Shown here: piece by piece, positions 1-64,000 of the stretch
Numbering within the stretch: position 1 is the first letter of the stretch
How the letters are laid out: each line of letters begins with the position of its first letter
Assembly (NCBI GenBank): GCA_951406725.2
Contig: OX597828.1
Span: forward strand, 2,108,001 to 2,172,000
Length of the DNA: 64,000 nt
Direction of reading: 5' to 3'
Origin: Octopus vulgaris
Taxonomy: Eukaryota
Notes under the pieces: generated by a model
Told to the model about the DNA's origin: nothing
What the model saw: only the letters and a program-made list of their open reading frames with translations
Databases searched by the model: none
Made by a program: the position numbers and the translations under genes

Positions 1-1149
1 TGTTTTTTACTATTTTCTGCATTTACTTGGAAGTTATGTGTTATGTTCCTGGAAACTGGAGATAGCACTTTCTTGAGTCAATTTACATTTCTGCTATTGG
101 GAGATGTACGAAGTTCACAGGATCGTATTTCATATAGTCTAATATAAAGTATTTGTATTTCATTAAAAGATACAAATATTGATTTCTGATCCAGGCCAAA
201 GGTGCTGGGTGTGGAAATGAAATGGTGTGATATTCAAGGCTTATACAAGGACAATAACGAAATTTATTGTGGATTCCTAGTTAGAAAATTGGCGAATTGT
301 ATATGATTTTCACAAATGATAACAAAAACTCATATTTATCTCTCATAAGCAAGACGACATTAATTGCCTAGGTATTCATTTTTGGGGTTTCTGTCTATAG
401 GGGATTAAACTGTATTAAATTCAAGAAAGGAGTATATTGGAATATTGACACTTACATCTACCTAAGAGCATTATCAACATAAGTGAAATGAAATTGTTAA
501 AGCTTGAAATGTTCAAGGAATAACCAGCAACGCTTACTGATGCTTTTTGATACTTACATTTTGACTGATACTCTTTCCAAACAATAAAATCAGCAAAAAG
601 CATATTTATCGAAATCACTACAATGGAAGCTACCTGAAAAATTGATAAACTCGAAGTTTATCCATGATCAAGATTTCTTTCGGGGTATAAAAATAATTGA
701 ATTTTTCCGTCTATATAATTAAAAATAATTTGATATTTAATTAAATAAATTTAATAACTGAATAATTATTGTACATATTTCAGTTAGAGACCAACTGTTC
801 ATTAATACTAATAAATCCACATTTATGAGAACGAATACAAGATTATAAAAAATACACAAATTTTAAAGAATATTTAGTGTCTTTTTATTTATAGTTTAAT
901 TTCTGCCAGAACACGCAATCTCTTTGCCTTCGAACCATTCTCTCCGTTTCGAAAGCCATTCCAACCACCCCACATCCCTACTCCTCTTATTTCCTCTCCT
1001 TTTCATTACATCTACTTCCTCTCTTCTTTTCTTTCTTTCTCCCTAACTCTGCCTCAACTTTTCCCAGCTATAAGTAATCAATGTGTAATATTGTGAATTT
1101 AGTACAATTTTTTTTATCAATAATTCGGAATAAATGGTGAAGGCTATTC

Positions 1150-1188
1150 TTTTTTTAATGAGATTATAAAATCGAAACATGTCAGGAA
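1150..1188 (+). ncRNA. degenerate minimal hammerhead ribozyme remnant (PLE pLTR-type)
   Basis: ttTAATGA-gatt-ataa-aatc-GAAAC-AT-GTC-aggaa. The 3' half is perfect; the CTGATGA core has decayed to TTAATGA. Confidence 0.35.
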
Positions 1189-1496
1189 TTATACCCTCTA
1201 CTTACCGAACAAATGATATTAGTCGCTGATTGTTGTTATGTGTTCTTCACCGCATAATTGTTTGTAGTTAGATTTTTAATATCCCTTGTATAGAATGCTG
1301 ACACTAACAGATTGTAGCATGCTATATTTTATTACGCTAACCGTCAAAGTTACTTCACTGTTATTTCGGTTGTTTTGTCTTTTTTCTCTCTATTTGACGT
1401 CGAGATATAACGATCGATAGCACATTCTCAATCAACATGTGAAATAATTTTATAAATTGTCATGTAGTCGTACATGAAATTTCTCATTCCCTCAGG

Positions 1497-1975
1497 CACT
1501 TGACAACTCATGAAACACAGGCTATCGACGATATCATTCCAGCCAACCCTGTCCTGGGCCTTGCACTCCAATTGTCCTCTGCTCCATTCAGATCTTCTTA
1601 CTTCATTTTCCACATGTTGCCAGATGTTCTTTGACCTACTTGTCTCCCTTCTATTTCAAAGGGGCTGCCTGGCAACGTTGTGCTAGGGCCTCCTGAGAGC
1701 ATATTTAATCTAGCTTTACTTTTTTCTTTTGAACTTCATTTCACTTTTTGTGATGTGGAGTATTTTTATATTCGTGTACGCTGATGAGTGCTAGTTTCCG
1801 TCACGAAAGCCTCTGTTATTCTGTCTGAGGCCATCTTCTTTCACTGAAACTCAAGATAGAAAGTTTTAATTTCACTCGACATGACTTATGCAGTGTTCTG
1901 ACGCCCATAGAACCAAAACTGGTTTTGCTCCTAGACGTCAAAAATGTTATTGGTTAAGTATTGAACTTTCTGCTT
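1497..1975 (-). mobile_element. RTE-clade LINE 3' remnant (decayed)
   Basis: Minus-strand translation ...W.HVENEVRRSEWSRGQLECKAQDRVGWNDIVDSLC matches the typical RTE C-terminus (W..L...AQDR..W...V..LC). A VL.YG.E-like motif lies near 1900-1925. Confidence 0.65.
1778..1816 (+). ncRNA. hammerhead-like motif inside the RTE remnant
   Basis: acg-CTGATGA-gtg-(11 nt loop)-cac-GAAA-gcc-TC-tgt. Core and stem II are intact; the stem III palindrome is imperfect. Confidence 0.45.
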
Positions 1976-2084
1976 GAATTGTCATCTTTCATTCTCCATT
2001 TGCAAGGTCCTTCTCATTCCTGGAACTGTGATTTTTACTTTGGTTTCGTCTTGTAAGTTTCTAATGGGTGTTTAGGTTTTACTG

Positions 2085-2442
2085 TTTGGGGTTAACAATC
2101 ACACAGCAAATATCTCCAGTTTGAAGAAGCTCTCCAAACAGCCTGATGTTGGTTGGATGTTTGGTTTTTATCACTCTCAGTACATGTCTTCAGATTGCAC
2201 TGTCCTCAGACTGACACCCAAACACTTAGAAATGTTCATATTGGAGCTCCCGGCGTCAATCAGTACAGCATGTCGTTTCCAAATTTCTGGCAGAGTCAAT
2301 TGGGTCATGGTGCTGTTTTTCTCACAGTCGATGCCCAACTGACCCTACTATATTGTGTAGTTGACAAAATCAAAAACAAACAATGCACATGCACAAAATA
2401 AAAAATGTAAAATGGCGACAATTTACCCATCGCACTCTGTAT
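2085..2442 (-). mobile_element. Tc1/mariner-superfamily 5' fragment
   Basis: TIR-like end tacagagtgcgatgggtaaattgtcgcc at a TA site, then a frameshifted HTH-like start MTQLTLPEIWKRHAVL..AGSSNMNISKCLGVSLRTVQ. Confidence 0.55.
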
Positions 2443-2686
2443 ATCCTTAAAAGTGTTATCACTAACATGACAACACTTTTATCATTTTCAGCTTACGGCC
2501 ATAGGACAAAGCAAATGCAGTATAGCAACGCACAGAACTTGATTTTGTTTTGTTGATCATGTTATTTTTTTTTCTCGTCGGTACATGTATCAGTTGTATT
2601 ACTATTGACACTTTCCCGAGGTGTAATATATTTTTATCAAAAATATTGAGTTTTATCAACAAAGTTTTTTTAAAGAAAATGCTCTA

Positions 2687-3066
2687 GGCGCATGCGTGCT
2701 TGTCTGGTTCCGGGTTCAGTCCCACTGCGTAGCACCTTGGGAAAGTGCCTTCTATCATAGCCTCGGTTAGACTAAAGCCTTGTTAGTGGATTTGGTAGAC
2801 GGAAACTAAAAGAAGCACGTCGTGTGTATATATGTATATATATTTATATGTATCTTTATGTCTGTGTTTTTCCCACCACCATTGCTTGACAACCGATGTT
2901 GGTGTATTTACGTCCCCGTAGCCTAGTGGTTTGGCAAAATAGACCGAGAGAATAAGTACCAAGCTTACAAAGAATAAGTCATGAGGTCGATTTCTTTGAC
3001 TAAAAAAGGCGATGCTCCAGCATGGTCGCAGTCAAATGACTGAAACAAGTAAAAGCATAAAAGAGT
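2687..3066 (+). mobile_element. tRNA-derived SINE family A, diverged copy
   Basis: ggcgca...ggttccgggttcagtcccactgcg head, internal (TA)/(TG) tract and ...gcagtcaaatgactgaaacaagtaaaag tail. Aligns to copies at 49111 and 58060. Confidence 0.85.
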
Positions 3067-4033
3067 AGGAAATGCAATAATCTTCAAAGAAGAAAGCATC
3101 ATAATACTTACTTGGTTGAGGTCAACTGTAACACTCGATCCCTACAATCACCTCTTTTCGATCGAATTAATGTGGTTCCTTTTCTTCGTTGGTACATCTA
3201 GTAATTTTATGAGTATTCATACTATTTTGGTCTACGGAATTGAAGAAAAAGGAATTAGATCAACAAACCCAAAGTTTTACGGTTTATGTGCAATGCAGGA
3301 AATAATATTTATGAATACTCTTTGTGCATTGGTTAGATTATTTAATTACTCCACGGAAGAGTATCAATATACATAAAATTGATACTTGTGCGAACAAAAA
3401 AATTATAATTTAATTTGTTTACCAAAATTTAAGTATTTCGCTTTCCATACTTCGCTGTGCATTGCGTGAAAATCAGTCAATAATCTTCGAAATCAGGATG
3501 ACAAAATTGTTGTCACGTCTTGAATGAACAATCCTGAATGAACAGAGCTATGATCAAAGACATACTAGCTTTGACTATCCGACCTTTTTATTGGTATCCA
3601 AGGCTAGATTATCTAATATGTCCTTTTTTTAATGGTTGATGGGCCCTTGAGAAGAAAACTTGGCTGCTATTTCTCGCAAATCGAGCACGTACTTGCAACT
3701 ACTCTATGTCTATTAATCGATGTTTTATAGGGAAAATAATTGTATCTGAAACCTGTTTTCTTAATATTTATTTCTCTGTATGAGATACTCTGTTGAGATA
3801 ATATGAGACTTTAATGTGTGATCTTAGGGATAAAAGTCTGACATAAATGCTACTCCTAATTTTTCAAAGATATTAAGCTATCATAGGATAATAACTAATG
3901 CACGTTTAAATATAACACATAATTGCTGCTTAAACTAACGTATAATCACGTATTTAGGCAAACTTTATGAAAATATAAATATAAAACATGTAAAATTGAT
4001 ATTTTAAATATATAATATAGTACCATTCAAGCA

Positions 4034-4035
<2 letters not shown>

Positions 4036-4116
<81 letters not shown>
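4036..4116. repeat. (CT)n microsatellite
   Basis: Pure CT run with one interruption. Confidence 0.95.
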
Positions 4117-4119
<3 letters not shown>

Positions 4120-4349
4120 CATTTCTCTAAAAAAAATGTGGATCTTTCCTGTTGATGTCACAGTTTTTGAAATTATAAAATTAAGTGAAAATTTTCAAAC
4201 TTGGTTTATTGATGTAATTTTTCACACTTAATCTGATTTTGTTATTCACTTGTTCCAGAAAAATTTTAGAAAAAAAACTTACAGGGGGTTAAATTATTGC
4301 GTTTTTCGTCTGGCTTTGACAACTGGCCTGGATTTTTTTACGTCTCCTA

Positions 4350-4480
4350 ACTTCGGCTAAAAGAGATCGATAAAATGAGCACTTGGCTTAAAAAAAAACG
4401 TGCTGGAGTCGATTTGTCCGACTATATTCTTCAAGGCAGTTCCACACTATGGCTGCTGTCAAATGGCTGAAAAAGTAAGA
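4350..4480 (+). mobile_element. SINE family A 3' fragment
   Basis: ggagtcgatttgtccgacta...gctgtcaaatggctgaaaaagtaaga resembles the family A tail. Confidence 0.55.
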
Positions 4481-4483
4481 CTA

Positions 4484-4738
4484 AAGATAGTGCCAATTAT
4501 TGTTGGGGCCTTGGAAGCAGTATCAAAAGGTATGGAGAAGAATATAAAGCAAATAAGAATAGAGTGTCCAGTATAGCCGTTGTAAAACGTTTGCCTCATT
4601 GGCACGGCCAGAAGCACCAGGAAAATATTAGAAAGTTGAGGAGAACAAACAGCATAGTACCCGTAGGGTGCAGGTAACAAGCTCACTATTCATTCAAGGT
4701 TCTAGAAGTTCCAACAACACCCGCGTTAAAAAATGATA
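4484..4738 (+). mobile_element. R4/Dong-clade LINE extreme 3' fragment
   Basis: VPIIVGALEAVSKGMEKNIKQI...CLIGTARSTRKILE, homologous to the C-terminus of the copy at 14870-15005. Confidence 0.7.
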
Positions 4739-4739
4739 A

Positions 4740-4945
4740 AGGTTTAAAATTTTGGCACAAGCTCATCGATTTGAAGTAATTCGATTACATTCCCCCTAGT
4801 ACTCAAGTGGTACTTATTTACTCGACCCCGCAAAGATGACTTACGAGGCTGACCTCGGTTGAATTTACACTCAAAACGTAAAGGCGGATGAAATGCTGCA
4901 AAGCATTTTCTCCGGCGTGGAAACGATTCTGCCAGCTCGCAGCCT
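4740..4945 (-). mobile_element. tRNA-derived SINE family B
   Basis: Minus strand ggctgcgagctggcagaatcg...tgagtgtaaattc..cgaggtcagcc...cggggtcgagtaaataagtacca. The central part resembles the Meta/Sauria-SINE-type domain; it recurs at 25300, 30068 and 48395. Confidence 0.7.
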
Positions 4946-5099
4946 TAATAACTGATAGATATGAAGAAAACAAAGTAACAACAGAATCTGTACAGCAGCG
5001 AAAAGTTAGGGTAAAACTGAAATTAGAGAATGTCATGACAAAACAGGAGTAAGAAAATGATGATGGGGATGAGGAGGAAAAGAAGGAAGACGATTATAT

Positions 5100-5121
5100 T
5101 GAGGATGATGATGATGATGAC

Positions 5122-5180
<59 letters not shown>

Positions 5181-5282
5181 CGACGATACTGCTGCTGATA
5201 ATTATGATACAACTTTATTAGTATCACTACTACTACTAATAATAATTAACGACGACGACGACAACAACAACAACAATAATCA
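5100..5282. repeat. compound (GAT)n/(ACT)n/(ACA)n microsatellite
   Basis: Direct reading; it explains the poly-His ORF at 5033-5227. Confidence 0.95.
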
Positions 5283-6067
5283 ATATAGAGCGAAACATGA
5301 AAGTTCCAAGAAGAAACTCAATGAAACATATTTGTGTGAAGCATTACAAGAAACTGGCCATGTTTTATTTGTCGGTTTGCTTGCAGCAATGCAAATGTTA
5401 ATATACCATCGCTGTCTGTCAATAAATGAAGAGATATTTTTGTTCTCGCCATAAGCTTAACTTCGTCTGCTAATATATGCGTTGTTGTAACAGAAGCAGA
5501 GAACACATTTCAGAAAATTACAGATGTTTGACGTGGAAAATACATTTTCTTTTCTGTATTAGCATCAAAAAGTTTGATGTGCTTGAATTTCAATAAAATT
5601 TCCTTTTGCCTAATAAATTATGAAAGCAGCACTTTCCACAGTTTCCAAAACTGTATTAGGGATAGAAATAAAAAAAAAATTAAATAATCTATTTTACAAA
5701 TTGAAAAGATCAACAATGTCTTCCTTGATAATATATGTAACATAACATAGGGAAGATCGGCACGAATGGTAATAAATTAAACTAGTTGAGAATATACATA
5801 AATATAAAATTCCTTCAGGAAAATACTTGCACATTCCAAAAGATTCTTTTGCTGTCATTTTGTATAAATGGCTTTGTATATGTGTTTCAGGCTTCTAAAG
5901 CTATCAAAATATGATTGCTATATACTTGCCGCGTGCAGACCTGCGGAAATATTCTTATCATCATCAGAGTGACTACTGCCGACGTTTCTCCGTGATTTCG
6001 ATGACAACCACCAATTGGTTCAAATATTGTTTGACAGAAATCTCGTGCCACCTGTTTTAATGTACAT

Positions 6068-6590
6068 AGAGCAGTGCATGCCATCAAAGTGACGCTGGGA
6101 AACAAATATACGAAGCCCTGTATACACATCATGACTACTCGTCTGATAACCATATGTGCGCGACATGGTGATCTCATATCAAGATAAACATCACATGACA
6201 TTGCAGGTGGTTCCCGGTTAGAATTTTTTTTCTGGTCGAGTAACCTATCCCGCTTAAAAGGTCCCTGAATAAGGGTTGTTTAAGGATGTTGAGCGAAACA
6301 GCCGTGTTTCCAGAGATGAATTATTCAAACCTTAAAGAATCCCTTTCAACACATGGCTATGATGCTCCCCCTCAACTTCTGCTCGTGATCAGAGATGCAC
6401 ATATCGTCAGCCATCAAGGGACATGCTCAATTGGTTAAGGTCAAACAACTGACAAGCATATATGTGGTACTGAGCAGAATATTTGCTGTAGGCCATCTTT
6501 TATACCAAGACAAAACAATGTACATCATAACACTTCCAATCAGTTAAGATCAGAAGCCACGAGAGCCACTGCCTGGTACTGTATCAGGGC

Positions 6591-6592
<2 letters not shown>
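6068..6592 (-). mobile_element. non-coding (TAA)n-associated interspersed element, copy 1 (5'-complete)
   Basis: The reverse complement aligns along its length with 16851-17454 and 18872-19266. It abuts the (TTA)n tract at 6593. Confidence 0.85.
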
Positions 6593-6651
<59 letters not shown>

Positions 6652-6721
6652 GTTGTTGTTGTTGTTGTTGTTGTTTTTGTTGTTGTTGGCATTATTATTA
6701 TTGTTGTTGTTGTTGTTGTTG

Positions 6722-6774
<53 letters not shown>
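6593..6774. repeat. (TTA)n/(TTG)n microsatellite, 3' tail/target of the adjacent LINE
   Basis: Direct reading. Confidence 0.95.
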
Positions 6775-6777
<3 letters not shown>

Positions 6778-9095
6778 TAGTCTTATTTTTATCACGTGCT
6801 TTCACTTCACTATTGAGCGCAGTTTTGTGTTCCTTGGACATGTGTTGTGGTTTGGACATGTGTTGTGGTGCTCTTATTTTCACTTTATTGAAAGTGTTTT
6901 ACGTAGGATATATGTGGTTCCTAGTAGTGCTAACTTTTATGTTATATATACTTGTAAGCCTTGATGTTTTTGTTATGTATTTGTCTGAATACTTTTTTTT
7001 TATCATACCTAATGTGCCTATTATGACAGGAATTGTTTCTGCTTTTAGGCTCCACATTCAAGTTATATCTATTTTCAAATCTTTGTAGCTTGAAAGTTTC
7101 TCCGTTTCTTTTAGAAAAAAAACATTGTCCCCTGTTGGTATTGGCCTGTTGACCTTAATTTATCTATCTGGGTGTATTGGTATATCCCAGAGTATAGTTG
7201 CTTTTTCATTTTCTTTAACTTTTTCTGGTGGGTGCCTATAACATCTTTTTTTTCTGTTGTTATTCCATAGTGTTGGCATAGCTTCCAGTGTATATAGGTC
7301 CCAACTCTTTTGTGCCTGTGAATATATTCCTTCTTAGCCAGGAGTGGGCAGCCAGAGACAATATGATTTATTGTTTCTTCTACATCTCCACATATTTTTC
7401 AGTTACTTGTATTTATTTTCATTACATGTTTTTGGTGATTTTTGGTGGAATGGCTTTGATCTTGTGCTACAAATTAAACATCCTTCAGTCAGTATCTGCT
7501 TTGAATCCTGAACTTCTCAGCCATTGTTGGGATTTTGCTATGTCTACCTCTGTTCTGTTTAGTTTAACCCAATTTTGCCATGAAGGGGCTTTTCTTGCCA
7601 TCGTTTTATCATGATCTGTCGCTAGTCCAGTTTTAGTTTGGATTTCAGTTGTTTTGCAGCTTTTGTTGTTTCTTCTTCTTCTTCATAGTTATTAGGTACT
7701 GTGATTTCTTTTTGTACTTTTCAGCCTCCTTAAAGACTGAAAATAGTTTTTTGTTTTCTTCGTGTTTTGCCGCTATTTGTATTAGTTTTCCTTGCTTCTG
7801 AAGTAGGTATTTCTGTAGTCCAATAGTGGTTAATTTGTAATAGTTTTCTAGCTGTATAAGGCTTCTACCACCTTCGGTACGTTGTATATATATATAGCCT
7901 TTCTATGTCATTCTAAATCCTGTAATTATTTTTCTTGTTTTCCTGTCTATTTTGATTAGTTCATTTAGAGTCCAGTTAAGAATATTGTAGCTGTAATGTA
8001 TAACTGGGACGGCTTGAGTGTTGATACCTATTATCTTGTTTTTCGCATTGAGCTCTGTTTTTAGTATTAATCTAACTCGTCTATAGTATTACTTTTTTTA
8101 TCTTCTCTTTCATTTGTTTATCTAGAGTGTCTTTCATTTGTGTATCATTTGTATATCATATCGAGCTCATTGATTCCTAACTATATGTACATCTGGCTTT
8201 CGCCTAATTCTCTTATTTCATTTGCTTAATCTAGTGCGATGTTGGTACTCTTAACTAGTTTTCTTCTTTTAAGAGTTACTTTGGCACATTTTTCTGAGCC
8301 AAATTTGACGTTTATTTCTTTGGTAAATCCATGCACTGTCTGTAGTAACGTTTCTAGCTGTTTATCACTTGTAGCGTACAGCTTTAGATCATCCATATAT
8401 AAGAGATATATCGCTGATTGTTTTGTCGTAACAGTTGAAACCACATCCAGTTCTGTTTAGCATGTCAGATAAAGGTGTCAGTGCCAAGCAGAAAAGTAGT
8501 GAAGAGAGCGTGTCTTCCTGGAATATTACTCTTCTAATGGAGATGGCTTTGGTGTTTATGAGTTCCTCTTTTGTCGGGAGCTGTAGCACTGCCTGCCATT
8601 TATTCATGGGATGTTTTATATATATTTTGTGATTATTGGTACTGCCTTGTTCATGACTAGTGTTTCCAGGATCAATGTGTGGGGAAACTATCAAAAGCCT
8701 TTCGGTAATCGATCCTGGCCATACTTAGATCCTACTTCTTCCTGCGGCTGTCTTCAGTTATGGCTTTATTGATCGATAGCTGATCTTTACAGCCGTACGA
8801 GCCCTTGCTGCATCCCTTTTGCTCTTCTGGAAACAGGTTGTTTTCTTCTAGATGTTTGCCCATTCTCTACGATATTATTGCAGTAAAGGCTTTGTAAATT
8901 ATAGAGAGACAAGTTATCGGTCTGTAATTTTGGGAGTTTGCCATTCATGCATTGTCTCTGGCTCTGTTTGTATTTCATTAAATTTCTCAGCCAGCTTTTT
9001 ATGTGTTCCTGTTAGGTATTTTAAGCCTGCGAAGAATTCTTGTAGTTCGAAGTAATGCTGATTTTTGTAGGTGATCTACCTACACACTTGCACCG
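6775..9095 (-). mobile_element. R4/Dong-clade non-LTR retrotransposon (RT + RLE), decayed and 5'-truncated
   Basis: RT motifs [33 protein letters not shown] and LLYMDDLKLYA...KFGSEKC. RLE-proximal LWDIPIHPDR.IKVNRP near 7140-7195. The 3' end runs into (TAA)n. Confidence 0.9.
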
Positions 9096-9099
9096 ATCT

Positions 9100-9217
9100 T
9101 TTCTTCTTCTTCTTCTTCTTCTTCTTCTTCTTCTTCTTCTTCTTCTTCCTCCCCTCCTCCTCCTCCTCCTCCTCCTCCTCCTCCTTCTTCTTCTTCCTCT
9201 TATCATCATCATCATCA
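9100..9217. repeat. compound (CTT)n(CCT)n(CAT)n microsatellite
   Basis: Direct reading. Confidence 0.95.
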
Positions 9218-9614
9218 TATTTGCTGCGGAACACATCGGACGTGTTTTCGAACGCTCCAAGTATGTTCAGTTCAAAATATTCATTTACACCAGGATTGGT
9301 GTCTTTGCAATAATTATTTTATTCCAAGTTGTGAATAGAAACACCAGGAACCTGTTACTGGTTTTGTATGGTTGTTTAGACCCCCCCAGAGGGGTGATTT
9401 TCGGCCCACCGAATAATTTCGGTGGGCATTAATTTAATTGAATCAAATACAACTCAACAAGATGGCGGAGCGTATCTTGAAAGAGTTGAGAAAAAACAAA
9501 ATAACCCTTATGATATGATAATGGCTGAATATTTCCCTCCCCTTCCCTCCGTTACTGTTAACAATACCGGGGAAGTGGGGAGGAGAAAAACAAGACTGTC
9601 ATGGTACAAAGTCC

Positions 9615-9920
9615 AATTAACAGTAACAACAGTAGTAGCAGAAACACTAACAGCGGTACAAACGATCGCAGCAGCAGCCGCAACAGGTAACAGCAGCCGC
9701 AGCAGTAGTAGTAGTAATAGCAACAGCAACCACGAAAAAGACAGCAACTACAGTAGCAGTAACGATAATAACAAGAACAACAACGAGAGCAAAAGTGACT
9801 ATAGCAACAGCAACAAACCAATACCAACAACATCGATAAGAACAACGACATCAACAGCAACGGTAGCAGCAACACTAACAGCAATAAAAACAACAACGAG
9901 AACAGTACGAATAACAAAAG
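9615..9920. repeat. degenerate (CAA/CAG/TAG)n triplet low-complexity tract
   Basis: Explains the T/S/N-rich ORF 9422-9931. Confidence 0.8.
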
Positions 9921-9924
9921 TACG

Positions 9925-11760
9925 TTCGTAGCAGCAGCGAAGGACAAACAACACATTACAGTAGACCTCACAAATAGGGAGCAGATGCTAGCACAGGCAT
10001 GGAAACTAATAAAACAAGAGAAGAGTTGAGCCAATTTAACTGTTCCATCAGAGGCAACTAAAGCAGTGGAGAAAAGAACCGTGCTTTTTAGATGCATCTC
10101 AGCAGACACGAAAAGAGCCGCTTTAATAGTCCAAGTAGACATTGAAATGACGCTGAGGTGCATCAGAAATGACATCGAATACATAGCGAGGGGAAACAAT
10201 ACGACACGATTTCGGTGCTGTTTAAGTCAGAAGCCCTCGCTATGAAACATTCAATGACCCCTTGCAAAAGCAGCAAAGTGATGTAGCCCTCCCACATGGG
10301 GAAACGTACATCACGTGTCCGCGTTCCTAGGATACCACCTGGACTAGATATGTGGTGGCTTCTAGGATGCGTAATCGTGGACTGGATAGATGCTGTCCCA
10401 ACAGAGGTGACAAGAACTGCCAGTAAAGACTGGTCCGGGGTTGACCTAGAGATACTGCTCCAGATCAGATCCGAAAACATAAAAAAATCCCGGGACAATG
10501 ATACTCATCATAACTGAGGGCAAAACGCTGCATTGTTGTGCGTATGTAGAAACGACTCACGGGTCACTGCCCCTAACTGGTACAAAGTGCAAGGGGTCAA
10601 AGGCCTCCACTGCTGCTTATGCCGGTACGAGGGTCACAAACAAAATCAGCACGGCAAAACCATTTCCTGTGAATATGTTAAATCACCCTCAAAATAAGTT
10701 AGGAAACTTACATACCTACAGCTTTCGAACACACAAATGACCAGTTAAAAAAGAACTCTAATAACTACAACTTCTGTGAATACCTATCCTTTCCTTTCTC
10801 CTCGAGTATTCGAAAATGTAAACATCCCTTTCATTGCATAAACACTACTGTATTCTCAACTGGATAGACAAACCAACATCTCAAGAGAACATAAAAACTT
10901 TAATATGTGGAAAAGTCGGAACACTAAAACATATTCTTTCCAACTGTTCATTAGCATTGAACAGGCACACATGGAGGCACAACCTGGTCCTTAAGGTTAT
11001 CTTCAATGCTATAAAGAACCAAATTCATCTCAACAACACTGAGGAAAAATCGTTAAAAGTACCATCAAGAGAGTTCATTACCTTCGTGCGACCAGGTCAG
11101 CAGATCCGTTTCAAGAAGAAGACAAAGAAACTTCCTGAGAAAAATGAAAAGTGGAACGGCTATTGGGAGGTAACTGCAGATTTACCTGGGTGCCAGGTTT
11201 TCTTTCCCATCCCAGTTTCGAAAAAACCAGATATTTTGATGTGGTGTGAAAGAAAGAAAGTTGTAAATATAGTCGAGCTAACGGTTCCTCACGAAGATAA
11301 TATGGACGCCGCTCGAGCTCGAAAATTAAACCGTTATGAAAACCTCCTCGAGGAATGTGAAGACGCAGGCTGGAAAGCGGAACATTTTCCTATCGAAGTC
11401 GTATGTAGAGGGTTTGTAGGACACAGCGTGAGACGACTGTTGTTATCGTTAGGCCTAACTCATCGTAAAGTCAATACCACCATGACTGATATCCAATCTA
11501 CAGTGGAGAAGGCTAGCCACTGGATTTGGTTAAAAAGAGACGATGAGCGATGGCTAGAAGTATATTGAGTTCTTCATAACCAGCTGATCTAGCAAGCGGG
11601 GCCTCATATCAGTGAGGGGGGCCGGTGCGCATTGATGCCGTCGAGAGGTAGGCCCCGAAACGGCGCGCATTCTCTCCTGATGACCCTATACACTTGCTAG
11701 CTTCCGATATACGGAGCTTTTAACTGGTAGCACTTGCATGTGCAAGTTGTTTGCAAGATA
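9925..11760 (+). mobile_element. HERO/NeSL-like RLE non-LTR retrotransposon, internally deleted (RT absent)
   Basis: GC-richer 5' block with a CKG.KGLH-like zinc-finger remnant near 10580-10612, followed by the RLE C-terminal ORF and a structured 3' UTR. Confidence 0.65.
10834..11568 (+). CDS. CCHC zinc knuckle + restriction-like endonuclease (PD-(D/E)xK) domain of a HERO-like retrotransposon
   Basis: CGKVGTLKHILSNC...WRHNLVL; KPDILMW...VNIVELTVPHED...RKLNRYENL...GWKAEHFPIEVVCRGF...EKASHWIWLKR. Open for 244 codons; the non-ATG start shows it is a fragment. Confidence 0.85.
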   Translation: MHKHYCILNWIDKPTSQENIKTLICGKVGTLKHILSNCSLALNRHTWRHNLVLKVIFNAIKNQIHLNNTEEKSLKVPSREFITFVRPGQQIRFKKKTKKLPEKNEKWNGYWEVTADLPGCQVFFPIPVSKKPDILMWCERKKVVNIVELTVPHEDNMDAARARKLNRYENLLEECEDAGWKAEHFPIEVVCRGFVGHSVRRLLLSLGLTHRKVNTTMTDIQSTVEKASHWIWLKRDDERWLEVY

Positions 11761-12569
11761 TCTATATAATTTTGAGTGAAACTTATGTCTGACTACCAAA
11801 ATATGTAAACAAATTTTATTGCAGCAACGCAGTTGAATTCAGAAACTTTAAAAAAAAGTGAATTCAACGACGTGAATATCAGTATATATATTGTTTTCTC
11901 TACAAGTAATTACAAATAGAACAGGTTGAATTGCTTCTTCTCAAGTGCAAGGTCAGCACTCTTAGTGGTCGCTGGTAGTAGTAAACGCATTTGACCTCTG
12001 CTGACCCAAAGTTGCTAAGATTCTTTTGTTTTTATGGCTGACCTTCCCAGCAAATGCCGAATCTATTTATAGACCTGTAGAATTCGAACTATTCACGAAG
12101 CTGCTACTTTACCCCTCCCGCAACAATTTCTTCCAACAACCACATATTTATGATTCTCTCAAGTACAAGACAAAAGTTGAAAATAAAGAACATCTAACAA
12201 AATATTTTAATAATAAATAAAAATAGTAATAATGATAATAACAGTGGTAGTGATGGTGATAATGATAAAAATAATAAAAATAATGATAATATGCTGCAGC
12301 TGCTAATGCTACAAATACTACTACAGCTAATACTATACTGATAGTACAGGAATCTGAGTCCCAAACAATTATACCAGTGATATCAGTGATGATAATAATA
12401 ATAGTAATGAAAGGAGCGGATGGACTCTCTCCGAGTGTTCCCATGTCCTGATTAATGATACATCTAATGTTGGTGTCACAATAAAAAACACTGGTAATTG
12501 CGCAACCTGATAATCGCTACCTCATATGAGTGACATTGAATAAATAAAATATTGTGAATAACGGTGGTA

Positions 12570-15068
12570 ATGAAACTGAAGCGAACAAAAATAGAAGGCA
12601 TTGAAAAGGAAGTATAATATTGAAAGAGAGGGCCTGAAAATGGTAATGGAGGAACTGAGGCAGCGCCACGTTGCAAAGAAAGCAAAGATGGTAAGATACG
12701 ACCAAAAGAATGAAAGGTTACCACCAGAATAGGTTATTCAGAGTAGATCAGAAGAGATTCTATAAAGAAATAAATGGAGAGTGTACTGATGAAAAGTTGG
12801 TACCAGATAACAATGAAAGTCAGAGGCTTTGGTGTGACATTTAGAACAAAGACAAGGAGGAAAAGAAGGATGATGAATGATTGCAAGAACTGAAACAAAC
12901 AGTAGTCTGTCTAAAACAGGCAGAATTAATCATTTCAGTTAGGGAAGTGAAAGAAATCAGCAAAAAGATGAGCAACTGGAAGACTCTGGGACCAGATGGA
13001 GTTCAAAGCTGCTGAATTAAAAGATTTGGTGAATGTCATGCACGAATAGCTGTGCAACTCAAAGCCTTGTTATATGCCGACCAAGTAATACCAGAGTGGT
13101 TGACATTGGGTAGGACAGTGCTGTATCTGAAAAACATCGAAAGAGGCAATACGCTAGAGGATTACAGGCCGGTGTCCTGTCTGTCACTTACGTGTACAAA
13201 CATCTGGAAAAAAAGTGGAGTCCTGCCACATGAGCAGAAGGATTGCAAGCGTAGGTGCAGAGGTACCGAGGATCAACTCCTGATAGACAAAACTGTACTT
13301 AGAGACTGCAAGAGGAGGAAAAGCAACTTAGCCATGTCATGAATCGACTATCGTAAAGAGTACGATAGGATCCCACATTCTTGGATAATGGAATGTATGA
13401 ACCTATTTGGTATTGCATCGAATGTTGAGCGATTGCTTGGAGAAAGTATGGCGAAATGGAGGACGGACGTAATAGAATACGGAATAAGTTTAGAGACAGC
13501 AGAACTCAGGAGGGGCATCTTCCAAGGAGACTGCATGTCCCCACTGATCTTTGTACTGTGCTTGATACCACCAACACTGATACTGAGGAAAGCAAAAGCT
13601 GGGTATGCATTCAAAATCCGTCAACAAAAAGCCAACCATCTGTTATTCATAGATGATCTCAAACTTTATGGTAAAGATGAAACCCAAGTCAGTTCCCTCG
13701 TTGATACGGTGTATACTTTCAGAGCTGATATCCGAATGGTGTTCGGACTGAGAAAGTGTGGTGTTAGTCTTGAAGAGAGGCAAAATCAAATGTATGGATG
13801 GGCTATCGATACCGTCGGGAGAGGTTATGAAGCAGATAGAAGAGATGGGCTATAAGTACTTTGTGATTTTCGAAATGGACAAATTGATGGAGAAAGAAAT
13901 GACAGAAAAATTTAAGGTGGAGCACTTGCGCAGACTGAGACTGATCCTTTAATTCGAAATTAAACGGACGGAATAAGACTGAAGCTATCAACACCTGGGC
14001 TGTTTCAACACTCAGATATGGAGCAGGGGTAATCGCATGGACAAAAAGTGACACACACAGACTATATGTACCAAGAAAAAGAGGGCGAAGAGGACTTATT
14101 GGATGCGAACACAGCATTAGAGCAGAAGAAAACAACATAGCATGGTATGTAAAAGATGCCACAGAGTCGCTATTATTAGAAGTAAGAAGGTCAGGCTTGT
14201 GTAGGATGAAAGATTGCAAAGATAAAGCACTGTACAAGCAATTGGAAACGATTGAAACTGAAAATAGATGGGTAAAAAGAATGCATGGGCAATTTCACAG
14301 GGATGTTGAAAATAAGACAGAGAAAAAAAGATGGCTGTGGATGACTAAAAGTGATTTAAAACCGGAAACGGAGTCTCTAATTTGTGCTGCCTAAGAGCAA
14401 GCACTAAGAACAAACTACATAAAATACAGAGTAGACACATCAGAAAGTGATAAGTGCAGAATTTGTGGACAAAATGGAGAAACCGTATGGCATATTACCA
14501 GTCAATGTACACCACTAGCGCAGAATGAATATAAGAGACGCTACGACAATATAGCAAGGCTTGTCCTTTAGATATATTGCAACACGTATGGACTTGACAG
14601 AGCAAAACATTGGTACAAGCTCAAACTCGAAGGCATCATTGAAAATGATAATGCAAAGATCTTGTGGGATATTATGATTCAGTGTAACCATGAGATAGAA
14701 AATAGGAAGCCAGATGTAGTGTTAATTGAGAAAGAAACCAAACTATGCTGGATTATAGATATAGCATGCGCAGCTGACACAAGGCATGTGATAAGGAAGA
14801 AAGAAAAGTCTATAGATATGACAGATTAGCTTGGGAGGTAAAGCATTTGTGGTCGATGAAAAGGGTGGTAGTAGTACCAATAATTGTTGGAACCTTCAAA
14901 AATCTCGAGAAGTACGTGGAACAAATAGGGGCTGCAATAAGGGTGGGACACTTACAGAAAACAGCACTGCTTGGAACCGCTCGAATACTCCAGAAGGTGC
15001 TCGAAAAATAAGAGATGAACAGCTGATACCGTAGTACATCTCCAGCGTTAGAAGCTGTGCAAAAGCAA
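12570..15068 (+). mobile_element. R4/Dong-clade LINE (RT + CCHC + RLE), decayed
   Basis: NWKTLGPDGVQ, YRPVSCL, EQKDCKRRCRGTEDQLLID, DYRKEYDRIPHSW, RRGIFQGDCMSPLIF, NHLLFIDDLKLY, CRICGQNGETVWHITSQC, ILWDIMIQCNHEIENRKPDVV, LQKTALLGTARILQKVLE. Ends in (TAA)n. Confidence 0.93.
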
Positions 15069-15154
15069 TGATAATAATATTAATATTATTATTATTATTA
15101 CTATTATTATTATCATTATCATCATCGTCATCATCATCGTCATCATCGTCGTCG

Positions 15155-15209
<55 letters not shown>

Positions 15210-15210
15210 A
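15069..15210. repeat. (TAA/TTA)n + (CAT)n microsatellite
   Basis: Direct reading. Confidence 0.9.
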
Positions 15211-15399
15211 ATATGTAACATACTTAGCTTGTTGCTGGAAGTATGATTGATGTACCAGTTGTTCCCTAAGGCGGTACTTTCTTTGAAGTCTCGTGAACTT
15301 AGCAATAAATCATTGCACTGCCATGTAATGCTGTTTTCTGAATATGCTCGATTTTCATTTATATTTGCATCATAGCCAACGAAATTTCCTTTTTTCTTT

Positions 15400-15665
15400 T
15401 TCCTCACTGTACTTAGGACACTAACAATTATTGGAGTTAATATACATTTTTTAATTGAGCTTCACTCCTGAAAGGTTTTATTGTTTTTTCTCCTTTTTCG
15501 ACGATTTTTCTGTTACCAGGGCAAGTGATCTCTATCATCAAGCATGACTTTTCTTCCTTGTCAATCAGTACCATATCAAGTTTCCAATATTCGATTCTAT
15601 GATCACATTGGATCATGAACAGTCCCAAAGGATCTTAACCATGTTGTTTTCTACCACACCCTCCG
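15400..15665 (-). mobile_element. R4/Dong-clade RLE fragment
   Basis: MIQCDHRIEYWKLDMVLIDKEEKSCLMIEITCPG (RLE PD..D/E region). Confidence 0.7.
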
Positions 15666-15829
15666 CTCGTCCTTGTCATTTCTATTCTAAACTTATTGCA
15701 TGCTAATTTAGTTTGCAGGTATATATTATCCTGAGGTTTGGTGACAAGTCTCGAATCTTTAGAATCATTCTTAGAATTCTTGCGGAATACTGAATTGCAT
15801 TTTTCTGCTGGTTGACAATATGTTTACAT

Positions 15830-16260
15830 TGCAGTAGCCTTCAGCTTTTGATACAGCAGTTTGGGCGTTGGGCATCGTGGACCAAAAAACCGCAGAAACA
15901 ACTTTATAAGACTAGGTCTTGATTTTTCCCGACTTTATCGATTTATTTGATATCTCTTCTGCTTGCAAATGGTATGATCTTGTATTCTGTTTTTTTTTCT
16001 TTTGGGGGCAGGGACGTTATCTGGTTAGTCTTTATTAAGAAGCCCCATAAAATTCTGTAATCCTTATTCTGTATCATACCCACAAGCCGGACTTTGTGGT
16101 GATGGACAAAGTGAAACGTGCTCTGGAATTGATGTTGCACGTCCCTTTAACCCACGAATGATTAAGAGGGAACATGAAAAAATAGAACTATATAATCCAC
16201 TGAAATACGAGATAGTGCGACTGTGAGTATTTCACATTCGTAACATCTAAAGAGCTAGAA
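15830..16260. mobile_element. rearranged R4/Dong RLE fragments in opposite orientations
   Basis: Minus: NKDYRILWGFLIKT...KIIPFA (about 15950-16080). Plus: KREHEKIELYNPLKYEIVRL (about 16160-16225). Confidence 0.5.
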
Positions 16261-16736
16261 ACACGTCTGGAAACACGATAGGGGACAGCGCTTGGCAGAT
16301 ATGCTGTTTTAAAACTTTTACCACAAAAAATAATTTTTCTCCATTGTAACTGCAGTGAATTTGCCTTTAGAAGTTGAAATATGTCACAAACATATTTTAA
16401 CTAACCTAAAGTTCGCTTATGCCTAAACATTGCTTGGCGCTGTTACTGCTGAATTTTCTTCCTACCTGGCGTTCTAATAGCACAACTCAGTCAATGTTGT
16501 TAATTATGTTTTTAGTTAAAGCTTCTGCTTTAAAATCTGCTTAGAGCGACCTCTCTTCTGTATTTACCATTGATAACAGCTAACGAGGTAGAATTGGGTC
16601 TGGGAATCCGATAGGAGGCAGTATTGAGCAGATAGGGTGTTTCTACACCTTTTATCATAAGAGAGATTTTTCTGTTCTGCGCGGTAACTGAAGTGAATTT
16701 GCCTTTAGCGGTTGAAATATGTCACAAACGTTCGCT

Positions 16737-17454
<718 letters not shown>

Positions 17455-17493
17455 AATAATAATAATAGTAATAAATAATAATAATAATAAAAC

Positions 17494-17535
<42 letters not shown>

Positions 17536-17638
17536 CAACAACAACAACAACAACATCAATAACAACAACAAAAACAACAACAACAGCAGCAACAGCAACA
17601 GCAACAACAACAACAACAACAATAACAACAACAATAGC

Positions 17639-17713
<75 letters not shown>

Positions 17714-17800
17714 AAGAACAACAACAACAACAACAACAACAATAACAACAACATCAATAACAATAACAACAACAACAACAACAACAACAAAAATAATCAC
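17455..17800. repeat. compound (AAT)n/(AAC)n/(AAG)n microsatellite
   Basis: Direct reading. Confidence 0.95.
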
Positions 17801-18100
17801 TATCATCATTGTTGTTAATGGAGATGGTATTGTAGAATTTTTTTTTTACTCTAAGACACGAGTTTATTTCAGGCATTATCTAACGAAAACTCTTTGTAAT
17901 AAGAAATAGAAATAAAATGAAAAGTAAAGGAACATAAATGAGTCATTAAAAATAGAAACATTTTCGTGTGAAGATTATTGCTAATAAAACTAACTATTAA
18001 TTTTAACGGCTTGTAGAGACCTTAGAAAATTTTCAAACAATAATGCTGATGACTAAATAATATAATTTTGTGAACGATTAAATGGTTATTTGAGGTGCAG

Positions 18101-18127
18101 TTAGGATTAGGGTTAGGGTTAGGGTTA
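18101..18127 (+). repeat. short (TTAGGG)n tract
   Basis: TTAGGA-TTAGGG-TTAGGG-TTAGGG-TTA. Confidence 0.6.
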
Positions 18128-18871
18128 CACAACGACCTTATCAACTCAAGCTTCTATTAAACCTCTAACAAAGGTAATCAGCAGAAAATCAACACAAAAT
18201 ATCGCTGTTTTTACGATGTGTGTTCATGCAGTGTTTTCCTAAGGCTATCAAGAGATTTTATACAGAGCTCTGTCATTAACAGTTGTGAAATGCATATATT
18301 TTGTTACCCAATTACAAATATTACTAATGGGTCATCAAAAGCAGAATTTCATTATTGATGACGTACAACATCAGGTAACAAAAAACTCCAAAACAGGCAC
18401 GAAACATTGACAGTCCTATCTATAGTCTGCCAGTTGTATGCAGTTTGTACACATGTATGGCAAAAATAACTATTTAAAACTCGAAACAAACGAATACAAC
18501 TTATGGTTGAAAAGTAACTTCTGAATCAAGTTGAACAATTCATTAAAGATTTTAGAAGGCTAAATACTATAACTGAAAAAGAGATCGTGATTGAAAAGTA
18601 TAATAACGAGTCGTAAAGGAAGAATACCATTAGAAAATATCAGAAAGTACACCATCCGATGCAGAAGAGATAAAACATGTTAATTAAAGGGAAGTCGAAT
18701 AAAAACACGAGATATCAACAGAGGACAGTATCATCAGAATGAACAGTAAGGCACTTCTGCTCAGATATTTGGAGCAAAGAGGTTTCACATGTCTTCGTAA
18801 GCGGACTGAGTATGGAAATTTAAAAGTGAAATGGAGAATAAGTGAAAACGAAAGAATATATTTTACCGAAG

Positions 18872-19322
18872 AGTTGAGCATGTCCCTTAGTGGCTGACAA
18901 TATGTGCATCTCTGATCATGAGCAGAAGTAGTGGGGGAGCACCATAGCCGTGTGTTGAAAGGAATTCTTAGAGGTTTGGATAATTCACCTTTGGAAACAT
19001 GGGTGTTTCGTTCAACATCCTTAAACAATCCTTATTCAAGGACCTTTTGAGCGGGATGGGCTACTCGACCAGAAGAAAATTCTAACTGGGCCCCACCTGC
19101 AAGGTCATGCACTGTTTATCTTGATATGAGATCACCATGTCACACACATATGGTTGTGATGTATGTACCTCGTGTACCCTTATCAGACGGGTAGTCATGA
19201 TGGGTATACTGGGCTTCGTATATTTTACCCCAGTGTCACTTTGATGGCATGCACTGTTCTCTCACTGAATAATAAAACTAATAATAATAATAATAATAAA
19301 ACTAATAATAATAATAATAATA
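18872..19322 (+). mobile_element. non-coding (TAA)n-associated element, copy 3 (5'-truncated, with (AAT)n tail)
   Basis: Begins at agttgagcatgtccc (internal to copy 2) and ends ...ctctcactg followed by (AAT)n. Confidence 0.9.
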
Positions 19323-19719
19323 AGAGTAAATATGATGTGATGCTTTATAGATAGATTACTATAGTTTTGTTGAAACTTTGAGATGTTGTTCATAGATTCC
19401 TATATTCTAACTATGCTATATCCAACTTGTCGACGCTCCTCTCAAAATTCAACTCCCACCCGCCCAATCAACTATCAGTCCAGTCAAACAGCCTGTATTA
19501 GTAGACGCAACAAGCCTGCTCTGCTATTTAGCGCCGCTGCATCATCAGTAACTAAACCAATCTGCCATCAGTTGTTGTCTAGAGAAATCAGGTGAGACAA
19601 TAAATCATAGTAATAATAGTGAAACTACAGAAGTAAACAAGTAAATATTAAGGGATTATTGTAGTAATAGTGGAATTATAATAGTAAATAAGTAAATGAT
19701 AATCCAGAATGATCAACAA

Positions 19720-22700
19720 GTGGCATTGTGAAGCCGTCGATTCGTTGGCGACTAAACGGCAATCCAACTAAGTTGCTTGGTGAGGTGGTGGGGATTTTCG
19801 GCACCCTTTAGGATTGAAAACAGACTCGGCAAAGGGCAGGGGAACTCAGAAGCGTCATTCCGAAAACGGGCAGACAGAACTCGTGAGCCTTGGTTGGCAG
19901 TCTGTCTAGGAGAAGGAATACTCTGATTTAAAAACTGGGGTAGATAGGATTCCTTAGTCACAGTGGTAACAACCTGCCTGGGATAAAGGCGAATAAACCG
20001 CGAATCGGGACTTAACTCCGGGGCAATATTTGGATGGAAGATACGAGACCAACTGACCCCTACCTGTCTGCTAGTGAGAATCATGATTATGGTCTCCAAC
20101 ACACAAAAATACGAAGGGAATAGGCCCAACATATGGGTAGTAAGATTTTTGCAGTCTTGGTTGACAATCTCACTAGAGATAGTGTCTCGATAAAAATACC
20201 GGTTGGTGACTAACCTTAAAACACAAGCCTCATTGTTGAGGTGTTAATGAGGCTGAAACCAAAGGTGAAAGCCTTTCGCCCGGCAGGTGCCCTGTGGTTG
20301 AGCATTCACAGGCTGCTTGTACGCAAAGCTAAAAGCAGAGAAAAAGGTGAGATAAGGAGACAAACCGAACGGTAATTGAATGCTGGATCATGAGTGAACC
20401 CAGTAGAAAGGGATTCCGACAACTAATGAAAGCAAAATGGGATGAAATAGAACTCCTCGAAATAAGCGAGCGACGGTTAGCCGACCAGGCAAGAGCAATA
20501 AGAGCAAAGGGGTGGCTAACAGACATGGAAATTGAAAAGATGAAAAGGCAAGTAGAAAATAGAAATAATACTTCACCAACAGATACGTTGCCCAGTGAGA
20601 ACAGAGAAATGAATGGCGGCAGTGAAGACGTAGAGCAAAGTGTAAATGTAAACGCATTCTCAGCAAATGAAACAGGAGTAATAGGAAGAGCTATAGTACA
20701 AGAATACGATGATGACCAACAAGATATAGTGAGGACACTGTACCGATATATTTGAGAAGACCAAGATCAAGGAACTCCCAAGCTGAGGTACATTGATCGA
20801 CGCAAGCTCGAAGCTGAAACCTAAAAGATAGCTATGGTCCTTGGGCTATTCCAGACTAGAAATATAAATGAAACTAACAAGATTATTTGGACTGCAGGTA
20901 CGGTTGTTGCAGATAGAGTTGGATACAAAAGAAGAGAACAACCAGAACTGGCGTAGACGAATTTGTAAGAAACAAAGTTAAAAAGACATTTAGAACAAGT
21001 TGATAGATTGAGAAGAGGGGAATTGCAGAACGAAAGCATAAGAATAATACTGGAAAGAACATATAGGACAATAGATAAAGAGCATGATGTGACATTGGAA
21101 AAATTGAAACAAAGAGGCAAAACTGGAAACATATCGCAATAGAACAAAGCAACTCAGGCAAAACAGATTGTTTGAACCAAATCAGAAGAAACTGTTTCAG
21201 GAACTAGATGGGCAATTACACGTAACAATGATATCAGATGCAGAGGAACATATGGAATTTTGGAGAGGGACCTGGGACCAACCTATAGAGCATAATAATG
21301 AAGCGGAGTGGCTGCATGAAATCCAAGATAGGTCAAGAAATATAGAAGGCCAAGAAGACGTAAAAATTACAGAAATAATAAAAAAGCAGTTAAGAAAATT
21401 CCAAAATTGGAAGAGTCTGGGACCGGATGGGTTCCAGGGTTATTGGATGAAGAAGCTCAAAGGACTCCTTGAAATGATAGCGCAACAGCTGGATGAGTGC
21501 TTGCAGGAAGGCGCAGTACCCAGCTAGATGACAAAGGGAAAGATGTTCATGTGTCCCAAGGAATCTGAAAAGGGAAATGTTACATCCAACTTTTGACCAA
21601 TAATATGCCTTCTGCTAATGTGGAAACTAATGTCAGGTGCTTTGGCCGGTGAACTGTATCGATACTTACAAAAACGCGGGCTGCTACCTATTAAACAGAA
21701 AGCGTGCCGATAGAGGAGCTGAGGAACGAAGTATCAGCTCTTACTTGATAATTTAATTATCAAGAACTGCAAGAGAAGGCACACAAACATGGGTTGACTA
21801 TCGTAAAGTACACGATATGATACCACACTCCTGGATAATAAGAACAATGCAAATGTATGGAGTAGCAGTAAATATGAGAAACCTTATATGGAATAACATG
21901 AAATGCTGGAGAACGGAATTGACAGAAGGGAATCAAGTATTAGGAGAGGTGGAAATCAAGAGAGGATTCTTCCAAAAGAACAGTGTGTCCCCATTGATCT
22001 TCGTGCTGGGAATGATTTTCTTGAATGCAATACTACAGAAAACATGTTGAGGTATGATCTGGGAACGGATAAGGAAAAAATTGAACCACTTGCTATTCAT
22101 GGACGACCCGAAGCTATTCACAAAAACTGGGGTAGAACTGGACAGCCTAGTCCAGTCTGTGTGGACTTTCTCCAATGATATTAAGATGGAGTTTTGCCTC
22201 TCAAAATGTTCTACAATGGTGAGGAAACGAGGAACCTTTGTCAGAACAGAAGGTATATAGTTGCCAAGTAGTGAAATCCGGCTATAAATACCTGGGAATG
22301 CTTGAGGTAGATGGAATCAAACGCAATGACATGAAAGAAAAGACAAAAAGAGAGTACCTGCGGCGAGTGAGAAAGATATTGGCTTCAAAGCAATAAACTC
22401 ACGTGCAGTCACAGTAGTTCAGTATGGCGTTGGAATCCTGAAGTGGACAGAGGCATAGCTAAAGGAGATGGACAGGAAATCAAGAAAGCTCCTAACGATG
22501 CATGGAGCTCATCATCCATGAGCAGACACTGATCGCCTATACATAAAGAGGGAAAATGGAGGAAGGGAACTGATGAATGTGGAAGATTGCGTGCATATCG
22601 AACTCGAGAGCTTAATGAAATACCTAGCCCAAAGTAAGGAAACCTTGTTAGTGAGAGTTAGAAACGGGGGCGTATGAAAGCAGAGAAAAAAGGAAGAAGT

Positions 22701-22808
22701 ACAAAAAGGACATGAAGGAGAATTACTCAAGAAGGGACTACGCAATCAATTCCATGCAGCCACAATAGAAGTTGCTGGACAAAAATAGGTGGGATTGGCT
22801 GATGAAAG
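19720..22808 (+). mobile_element. R4/Dong-clade LINE with 5' UTR, 3'-truncated and decayed
   Basis: 5' UTR with gtctaggagaaggaatactctg. N-terminal SEPSRKGFRQLMKAKWDE...ERRLADQARAIRAKGWL. RT motifs NWKSLGPDGFQGYW, MIPHSWI, KRGFFQKNSVSPLIF, NHLLFMDDPKLF, DRLYIKRENGGREL. Confidence 0.9.
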
Positions 22809-24314
22809 TAACATTTTCTTGGACAATGTTTTCTCCAGTCTTACTTTCACTTGATTTGTGATTATCTTTTGATTTTTGTCTGAATTCTTCATTTAAAACA
22901 GAGAAACTATTGGGTGATTAAAATTGTTTTGTATGATTATATGAGAAGTCATAACTTTTAGTAGTCTTTCTAAGAGTAATCCATTCGAGGTGGGGGATAA
23001 AAAGTGAGTGGTTTCTTTGGTTTTTGTTGGCATTTGAAAAAATTTTACTTTCAGGAAAGGAACAAATTTATTGTTCTCAAGGCAAAATTTTAAATGAGTT
23101 CGCATTTTTGACAGATCAAATAAAAATTCTCTGGAGAATTTCCAATGACTAGTTCAAATGCGTATGCAAGGGTAAAAGGACCACAGTTGTATGGGCAAAC
23201 TTGGGGATTAGTAATTTGAACCTGTTGAACTGTAGGAGTCATTGTGGCGAGTAGCGTGTTGTTATCTGAGCGGTTAGTTCTTGCGATACTGATAAATTTA
23301 AACTACTATAAACATAGACATCTCCGAAAAAATTGCTCCCATAAAATAAAATGATTACTTTTGGTATGATGGATAAATAATGTGGGGTGTGGGCTATAGG
23401 TTAGAAATTCCGTGTGAGAAAAAATGGTAGGTTGAATAGAAACGTCAACAAACTTGTTACATGACGTTTGCCCCGAAAGAAAAATGACTTCTCATATTTC
23501 ACATCAAACGTTCTCAACCAAAATGTTCCCTTGCTCATTGGCTCAGAGGAATGGAAAATCAACTTTTTCAGCTTCTTTTCTGTTTTTGTCCTCAGGAATG
23601 AAATTTCCTTCTTCTTAAAGTTCATCAGACAATTACACAAATAACTGAAATGATTTTCAGAAGAACATACCTGTTCAAGGTTACTCAAATTCTTCTGAAT
23701 GTCTGCACCAAGCGATATTAATTTTGAACGTTGGTGTTGAATAATGGCGTCGATTATGTGAAATAAATTGCTCTCACCAATAAATTTTAACTTTTGAAGC
23801 AATGAATCGTCAGGCTGTGATGTACACACATTGGTATATTTGATGCAAGCTCTTCATGTTTTATCTGCTGTCGTCTGCAGGTATCCAGAAATGATAAATG
23901 GCTCTTGATTTTAGCGCGAAAACAATTAAGTTAACTGATAGAAATGTCGATATGGTACAAAGTCCATTGTCCCAGGATTTGGCTCAACACTAGGGTCTGG
24001 TGAAACTAACAGGGCTGACAAGCCAACTGTGAAATGGAATAAAACACAAAATCTGTAATTTTTACTACGATTTTCCTTAAGACACTCACCAGTTTAGGTA
24101 GCTACCTGAATTTCTAAACGTTCCAATTCTTATTCGGTATAACATAAAATCAATCATCTCAATCTACTTGATTTAGATATTGTATAAAGATTGATGTAAC
24201 TCTTCACGAAGGTAAATAGACAATAAAAAAGAGCGCGATGCGATTTGTAATAGAGATTGTTTATCTAACGGTTTGAACAATATTTCAACAGATCGTCTGT
24301 CTTCTTCAGGTTCA

Positions 24315-24318
<4 letters not shown>
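22809..24318 (-). mobile_element. Penelope-like element 5' portion (pLTR hammerhead + N-terminal ORF remnants)
   Basis: Hammerhead at 24273-24315 upstream of a minus-strand KIKSHLSFLDTCRRQQI motif (PLE N-terminal H..FL..C type) and ORF remnants 23401-23829 and 22893-23105. Abuts (TA)n. Confidence 0.5.
24273..24315 (-). ncRNA. minimal type-I hammerhead ribozyme
   Basis: ttgaac-CTGAAGA-a-gacag-acgat-ctgtt-GAAA-TA-TT-gttcaa. 6-bp stem I, 5-bp stem II, palindromic ATAT replacing stem III. Confidence 0.75.
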
Positions 24319-24350
<32 letters not shown>

Positions 24351-25299
24351 TGTTATTTAGTTATATATACATATATATATATATTTAGTGATTGTTCTTC
24401 ACAAATATCAAAAGTGTATGTCTTTGACTATAGATATGAAGGTTGGCGCCAGAATTAATTATGCTTCAGATGTTTTCTTAATGCAGTAAATAATTCTGTG
24501 TTTTACTCATTGAATTTTCTTTTATGACTTAGTGTGTTGTTTAATATAGGATCGAATGCCTTATTCGATTCCAGAGCGCTTGGTATGGTATATTTTGTAT
24601 ATAGGTTGTAAGCATCTCACATTGAAAAGAAAACTTCTTGTCAATCGGTTTTGATCACTGGTTGCAACTACACCATTTTTAACGAACAAATCAATCGAAC
24701 AGTGACTGTATACGAATAATCCACTCTCTAAAGTGAAATATATTAAGTGCAAACCACAACTTGTTTGGCACTATGTTAGCCGTAGTTGAGCAAACATATG
24801 ATTAAAAGACTTCCAGATATGACCATTCTGTCTGTTTGGGATACTGTATATGTAGCAACGCATCGAATGACACTGCCTATTCAAGACAGTCGGGTGTTAT
24901 TTGAGGGAAGTTGAGCGTCAATGTCTTCTAGGTCTTGAGACAACGTTGAAGTTGTCTTCGTTGTACGAATCACATTGTTGTTGACTTGTTTTCTTAACTC
25001 TATCACGGTACGCATGGAGGCTGAAGCAGAAAGTCTTTGATGCTGAATGGCCAACTGTTGAATACATTATGTTACACAAATTTGTACGGCTGAACAATAC
25101 TACATCTTAACCTAGAAATACGATAGTCTAGGTAAAAACTAAACGAAAATAATATATAAATGCTACCACCAGAATACGTGTTAGCTGGTGAATTATAGCA
25201 GCTGGATGAAAGTATCTTGTAATTATAAAACGAACGGAACTCGGGTTCGTTTTACAACGCATCTAAAGTACAGAACACGATATCCTCTCGCGTCGTTGA

Positions 25300-25512
25300 A
25301 CGGTTTCAAATTTTGACACAGGACCGATAACGTCTGGAAAGGAATAAGTCTATTACATCGGCTCCAGGGCTCAACTGGTACTTATATGATCGATCCCGAA
25401 AGGACAAAAGGCAAAGTCGATCCCGATGCCGTTTGATCTCAACGTAAAGTCGGGAGAAATGCTGCTAAGCATTTTGTCCTGCGCGATAACGATTCTGCAA
25501 GTTCACCCGCCT
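25300..25512 (-). mobile_element. tRNA-derived SINE family B
   Basis: Homologous to 4740-4945 (aactggtactta..atcgatcccgaaagga..aaggcaaagtcga...gctaagcattttgtcc...aacgattctgc). Confidence 0.7.
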
Positions 25513-26865
25513 TTCGTGCATCATTAAACTACAAGAATAAATATGCTTTAAGTTGTAAAATCTGTCTACTTAGAGATGCCATCTGAGATACTGGCCGGCC
25601 AAAATTCCAAGTAAGGCCAGTTTAGGCAATCTTTGGCTCTGATTGAATAAGACTAGCAATGATAAAAGTAAATTTACCAGTCTATTTGATAATTAGTTAC
25701 AGCTAACTACATGGAATAGTTTAATACCTGGATAACATAACGGTGATTATATTCATAGTAATCCAAGGTTAGCAATAATAGAGAAGTACTACCGATAGAA
25801 TAGTAGAAATTCATATGACTGTCATTTATTTCTTAGACTTAGAGCGAAGAAAGGTAAAATAGAATTCTGAAATCTCAATTTAGAGTAAAATTTTTACTTT
25901 AATGATTTAAGTACTTACCTCCCCTCACTGCAATTATGAGAAAAGTATTGTAGTAATCCGAATAAGTAAACCAAGGTAGTTTAATCTTGATTTAAAAACC
26001 GAGCTGTATATTATTTTCTACACTGAAGAAGTATCAAGTACGGCGTTATAATTGATGGACATAAGTTGGAATTATTATTGACTTAAATATGGTATTTTTA
26101 AACACACAATGTAGGTTATTGATGTTTTTGCATGTTTCAGGGGTTGAATAATTAAAAAGAAAATCTGGTTAAAACAAACCAAAATTGGGAACTAAGCCCT
26201 GAACTCAGCTCACAAGAATATTCGACCCATTCCTATATTCAATAAATATAAAACTTCAAAACATTTGCATCAACTGTGAGACTATTCATGATTCATATTT
26301 CTAGTGTTAGCCAAACTAACGGAAAACCTCTTAGTAGTTGCTGGAACTGCTAGAAATAGCAACCAAATCCCCATACTACTTTCTGTCTTGAAAAATAACA
26401 TCCTGGGTTCTTATGAAAAATTCGATGTAAACTTATAAACAGATTAATCACAGCTGGAATGCTTTTGGTCATAGGCTTACTTAATCTGGTTTGGTCTGGA
26501 GGCCATCAATAACAACCTTAATATTTCGTTCTAGTAAACAACTGAAATCCTACATCATTAATATAAACATTTTAAACAAGAATGGTAGCATATTACAATG
26601 AGGTTCTGCTGTTTATTCTTATAGAATTTCAATTACATATGCATTCCTGATACTTAGTCAAAAAAATATAGTCGAACATTATAAAATATATTCTTGACAA
26701 GGTCATTGACACATAGAACTAAAAAAGAAACAAAAAACCTGAAATTTTAATTCCTGCATTTTATATTCATTGCGTAATATACATTATGGGAAATGTTTCA
26801 TTAAAACAAGTGTTTTATTATAAGTTTCATCTATTTTCTCTTTGTCATATCGCATATATCTTTCA

Positions 26866-27075
26866 TATTTTACTCGTATCATTCATTAGGCTACAATCAT
26901 GCTGGGGCACCGTCTTGAAGAATTTTAGTTGAAGGAATTATCCCCAGCACTTATTTATTTAAGCTTTATACTTATTTTATCGGACTCGTTTGTCGAGGCA
27001 CTAGGCTATGGGGACATAACCACAGTAACATCGGTTGTCAAGTGGCGGTAAGCAACACACACAGATACAAAGACA
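26866..27075 (-). mobile_element. SINE family A 3' half
   Basis: catgctggggcaccg...catcggttgtcaagtggcgg matches the reverse complement of the family A second domain. Confidence 0.7.
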
Positions 27076-27157
27076 CACATATGTACATAGATGTGTACGT
27101 ACATACGTACATAAATACATACATGCATATATACATACATATGCATACATACTTATA

Positions 27158-27224
<67 letters not shown>

Positions 27225-27610
27225 TATATATAGTACCATTTGTATATATCCTATATATAGGATCATTTGTAGAAATGGTGACCGCAAAGATGTCAGCGCG
27301 GCTGAAGAGCAATGGACAATGGCAAAGGGAGATAATCTCCTCCTAGGCATTTCCCCCTCTATATTTTAAAGAGATCTTAGGCCAGCAGTGTTTGGGGCCT
27401 GAAAATAGGCCGTAAGGCTAAACCTCTTATGAGCGAGGAACCTAGGGTAACCCAATAAACCGGCCTACCCCACTATAGTATATATATATAATTGTGTGTG
27501 TGTGTGTGTGTGTATCTTTGCATCTATGTGTGTATGTATCTATAGATTTTATATTTTCATACTGATGAATCCCCGAAAGGCACGAAAACGCTAAATAAAC
27601 AGTTAATGCT

Positions 27611-27693
27611 GTGAGTTAAAAATCACCGTTTTTTTTTTCAACATTTATTTATTTATTAGTGAAGTCTCAGAAAATATTTTGCATTAATCTTCG

Positions 27694-27727
<34 letters not shown>

Positions 27728-27792
27728 CGAAGATTAATGCAAAAAATAAATAAACAAATGTTGAAAAGAAAAAAACGTTGATTTTAACTCAC
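27611..27792. repeat. inverted repeat centred on (TA)n
   Basis: gtgagttaaaa..tcaacattt..ttttgcattaatcttcgaat-(TA)n-attcgaagattaatgcaaaa..aaatgttga..ttttaactcac. Confidence 0.85.
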
Positions 27793-27897
27793 ACCATTCA
27801 ATTATTAAACATGCATAATATTGAAATGAATAACTAAAATAGAATATTAGGTATTTATGGAATATTGATTTACTATCGGGCGACTTTTGGCCAACCC

Positions 27898-27937
<40 letters not shown>

Positions 27938-29029
27938 AGGCTTTAGTGCTCCTTACGCCGCCGAGGTTATATTTGAACCCTGTTTATAATTGTATTTGTA
28001 CATTGTTAATAATTTTGCAAAGGAAAGAATGTCCGTCACATGCTCATTTTTTCCGTTTGATTAAATCTTTGACTTTTGTATTTTAGATTTACTTTTGAGA
28101 AGCATCGGCATTATAGTCTCAGTCTCTCGACTCTCGTCCATATTCTTTAAAAAACTGCCACCATAAATTTAACTCATGGAGAAATAAAATGATAGTCAAA
28201 CACTCTTGTTTAGCTTTAAGTCACCTTTACTGTAGCCGACTCATGTTTAAAAGCGCTCCACCCATGCTGTTTTCAGACTACGTGCATCAAAGTTTATTCT
28301 ATGCAATTTCTTCTTTTCTAATAAAGGAAAATATGTTTGCTATTTCTGGGCACTCGCAGAGAAGCTCCTCCATTTACTTTAGCCATGATAGTTTGCGTCT
28401 CCTGTCACATATAATAGATGCAAACAGTAATAAGAAGCATAAGATATTTTAAAAATAAGTTTCACACACAAACAGAGAGAGTTGGGGGGAGAGGGAGAAC
28501 AAATAAGCTTAAAAATCCCGAGGGAGAAGAAATGCGGTAATAGAGACGGAAATGTTTGCACGAAGAATGTCACTAGAAAAGTTAAACTTTCAAAAACAAC
28601 TTGTGATCTCATTATTGTTTTAAATACATCACGTGAGCCACAAAAACTGTGAGTAATTCTCAAAAACGGAATTAAATGAAATATTTTTGCGGCAGAGTCT
28701 TATAAATCAAGGACACAGTTTTGGTGTTAATGTTAACTTTATCGCACATTGTTTTTGAACTCTGAATTCATCCAATTACTGTTACGCTTGTGTTATTAAG
28801 AAAAATAGAAACCCGTGATATGGAGATGTTAAAAAGTTTCCAGAATGCCAATAATATTAATGTTTCCTAAATATCTCATTTCTTATATTGTATTATATAT
28901 TATTGCAGTGTTCTTCCAAAAGACATTCGAATCGACAAATAAGCAATTAAACAATTCGTGAAATAACTTTAGGCAAATGGAAACACATTATCAAAATCAA
29001 AATGTTTTTCCAAAGTATGTTTAAAAAAC

Positions 29030-29335
29030 AAGAGAAAAAATCACCCGTTCGTCAATATAATGCAAGACTCAACAAAGACAAAATTATCAAAGTATTAAAT
29101 CAGCAATAGTTAAAAAAGCAGAAACTGATGGTTTGATACGAACAGCACAAGACCAACGTCTGAGCAGAACAACCATAAAATTAAATATAAAAGTTGCTGG
29201 CATCGAGTACAGAATATGTAACCAGTCCAATAACATGATTAACCACGTCATATCTGACTGGCTACTCCTTACCATGACATAATTGAGTCGGTAGCTATGT
29301 CCACTTGGCAATATGACAATACATCAATATGAAAA
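29030..29335 (+). mobile_element. old R4/Dong-clade fragment (pre-CCHC region)
   Basis: LKKAETDGLIRTAQDQRL...YRICNQSNNMINHVISD, homologous to LKPETESLICAA.EQAL...CRICGQ..ETV.HI.S in the 14.3-14.5 kb copy. Confidence 0.6.
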
Positions 29336-30067
29336 TTGGAACCAAACATGGTACATAATAACGACTTAAGTATAACCAGCTGGAACAACGCTTATTGAAA
29401 TTGGTAAAGAGGTCAAGGAAAATTACTCACATGTAATATGAAAGGACACGAAATATATGCACACTGGTAGAAAACGCTATCCCCTCATTCCAAAACATTG
29501 CATAAGAGAGTGGAATAAAAATGAGACATGAATATAAAGACAGTATAGGGAGTACTAGGTATGGTAAGAAATTGTGCGTATAAAAATAGGAGCCATACTG
29601 GCGCTCACTCAATGCTACATACTGTTTGAAATATAACTCTCTGCACACAATATATATTCTCTCCATTATAACAGCCCTATCAAATAACACTCCACACAAT
29701 ATATGGATCAACACCCTACAAACTGACCATTACAGAAAAAATTGCTGACAGTTTTACTCCAATGACTCTCACAGCTCACACTCTGTACAGCTGCCAACAC
29801 ATTACTTCCACACAAACCAGACACATATCATTCACAATAACCACCTAACATTGAAACACATTACATCAACCATGCAATACATATGAAACATATTAACTAC
29901 ACAACACAATAAATATTATACGTTTTACACAAGAGAGAAAAAAACTATAATAGAACCAAATTCAAATCCAAAGAAGGCTGATACTGTATATTAAGTACAA
30001 AATTGCAGAAACCTTGGGATGTACATGCTTATGCAGTAGAAACTTACGTAAAATAAGCTGTTATTAT

Positions 30068-30262
30068 TCTAGGTACAATGCCAATAGTTTTGAAGTTATG
30101 GGTTAGTTGATAACATCGACAACAGTACATAGATGATATTTTGTTTTATCAGCTCCAGAAGGATGTAAAGCAAAGTAGATCAAAGGTGTAATTTGAATTC
30201 AGAACGTAAAGAGTCGGAAGAAATAGCAAAAAGAAATTTATCTGATGGTCTAATGATCCTTC
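30068..30262 (-). mobile_element. SINE family B, diverged
   Basis: gaaggatgtaaagcaaagtaga...atttgaattcagaacgtaaagagtcggaagaaat. Confidence 0.55.
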
Positions 30263-33200
30263 TTATCAACTACCCGGGTTGAGTAACATTATAACCGAGT
30301 ATAGACATGGTTCTCCGCAAATCTGAGACAAATCCAATTGCGTAATCAAAATCAAATTGAAATTTAGTCTGCAAAATGAGGCAAATTATGTATAAGGCCT
30401 CCAGTATGTACAACAAGCACGTAGTTTACGTTATACTTGTAATTATCATATAAAATATATTGTTGAAATAACAGACAGAAGTCAGCATGCGGAACAAACA
30501 AACAGGGAGGAATCCACTTTTGAATACAAACAAAACTATACAGAATCAGGCCATAAAGTACAACTGATACTTTTCACATCATGCATATTAACATATCACT
30601 GCACGCGAGACCTACTGTTTCAATAACACACACGAGAAGAAAATACACTGAAACACTCTAGACAAACGAGATAAAACATAATTAACATTGAAAACTTTTG
30701 CCAATTAGAAAACATATTAACAATGACAGGAGGTAAATCAATCAACAATATGGTTTATTGTGATCAGCACACGAGGAATCCTTCGTAAAATGTTTCCGCC
30801 GACCTTCTACGCTTAGTGTGTTACAAAAGAAAGGGGCGAGGAGCAGAGTTGGTTCAACGTCATGATTTGATACCTCTTACAGCCAAAATCGTGTTTCTTC
30901 GTCCTAAATAATATGAAGTAAGTCTATGGGTAGAGATTTGACGCACTAAATGATCTTGTTTCTTCATCCCATTGTCAGTTTTTAAAACTATATATATAGG
31001 GCCATATGTTCATCATGGGAGGTCTCACTTCATGTGTCGGCGTAGATTGTCGTCATCACGTTTACTAAGCTCTGTAAGGCATTCTAATTTGAAAGTTATC
31101 TCTTTAGTTTTGGAATTTAAAAGAAGAGCATCTCGCTTTATTGATAGCAATGCCAGTCGATTGAATATTCTTCAGTATAATCTGTTCTTTGTGCAATACA
31201 AACACTAATTATAGTAGCAATTTTTACGACTCCAGGAAATCTATTTTTGTTTCGGTGGACAGGAATATTCAGATATTGTGCCAGAAATACAAAAGCAGTA
31301 TCGTTAGTGAATGCGAACTGTTAACCCTTTTATTACAAGCCCACCATCATAACATTTGAGATAGCGGCATCTCACTAAGCAGTATAGTGACTGCATTGTT
31401 GTGCACAATTAAAGTAGGATTATAAAGTATTACAATTTCATATAGATTACGTTGAATGCATCTTTTGTCCATTTTTTTTTAATATAGCACAACAGAGTAT
31501 TCTTGTTTGAAGTAAGATATTACACGAATATTTTTATGGTACTACACACCATGTTAATATGCATATTATAACAAAGTGCATCATGTATCGCAATTCTCTG
31601 TTGCTGAGTGCTTTAATGGCGAGTGAGATCCAATAGAAATTCTACCTTGACTAAATAAACGAGTTATAACTGCGATAATGTACCTCTTTTATCTTTGTCT
31701 CGTTTTGTTTCATGTCTGGTGGACGTTCTATAGATTGCTGTTTATTGAAATACACAATGACGTCAGTTCTTTATTTATTTCAGTCGACATAAAAAATTCA
31801 TATCTGTTTACATATATCTTTACATTAGTAATATATCCGCTCCTAGTAACAGACTGTTTTTCGTTGAAATAAACTATACATTTCTTTATGATTTAGTAAA
31901 AGGGCCAAAGTTCATTTTCTTCTCATATTTTTTATACTTTTCATATTGCAATCATTGCTTTTCAGTATGATATGATTTTTCTTTATACTCAAATACATTA
32001 AACCATATATATGCGTGCAGACAGAAACACAACCAAATATATATACATTAAAAATTAATGGTTTTGAATTTGATATTTGATATTAGGATGTTTTCTTTAC
32101 AAATACATTCGGAGCAGTCACACACACACACACACACACACACATTACACACATACCCATATATATAGAAACATAAAACACATAACAGTTATTGAATTTG
32201 GTAATAAAATATTTCCTTATCTATACATAGATTTATGCTTAGCCTTTAAAGATATCAATATGCATGCGCGTAAACACACATTCATATGTACACACGTGTA
32301 TATGCATACATATCTACTTTCATCTACAGTTATACGTGTGTAAAAGCTTTCATATACATGCTTACTTATGTGGACATTTGCATACATAGATTTCTATAAA
32401 TATGTACATTCATAGCGATGCTATTTGTGTTTCTGTTTATAGATACAAGATTATATAGAAACGTAGATAGATGCTTGCATACATATCTCTGTGTGTTTGA
32501 TTAACACACACCGTTTATTTTCCAGATCCCTTGCATAAATTCATTTATCAATAAGGACAGTGAATATGTAAAACTTACAATTTACAAATAAAAGTTGATT
32601 TGGTGTGAAGAGATTTGGTGTCCATAGCCTGGTCTTCGCCCATCTACCGAGACCGTGGGATTTTTGCCAAAACATTTCCGCTGAAATTGTAGGAAGTCGA
32701 TAGCTGCAAAAAACAAAAAAACAAAAAACAAAAACATGAGTAAGGTAGGAATTCTAATGGAGCAACAGAGTGGCGACTAGGGGTAATAGTTAGTACAAGG
32801 TGAGAGGTGCTGGGTGCGATATCGTTAAGAATGGGAAGAAAGTGTTTGAAGATGGCACAAGACCAGCCAATTATGAGGAGCAGGTGCCTTCGTTAATAAG
32901 ACAAAACGAGAACATTGTACATATAATGGATTAAAAAGAGAAGCGTGTCAGTGAGAAACTTTATGCCAATCAGTCGAATGATCTCTTTCTGAATGAGATC
33001 TAGAATGCTTGTGTGTGTGAGTGGTAACAACCAAGATGTGGGGAAGTATTCCAAGAGTTCTTCTGTTTTTAAGACGATAGTTGGTAATTTGAGGTCATGT
33101 GACTACTATTTCTAGTAAGTCGCGTGATTGGGTAGTGGTTACCCTATACCCTACTGGTTGTTTGAAAAATTTCACCTTGCTTTTCTTTTTAACTCATAGG

Positions 33201-34254
33201 TTATTTCTGATTCAACAGACGTCAATGATATTTTACTATAAACTTACTTTCTAACATCGAAGGATGAAATTTGAACAACATTGCCTGCTGTTTTTAGCAG
33301 ATCGGGTGACCACTTATGAACCTCAATCATGAACACGAGGCTGAAGTTTGACATAAATTTATAAGCAGAACAAGTACAATATAATTGATGAGTGTTTCAT
33401 AAGTATCCAACGAGTTGCATAGAATTTATCGGTGGGGAAAATGTCGTTCAACAATTTTTAGAAATGACTGAGATTGGGAAACCTTCTGGTAAAGATTATA
33501 AAGATGAAATGAGAAAGAGAGACGGGAGAGGGTTAGGGTGAAGAGCAAGAGATGGATTTATATGCATCCATTTATATTTGTACGGTACTACAAATAATGG
33601 GGCTACTTCGTGAGCCCCATTCCTATTGTATTTATATCACCTTTCATTTGAGATTTCTGGAGAAAAAAATTTGAGAAGTTGTGACTTTCATACATTTTTA
33701 ACATTAAAAAAAAAAAATTTTCAAATTAGAATCGAAACAGAAAGCGAACTTGTAGTCTGAGACCCCACACCTCGAGGCAAGATTTTATAGGATGATGATG
33801 AAGAGGAGGAGGAAGAGTATGATAAAATAGTAACGTAAGAGAAGTGACTTTATGTATCGAGAAAAGAACGAAATCTGGGTTAATTCAATGTCTTCCATTC
33901 TTCAAAACCAATGCTGTGCTTCATCAAATGAAACGAAATGATATGTCGCTGTTTAAGATGTCGCTTTGTAAAAACTTTTCAACAATGCTATTATATAATA
34001 GGAAGTTTATAAAGTTTATAAACAAATTTCTTCTTAAGGCATTCAGAAAACTTAATAAACAGACAACAAAAATTGATAACAAAAAATAGAAAATACAAAT
34101 AGTCAGCACTTGGGAAAGTCTACTAGATATCGTTTTACCATTCTGGTGGAACTAATCCCTTACAGAGCCTCACCCATAAAAAATAAAACAAAATAAAACA
34201 AGCAGCTTGTTGTAACACAAATACTAACGACACCATGTTCTAAAAGTACGCGCA

Positions 34255-34620
34255 AATATACATATATTCACATATGCGTGTATATGTGCCCGAGCGCAAG
34301 TGTGTGTGCATATGTGTATTTATGTATATAATATGCAAACACACAAACGTACACTGTCACACGCACGCGCACACATGTGTATATACACAGATATATGTGT
34401 GTGTATACACTCACACACGCATATATATATGCATATATATATATATATATATATGTATGTATACTTATTTGGATATATACACATATACACACCATACACA
34501 AGTTTTTATATGTATTTATGTATGTGTGTATGCATGCATGTGTGTATGTATGTATGTATGTATGTATGTATGTATGTATGTATGTATGTATGTATGTATG
34601 TATACACATAGGCACATGCA
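34255..34620. repeat. compound (TA)/(CA)/(TATG)n microsatellite
   Basis: Direct reading. Confidence 0.9.
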
Positions 34621-35315
34621 AATCAGAAACAAATGTTTTGCAAGCATAAAGTAACGACCAAATATTTTTTTACGAAAAGCTCAATGAATATCAAAATAAA
34701 TTCAGTGATGTATTGAAATATGATGATGTCTAACATGGAAAATGAATCGAAAATTATATATACATTGTGTATACATCTTAAAATACATACATATGTTCCT
34801 ATACTTTTTAGGTATCCATTTATTTTAGCATATAGCCAGTATATTTTTCTGAGTGTCTTTTTGTTTCAGAATATTGTCGTTTCAAATATTACTTCTCATA
34901 TTCACTGAGTTCACTGCTAAAAAGCTTTATTCGACAAATATTTTCACTGAGCTTGCAAAACATTGACTTATTTGCATGCATCTTGAACGGCTCATTTCTA
35001 TTAGCTGGTTTTTAAGTACCTTTATTAAAATTGTTATTCGGGGATTCGAACACTCTTGCATATAACTCACAGTCGATATAGTATCTATGTAGTTTCGTTT
35101 TCATTTTCATTCTTACAGGTCTGTATATAATCAGTAAACTTTTCGTACGACTCTTTCTTCCACATCTCTGTTAATTGGTACCATCATTTGTTTTAGTTTA
35201 ATGGTTTAATGTGAGGTTATTAGAATCACGAATTCGTTTCCGGATAAACATAGATAAATACCATAAATACATATTTATTTTGACACACAAGCACGTACAC
35301 ACGCACGAGCGGGTA

Positions 35316-35373
<58 letters not shown>

Positions 35374-36969
35374 CAGTAATAATTTTCGAGTGCTTTTCGT
35401 CTGAATTTTATATTCAATAAATATGTGTGCACAGATATATATATACAATCATACATAGATACACACACGTACACACGCCTTTACACTTATCATCTTGTGA
35501 TTTCTCTCGCAGTTGAGTGAGAGATTTTCTGTTTCCACGCCTTTCAAAATATGAATACTGACAATAGAAAAGTCTGACGCTTTGGTATCAAACATTTTAC
35601 TAAATATTTAACAAAACGGCAAATAAAAGACATTGAAATCGGGCGGGAAATGTTGCCTGTATCTAAAATATTGATTTAACTGGCTTGAATAGATATCAAA
35701 GCATTTTCAATAACTTATAGCATCAACTGGGGCAATTGAATCATCTGTAATATATGTTACAGTTATGTATTTTATTGACTTTCTACTGACTAGAAAGAAA
35801 AATATAGTCAATTCGATTGATTTGAACTCCGAAACGGAATAATCGAACCCTATATTTTTGCCTTTTATTTCCCATTTATATTCAACTTCGGCGTCGCTAT
35901 CGAACGTATATTTAAAACATGGAACTCATTTTAATGCACAAACCCATTTTGTTTGAATAGTAAACTGGTGAAACCAATATGTTACTGATACATATTTTTG
36001 AATCGATCCCTTCATATATATACCGGATTTACAGGTTCCTTTGACTCGGTAAAAATCACTAATAGTTAGTCTATTAGTCGGTACTAGTATAGTAAGTGGT
36101 GCTTTTGTAGTTGATCTTTTTTTTTTTTTTTGCTTCTTGTCAGCCCAAATCGATTCCACTGATCAAAATCATTTCAGCCATAAACATCCTGTCTTCATGC
36201 TGATACTATACACCTTATACCACATTATCTAATACGTCCTTCCTTTTGAAACTCTGTAAAGTTTAATTTAATGGATCTGTGATTTGGGGAAGATTTGGCC
36301 GCTATTTCTTGCATGTCGAGGCCTCCACGTATAGACTCCCATACTGGTTCTTTTAAGTGTTTACATTAATTTAATGATGCTGGTAGTAGTGGTGTAAGTG
36401 GTGTTATTAATGGCGTGTTGGTGATGGTAGTGGTTGTGGAGGTGGTAGTAGTACCGGTAATATTAACGTTGACGTAGTGACGCTCATGTTGCCAGTGTCG
36501 ACGTTGGTATGGTTGTAGTGCGGTGGTATTAATGTCGCTAGCATTAATACTATGATACTACTGTTAATATTAGAGGTATTAGAACTGTTTTTATGGGGGT
36601 ATTAATAACGCTGTTGTTGTAGTGGTGATGGTGGTGGTGACGGTGATGACGGCGGCTGCTGTTATTTTATGTGATGTCACTACAATAATATTTTATAAAG
36701 TAGGTTAACATGATAGAAGACTGAATTTTAATAATGTGTTTGTGTACACGCGTGTGTGAAAAAGCAAGTGTGTTTGTATGTAAATTCATGTGTGCGTAAG
36801 AGAGAAAGAAAGAATGAGGGGGATAAATAGATAGAGAGATGTCGCTAGAGGCAAAGACAGAGAGAAAAAAGATGATTGCATGCATTACATCTCTGAAAGT
36901 GTTGGTACCAATCATTGCGCTATTGTCTCTACTCCATGCAATTATAATATCGGGGTTGCTTTCGTTCTT

Positions 36970-36978
36970 GTGATGATT

Positions 36979-37013
<35 letters not shown>

Positions 37014-37057
37014 AATGATGATGATGATGATGATGAAGATGATGATGGTGATGATGT
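36970..37057. repeat. (GAT)n microsatellite
   Basis: Direct reading. Confidence 0.9.
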
Positions 37058-37229
37058 CGTTGCTGAATATTCCTGGTTATTTCTGTTTCATCTTACTCGG
37101 ATAGACATATAAAAAAATTAGGCAATTCAAGTGAATGTACATTTACAACTGTACTTATTAACCCACTAGAACTACTGATACCTAAATGCACATTACCATT
37201 TTACTTTGTTCCACCAGTAACTGCTAGAA

Positions 37230-37295
<66 letters not shown>

Positions 37296-37364
37296 TATAC
37301 ATACATACATATATATATACATATACATATATATATATACATATATATTGATATACATATACAT

Positions 37365-37403
<39 letters not shown>

Positions 37404-37544
37404 CAAACATACATATATGCCACGCGCGCGCGCACACACACACATATACACATATATATAAGAGAATTTGTTTTGGAGTATGAAAATGCATCTGAATCTC
37501 AAAACGAATAGTAGTTTTTAAATTTTGTAATAGATTTAATCAAA

Positions 37545-37584
37545 TACCAAACCGGTTTCGACAATGTTTTGCTCATCAATGGTA
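37545..37584 (-). ncRNA. minimal hammerhead with a C3-to-U core change
   Basis: tacca-TTGATGA-gcaa-aaca-ttgtc-GAAAC-CG-GTT-tggta. Confidence 0.55.
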
Positions 37585-39212
37585 AAATGTTTTTGCTTAT
37601 CAATGGTAAAAAGGTTTTGCTTATCAATTTTTTTACTTATCAATGTTTTGCTTATCAATGGTAAAAATAAAAAATAAAAGGTTTATAAGAGTTTAATGCT
37701 TCGGTAAAACGTTTAAACGATCAAATGTTAAAATGTTCAGAGAAAGTTTAATGAGTTTCACAAGGATAGATAGTAATATAATGCAAATTTTCGGCGAAGA
37801 TCATAACAAATATTATTGAAAGGTCAGTCATATTGAGATTTTATTTTTAAAAAAGGTAGGGTAAGAAAAGACAGAGAGAAATAAGAATGTTTACTTTACA
37901 ATTTCTGTTGTGGTGCGAGCAGGAGTCTTTGATTTTTCACAATTTCTGTCGAAGTGCACGGGTTTCTTCACCTTCATAGCTTGTTAGAGTTAGTGCCTTC
38001 ACATGTTATGCAGGAAAAAATGGCATTTTAAAGCTAGCCATTCTATGGTAAACTCTTTAGTAATTGGCAGCCAAATTCCGTATATATATGAAAAGACTAT
38101 ATACATACATATAGATTGGCATATTTCGGTCATATTATGCGGAGAGAATCCCTGGAGAAAGACATCATGGTCTTACGTCCGTCTCGTGTATAGTTCTGTA
38201 AATTATATTTTGCTATGACGATCACACTGAAGAATTGCGGACATCTACGTAAGTGATTACGTAAGTGGTAAAAACGAAATTGGTTCGGGATTAATCTGTA
38301 AATTTTGTATCTTTTCATTTGTCTTGCTCGCTTACGTTCTGGCGTTTGCTAAATTTTGTTGAAAACATTCCTTTCTTAGTGATAAGACCATAGGGGGTCG
38401 ACTTCTAGCATAATGGATGTCCACTTAGTGGTCATCCGTCTTATATATATATATATAAACCAGCTTAGAGAAGAAGAAGAAACGAAACGAAGCTAAACGA
38501 ATCGAATCGACGCGAGGGCGCTCAGTCATACAATAGTGTAATAAATAAAATATATGCATACATACAAACATATATGTACGTACCTACTACATCTACATGT
38601 ATATGTACATGCATATATAAATATATATACGTGTGTACAGGACACCACAAATAGACGTAGAACTCAACGAGAAACGAAAAAGTAAAAACAGCATGGAACG
38701 GACCATTTTTTTTAACAACGAAAAAACAGAGTACAAGACAACTACACAAGGAAAAATCCCCTTCATCAGCTGTCCCTAGTTCAACTCCAGCGTGTCTCGA
38801 ATGTGAGGACAGAACGCGTCTCTTCGAACTAGTCCTTCCTGCGAAAGAATTAAATAAAATTCCTTTGCAGAGGGGTAAAGACAAGGAAAAAATGTGACAA
38901 AAACAGGACGTAAAAACAATACAATTAAAAACAAATACAAAATAAAAATACAATTACAAAAAATACAGTACAAGAAGGAATAGAAACAGGACAGGAAAGC
39001 AAATAATGAGGGCCTATAAGCCTAGACGAGGAAAACATTTTTTCACGAGCGCAGGAAGAAACATGTTTACTTGAAGGAGGCCGCCATATATATATATACC
39101 GGAGTAAACACATAAATGTGAAACAAGGTGGAAAAAAGAGTACTCAAATACCAGAGGTATGTAATATGCTTTTGCTTTTAAATAAAGTATATATATATAT
39201 ATATATATATAA

Positions 39213-39301
<89 letters not shown>

Positions 39302-39314
39302 TGTATGTATGTAT

Positions 39315-39520
39315 ATTTGCCCTTAAATAATGCGGGTTTTTTAAAAATTGCATGAACTAAAAGTCGAAGGCGGACGGAAAACTACATGCATCAACTTGCT
39401 ATAGAAGCAGATAGTAATTTTATTGTGTACTTATTCGTAGTGCATGTTTTGAAGAGTGCAGTTCAATTTTAACAATTATTTTTTCAAAGCTATAAAGAAA
39501 GTGACAAAGAAGCATATATA
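39315..39520 (+). mobile_element. mariner-like 5' fragment
   Basis: TIR-like ccttaaataatgcggg after (TG)n/(TA)n, ending in KVTKKHI, which parallels MEVSKEHL at 40848. Confidence 0.45.
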
Positions 39521-39574
39521 TATATATAAACTAAGAAATGGGGTTAAACGCAGGTGTTATTCAAATTTTTATAC

Positions 39575-39660
39575 TTCCGACATATGTTTCGAAGAAAACA
39601 TTGGTATTATTCCTGAGGGAATAAAATGATGTAAAACAATGTAATCATCTCGTCAGGGAA
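39575..39660 (-). ncRNA. type-I hammerhead ribozyme with long stem II
   Basis: ttcc-CTGACGA-ga..acattg..ttattcc-ctca-ggaataa..caatgt..tc-GAAAC-ATAT-GTC-ggaa. All core nucleotides present; ACATATGT palindrome. Confidence 0.8.
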
Positions 39661-39964
39661 AAAAGATAAACAAAACACATCAATAAGCCATTTAAACCGA
39701 ATGTGATTACCGCGTATATGATGAAGGAAATGCTGACAAATTATTTTTTTTTAAACTGTGAATAGATTTAACGTAAAAGGCAAGTTAGAGAAAGAGAAGG
39801 AGGAGAATGAAAGAAATTAATGAAGAGTAGAGAAATATAGTGCGATAGATGAGTGGAAATAAAGCTTAAAGGCATGTAAAAAGTTATATGTAGTGAAAAT
39901 GAAATGTAAGAAGACAGTCAAACGTCAAATTTTATAGATTGGTAGAAACTACTTATAGGAACTA

Positions 39965-41104
<1,140 letters not shown>

Positions 41105-41248
41105 CATGCTTCTTTCGGTTTACTTCTACCAAATCCACTCGCAAGGCTTTGGGCGGCCCGAGGCTATAATAGAAGACACTTGTTCAAGACTGAACCCAGC
41201 ACCATGTGGTTGGAAAACAAGCTTCCTTCACACAGCCACGTCTGAGCC
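41105..41248 (-). mobile_element. SINE family A 5' half
   Basis: ctaccaaatccactcgcaaggc...gactgaaccc..accatgtggttgg...cacacagccac. Confidence 0.75.
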
Positions 41249-42342
41249 TATTTATATACATAAACATATATATGCATGTATATATGAATGCTTATATGCA
41301 TATACATATAAGTGTGTGTAAATGTATGTTTGTATAACAATAACAAAGTGAAATATAGCCAAAATATTTCAAGCCTTTGACAAACAAGTTGGTTACAAGC
41401 TTCATTCACCGCTAAACTAAATGATGCTAATTCAGAATTACTAAACCGAAGATATTATCTGAACTGAAGAATTGCAGAACTAGTATAGCTATTCCCATTT
41501 ATTTTTACGTTTCATTTGTAGTAAATTTTCCGAATTCTAAAAATATTATTTATCTGGGGATATTTTAAACCTATTACTTGTCATACATATCCAAATTCTC
41601 CATATTGAACAAATAATCTTCCCTAGCCACTGGCTGTCATTTTGCTCTGACTCTTCCTAAAATTTTATTGAGTGTGCAATTACAGATCGAAAAGCATATA
41701 GAATGCCTGAAATATAGAAATTTGAATATAGTTTTTCATGTTGAGAGAGTAGTATAGACATGTTGCTTTGATATTTATCGGACAAGTCGTTATTTCCCTA
41801 AAAACTTGTTTTGACCGGTAAATATACAGCCAAATAAACCAACACCATAAGTCGGTATTCTATGTGAGCCTTCCCATGTTATATAATATACATCCGCGTG
41901 CATATGTATATTTTGATATTTGCGCACACATACACACTTGTATGTATATATAATCTATGCATGTATATATACATGCAGATGTCAAATAAATTATTGTCAC
42001 AAGACTAACACAGTTTCCTTTGTAAAAGAATATCTACGAAAATAGTAGGATGGTCAACGTTTCTGATTTGTATTTCTTTGTAGTCAGATAGAGTTTGGTT
42101 GCGAAGGAGTGGTTCAACAAAATTCTAGGCTTTGCAGTTAATGCAAGGAAGGAAGGCATCGAAACTGGTCGAGGGCAAAGAAAGAAGAGAGAGGATGCTT
42201 GAAATCACTCAGTGAATGTTTTTCACTCGCGGCTATTTTTCTCTCAGGACAGGAGGATGATTAGATATCAGTAGAATTTAAATCATAATGAAGAAATATA
42301 CTTACTTATATGGAGACATATAAATATGTTTAGTTTAAATTC

Positions 42343-42499
42343 TTATTTACATTATTTACATTTGACGAATATTTGTCCTCACAACGTTTCGGCTGATATA
42401 CACTCCAGCCCTCATCAGGTGTCTTGGGGAAATTTCGAACCTGGGTTCAAATTCCCAAGGTATTTTTCGATGTTATTATTGCTATTACTATTATTATTA

Positions 42500-42583
<84 letters not shown>

Positions 42584-42631
42584 TTACTTGGGGTTAGTAG
42601 TCCGTGCTCTTAACCACTACGTCATATGCCC
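42343..42631 (-). mobile_element. tRNA-head/(AAT)n/hammerhead-tail SINE-like element, left copy
   Basis: Minus strand: gggcatatgacgTAGTGGTTAAgagcacggactactaacccaag (A box, B box deleted), then (AAT)n, then gaacccaggttcgaaatttccccaagacac-CTGATGA...GAAACGTT, ending gtcaaatgtaaataatgtaaataa. Inverted homolog of 43047-43406. Confidence 0.85.
42380..42423 (-). ncRNA. minimal type-I hammerhead ribozyme
   Basis: gacac-CTGATGA-g-ggctg-gagtgtatat-cagcc-GAAA-CG-TT-gtg. Confidence 0.75.
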
Positions 42632-42640
42632 GTGGGCAAT

Positions 42641-43050
42641 TCCACCGGCGACGCTGCCGCTCGCTCACGAACGCGACGGGCGGACGGAGAACGCCGAGCT
42701 AAGGCATGCGCCTTGAGGTTGAGACGCTTTTGGAGAACAACTCGGGTCCGGCGACGGTTCCGGCTTAGAGGCGTTCAGCTGTTATCGCTCAGAAGCAGCC
42801 TAGCACCACCGCTCTATCGAGCGAGCGCGCAAACCGTTGCTCTGATCCTGCGGTTCCTCTCATACTGGACGGGATAGCCATAGCCGAGTTGACGTTGCCG
42901 GCGCCCGCCTAAGATCGGCAGAAACGTCGGCGGCGGCGACGGATAACGCGCGAGTGCGCCGATGCCACCGCACACCGAACCCCCTACGCGACTCGGGGCA
43001 CCGCGTATGCTCGATGCATCGGTGGGATAAAACTAACCTGTCTCACGACG
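42641..43050 (-). pseudogene. 28S: retro-captured 28S (LSU) rRNA 3'-region fragment including the sarcin-ricin loop
   Basis: Minus strand carries the universal LSU blocks CGTCGTGAGACAGGTTAGTTTTA (from 43050), AGTAtGAGAGGAACCGCAGG (SRL, 42866-42847) and CTGAACGCCTCTAAG (42780-42766) in correct order. The segment is strongly GC-rich against an AT-rich background. Confidence 0.92.
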
Positions 43051-43143
43051 TAGTGGTTAAGTGCGCGGGTTACTAACCCCAAGATTCTGAGTTCGATTCC
43101 AGGCAGTGACCTGAATAATAATAATGATAATAATAATAATAAC

Positions 43144-43240
<97 letters not shown>

Positions 43241-43406
43241 GGAATGAGAACCCAGGTTCGAAATTTCCCCAAGATACCTGATGAAGGCTGGATGGTATAT
43301 CAGCCGAAACGTTGTGTTACCAACAAACAAGATGAGGACAAATACCCGTCAAATGTAAATAATGTAAATAATGTACGTAATTCCTCATCTCTTAAATATA
43401 GAACTG
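43047..43406 (+). mobile_element. tRNA-head/(AAT)n/hammerhead-tail SINE-like element, right copy
   Basis: A box TAGTGGTTAAG (43051), B box GAGTTCGATTCC (43089-43100), (AAT)n about 43114-43240, hammerhead 43273-43318, then tail. Confidence 0.88.
43273..43318 (+). ncRNA. minimal type-I hammerhead ribozyme
   Basis: gatac-CTGATGA-a-ggctg-gatggtatat-cagcc-GAAA-CG-TT-gtgtt. 5-bp stem II; ACGT palindrome for a dimeric stem III. Confidence 0.78.
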
Positions 43407-43537
43407 TATCACCATATCGCTGATTTCAAAAGACATCTTTACCACAGTAATTCTTATTCATTCGTTATGTTCTCTGCATATTTTCAATATTAATTATACA
43501 TTTTGAAATCGATTAAGCACGCATGCACGCACACACA

Positions 43538-43595
<58 letters not shown>

Positions 43596-43909
43596 TATTA
43601 GTTCCCCTCTGTATATCTGTACATAAATATACATGTGTGTGTGTGTGTGCTCGCGTGTGTGACTGTGTGTGTTTGTCTGTGCGTGTGAGTGTCTGTATGT
43701 ATATAACTGTCTGTCTATCTATCTATTTATCTATCTATCTATAAATAATATTTAATCAGCTTAAAAATTATAAAATTATTATTTATAGAATTGTAAAAAT
43801 CGACGCTGCTTACCAAAATCCATCAAAGAAAAACACATGAAGTTTGTTTACGAAAGACAACGCTATGAACTAATTATAGTTCTTAAATCTGACGGAAAGC
43901 TGTGAGGTT

Positions 43910-43976
43910 GTACGTTGGTGTAATGGTAACACACTTGTTGCGAAAATGAAGAGCTGTAGGTTCGCGTCGTTCCACC
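43910..43976 (+). pseudogene. tRNA-like remnant (SINE head?)
   Basis: TGGTGTAATGGTAA A-box-like and GTAGGTTCGCGTC B-box-like motifs at tRNA spacing; acceptor stem not intact. Confidence 0.45.
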
Positions 43977-44073
43977 CTTACGAGAACCGTACATTTCCCC
44001 GTGTTCCAATAGACTATTTTCTTTAGTTATTGCTCAGTGTTCACTTATAAGCTCATAAAAGATTATTATTATT

Positions 44074-44790
44074 ATTATTATTTGCAGAATTGTAAGAATC
44101 GACACTGCTTAACAAACCTGGTAAGACGAGGATCTCAGGTCGTTTAGAATATTTAATTAGAGTAAGATGAATCAGAAAAGGAGAAATAGAAGTAATGTCT
44201 TACAGGTGTTTCTAGGATATCCCAGCTAATGGATCAACACCCTCATACTCTGTGTATTCCGTCATCAGAGACAAGGTGTGTATGCAGGAAAGTTCCAGAC
44301 AGAGAATTCACAGTGTATAAAAGAATAAAACAGTAGATTGAAAAATAAAGATAGAAGAATAAAATTCACAGTTCATCTTGTTCCGGAGGGTATGGAGGTT
44401 TGTCTATATTTCCGTGAAAGTATAGCCTCTTAAGTATAATCCCAAGTGAATCCAGGTGGTATTTTCAGTGATACGTTCAGATTGAATGAATAGATCAAGT
44501 TGTTACCTAAAACAGAATAAATAGGATAAAAACCAAAATATAAAAGATAAAATAAGAAAAAATAAGGTCTGCTTTCTAAACATTTTGTTGACAATCCCGT
44601 TGTGTCCAAAAGAATAAGCCATATGGTGAAGAAATAGAGAGTACGATAAATAAATGAAAAACTAAACAAACAAATAAATTGAATGAAAGCTATGGAGAGA
44701 ATTGAAGAAAAATAGGGTTTAAAGCTCGAGATGTTAAAGACAATGTATATATATATTAGTAGAGGTACGTAGGTGCATAGCAAAGCAGCC
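44074..44790 (-). mobile_element. Penelope-like element 3' end/pLTR remnant
   Basis: ORF end LIYSFNLNVSLKIPPGFTWDYT* (resembles PLE L...P.G.N termini) followed on the same strand by a hammerhead. Confidence 0.5.
44196..44273 (-). ncRNA. type-I hammerhead ribozyme
   Basis: tgtct-CTGATGA-cgga...tccta-GAAAC-ACCT-GTA-agaca. 5-bp stem I; loop probably AGCT originally. Confidence 0.7.
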
Positions 44791-44885
44791 TAAACCTTTC
44801 ATGTACAGCTAATTTAGAATATCAACCATGTCTTTCTAAGATCAACCATTACGGCACCAACAAACAGATAGTCAGACAAACAGAT

Positions 44886-44921
<36 letters not shown>

Positions 44922-46004
44922 GCACACCTCATATGAATATTTCCAGACACATTCATACACATACAATCACATACATACGCTCAAACACACACATACACAC
45001 ACACCAGTGTTTACACAAAATACCTATATTAAATAGTGATTTAATGTATACATCCAAAAACATAAAAATAAATAAATCTATTATGCTCAGAACATAAATA
45101 TATATGTATTTGAAGATAAATATATACATTTGTGTCTAGAATTATATTTGTTGCATTATGTCTACGCATCATTTTAATCGATGTCTGTAGGAGGATGAGA
45201 TAAGTTAGAAAAACGGTTTTGTTTTGTCCTCGAGTAATATTTCACGATACCTTGGTCGCCAAAGTACATTCGGAAGAATGTTCATACAAATTTTGTTTAA
45301 ATAAACCTGGTAGTCTAGTTCTCAGAGACAATTTTTTAATGGAAGCCATATAAATTTAAATTATTTCAAGCCGGCATATTGTCAGATCGGTTTGTTAACA
45401 TTAAGCTTCAAGCTGTCAAAGACAATTCGACGATCTTAAACGCAGCCAAATGTATTTGATTTTCCAATCTTCGTAGCCATCTATGGTGAGTTACACACAA
45501 CAAACCAATTTTTTATTTATGGAAATGTATAAAATGTTACTTTTATTCTTGCTTTTCTTGACATAAATTCATTGTTTTGCATGAAATTATATGTAATCAA
45601 CTAAATCAATCATGGAATCTTATCGGTTTTATTGAATGTGGAAAAATAAAAAGCAAACTCGACGTTTCTACACACATAAGAAGTTAGTTTGATTTTAAAA
45701 ATTCGGAAATCCGCTCCACAAATCTTTTTCGCATCTCACCTGACCCCATAAGAATAAAAGATGCCTTTACTTAATGCGAATTTATCTTTGTAGGAGTGAA
45801 ATAATAGGATGTTGTATCGTTTATGCCACTATGAAATAAATCAGTGATTAAAAGGGAAACTAGGTTTTGATTAGAAAAAAAACCAGGTTGTAAGTTCAAA
45901 ACCCCAAGGTCTTCTCTTGCACAGAGATGCTGCTTATAATTGTTTAGCTCCGGGTAAACTCTGATAAACCAAGCCTATGCTCAAAAGAATACGAACAGTG
46001 GCCT

Positions 46005-46072
46005 TTCTTTTCTTCTTCTTCTTCTTCTTCTTCTTCTTCTTCTTCTTCTTCTTCTTCTTCTTCTTCTTCTTC
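46005..46072. repeat. (CTT)n microsatellite
   Basis: Direct reading. Confidence 0.95.
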
Positions 46073-47435
46073 ACTTTTTTTTATGTGTCTAAAGATATTG
46101 TGTAGCATTTTGGTTAATCAATTAAAATGTTTCCATGTTTTGAACGAAAAGCAGAGGGAACAGCAACAGGATTTGATTACAGAAATGTGAGTGATGGAAT
46201 ATTGTATAAATAATAAAGTTGAGGGTATAATGCATCAGGCCTATTACATCGTTGCATCATCGTTTACTGCAACTCCTCCTCCTCAAATGTTATACAGTGA
46301 CCTCTTCGAATTAAATTCAAGGCTTCTGTTTCATTAAATACCTTTCATGAATTTCCATCATCATTAGCGAAATAGCTGCAGCAGGGAATTACAACTGAAA
46401 TTAACTAATCTTCACTTTACAACACTCCTCACTGTCACAAAATCTTTGAGTGGGGAGAAGTTCAAAGCCAACGCGCTAACTCTACCTTCGGTCATTGGCA
46501 ACTTCAAATGGAACCAGAGCAACTTGAATTATTTATTGATATCCTCTAACCAGCAGCTTACCTCAATTGCATGGCCATCACCGCCTTTTAAGCATAATGA
46601 AAACAGTTTTGTGTTAGAAACTTACAACAGCTACCAGTGAGTGTGCATGGGTTAGTGTGGGGTGGGGTGCACACGTAATTGATAGAACAACACTCTTCTT
46701 ATTCGCAAATCAAACAAAACAGTGCACTGGCGCACGCACGCACACACACACACCAACACACCTTCCTACACAATGAAACTAAAGCCGTCCCTTTCCCCCC
46801 AGTCATACATAAGGCTGACAGCTTCAAACCTCAGCTCGCCAATTCCTCTTTTGCTTATATGTCACGAGGAAATGTGTGGTTTCAGAAGTGGGTTAAGTCG
46901 TCTTTAGGGTCACATGACTTCCTGTTGACTTTGAAAGAATAAAAAAAAGAGAAAAAAAGATTTTCATGGCAGACTATCAAATGTTTTCCACATGGGACAA
47001 CTGAAGTGAAAGCGGTGCCAGCAGCTAGTTAACTATAAGACTGAATTACACAGAATTCCTATAACTGTATTAGTTTATTTTATCACTATATAGCTGTAAT
47101 TTATGTTGCTGTATAGCAATTTCCTTTTCTTCCTGTACCAATAGACTGTTATTGCGTTATACCATTATAAATATTACAACATTGATATCCAGTGTTGCTA
47201 CACTGCTTATCGCAGTCTCACTGTATAAGACAATATACTACTGTTGACTTAGTAACGGTACTGACACAGGCAGATTTAGTTGGGATATCTACTACGTGAA
47301 AGCGATCGCATTATAAAACTTCATTACTTCCGCTCAACTACTCAACAACACTTTATACTACAGCATTGCACTAGAACGGACCAACAAAGGAGTATGTTTG
47401 TGATCCTCAACCAGAAATACACGTCAAATCTCCCT

Positions 47436-48182
47436 TAACTTTATTCCCCAAAGGTGGGTGGGAGGGACAATATGACCCGCCACCACCACTGTCAATATGA
47501 TCCCCCGCCAACTCGGTAAGAGTTGTGATACTGAGTGTTTGCAACTTTCAGTTTTAATATATTTGGCACGTTAGGGAGCTTTGCTATGTTTATGCATGCG
47601 TTCTTTAAATTTTACTGGTCCGAGTGTCACATTTTAACCCTCTCAAATTTTACTTTCTGCGATGGAAATCGCATCCATGCCTATTGCTTTATGTGTGATT
47701 TCTTTTTAATGGATTCTAGAATATAGCGTAGTTGGGTACATTTGTTGAGGTCTGATAAAGTTCCATATGAGAGTAATCAGTGTTCATTGCCTTTACCAGT
47801 TGCCGAAAATTTTTGCCTCCCGCAATAATTGTATTTTTATGGGAAAAATCATAAATATTAGACTGCAAATACCGTATATAACCTTATAATAAATTATTCA
47901 AATACCATGCAACATTCCTAGGCTAATTTAAGAACTCACGTAGGCAAGGTAGCAAATTCACTGCCAAATTTTGGAATTTTCCAAAGATATCCTAAAATTG
48001 CTGATATCAGCAGGATTTATGACGTCACAGCAAGCAATTCAAGACAAAACTAAAAGTACATGCATTGACCTACCACCATATGAAATTTCAAGTTTATACC
48101 AAATTCCAGTCAAGCGTTAGTGGTGGTGGTGGTGGTAGGGTGGGGGAGACAGTATGACACCCTCCTGTAAGGAATAGCTTGT
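47436..48182. mobile_element. decayed non-autonomous DNA transposon (piggyBac-like MITE?)
   Basis: Begins ttaactttattcccc and ends ...ggaatag. A related subterminal motif (ggg.gacaatatgacccgcc / ggagacagtatgacaccc) occurs near both ends. Confidence 0.35.
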
Positions 48183-48861
48183 AGATGATAAAGTTAAAAT
48201 GCCTATAAAAGACGGAACAATGCAATAGATAAATGTAGTTATACATACCCAACAAAGGTGGTAGATGGGATGGTTACAACTGAACTTCTCTTTATCACTC
48301 ATTGGGAGTTGACATGCATTTACAACATAACGCTACAATGATAGACAGGGAGATGATAATATATGTAATATAGGGGAAAAGCAAGGGATATTGAGGGCAG
48401 AAGAGATGAATACATCGATCACCAGAAGCAGTGCCTCTTTTATTGAGTTTAGAAGGAAGAAAAGTTGACCTCGGTGGAATTCACTCTCAGATTTTTAATA
48501 ATATGGATTATTTGCTTTTAATAATGACAATAAGCCACTGATTTCCTTTGAAGTGGAACGATAATTGCCACAAGAGACAAATAACTGTTCAAATTTATTA
48601 TTTAACAACATTATTATATTAGAATGTTCGTTTATTTTTCTAAAAGTCAAGGCAAGTTAAATTTGGAGTTAATAACAGTTTTCTTTAGCCTTTATTTTTT
48701 ATTTCCATTAATTAATTATTTTTTGCATTTTTTCTCATTTGTAACTCTTTATTTATATTTCCGTGTTGTTCTTTGTCAATGGAATGCTAAAAATAACATA
48801 ATACCGTGGATATAAAACAAAGAGAAACTGAAAATGATCTAGCTGTGCTTTGGACTCTACT

Positions 48862-48988
48862 CACCTGAAGACGCGAATGTATATAGCTATTGTTGGATTA
48901 TATAAATGCAATAGTGTGAGTAATATGTATAACACCCAGCAGTCCAGCAGTTACCAGCTGATACTGATATACCGAAACAATTGTAGTG
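48862..48988 (+). ncRNA. hammerhead motif with ~100-nt stem II insertion
   Basis: cac-CTGAAGA (48865-71)...GAAAC-AATT-GTA-gtg (48974-88). ACAATTGT palindrome; the element ends at (TA)n. Confidence 0.55.
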
Positions 48989-49022
48989 GTTTTTGATAAA
49001 GCATCTTCTCGTATTAAAATCC

Positions 49023-49110
<88 letters not shown>

Positions 49111-49112
<2 letters not shown>

Positions 49113-49519
49113 CGCAGGAGTGGCTGTGTGGTAAGTAGCTTGCTAACCAACCACATGGTTCCGGTTCAGTCCCACTGCGTGGCATCTTGGGCAAGTGTCT
49201 TCCGCTATAGCCCCGGGCTGACCAATGCCTTGTGAGTGGATTTGGTAGACGGAAACTGAAAGAAGCCTGTCGTATATATATATATATGAGTATGTGTGTG
49301 TTTGTGTGTCTATGTTTGTCCCCCTAGCATTGCTTGACAACCAATGCTGGTGTGTTTACGTCCCCGTCACTTAGCGGTTCGGCAAAAGAGACTGATAGAA
49401 TAAGTACTGGGCTTACAAAGAATAAGTCCCGGGGTCGATTTGCTCGACTAAAGGCGGTGCTCCAGCATGGCCGCAGTCAAATGACTGAAACAAGTAAAAG
49501 AGTAAAAGGGTAAAAGAGT
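49111..49519 (+). mobile_element. tRNA-derived SINE family A, full-length, inserted in (TA)n
   Basis: ggcgcaggagTGGCTGTGTGGtaag...GGTTCAGTCCc A/B boxes, internal microsatellite, second domain, (gtaaaaga)n tail. Confidence 0.92.
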
Positions 49520-49580
49520 ATATATACATATACATAGAGTAATTTTAGAGTAAATTTTAGAATTTAAATATACGGCGAAA

Positions 49581-49642
<62 letters not shown>

Positions 49643-49645
<3 letters not shown>

Positions 49646-51295
49646 CTATATTTCGCCGTATAAGACGACCTTTAAATTCTAAAATTTACTCTAAGAATTT
49701 GGGGTCGTCTTATACCATTTATAAGTAAGCTAACCTCGACCTCGGTGCGATAACCACAGACATACGTGAATACATTAACAAAATAATAAAATAATTATAA
49801 CATAGGTAAATAAAAACATATTTACTTTATATATTATTGGCATATCTTCATAATAAATAGCCTGTTCGAGAGATAATGCTATATCATTGAAATCAACTTT
49901 TATCTATGGAAGGTTTGCTGAGAAAATGTAAGCATTGAGTTATGGCTACGCTCACAGTAACCTTTGTCTTTCGCTAACCTTTCAAAAGTTTTAATGGTGA
50001 TGTATAACTGTACTAAAAACATTTAGAACGGAGATTTTCAAACTTTTTGGGCCACCACCCCCTCATGATCTTATATTAATCTCAGTGCCCCCACCCCTAT
50101 TTTTATGTATAAATAAATATTTTATATTTTACTAATTTATATATACTATGAGTCATTTGATATTTAATATATTATATCATTTGTATGCAATACTATAATA
50201 ATATTATAAACTCATAGCACCCCCCGATCCACTACCTTCCGCCCAATGTCTCCTTTTTTCTATCCCCCTCCCCGCACCGCCTCTTAGACCCAGCGCCCAC
50301 ATGGATCCTCTCAACTCCCACCAGGGGGCGGTAGCGCCCACTGTGAAAACCTATGATTTAGAATAACATATTTTTATTTTTCATAAAATATCTATTATCA
50401 TTTGGTGGTAAATAACACAATTTGGATTATACACAACCTTTAGTTTTCAAGAAAATTCTTTTACAATAGTTGCAATTAAAACATACATCATAATTTGTTT
50501 TCCCTATCAAGATAAATAATATTAAAACATCAAACCTGCCACATGTATTTATCTAAAACCCATCAAATTCCTCACAGTCATCACTATCTGTTTTTAAAAG
50601 TTTGTCATACATATCACAAGATTCATCACGTATGCCATCATCGTAAGGATTCCAATCTTGTTCTGGTGAATCGATTTCGACTACGTCGTCGCTATTGTAC
50701 AGAATATTAGCTTTGGTACCATCCATGGCAACTGAGATACTGCATTTTTTAAATGATTTTATTTTCTACTTTAATTTTGTCTTATGCCTTTATAACAAAA
50801 TCACAGAGAACTTCAAGTGAGGCAGCATGCATAGCTCCACCATTTGTAAGAGATTTTTCTCCATTCACCATCCAGTCATTCCATTACTCTCTCACATTAT
50901 CTTTAAATAACTAACATCAAGTGGCTGCAATATAGAAGTCAAACCATCAAGAATAACTGCAATATCAGTATTAGTTTTGGATAACTGGGTTTTAGTATTT
51001 GTCGTTACGTGGCTAAGAAACATATCCCAAATCAATAAGCTGTCACTTGGCCATCTGTTGCTTTAAAATCTTTACTTTCTTCTTTATATAATTTAGCCCA
51101 TTTTAGGGCATAAGATCTTATTTTATTTCGTGTTACAATATAGCCATCTTGTCTCTGCTGGAGGACCCATTCTGCTACATCCTTTTCCAACTTCAGCCAA
51201 CGAGTGCTTCCTCTTCTCATTGCACATTTTTGTTTGTGTGCTTGTCTTAATTTTTCCTCATTCTTTTTCCACTCTCGTACCATATCTTTGATAAA
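49643..51295 (-). mobile_element. pogo/Tigger-type DNA transposon relic (HTH CENP-B + DDE_1), internally deleted
   Basis: REWKKNEEKL...LEKDVAEWVLQQRQDGYIVTRNKIR...FKAT joined to LIWDMFLSHVT...IAVILDGLTSILQPLDVS...IKSFKKCSIS. TIR-like ctatatttcgccgtataagacg at a TA site. Confidence 0.85.
50029..50355. mobile_element. hAT (Charlie-like) MITE nested in the pogo relic
   Basis: 8-bp TSD ATTTAGAA at 50021-50028 and 50356-50363. Imperfect TIRs cggagattttcaaa / tgtgaaaacctatg. Confidence 0.75.
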
Positions 51296-51639
51296 GAAGA
51301 AGAATTAGGTTCCTTTTTCGGCGATGCATGTATGAAAAACATATAGAAATGGATTTATTATTTCGTTTATTTTAATTTCCAAGGATATAGCAAGTAAAAA
51401 AAAAAAAACATTTGTAATAAAATCATCTTTACATGACTAATATTTCTAAAGATACCTGTTGTTGCAAAAGCAAACCTGTGCAGAAATGTAAAATCATGAA
51501 ATTTTTTACAAACTTTGAACTGGGTCTAGGGATCCGTATTAGGGTTTCGTTATAGTAAGAATGTATTATATTAGAGGAAAAATAATAAAAAAAGGCAGAA
51601 TGAGTGTTTCAAGTCATTTAGAATAATTTAATTAGGGTA

Positions 51640-52559
51640 AGGTGAATTGTGTGCACCAAGTCTTTTCCGTTTCAAGGAAATATTTGCCCGAAACTCATTT
51701 CATTTTCTCTGTTTTTCCCCCCGTTGTGATGGTAAGCGGTAGGATTTTTGTTCCATTAAGACGAATTGCTAAAATATAAATAACTTGCACTTTCGTAACC
51801 CGTTGAAGCGACGTAGATTGACGAGGCACCTGTCTGTTCAATTGTCGTTTTCGATCCTTGGCCCATAAATACTACAGTCTCATCCATAGCAATTATATTG
51901 GCGAGATTGTATTTAAAAAAGTCGATGCCATCAACGAAGGACTTGAATGCAAGTGCACGTTGAATCACTTCAGCATCCTCCAGCTTGAACAGTGTTGTCG
52001 ATCTTCTTAGAGAGAGAGCTCATATCGCCAAAGGAAGTTACCTAACCAATGAGATGATGTTTTGAATATCTCTGGGGGTATATCCAACTGAGGTGCCATT
52101 GCAAGAGAAAATTCTTGAATATCAGCCCTGCGTACCACTAAAGCTGTCAGCAATCCATCCCGAGGTGATATCTTCCAGCTCCGAAAATAACGGTTGTCGA
52201 CCTGATCCGCACTTGCGCTTCTTAGCACTTCCCTTATCCACCAGTCTGCTGAAATTATCGTACTCTGCTCACCATTTTCGAACCATTCGGAGACCCAACA
52301 TCATCTTCTTACAGAAAACCGGAAGATTCTTGTTATGTGACTCTTTCACAATTCCTTTCTTGTACTCGACGGAATAACTCTTCCTTTTTGCACTCATCTT
52401 GCCTGGGGTGAGGTAGGGGGACAAGGGAGTCAACTCTGTGCATGCGCGCTTAGCGCAGACTTTAGTCAAGCTGCGGTAGTTGGTTTATTTTGCAAACATC
52501 CCATGGTCTTGATAACATGATGATGCATTTTTGACCAGGTCTTATTTTCGGTGAAAAAT

Positions 52560-52562
<3 letters not shown>
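51640..52562 (-). mobile_element. second pogo-type transposon, 5' half
   Basis: MSAKRKSYSVEYKKGIV...MVRKW; FKTSSHWLGNFLWRYELSLRRST; IIAMDET...TGYE. TIR-like ggtcttattttcggtgaaaaatggta at (TA)n. Confidence 0.85.
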
Positions 52563-52615
<53 letters not shown>

Positions 52616-52921
52616 AATTTATTTTAATCTTCGGATTCTTTCTTTAATATGCTAGACCACTGGTTCTAATTGATAAATATCAATTTTTACCCTTAATTTA
52701 ATTTTATATATATATATATATTTGTGTGTGCGTATGTGTGTGTGTTCGCGCGCGCGTGTGTAAAAAGTTAACAGATAAGATGGAGAGAATGTATGCATAG
52801 AAAACATTTTGTAGTGCTCAAAACATTTGAGCTTACACTCCGGACCAAGTGAGCAGATATAGAGACAATAATCCATATAAAGAGTAAAATTCTTGGTTTT
52901 GAGGTACAGAATATATAGTAT

Positions 52922-53306
52922 TCTTTTTATTTTATTTTATTTTATTAATTTCAGTTATTTGACTGCGGCCATGCTGGGGCACCGACTTTAGTCGAACAAA
53001 TCGACCCCGGGACTTATTCTTTGTAAGCGTAGTAATTATTCCATCGGTCACTTTTGCCGAACTGCTATGTTACAAGGACGTAAGCACAACAACATCGGTT
53101 GTCAAGCGGTGGTGGGGGACAAACACAGACACACAAATATATATATAAAAATATACGACCGGCTTCTTTCAGTTTCCGCCTACGAAATCCACTCACAAGG
53201 CTATAGTAGAAGAGAAGGCACTTGCCCAAAATGCCACGCAGTGAGACTGAACCCAGAGCTATGTGGTTGGTAAGCAAACTACTTACCACACATCCACTCC
53301 TGCGCC
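52922..53306 (-). mobile_element. tRNA-derived SINE family A, full-length
   Basis: Reverse-complement homolog of 49111-49519. Confidence 0.9.
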
Positions 53307-53399
53307 TATGTAATCATGCAAATAAAGAAGACTGAAAATTTTCAGATGATTAACTTTCAAGTATAAATATATATATTTGTATATCAATAAAGCAAACTT

Positions 53400-55650
53400 A
53401 CATTACATAGACTCAAAGAATTAGAGGAGAGAAGGTATGATGTTACAAGTCCGACATATTTTTCTGCGTCTCGGAGTTACTGCATAATGTTGGGAGATAT
53501 AATTCAACAAAAATGTGCAACCAGTATTGGGAGCAAACAAAAGAAAACCGGCCTCCTTCTTCAGGATGGAGAGATAAGAATCTAACATATCAGATAATGC
53601 AGGGAAATTGAAAGGTGGAATGGGTGTAGTGGAAAGCAAAGAAGTAGTAGTGACGAGAGGAGGTAGGTGGCTCAGCGAGAGTGAGGGGAGTATTGAAGCA
53701 AAGAAAGGAAGAAGAGATATGAGGGTCAGATCAATAAGATGGCGGAGGGGTAAATGAACAGTGTATTGAGAGAATTTGTTGAAGTGAAGAGTTGAGAGGT
53801 AAATAGGAAGAGTAATATAGGTGGTATTTGAAGGATGGTCAATGTTTAGGATGGTGAGGTTATAGAATTAAGGAAAACAGAGATAGTGAAGACAGAGAGG
53901 AGCAACTAAAAAGGGATGGTAAAATATTCTAGCAGGGTGGGGAAGGGGCAATTTCAAGAATGAAGGTGGGTTGGCAGCGGTAAGAGAATGCTGAGATTTG
54001 TAGAAGTATGTGAGAGTAAATAGAAGTGGACGGAGAGAGAGAGAGAGAGAGAGAGAAGAATGGATATATAGGCAGCAGTTGTAGTAGTAGTTGGTGCTAA
54101 GTAGTTTTGGTTGCAGAGGCAAGGAGAAGATAGGGAAAGAAATTCAAAGGATGAGGTGGTTGTAAGGGGGATGTGCTGGGTAGGAGGAATTTGCAAAGGT
54201 AATATTAAGAAGGAACATTTAGTAAAAAGGTTTATGTTACTATTGGGAGTAACTTAAGATTAATTACTATTAAAGTTAATCACAATTAAGAAATTACATC
54301 GATTTTAAAACATAAGCAAACGATGAGTTTGATCGAAAGGATTACATCTGGGAATCCATTAAGTAATGAAGAGTTGCGGTTGTGTAGGATGGTGAGCGAT
54401 TCCCTTAAACACAGTTTACAAACGCCGAGCTTAGTGATCAAGGGACCAGGATAGGGTATAGAGAATGTTTTGAGATTTAAGGTTGTGTATATAAGTTGCT
54501 AAAGAGGTAGATAATTTAGAATTTGGATTGGAGAAAGAGTTCATGTCCAATAAACACCCTTCTCATCAAGCAAGCTTGGTAGGGTTGCCGGTTTAGTCGC
54601 CAACGACCCGAACATGCAACAGGTTGTACTGGGCGCTTGAAATCACCTGGGAGCATGGTGTTACTACTCGGCATTTGTAGACAACAATTTTGCATAAACA
54701 GAAACACCCAAGATGGCAGAGTTGGGACATCCGACAGTTGCAGGTATTCCTGTTTGCACTGGGGTTGGAACTGAAAGTTGGGAAGGTTAGCTCCGCATGG
54801 TCCCTTACCAGGAATACCAGGAGGGAAGAGCGAGTGGTAATATCAATACCAGAGTTGGAAGGGACTATGACCACTGCTATATGTGGTCATATAGGTAGTT
54901 TTATGGGGAGTCGCATTAAGGCTGATATTATTGAGTCGAGCGGGGTTTTAAGTGTTGTATTATTGCGACTTGGTATGTGGGAGTTTAGTAGGATGGATTG
55001 TAGGGCCTAAGGACAGACGGTGAAGTCTGTGTCTATTAAAGGAGGCAATTATGGAACCAAAATTAGACATGGTGGAATACGAGATTTTAATAGATGATTT
55101 ATGAAGACAGGGTGATATTTATGTTGTGGTAGGAAACTAGGGTTTAGGTAGAGGTTTAATTTGGAGGAGGAAAGGTGATACGCTTCCTACCCTTGGAGGG
55201 CTTAGAGCATGTGGATAGAGTGGGAAACTTGAAGTTATTATAGTCTCGAAGTGGCGATGTGTAGGGTTATTGTTTGAAGATTGATGGAGTGTGGATGAGA
55301 GGAAGACGGTCTGATGGATTGAGGATTTGTAGTAGAAAAGCGAAGTGCAATCTTACCTTTAAGTTTAATGTTAGGGATATAAGAAACCACTAATCTGGAG
55401 AGTTTGGTTAGAATACGTGGCGTGATTGTTAAAGCTGTCATCAGCTGATGAGCTGGGGATGCTTATAGAAATACTGGTGACTATGCTATTAAGCTATTAA
55501 TGGTAATTGTAGGGTGACTGGATAGGTCGTTGATATATTGTAGTGCTTGATGAAGTTTATCAAAAGGGCAATATAAGGTTTTATTTAAGTCGAGAGTGAC
55601 ATCTAGGAAAATGGTAACTTTAGTGTTATGTAAGTATACACACGAAAGTA
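53400..55650 (-). mobile_element. Penelope-like retroelement 3' part (RT C-terminus, GIY-YIG region, pLTR), decayed
   Basis: FLDVTLDLNK.LY...DKLHQ (about 55610-55550), VSYIPNIK, NTCNCRMSQLC..GC.CL.KIVVYKCRV, GVCKLCLRESLTIL...LLN. Degenerate hammerhead CTGAAGA...GAAAaATATGTC at 53450-53566 downstream. Confidence 0.75.
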
Positions 55651-55862
55651 AATTATACATATACTAATATAAAAATATTTCATTATTGTATAAAAACGTG
55701 TTTTTGATGAATTTCATTGTAAAAAGTGGTTGGAACATGGAACGTGTGTTTTTATTTTTTTTAATTTCATCAGTGAACTTTTTGTATATTCTATCATCGA
55801 CTTGTACTGAGAAAAGTTCCTCGACTACGAAGCTGCTGATTAGAATTTGAGGTAAACTTTTA

Positions 55863-55934
<72 letters not shown>

Positions 55935-55965
55935 CGTATGTATGTGTTTGTGTACATGTGTGTGT

Positions 55966-56115
55966 TTGGTAGGCTTCTACACAGTCCTTTGCTAAATTAC
56001 TCTCAAAAGCAATTAGTGAATATGAGACTGCGATAGAATATTTCTGCCTAACGTTACACATTGGGACAGAAGCAGGTACTGTAAGCTTTCCAATCAATTT
56101 TCTTAAGCCTACAGT
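55966..56115 (-). mobile_element. SINE family A 5' half, highly diverged
   Basis: ggcttctacacagtcc..ctaaattactctcaaaagc...cgatagaatatttctgcctaacgttacac. Confidence 0.45.
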
Positions 56116-56910
56116 CATGTCAGCGCTTATTAAATATAACTTTACTAAAGTGCGTTATCAATGTTCAACCATATCATTAACGACTTCAGTCATTTAATTC
56201 GAATCAACCAATCAATAATTTATTAAGGTAGTTACTATAGAAACAACGGCAATAGCAAAAATAGCAGCAATAGTAGAACGGCAGAAGCAATAAAATGTTT
56301 ATCGTTCTCGATATGATTGAACAAACACCAAAGCCGGTTCTTTAAGTTCCACATTCCAGCATGGATACTGTTTCATTTAAGTCCTAGTACGTCCTAAATG
56401 CTAATCTATAAAATGACAAGTGTTAAAGTTCGCTTTCAGAATCACCAGAAGTATTCACAAACCCGGCGTTTAACTGAATAGTCAAATACTGCATAGCATA
56501 GAGCAGATGATACGCTATGACAGATAATTTTGCTAACATGCTGCCGTTGTTCAGCTTGATAGACTGAGACTAAGATTAAATGTTCCGCTCGAATTATTCA
56601 ATTGGTATACGAAGCCACGGTATAAGAGCCGGTAGTACCATACAGTTTCAACTTGGTCTCTCCACTTTCGATTTTGACTATTTTACGTTTAACCTGCAGT
56701 GAATGGTTGCCAGATTTGAGAAGCAAATTTAATAGTAAGTTAATATGAAAATCAGCGAAATTCACCAGAAATCTAATTAAAAAAACGTAAAATTACAAAA
56801 TTATGACGAAACAAAATTTATTTTTGTCATTAATGGCTGAGTGCTGTACTGATAAATAAGTATATGTACACACACACACATATATATATATGTGTCTGTG
56901 TTTATGTGCA

Positions 56911-56966
<56 letters not shown>

Positions 56967-57040
56967 AGAGAACAAGATATACGTTACGTCGCAAAAATAT
57001 ATGTATAAATATATATGTCCCATTTTGTATTTTTATATAT

Positions 57041-57081
<41 letters not shown>

Positions 57082-57141
57082 ATATGTATATATATGTATA
57101 TATATATATGCATATGCATATATATATTTATATATATATAC

Positions 57142-57173
<32 letters not shown>

Positions 57174-57213
57174 TCAATTGGTATACGAAGCCACGGTATA
57201 AGAGCTGGTAGTA

Positions 57214-57266
<53 letters not shown>

Positions 57267-57345
57267 TGTATATATATATGTATATATATATATGTGTGTA
57301 TATATATATGTCAGGTCACTTTTGAGTGCTACTGGTAACATGTAA

Positions 57346-57523
57346 CATCCTACACAACCACAACTCTTCAATACTTAATGGATTCCCAGATGTAATCCTT
57401 TCAATCAAACTCATCGTTTGCTTATGTTTTAAAATCGATGTAATTTCTTAATTGTGATTAACTTTAATAGTAATTAATCTTAAGTTACTCCCAATAGTAA
57501 CATAAACCTTTTTACTAAATGTT
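57346..57523 (+). repeat. inverted copy of PLE 3' segment 54214-54391
   Basis: 178-nt reverse-complement match with about 3 substitutions. Confidence 0.9.
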
Positions 57524-57525
57524 TA

Positions 57526-57810
57526 TGCTTGATGAGAAGGGTGTTTATTGGACACCCTGCGGGATGAAAAACAAAACCCGTCAAAGGGCGGAGGAACTCT
57601 TGAGAGTCAACGGCCATCCAATAAATGCCTTAAGGCTGTATCATGCGCGGGGACATAGAAATAATCGGACTGAATACCCGATCGCGTGGTTAAACCTTTG
57701 GGAGTGAAGGACTCTTAGCCTTTGTTAGGGCATCCTTCTAGGAGAAGGTAACTCAGGAAACTAGGATAACTCCGACATAAAATCTGCGGCTCATTGGTTA
57801 CCGATGATGT
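57526..57810 (+). mobile_element. non-LTR retrotransposon 5' UTR fragment related to 19740-19935
   Basis: gcttgatgag...caccctgcgggatgaaaaaca...aaagggcggaggaactc...tctaggagaaggtaactc parallels gcttggtgag...caccctttaggattgaaaaca...aaagggcaggggaactc...tctaggagaaggaatactc. Confidence 0.65.
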
Positions 57811-58007
57811 TAACTTGTTCTTCTTTTCGGATTATGGCTGATGTTGCTTAGTGAGTGGGATTGACCCAGTGCACAGCCTTTCCTCACTTTAATAAAAAAT
57901 CTTCTTGCACAGACATTGCACGATAACAACATTGATTGAGGTTCGTGCAATGGCCATACTCGATAACGAGCGGGCAGCCACCATATGTATATATATATAT
58001 ATATGTG

Positions 58008-58059
<52 letters not shown>

Positions 58060-58061
<2 letters not shown>

Positions 58062-58418
58062 CGCAGGAGTGGCTGTGTGGTAAGTGGCTTGTTTACCAAC
58101 CACATGGTTCCGGGTTCAGTCCCACTGCGTGGCACCTTGTGGATTTGGTAGACGGAAACTGAAAGAAGCCCGTCGTATATATGTATATATATAATGTGCG
58201 TGTGTGTGTTTGTGTGTCTGTGTTTGTCCCCCTAGCATTGCTTGACAACCGATGGTGGTATGTTTATGTCCCCGTTACTTAGCGGTTCGGCAAAAGAGAC
58301 CGATTGAATAAGTACTGGGCTTACAAAAGAATAAGTCCTGGGGTCGAGTTGCTCGATTAAAGGCGGTACTCCAGCATGGCCGCAGTCAAATGACTGAAAC
58401 AAGTAAAAAGTAAAAGAG

Positions 58419-58419
<1 letters not shown>
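58060..58419 (+). mobile_element. tRNA-derived SINE family A with ~50-nt internal deletion
   Basis: Near-identical to 49111-49519; inserted in (TA)n. Confidence 0.92.
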
Positions 58420-58461
<42 letters not shown>

Positions 58462-58529
58462 GGTCCCGGGTTGATTCGGGGTTAACCACAGTAAGTAAGG
58501 TACTCAATACATAGCAGAGTAAAATTAAT

Positions 58530-58634
58530 TTATTATATAGAAGGAGTTTACAGGACTAGTACTGTTTCATTCAAGAGAATTCTTCAGGAAGATTTCTCTT
58601 GAATGACAGTACTATCTGTAAACTCCTTCTATAT

Positions 58635-58640
<6 letters not shown>
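58530..58640. repeat. fold-back palindrome centred on a hammerhead core
   Basis: Arms ttattatatagaaggagtttacag..tagtactgt..cattcaagagaa.tcttc / gaagatttctcttgaatgacagtacta.ctgtaaactccttctatataataa. Confidence 0.85.
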
Positions 58641-58713
<73 letters not shown>

Positions 58714-58716
58714 TAT

Positions 58717-58972
58717 GTGGAGGCACAATGGCCTCGCGGTCGTAGCGAACTCGCGGTCGTAGGATCGCGGTTTCGATTCCCAGACCGGGCGTTGTGAGTG
58801 TTTATTGAGCGAAAACACCTAAAAGCTCCACGACGCTCCGGCAGGGGGTGGTGATCCCTGCTGTACTCTTTCTTCTGTTGGCCTGCTCGCTTAGCCAGCG
58901 GGGTGGCGTCATTGTGACCAGCGATGTGTTACAACATCTGATGGTCTGGTCGGTCTGGTCGGTCACGTGATA
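58717..58972 (+). mobile_element. tRNA-derived SINE family C
   Basis: gtggaggcacaaTGGCC...GGTTTCGATTCC head; GC-rich body ending ggtcggtcacgtgata. Confidence 0.7.
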
Positions 58973-59106
58973 TTATATTTTATTATTGAGGTGGCTATTC
59001 GCAATTTAGAACCGAAAGGCAGAAGTATAGTCGTCACTAAAGTAACTGAGAATGCTAGTCAGCACCAGCATTGCTAAGAATAAGAGTCAGAACAACTCTT
59101 AGTCAC

Positions 59107-59203
59107 GTGAGAGCACATTTCTAAAGACTGATAAGGAAGACAAGCTCCCTACAGGTAATCATACCATCGATGATTCCAGGCTTGTTTAATCTTCATCAGT
59201 CAC
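59107..59203 (-). ncRNA. degenerate hammerhead with long stem II
   Basis: gtga-CTGATGA-agat...gtcttta-GAAA-tgtgc-TC-tcac; abuts (TA)n. Confidence 0.45.
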
Positions 59204-59220
59204 CCATTACTCCGTCACCA

Positions 59221-59367
<147 letters not shown>

Positions 59368-60944
59368 TATATATATATATCATATATAATTTATATACAT
59401 TTGTGTAAGTGTGTGTGTAAAGAGAGAAAGAGATAAAGAAAACAGAGAGAGGGCTACAAAAACAGAGATTTATTAAAATTATTGATTAATTAATATTATC
59501 ACTATCTTTAGAGTATGTCAAGCTCTCCAAATGCTAATTGAGACCGGCTCCATATGAGAAGGGAAAACGACAGGTTGATATGCCATTATGGATAAGGACA
59601 GACTTATTGCCTAGGGATAACAGGACAGTCGTGGAAATGTCTTTCTGTCTCAATAGGCCTCATCAGCACAGCTATTGCCCTATCTTATCTCCAGTGGGCA
59701 AGAGGCATATACAACAAAATAAGTAGAACAAATTTGTGACTTAGGTAATAGACATATTTTCAACAATAATTAGTTTAGAAAGGAACTCAACACGGCCAGT
59801 AGCACGTATAGATAAAAACAGATATATTGAATATCATACAATTTGGAGAATACTTAATTCTTTAGATTGCCTCCCCTTCTCATGTGGAATTGGTCTCAAT
59901 TTCCATTTGGTAATTGTAACATTTACACGCAGAGACAATTTTAATTAATTAAAAATTTGTCACATGCTGTTTAATATATTTGTCAATGTTGTTTATATAC
60001 CCTAAATTATTTCTTTTAGCTCACTTTTTATTTAATATGTACGTATATGTGTATATGTGTGTGTGCGTTTACAGATATGCATATACGTTTTTATATTTAC
60101 GTATTTTTATACATTTATAGTTCTTATATCTGTAGGGAAAAAGCATCATTCTTATGCATTTATCAGCCTGTAAAAGTAACAGCGTAAAGCTACATTTATA
60201 TAACGATGAATAATTGCGTGACTAACAGATTAGAATACCCCAGTAAATATTTTATTGTAAGATAATCTTTCCAATTTAAAACTTTCTAAAACACCCAGTT
60301 TAAAATTTCTTCGAATAAAGTTTTTTAATGCTTACATGATTTTCAACACGTATCTGACCTATGCTGTGTGACAAATCGAATCGTAGTACCTATAAACATA
60401 TTTATGAACCCTAAAAAGGCGCAAAACCAACCTTATATCCAACATAATTTGTGACCTGAATATGTCACATCCGTTTAATCCTTTATTTTCACGCCTGGCT
60501 GAACCTTAAACAATAACAAACTACAATATGATACCTATACATACATGCACACAACTATATACATACATGCATATGAATGCATATATATGAGTGGACGCAT
60601 AGACATGTGCAAAAAATGAGTCCATCAAATACTAGGTCTTTTCGTTCTACCTATGTTCAGTGAATACCACAGTTGAAACACGAATAAACAAAGAAAATAC
60701 TTTCATATAAAAGCACAAACGAAGACTTAACAAAGTTGAACAGAGTACATACACAAATGACTATTGACACACAAAACTCATTCTGCCACTTATCATGAGG
60801 AGCCTACACAGCTGACATCCCAAACTTTAGCCATTGCACTACATACAAACGACTCCTGTCCACTCTCCCACCAAACAGATTGAATTTGAAGTGCCTTGAT
60901 TATAACTAAGCATGTTCACTCAACCGTGTCGCCTTTCTTTTTAG

Positions 60945-61006
60945 GCGTAAAATATACTGTCACGTGACACTAACGCGTAAAATATACTGTCACGTGACAC
61001 TAACGC
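60945..61006. repeat. perfect 30-bp tandem duplication containing palindrome TGTCACGTGACA
   Basis: gcgtaaaatatactgtcacgtgacactaac x2. Confidence 0.9.
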
Positions 61007-62104
61007 ACGAACATAGCGTCTTTCTGTTTCAACTTTTTGAAAATCAGTGTAAACTGTGAAACCGGTTAAAGCTTTAAATACGTTAAAAAATATTTTAATT
61101 ATTCTCAGTGCTTTTTCAACTTCTATTTTTCCTATATATCTATATTTCCTATATTTCTGTGGAATAAAATAACTTTGTTTTCTATATATATATAGCTCTT
61201 ATAACGAGAACATGAAACTCTGAGAACAAATAATACATGGATAACAAGCGATACAGAAGTGGACATACGAAAATGAATAAATGTAATTTAAGACGAGACC
61301 GTTAGTGAGCGGTCTAGGGACAGAAACGAAATAAATAAGCAAACAGAATGTAGCCTTAGTGTTGGATGAAGACGAAGTATGGAAAACGGTAATAGGGAAA
61401 TCTTAAAGGATTGGAAACAGGAGGTCAACAGACAGCAAAACATGTTGAAGTGGATACTAGAGAAATTACTAGAGAAACACGTGTCAGTAGCAGGCAGAAG
61501 GCAGAGTAGAAATGGAGTGAGAGAGAGAGAGAAAAGAGAGAAAGGAGGAGACAGAGATAGGATAAAGGAGAAGGAAGAAAGGCTATGAATATAAGTCGTA
61601 CGAATATATAGGCAACTTACCGTAAATAAAACCTAGGGTACGTTACGATCTGTCAATTAATAAGTTAAAAAGGCATATAGTAAATGTACAAACGAAAAAA
61701 TACCTAGAATGGCAAGTTAAAAAACGTATACTAAATGCAGAGACGAACGAAAAACAGACACAACTTCTCATTAGTTATCAGCCAGTATGTCAAACGCAAT
61801 TTCGTGCCTTTAACCATAATATTACTTCCCGTCTGGTGGCACCGGCAGGAGCTGCCGGGAATATGGGACCGAGAACATACATAAACGTATGTATGTTTAT
61901 GTATGTATGTGTGTGTGTATTTATGTATGTATCTACGTATGTGTATGTATGTATGTACGTATGTATGTATGGTGTGAATGTCATTATTCAGTTTTATTTA
62001 AGATTTCTTGCCAATAGAGAAAGAGCCGGTTTCTAACCTAGATCCAATACTTCTTCATTGGAATTTCATCAACGTCAACATGGTATTTTTGTATGTATGT
62101 ATAT

Positions 62105-64000
62105 GTGCAGTATTTGGAGTCAGTGCATATGTAGATTTGTATGTTTTGTTTTATGCATGTATTCTCATGCATATAGTTGCATGAGAATACAGATTTTTAC
62201 AGTTCCAGTGATGGATTGGCTCAATAGTCTTCGAATCATTTTTCACCTTTCTGGTTTTGAAAAGTCTAACTTCGCAAGATTAGTATCTAGGCAATGTGTT
62301 ACATATCCCAGTGTCCCAATAATTACAGATATAAATCTGGACTCATAGTTCAGCGTAGGTATTTTCTCTTTCGGTACTCTTTCGGCAGCTGATTTCCACA
62401 ATTATACACAGTTTCTCTTCTCTATCCCAAATCACTACGTCACGTTTGTTATGTTTACATTTTATTGAAGTTTTCACTAAGACATTCCACCAGTAGTGCT
62501 TCTTATTAGGAGTGGCTATAGTGTTTACCATACTGTAGGTTCTTATTTCTTTGGCCTCTGGGTTATCCTTCCGACGGATCTCATTAAACAGTGTCTTAGC
62601 TACATTATGTCTCTGCTATAGATAATGTTGTGATGACATTTTAGGAGAATTGCTTATAATGTGGGTGATATTCCCTGTTCCTGGATTGCAAACGCATGCC
62701 CTTCAGGCTAAGAGTTTGTAGTCCGGCTATTGGTCCATGATAGACTGCTTTGATGATCAATGTTATTATCCCGGAGCTTTCCGCTACAATCTATGTATGG
62801 CTTTCTACTAGCTCATCCTTTCATCCTTTCATCCGATGACGTGTTGCGCTAGATATACTGCATGTGTTTAAGGTTATCAGACTAGGAATGCAGTTCAAAG
62901 AGCTGCTTTCCAAGTCTCATGATGTTAGTTTCATCATGTATGCAAACTTGGTCAAGGGATGCACTTCGACACTTGGTGGTCTAAAGATGTTGCCGAAGGG
63001 ATACGATACGACATTCAAAAGCAGTCTGCCTGCTTTGTTTTTGTTTTAGGTAGAGGCGGTCTACATCGTTGTTGACGTGGAAATTATGTGTGCTGATTAC
63101 TCTCTTCCGGGTTTTCACATCAAGACTCGGATCTCATCAAGCGTCCATTCAAGTAACACAAATGTTGGTATGAGTACTGGTACTGCAAACACATTGTCGG
63201 CCACTGTTTTATTGATTGCAGAGAGTTCCAAGGTCCATATTTTCTTTGTTCGGCAGTAATATTCTTTAGTGATATGTGTCTTGTTACAGGTGCCATCATA
63301 AGATATGTTTTCGTCTACCCTTAGACACCTATAACATTCTTCATCGGATACAGGGAAAAACAATTAAATCATTGATGGAGATGTTGCTAGTCTGGTTTAC
63401 CGATTTCCCTCTTTTCAAAACCATATAGCAACGTTCATCTCGACCAAACTCCATGTTTTAATAAGGTCAAGGGTCCTTTTCATCTCATGCATATTATTGG
63501 CATATAGTTTCAAGTCATCCACGACGGGACAGTGAGTAATTTTTTTTCTATTTCTTTGTGAATCAATGAGATATCCTTAAGACTTCCTTAACATGAATGA
63601 CAAGGGGGTTACAGAAAGTATAATCAGCATCACAGAGATGTTGTCCCCTTGGAATATACCTCTGCGATATTGTATTATATCAGTGATAATACTATCATTC
63701 CTTGCATTTAACTTCAAGATAGTGCCCCACGTTGAAGTCAGGTCAGTTATGGCTTTGGTCATACTCACTAGAAATTTTGCAAGTCTAAGGACTTTTAGCA
63801 TCCATGAGTAGGGAATAGAATCAAAGGTTTTCATGTAGTCCAATCACATTCAAAATGAGGTTCCTCCTAAGTACCCGCACCTCTGACTTTACAGTTTTAT
63901 TTATTAACAATTGCTCGGCATATCCCCAGACTTCCTTCTTCTCAGCTGCTTGTTCTGCTGTGATGATGTTATTACTGTCACTCTATTCTTGGAAGAATGT
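62105..64000 (-). mobile_element. R4/Dong-clade LINE (RT + RLE), decayed, continues beyond window
   Basis: WGYAEQLLIN, DYMKTFDSIPYSW, RRGIFQGDNISV, THC..VDDLKLYA, WWNVLVKTSIKCKHNKRDVVIWDREEKLCIIVEISC, ITGTVKIC. The 3' end runs into (TACA)n. Confidence 0.88.

Follow-up and report, generated by a model that had tools for sequence, protein, structure and literature searches.

A 28S rRNA fragment between two inverted arms

The window analysed here, a 64,000-nucleotide stretch of Octopus vulgaris DNA (positions 2108001-2172000 of contig OX597828.1, here C15; the assembly searched comprises 2.8 Gb in 227 contigs), carries at 42343-43409 a fragment of 28S rRNA enclosed by two inverted copies of one element. 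An earlier note on this DNA had described the enclosing copies as ribozyme-bearing SINEs and set the right end of the composite at 43406, which is corrected here to 43409. The features are listed below; they were delimited by sequence comparison, the hammerhead cores were read from the letters, and any other basis is given in brackets.

42343..42641, minus strand: left arm, 5'-truncated 3' end of a Penelope-like element (PLE), without the terminal tail of about 37 nt
42343..42472, minus strand: 3' segment of the left arm, with an 18-nt deletion between short TG repeats
42383..42418, minus strand: putative minimal hammerhead core of the left arm made up of CUGAUGA, stem II and GAAAC-GUU; the deletion has left stem I short (Rfam silent)
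42473..42579, minus strand: (AAT)n tract of the left arm
42580..42641, minus strand: tRNA-like head of the left arm, retaining an A-box-like motif but not the B box, which is deleted, and including the self-complementary stretch upstream where most pairs join
42635..42641, no strand: left-junction microhomology of element and rDNA, 7 nt, GGCAATT (read contigs have loose ends at 42641)
42635..43050, minus strand: 28S rRNA fragment of 416 nt; it begins 197 nt inward of the 3' end as Rfam defines it and stops 6 nt before the peptidyl-transferase triple U, counted to the first U (rDNA comparison and Rfam)
43047..43050, no strand: right-junction microhomology, at least CG, extending to GACG on a template with the variant of the left arm
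43049..43409, plus strand: right arm, 3' end of the element found in the left arm, again 5'-truncated, its terminal tail complete
43049..43113, plus strand: tRNA-like head of the right arm, with A-box-like and B-box-like motifs (by eye; no tRNA by ARAGORN)
43114..43240, plus strand: (AAT)n tract of the right arm
43278..43313, plus strand: putative minimal hammerhead core of the right arm
43372..43409, plus strand: terminal tail, in the right arm only

The 28S identity and minus-strand sense of the enclosed piece, both proposed earlier, are borne out by a match to Rfam RF02543 at 42739-42890 on the minus strand (90.4 bits, E 1.2e-21) and by the comparison with the species' own rDNA unit that the earlier note had suggested: the tandem units on C20 match 42635-43050 with 90.2% identity over 430 columns; they are 18.3 kb long and contain 18S, 5.8S and 28S. 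At Rfam gathering thresholds the whole window gave no match, and no other rDNA-like sequence was found in it. The piece had been given as 42641-43050, about 410 nt; its right limit stands, while its start lies 6 nt further left because GGCAATT is common to rDNA and element. With 26 substitutions in 414 columns, 16 of them at CpG, it is an old, decaying copy, and the locus as a whole is a dead, decaying sequence with no sign of function. The composite is single-copy and did not amplify: among the best 40 of 102 28S candidates found with the query of about 410 nt, the element flanks one, the window copy, and lies within 1-1.5 kb of none of the other 39. Elsewhere the window holds broken frames resembling a LINE-type reverse transcriptase with flanking domains (9398-14294) and at least three copies, facing both ways, of a further repeat that carries (AAT)n-like tracts (6068-6705, 16737-17520 and 18872-19329).

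The deletions that the earlier note listed in the two inverted arms are present. The left arm lacks 23 nt of the head, including the B box, and 18 nt of the tail, and the right arm lacks a segment preceding the tail; the box-like motifs are assigned by eye against the box consensus. These differences had been read as the mark of two template RNAs, a view that the family at large does not support: the arms differ by 7.1% compared with a median of 8.3% in 40 other pairs, deletions in one arm only occur in 20 of 48 pairs, and the 18-nt deletion is found again in other copies on unrelated backgrounds. The arm tails have no derived substitution in common and 6 and 3 private ones, and 17 of 48 ordinary pairs likewise share none. 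We regard the differences as ordinary decay; three templates are not proven, and the source could be one RNA or two. The 18-nt deletion was also considered as a subfamily marker and rejected, since none of the five other copies that have it shows more than one of the six substitutions seen in the left arm. ARAGORN called no tRNA, Rfam reported neither a tRNA nor a hammerhead for the arms, and monomer folding of the hammerheads, head, hairpin and tail gave no significant z-score (-0.46 and 0.05 for the hammerheads).

Identity of the element

A search of the genome with the right-arm tail yielded 2903 candidates, the best 40 of which were scored and matched at 94-100%. Longer copies extend the arm sequence upstream into a reading frame, and a protein search with that frame returned 3499 candidates, of which the best 150 were scored and ten loci fetched. 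Head and tail follow the stop codon at seven of the ten, the head alone at one and the tail alone at one, and at the last the match ends with the ORF. Frames of 305 and 362 aa carry a C-terminal GIY-YIG-like domain with CxC, and in one copy (L081) the RT motif YVDD stands upstream. The nearest ESM Atlas clusters at 0.97 are HTH_animal, with GIY-YIG in 13-14% of members; Pfam, applied to three ORF pieces, named no RT or GIY-YIG family. From the stop codon on, the element continues with a short hairpin, then the tRNA-like head, the (AAT)n tract, the minimal hammerhead and finally the tail.

By these features of other, partial copies outside the window, the arms are the 3' UTR or terminal repeat of a PLE with RT and GIY-YIG domains, of the EN+ type. 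In addition to the RT and GIY-YIG frame, PLE features are seen in an inverted truncated copy, a one-sided tail and a minimal hammerhead core, recognizable by sequence in both arms. The PLE-type machinery that the earlier note invoked is supported. A separate SINE family is not, as the arm sequence elsewhere trails an RT/GIY-YIG frame. Nothing links the ribozyme to the capture, in which it had been given a role.

With EN+ Penelope and Poseidon PLEs the family shares an RT followed by a C-terminal GIY-YIG-like domain, strong 5' truncation, an inverted 5'-truncated copy, a tail of 30-40 bp at one end and a hammerhead in the terminal repeat (PMC8557442, PMC11167929; these and the other publications cited here were accessible in part, and statements on them refer to that part). 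It differs from the published EN+ PLEs, as described there, in the tRNA-like head and (AAT)n tract of the 3' UTR, in the start of most short copies at the head and in foreign sequence within pair centres, and its placement is by domain order and structural features. The putative hammerheads resemble the minimal type I hammerheads of metazoan PLEs in their core boxes, an extra base before stem II, a stem I of 4-5 bp and a palindromic stem III (PMC4209133); in contrast, the left copy here has a shortened stem I, and both motifs are read from the letters only.

The head of a tRNA-derived SINE is foreign to the autonomous partner, whereas the head here stands directly after the PLE stop codon. Among 58 tail-selected copies, 21 begin between -20 and +3 of the A box, 11 begin inside the head, 21 are headless and 5 reach the frame, so that 21 of the 37 head-bearing copies begin within -20..+3, a distribution that either a Pol III transcript or an RT stop at the hairpin would give. 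The short copies are SINE-like in behaviour in that most begin at the tRNA-like head, and the head within the PLE 3' UTR is possibly a SINE arising inside its own partner. The head with its A- and B-box-like motifs can be seen at L112:2001-2125, as in most family copies, within the PLE 3' UTR and at the start of most short copies.

Head-to-head pairs and the contents of their centres

Head-to-head pairs make up 27 of the 58 tail-selected loci. Exact anchors of 12+12 nt retrieved 237 pairs with a spacer of up to 30 nt, 32 with 31-61 nt and 3 with 400-430 nt, this locus included, and anchors of 11+11 nt a further 6 with 62-92 nt; the control gave 0 for each of these classes, and spacers of 95-399 nt and above 430 nt lie outside the sample. 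The short-anchor patterns also matched other repeat families, which were dropped by eye. At least one other repeat family consists of short palindromic units with the same 10-nt terminal anchor (for example G000:C1:111156714, C8:27038484, C21:42515356).

Most pairs are joined within the self-complementary stretch upstream of the head, and the full tail is present on one arm only in 44 of 54 pairs as well as at the window locus. Because an exact flanking repeat of at least 10 nt is found in 19 of 54 pairs compared with 1% in swapped controls, a head-to-head pair is a single insertion event. The window locus thus carries the standard tail asymmetry of a family in which inverted pairs are the norm. 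In vitro, a PLE protein cuts both strands, extends each of them and has two start sites by which the tail is defined (PMC11167929), and the one-tail asymmetry agrees with this. Dual hammerhead motifs on opposite strands, 100-700 bp apart, have been described in metazoan PLEs (PMC4209133). The related non-LTR retrozymes are likewise short hammerhead units from PLE terminal repeats; they form head-to-tail tandem arrays, while the copies here are dispersed singles and head-to-head pairs (10.64898/2026.07.22.740005).

The earlier note had proposed a genome-wide search for inverted pairs and their contents, in the expectation of rRNA, tRNA and mRNA pieces. The pairs proved plentiful, and their fillers include 28S as well as sequence from other donors. 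We selected by eye 21 pairs with foreign-looking centres among the matches listed (including the best 50 of 106 and the best 50 of 55). One of them (L140, G000:C5:89860637-89860710) holds a 32-nt exact 28S match at its centre, at unit position 2740, and the end of this filler is not at the triple-U site. If random genomic DNA were the donor, the chance of a 28S filler among the 21 would be 0.3-3.4%, assuming 100-1000 rDNA copies, at which 28S makes up about 0.02-0.16% of the genome. Three other fillers of 73, 65 and 22 nt (L159, L160 and L161, at about position 5000 of each) were copied from sequence at a distance of 1.1-1.4 kb, and one of the three is inverted relative to its source. One filler may derive from a simple repeat at a distance of 4.6-4.9 kb, a second matches a different repeat, and the centre of L154 (G000:C1:97639520-97639576) carries about two repeats that look telomeric. 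At three centres (L134/L168, L155 and L133/L167) a run of six A directly precedes the hairpin, and two of them share a 14-nt stretch; these runs could be jumps onto poly(A) ends or the flank of the source copy. The remaining fillers have no assigned donor or are scrambled element sequence, and Rfam returned microsatellite noise only for eight filler loci. Since one 28S filler occurs together with three copies of nearby DNA, the pair centre is a general end-joining trap for several kinds of donor.

Origin of the chimera

At the left junction, the 7-nt microhomology GGCAATT had not been recognized in the earlier note. At the right junction, the letters GACG that it reported are present; their full length as a microhomology is not secure, as the family normally has G where GACG has A (GG in 97 of 111 heads, GA in 3 of 111), and CG is therefore the safe part. 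The proposed joining through microhomology is supported. The statement that no target duplication is evident is also upheld, no duplication of at least 7 exact bases being found at the locus; the stretch 42318-42329, which resembles the element's end at 9 of 12 positions, was considered as a duplication and rejected, as 13 nt separate it from the arm.

The triple U of the peptidyl-transferase centre contains m3U in fly, human and mouse, and reverse transcriptase stops one base 3' of it (10.1101/2024.06.27.600882). Past the right junction of our locus, the rDNA reaches the first of these three U after 6 nt. We take the first U to be the modified one, matching the preprint's wording to the rRNA numbering, and the choice of U shifts the distance by at most 2 nt. 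The idea of a stall was drawn from the window and then tried on other dispersed 28S loci. From 33 such loci we removed the window, 9 ends at the R2 site, 1 internal deletion (L011) and 8 ends inside the query; 3 of the 14 remaining pieces end at 0..+6, two of them exactly at +6 (P 0.0002-0.01). One, L009 (G000:C5:7247002-7247670), runs from the mature 28S 3' end to +6 and continues as a short fold-back copy. A pattern search for copies leaving the rDNA within 41 nt gave 7 matches. One is the window copy, four end at +2, +5 (new), +6 and +20, and of the other two one has an internal deletion and one is a diverged copy that continues. Together with L062 (+6) and L068 (+15), four of six other ends fall in the first 7 of 42 positions (+0..+41; P 0.009), with ends adjoining (TA)n uncertain by about 2 nt. 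An apparent duplication around L062 is a minisatellite and was dropped.

As the 28S ends cluster near the RT-blocking m3U site, mature rRNA is favoured as the template of the 28S piece, and by analogy with the assayed animals a stall of the reverse transcriptase at the methylated base likely ended it; the window end lies 6 nt short of the predicted stall, not on it. We discarded the sense orientation as evidence of an RNA template, since by symmetry any filler flanked by inverted arms runs in the direction of one of them, whichever way it lies. The switch from element RNA to 28S rRNA that the earlier note inferred thereby gains two kinds of new evidence, the end near an RT block and the second 28S capture in L140. 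A different set of 28S units, broken at or near the R2 target and followed by foreign sequence (L002:2820, L010, L012, L013, L015, L016, L017, L019, L020 and L051), was also seen; many units broken at that site are dispersed outside the rDNA array with the downstream spacer attached.

We consider it probable that the 28S fragment was joined by microhomologies between the inverted PLE arms in one insertion event, in which the reverse transcriptase switched onto mature 28S rRNA. In this event, both ends of the target break would have primed cDNA on element RNA, the right arm at the full 3' end and the left arm at an internal start. The left cDNA would then have reached the head region, re-annealed through GGCAATT to 28S rRNA and continued for about 420 nt before stalling at m3U, and the two cDNA ends may have been trimmed by a few bases and joined through CG or GACG. 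One event fits because the three parts are similarly diverged: the 28S piece differs at 10 of 273 non-CpG positions (3.7%), and the arms overall differ from the family majority at 9 of 185 (4.9%) and 9 of 234 (3.8%).

A different enzyme, or a later occasion, is conceivable. The 28S ends of L009 and L174 (G000:C1:173742878 region), at +6 and +5, are fused to a shared 45-nt end of a different element beside (TA)n. Chimeras that stop at the triple U are therefore not unique to this PLE, and the 28S cDNA need not be PLE-made; it might have been produced by another RT, or later, and patched into the centre at insertion or when the inverted repeat broke, inverted repeats being prone to breakage. However, the left microhomology extends the element at precisely the point expected for a switch by an advancing cDNA, arms and filler are alike in divergence, and many pair centres are filled with neither head lost. 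We regard such patching as unlikely, if still worth serious attention. Much the same weight, and if anything slightly less, goes to a DNA donor, be it a dispersed 28S pseudogene or the rDNA array, copied into the meeting point of the two cDNAs through microhomology-mediated end joining. It is a live rival because the fillers derive from several donors: 3 of 21 are copies of DNA within 1.5 kb, for which nascent RNA is an alternative, dispersed rDNA pieces are as common as the 102 candidates (best 40 scored) indicate, and the microhomologies are compatible with either template. On the other hand, both rRNA fillers lie within mature 28S, the end 6 nt from the RT stop is common to other 28S copies, and 28S is a minute share of the genome at the assumed copy numbers.

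That two elements inserted independently at the ends of a pre-existing 28S pseudogene is highly improbable. The lack of shared derived substitutions in the arm tails is in line with it, but the same holds for about a third of ordinary pairs, as counted above; moreover, the window has no other rDNA, neither arm has its own duplication, the one-tail asymmetry is that of single events, and none of the 39 other scored 28S matches has the element nearby.

The junctions, for which the earlier note had advised long reads or PCR, were compared with contigs of the best 4 of 24 short-read runs (X5-X24 have small word shares). The right junction is crossed by a 208-nt contig of X1 at 42881-43088, without differences and at single-copy-like depth; the left is bridged by none of the contigs listed for X1-X4, nor is the whole stretch. 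X2 covers 158 nt within the 28S piece without differences. X3 and X4, which bear other organism labels, cover the 174 nt of 42868-43041 with 3 differences, compared with a distance of about 10% to true rDNA; their left-flank contigs reach 25-29 nt into the left arm, which is too short to bridge. The insertion appears older than the split between the organism labels of X1-X4. Mis-assembly of repeat and rDNA sequence, which the unbridged left side and the possibility that X1 may be the source sample of the assembly would allow, is unlikely to the point of being barely credible given the intact X1 contig, the X3 and X4 sequences and the CpG decay of the 28S piece.

The closest known kind is the 28S/LINE-1 chimera, in which a similar-size internal 28S fragment (50-482 nt, median 269, n=18) sits on the 5' end of a truncated retroelement and for which template switching or twin priming has been proposed (PMC13174262). 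Our locus works like one but is not a member: its partner is a PLE, the fragment lies between inverted arms, there is neither poly(A) nor a target duplication, and it ends at the triple U, whereas the common start in that paper is near 3,636 (PMC13174262). SINE28 elements are likewise reverse-transcribed genomic fragments of the 28S 3' region; they reach the 3' end, carry a simple tail and mostly have duplications (PMC4994717), in contrast to the internal, untailed, single-copy piece described here, which starts 197 nt inside the 3' end and is the only one of 40 scored 28S matches flanked by the element. A published repeat annotation for Octopus vulgaris names families of Penelope and SINE type but gives none of these details in its accessible part (PMC13282606). 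Our literature search retrieved no rRNA capture by a PLE and no rRNA pseudogene ends marking m3U; as most subscription papers and Repbase were outside its scope, this is weak evidence of novelty.

The value of the locus is mechanistic, as a fossil of PLE integration, not functional. How PLEs come to have inverted arms and how their integration is completed are still open questions, and the in vitro work of 2024 leaves the steps after priming unvalidated (PMC11167929). A genome census could test two-ended priming and template switching in this family, whose pairs can be counted in the hundreds, share target duplications and have fillers that can be identified. That 28S retro-fragments cluster in their ends at one modified base suggests a use of pseudogene ends for mapping RT-blocking rRNA modifications in organisms that have not been assayed. 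The general picture, in which this PLE family primes cDNA from both ends of a break, the cDNA junction traps host RNA or nearby DNA, and 28S pieces record an ancestral m3U of the peptidyl-transferase centre, is tentative, and taken as a whole we would doubt it slightly sooner than accept it. If it is true, tens of thousands of copies would serve as an in vivo record both of template switching by PLEs and of the rRNA sites modified in ancient times, and the tRNA-like head in the PLE 3' UTR would be a SINE in the making.

Follow-up and report, generated by a model that had tools for sequence, protein, structure and literature searches.

A tRNA-Arg-derived head in the pLTR of an autonomous Penelope-like element of Octopus vulgaris, and its possible transcription by RNA polymerase III

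A repeat unit of Octopus vulgaris that looks like a SINE with a hammerhead near its end is almost certainly the pLTR of an autonomous Penelope-like element (PLE). The unit consists of a tRNA-Arg-like head, an (AAT)n stretch, a minimal hammerhead and a 'tail', and two copies are found in the window, i.e. the whole 64,000-nucleotide stretch of DNA analysed here. An initial annotation took the unit for a SINE of a non-autonomous family with a borrowed PLE end, which would share only its 3′ tail with an autonomous partner. This has to be given up, as the head belongs to the autonomous element's own pLTR and the whole unit is part of that PLE. With moderate confidence it is also proposed that RNA polymerase III (Pol III) makes the RNA of the PLE, and that the element's internal priming leaves SINE-like copies that are dead ends.

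The PLE is ~2.7 kb in length and has an open reading frame (ORF) of ~835 codons, with a reverse transcriptase (RT) and a GIY-YIG-type C-terminus. The head follows the ORF stop after ~20 nt; next come (AAT)n, the ATG, the hammerhead and the tail, and then the remainder of the ORF. Coding-like sequence lies directly upstream of the head at L029, L015, L004 and L027, all among the first 30 genomic relatives. A same-strand head is present directly 3′ of the ORF end at 13 of 20 loci, and 5′ of the ORF start at six of 30 loci selected by the N-terminus (L214, L220, L222, L229, L234 and L236). The tgtaaataa repeats, at first read as a SINE tail, continue into the ORF N-terminus in full-length copies and are PLE coding sequence; 18 of 42 residues of the tail peptide are identical to the N-terminus of the full-length homolog P0009. 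The tail is thus the N-terminus of a PLE ORF and not a LINE end, and the link to PLEs made by the initial annotation holds, as does the existence of an autonomous PLE with the window unit in its pLTR.

The RT domain of this element matches PF00078 (E 1.4e-10). The PLE majority sequence is without a stop for 656 and 178 codons in two segments, and one locus, L251, has 569 aa open across the segment seam, through RT and endonuclease. The L251 protein is 55% identical to P0009 and 36.6% identical to the anole protein P0087 over 569 aa (E 4.5e-108). There are 372 PLE protein homologs; the 120 listed carry PLE-type Pfam sets, including PF00078+PF28514+PF26215, and anole P0087 stands at 44% among the homologs listed. 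At the C-terminus, the alignment with the anole protein reaches residue 803 and includes a corresponding GIY-YIG motif, and the homolog P0025 carries PF01541; the PLE's own fragments give no Pfam GIY-YIG match, and no solved structure is matched by sequence. Similarity together with the ORF/hammerhead layout would suit a placement in the Penelope/Poseidon clade.

Anole P0087 fits the description of PAc (Poseidon_Ac) of the Penelope/Poseidon clade from Anolis carolinensis, and is presumably the same element. In the available part of PMC11167929, PAc resembles the octopus PLE in having a single ORF of ~835 aa with RT plus, at its C-terminus, a GIY-YIG-type domain, two internal 3′ termini and an optional tail of 30–40 nt. 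In both elements the ORF starts at the hammerhead, and therefore the cut falls inside the ORF. Reverse transcription of PAc starts at two nearby internal sites, both strands are extended, and the first 172 nt of the ORF are needed (PMC11167929, as excerpted). No tRNA segment or Pol III promoter is described for PAc in the text available, whereas the octopus pLTR opens with a tRNA-Arg head and (AAT)n and the unit is free of T4 runs.

A truncated PLE copy (L064–L066 and L080, G000:C31) lies inside a larger unit that is duplicated many times on C31, with 93–98% identity over up to 7 kb. The (AAT)n stretches are often broken by insertions of other repeats (L063 at 6960–7500, L161, L162 and L013).

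In the window, copy A (+ strand, 43047–43406) and copy B (− strand, 42637–42343) form a head-to-head pair. The copy A head (43047–43113) is 5′-truncated inside the A box; an A-box remnant remains at 43047–43056, and the B box is at 43090–43100. The (AAT)n spacer that follows (43114–43240, 42.3 units) is the 5′ leader of the PLE ORF. The first 54 ORF codons, with the ATG at 43244, occupy 43244–43406 and hold the hammerhead and the 'tail'. The end at 43406 is a long terminus common to the PLE family, at which full-length copies continue into the ORF.

Copy B has a 6-nt leader from 42637, with tRNA position 1 at 42631; its head (42580–42637, −) has a full A box, and the B box is deleted by a 23-nt gap. 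The 35.7 AAT units (42473–42579, −) are followed by the hammerhead and short arm (42343–42472, −), which ends in tgtaaataa repeats and lacks 18 nt directly 3′ of the hammerhead cut site. Thus the description of two copies with head, hammerhead and about 40 AAT units was correct, and so were the predicted cut and the end of copy A. The assignment of both Pol III boxes to both copies was partly so: the A box is complete in B, which has no B box, and A begins inside its A box. No target site duplication (TSD) adjoins the insertion; a 10-nt repeat at 42338/43449 was rejected as a TSD, being 40 nt away from the end. ARAGORN, and Rfam at the gathering threshold, gave no matches in the window.

The unit is highly repeated. 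A tail 22-mer has 11,131 exact matches in the genome and a head 22-mer 1,987, with none for the reversed controls. ORF-selected copies retain the exact 22-mers in 28 of 92 cases (tail) and 10 of 56 (head), and genome-wide arms are estimated at roughly 37,000 (tail) and 11,000 (head). Mean divergence is 5.8% (182 arms). The first 70 of the 1,987 head-bearing copies, taken in genome order, all lie on C1. A tail is linked to 59 of them, which bears out the expected head–tail linkage; 50 have an inverted partner and 17 have the ORF upstream.

The termini of the copies are strikingly regular. Upstream of the head 22-mer, the match to the element extends ≤8 nt in 55 of the 70 copies, 9–24 nt in none and at least 25 nt in 15; this 5′ wall sits at the tRNA start plus the 6-nt leader, and a short palindrome is located there. 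From 30 tail-anchored matches, scored by eye and including some that are two arms of one insertion, none reached the ORF and nine stopped at the wall. The 3′ ends form two groups, and inverted pairs combine one long and one short end in 46 of 52 cases (P 4e-9). Non-majority bases are common to the arms of a pair at 36/3690 vs 578/268488 for random pairs (4.5x). A strict fold-back model, in which the long arm is always primary, was rejected because the full head can occur on either arm.

Arms that are mostly head-to-head, one long and one short, are a known PLE signature. PLEs are known to have inverted pLTRs and palindromic junctions, with a tail on one side and captured host sequence (PMC3846280 and PMC8557442, both as excerpted), and hammerhead pairs on opposite strands, 100–700 bp apart, are noted in the accessible part of PMC4209133. 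The resemblance to the Penelope elements of Adineta vaga and Drosophila virilis includes inverted pLTRs, a junction palindrome, a tail on one arm only, first ORF codons within the pLTR, host sequence captured between pLTRs and microhomology joins (PMC3846280 and PMC2377424, in the portions available).

The head is where the octopus element departs from these relatives. Compared with 26 different tRNA sequences of G000, it scores highest against tRNA-Arg(ACG), at 71 (shuffles 19±6). The gene used in this comparison was found with a pattern shaped for it; the second and third best matches, from an unbiased Rfam search, are also Arg isoacceptors. The A and B boxes are kept in the family head and the acceptor pairing is lost. 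The initial view of a tRNA-derived head with Pol III boxes is therefore well founded. At G000:C2:211.887–211.907 Mb, more than 20 tRNA-Arg(ACG) genes stand in tandem at a spacing of ~206 bp to 1 kb. A two-codon uORF (ATG-codon-TAG) occupies tRNA positions 7–15 (window 42625–42617, −), and overlaps the A box; no other AUG precedes the main start codon of the majority sequence.

The second signature is the scarcity of runs of four or more T (T4+). The sense strand of the 2.65-kb majority sequence has none, vs 2.9 expected by codon permutation (P 0.024) or 4.5 with the third base redrawn (P 0.006). Taken by themselves, these statistics are modest; G4 runs are likewise zero vs 1.1–2.0 expected. 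In 30 decayed copies there are 19 T4+ runs vs 92 expected, and in other PLE loci (73 of 80, those ≥1 kb) 482 vs 339. The observed/expected ratio is 0.21 for the tRNA-headed PLE vs 1.42 for these controls, about a 7-fold depletion. If T4 runs occurred as often as in the 44 controls with T ≤0.24, the probability of finding none would be 0.0007. Four of the 73 controls (L322, L351, L336 and L364) are equally T4-poor, and L305 has one run in 2.3 kb. No A/B-box pair or similarity to the head was found near the control PLE loci, many of whose contigs end before the pLTR. A second PLE family that could serve as a control was not found in G000, where all 30 loci belong to the tRNA-headed family and a further search gave for the most part the same positions. 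No A/B boxes were seen near the T4-poor loci L336, L364, L305 and L322.

With a tRNA piece, and a whole element without Pol III-terminating T runs, transcription by Pol III is therefore likely; that Pol III makes the full-length PLE RNA is, from these sequence features, somewhat favoured. In two RNA-seq runs (13,076 and 9,987 aligned reads) the reads are equal on both strands, 71–75% run into unlike sequence and depth tracks copy number. Neither run has a pile-up of read ends at the head or the cut site, a weak result that would fit passive transcription or unstranded libraries.

Pol II could also transcribe the same PLE, either by read-through or from a TATA-like element that overlaps the stop codon. 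In that case the tRNA piece would be carried along as a passenger, and the 5′ wall would mark either a Pol II start or the point where a palindrome folds back. A candidate element does exist, as TTTATAA is present at −30 to −24 from the leader G and is well kept in about 70 ORF-linked copies. Such an arrangement would agree with known PLE promoters, which are TATA/Inr-like or LINE-like (PMC3846280 and PMC2377424, as excerpted; D. virilis Penelope has a LINE-like internal promoter, PMC2377424), and with the palindromic junctions general in PLEs, also without a tRNA head (PMC3846280). The A. vaga and D. virilis elements differ from the octopus PLE in their low copy number and the lack of a tRNA piece, and the word 'tRNA' is absent from the available text of PMC3846280. 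The T4-poor control loci would also fit Pol II. On the other side, the TATA-like bases double as the last ORF codons and stop, the A and B boxes survive whereas the tRNA stems do not, and T4 is depleted relative to the controls as a group. In addition, upstream AT-rich elements also serve Pol III genes. Transcription by Pol II is regarded as rather unlikely.

If Pol III is the polymerase, the copies might arise as follows. In a tandem master, Pol III would start slightly upstream of tRNA position 1 and continue across the T4-free unit into the one that follows. The RT/GIY-YIG protein would prime internally, about 120–165 nt into the ORF; internal priming has been shown in vitro for PAc (PMC11167929, in the part available). 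Priming near the RNA 5′ end, with run-off at the start site, would yield copies with head, AAT, hammerhead and tail, and priming in the downstream unit would yield ORF-bearing, 5′-truncated copies. Both target strands would be primed, one per terminus, and joining of the cDNAs by microhomology would give head-to-head pairs. Without the upstream TATA-like element and the part of the ORF past the priming site, solo copies would be dead ends. The short copies are probably run-off products; no bases distinguish them from ORF-linked copies, which a common origin of both in a small number of masters would predict. The wall and the one-long-one-short rule support the PAc internal-priming model in vivo, and provide a large natural data set for the PLE integration mechanism.

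A different origin of the short copies would be a true PLE-dependent SINE, in which short Pol III RNAs of solo or 3′ pLTRs are mobilised in trans beside the autonomous element. The unit has promoter boxes, without a terminator, and 53 of the 70 head-bearing copies have no ORF upstream. Schistosoma alpha repeats offer a precedent for Pol III with a hammerhead (PMC6765202, as excerpted), and a variant at core position 7 tends to be more frequent among the short copies (27/74 vs 24/103, P 0.065). Against this, no diagnostic base remains after correction (smallest P 0.006, 243 sites); the comparison covered 86 vs 145 arms for the tail and 75 vs 97 for the head, samples that are small against ~37,000. 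Divergence is star-like, and the inverted-pair structure is identical to that of ORF-bearing copies. With no base that separates short from ORF-linked copies, and with little in common between random pairs, these samples give no sign of an independent SINE lineage. Also, short copies stop at the priming site and therefore lack the downstream ORF stretch that, by analogy with PAc, would be needed. An independent SINE appears improbable.

The hammerhead of copy A is a minimal type I form at 43273–43318 (+). Stem I is formed by 43273–43277 and 43314–43318, the core CTGATGA is at 43278–43284, an unpaired A at 43285 precedes stem II (43286–43290/43301–43305), and GAAACGTT at 43306–43313 is followed by the predicted cut, a layout as in PMC4209133 (part available). 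The window has two cores, 43278–43313 (+) and 42418–42383 (−, copy B), vs 0.23 expected for the core pattern; three of 100 shuffles reach two. The designation as a PLE-type minimal hammerhead is justified, since the identical layout, with different stem II pairs, is found in 16 distinct hammerheads from other PLE loci. The core of the majority sequence is intact, and the unpaired base before stem II and the 5-bp stem I are typical of PLE minimal ribozymes. Rfam has no match to the window hammerhead, even at E 5.

The constancy of stem II beside a variable loop in the two copies had been taken as a sign of structural constraint. Non-CpG mismatch, measured over up to 231 arms, amounts to 0.056/0.063 for stem II, against 0.061 for the loop and 0.048–0.054 for the flanks, and the core is intact in only 44 of 172 arms. 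Stem II has thus been conserved no better than its surroundings, and intact cores are in the minority, so that the argument from two copies fails. Most core variation that segregates is at position 7, a free one (126 T, 47 A). This fits constraint in the source elements, although at the protein level it also exchanges Asp and Glu, a conservative change in the ORF. The MFE fold of 43241–43345 does not have the ribozyme shape (z −1.3) and that of the dimer is without a palindromic stem III, but these two folds say little about the ribozyme; the monomer folds into stems I and II only. Cleavage, which would fall inside the ORF, is predicted for the dimer or with the help of protein only, and the hammerhead need not act in transposition.

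A retrozyme-like cycle, in which hammerhead cleavage gives circular monomers that undergo rolling-circle reverse transcription, is very improbable. Animal non-LTR retrozymes do derive from PLE pLTRs (PMC7761336 and bioRxiv 10.64898/2026.07.22.740005, both as excerpted), and similar tandem arrays exist in the octopus: L024 (G000:C30 ~17.29 Mb), with six units seen, consists of hammerhead and tail units of 188–197 nt without the tRNA head, and is a retrozyme-like pLTR derivative, as are L025 and L149. Yet few loci are arrays (two of the first 30, L024 and L025), whereas octopus copies are mostly inverted pairs, the window copies among them, and copy ends do not fall at the cut site. The RNA-seq reads, with no pile-up of ends at the cut, argue weakly in the same direction. 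The available main text of the preprint contains neither 'tRNA' nor 'Pol III'.

To our knowledge, a retrotransposon that is autonomous is taken to depend on Pol II or, in the case of R2, on read-through by Pol I. Use of Pol III by a protein-coding PLE would be unusual for such elements. Small-RNA-derived Pol III boxes are present in the terminal repeats of the TRIMp3 retrotransposons Cassandra, Helenus and Ajax, but these are non-autonomous LTR elements of at most 1.3 kb whose autonomous partners must use Pol II (PMC10886601, as excerpted), whereas the octopus repeat belongs to an autonomous coding PLE. Pol III mobile elements are reported there at 100–1263 nt; a Pol III mRNA of 2.7–3.3 kb would exceed these lengths and would be uncapped. 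In Schistosoma, the short repeats Sm-alpha and Sj-alpha, which are dispersed or in tandem, also carry a hammerhead behind a Pol III-type promoter, but the hammerhead is canonical and no linked ORF is described in the accessible text (PMC6765202); that of the octopus is minimal and lies inside a PLE ORF. It is about an even chance that the octopus PLE is an autonomous coding retrotransposon that switched to Pol III as a whole, with a tRNA-Arg promoter, a 2.7-kb terminator-free RNA, capless translation from an (AAU)n leader and tens of thousands of internally primed pseudo-SINEs.

The octopus SINEs OK, OR1 and OR2 were reportedly described by Ohshima and Okada in 1994, OR1 and OR2 being said to originate from tRNA-Arg. 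These also have a tRNA-derived head, possibly from the same tRNA-Arg source. OR1 and OR2 are cited as CORE-SINEs (PMC4824008 and PMC4758252, in the excerpts available), whereas the head of the octopus PLE runs straight into (AAT)n and leaves no room for the ~60-bp central domain. A survey of octopus repeats counts 190 PLE and many unclassified SINE families, with structures undescribed in the part available (PMC13282606). Full-text searches of the literature turned up neither a pLTR derived from a tRNA nor a PLE transcribed by Pol III, and repeat libraries may name the family. The ~37,000 arms would likely be filed as SINEs by automated pipelines, which would inflate SINE counts. If the proposal is true, SINE-like repeats arise from inside a PLE and a natural Pol III mRNA exists; with a T4-free coding unit that opens with tRNA boxes, the question of a Pol III transposon mRNA becomes directly testable.

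Between the two window copies lies a 416-nt internal piece of 28S rRNA (42635–43050, sense on the − strand; Rfam LSU_rRNA_eukarya, E 1.4e-21). It is identical to the rDNA array on C20 in 388 of 430 columns (~10% diverged). The joint with copy B has seven shared bases (42641–42635) and that with copy A four (43050–43047). It is likely that one cDNA of the pair switched onto 28S rRNA and then joined the other by microhomology; in the proposed mechanism, this jump would come first. The rRNA piece is thus a sign of PLE template switching onto cellular RNA. Recurrent capture of rRNA was considered and rejected, as none of 19 other dispersed 28S pieces has a pLTR of this family within 3 kb. The rDNA array at G000:C20 ~23.95–24.06 Mb has a period of ~18.4 kb, and many of the dispersed rDNA fragments (19 loci, L285–L303) include spacer repeats, i.e. 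are copies made at the DNA level.
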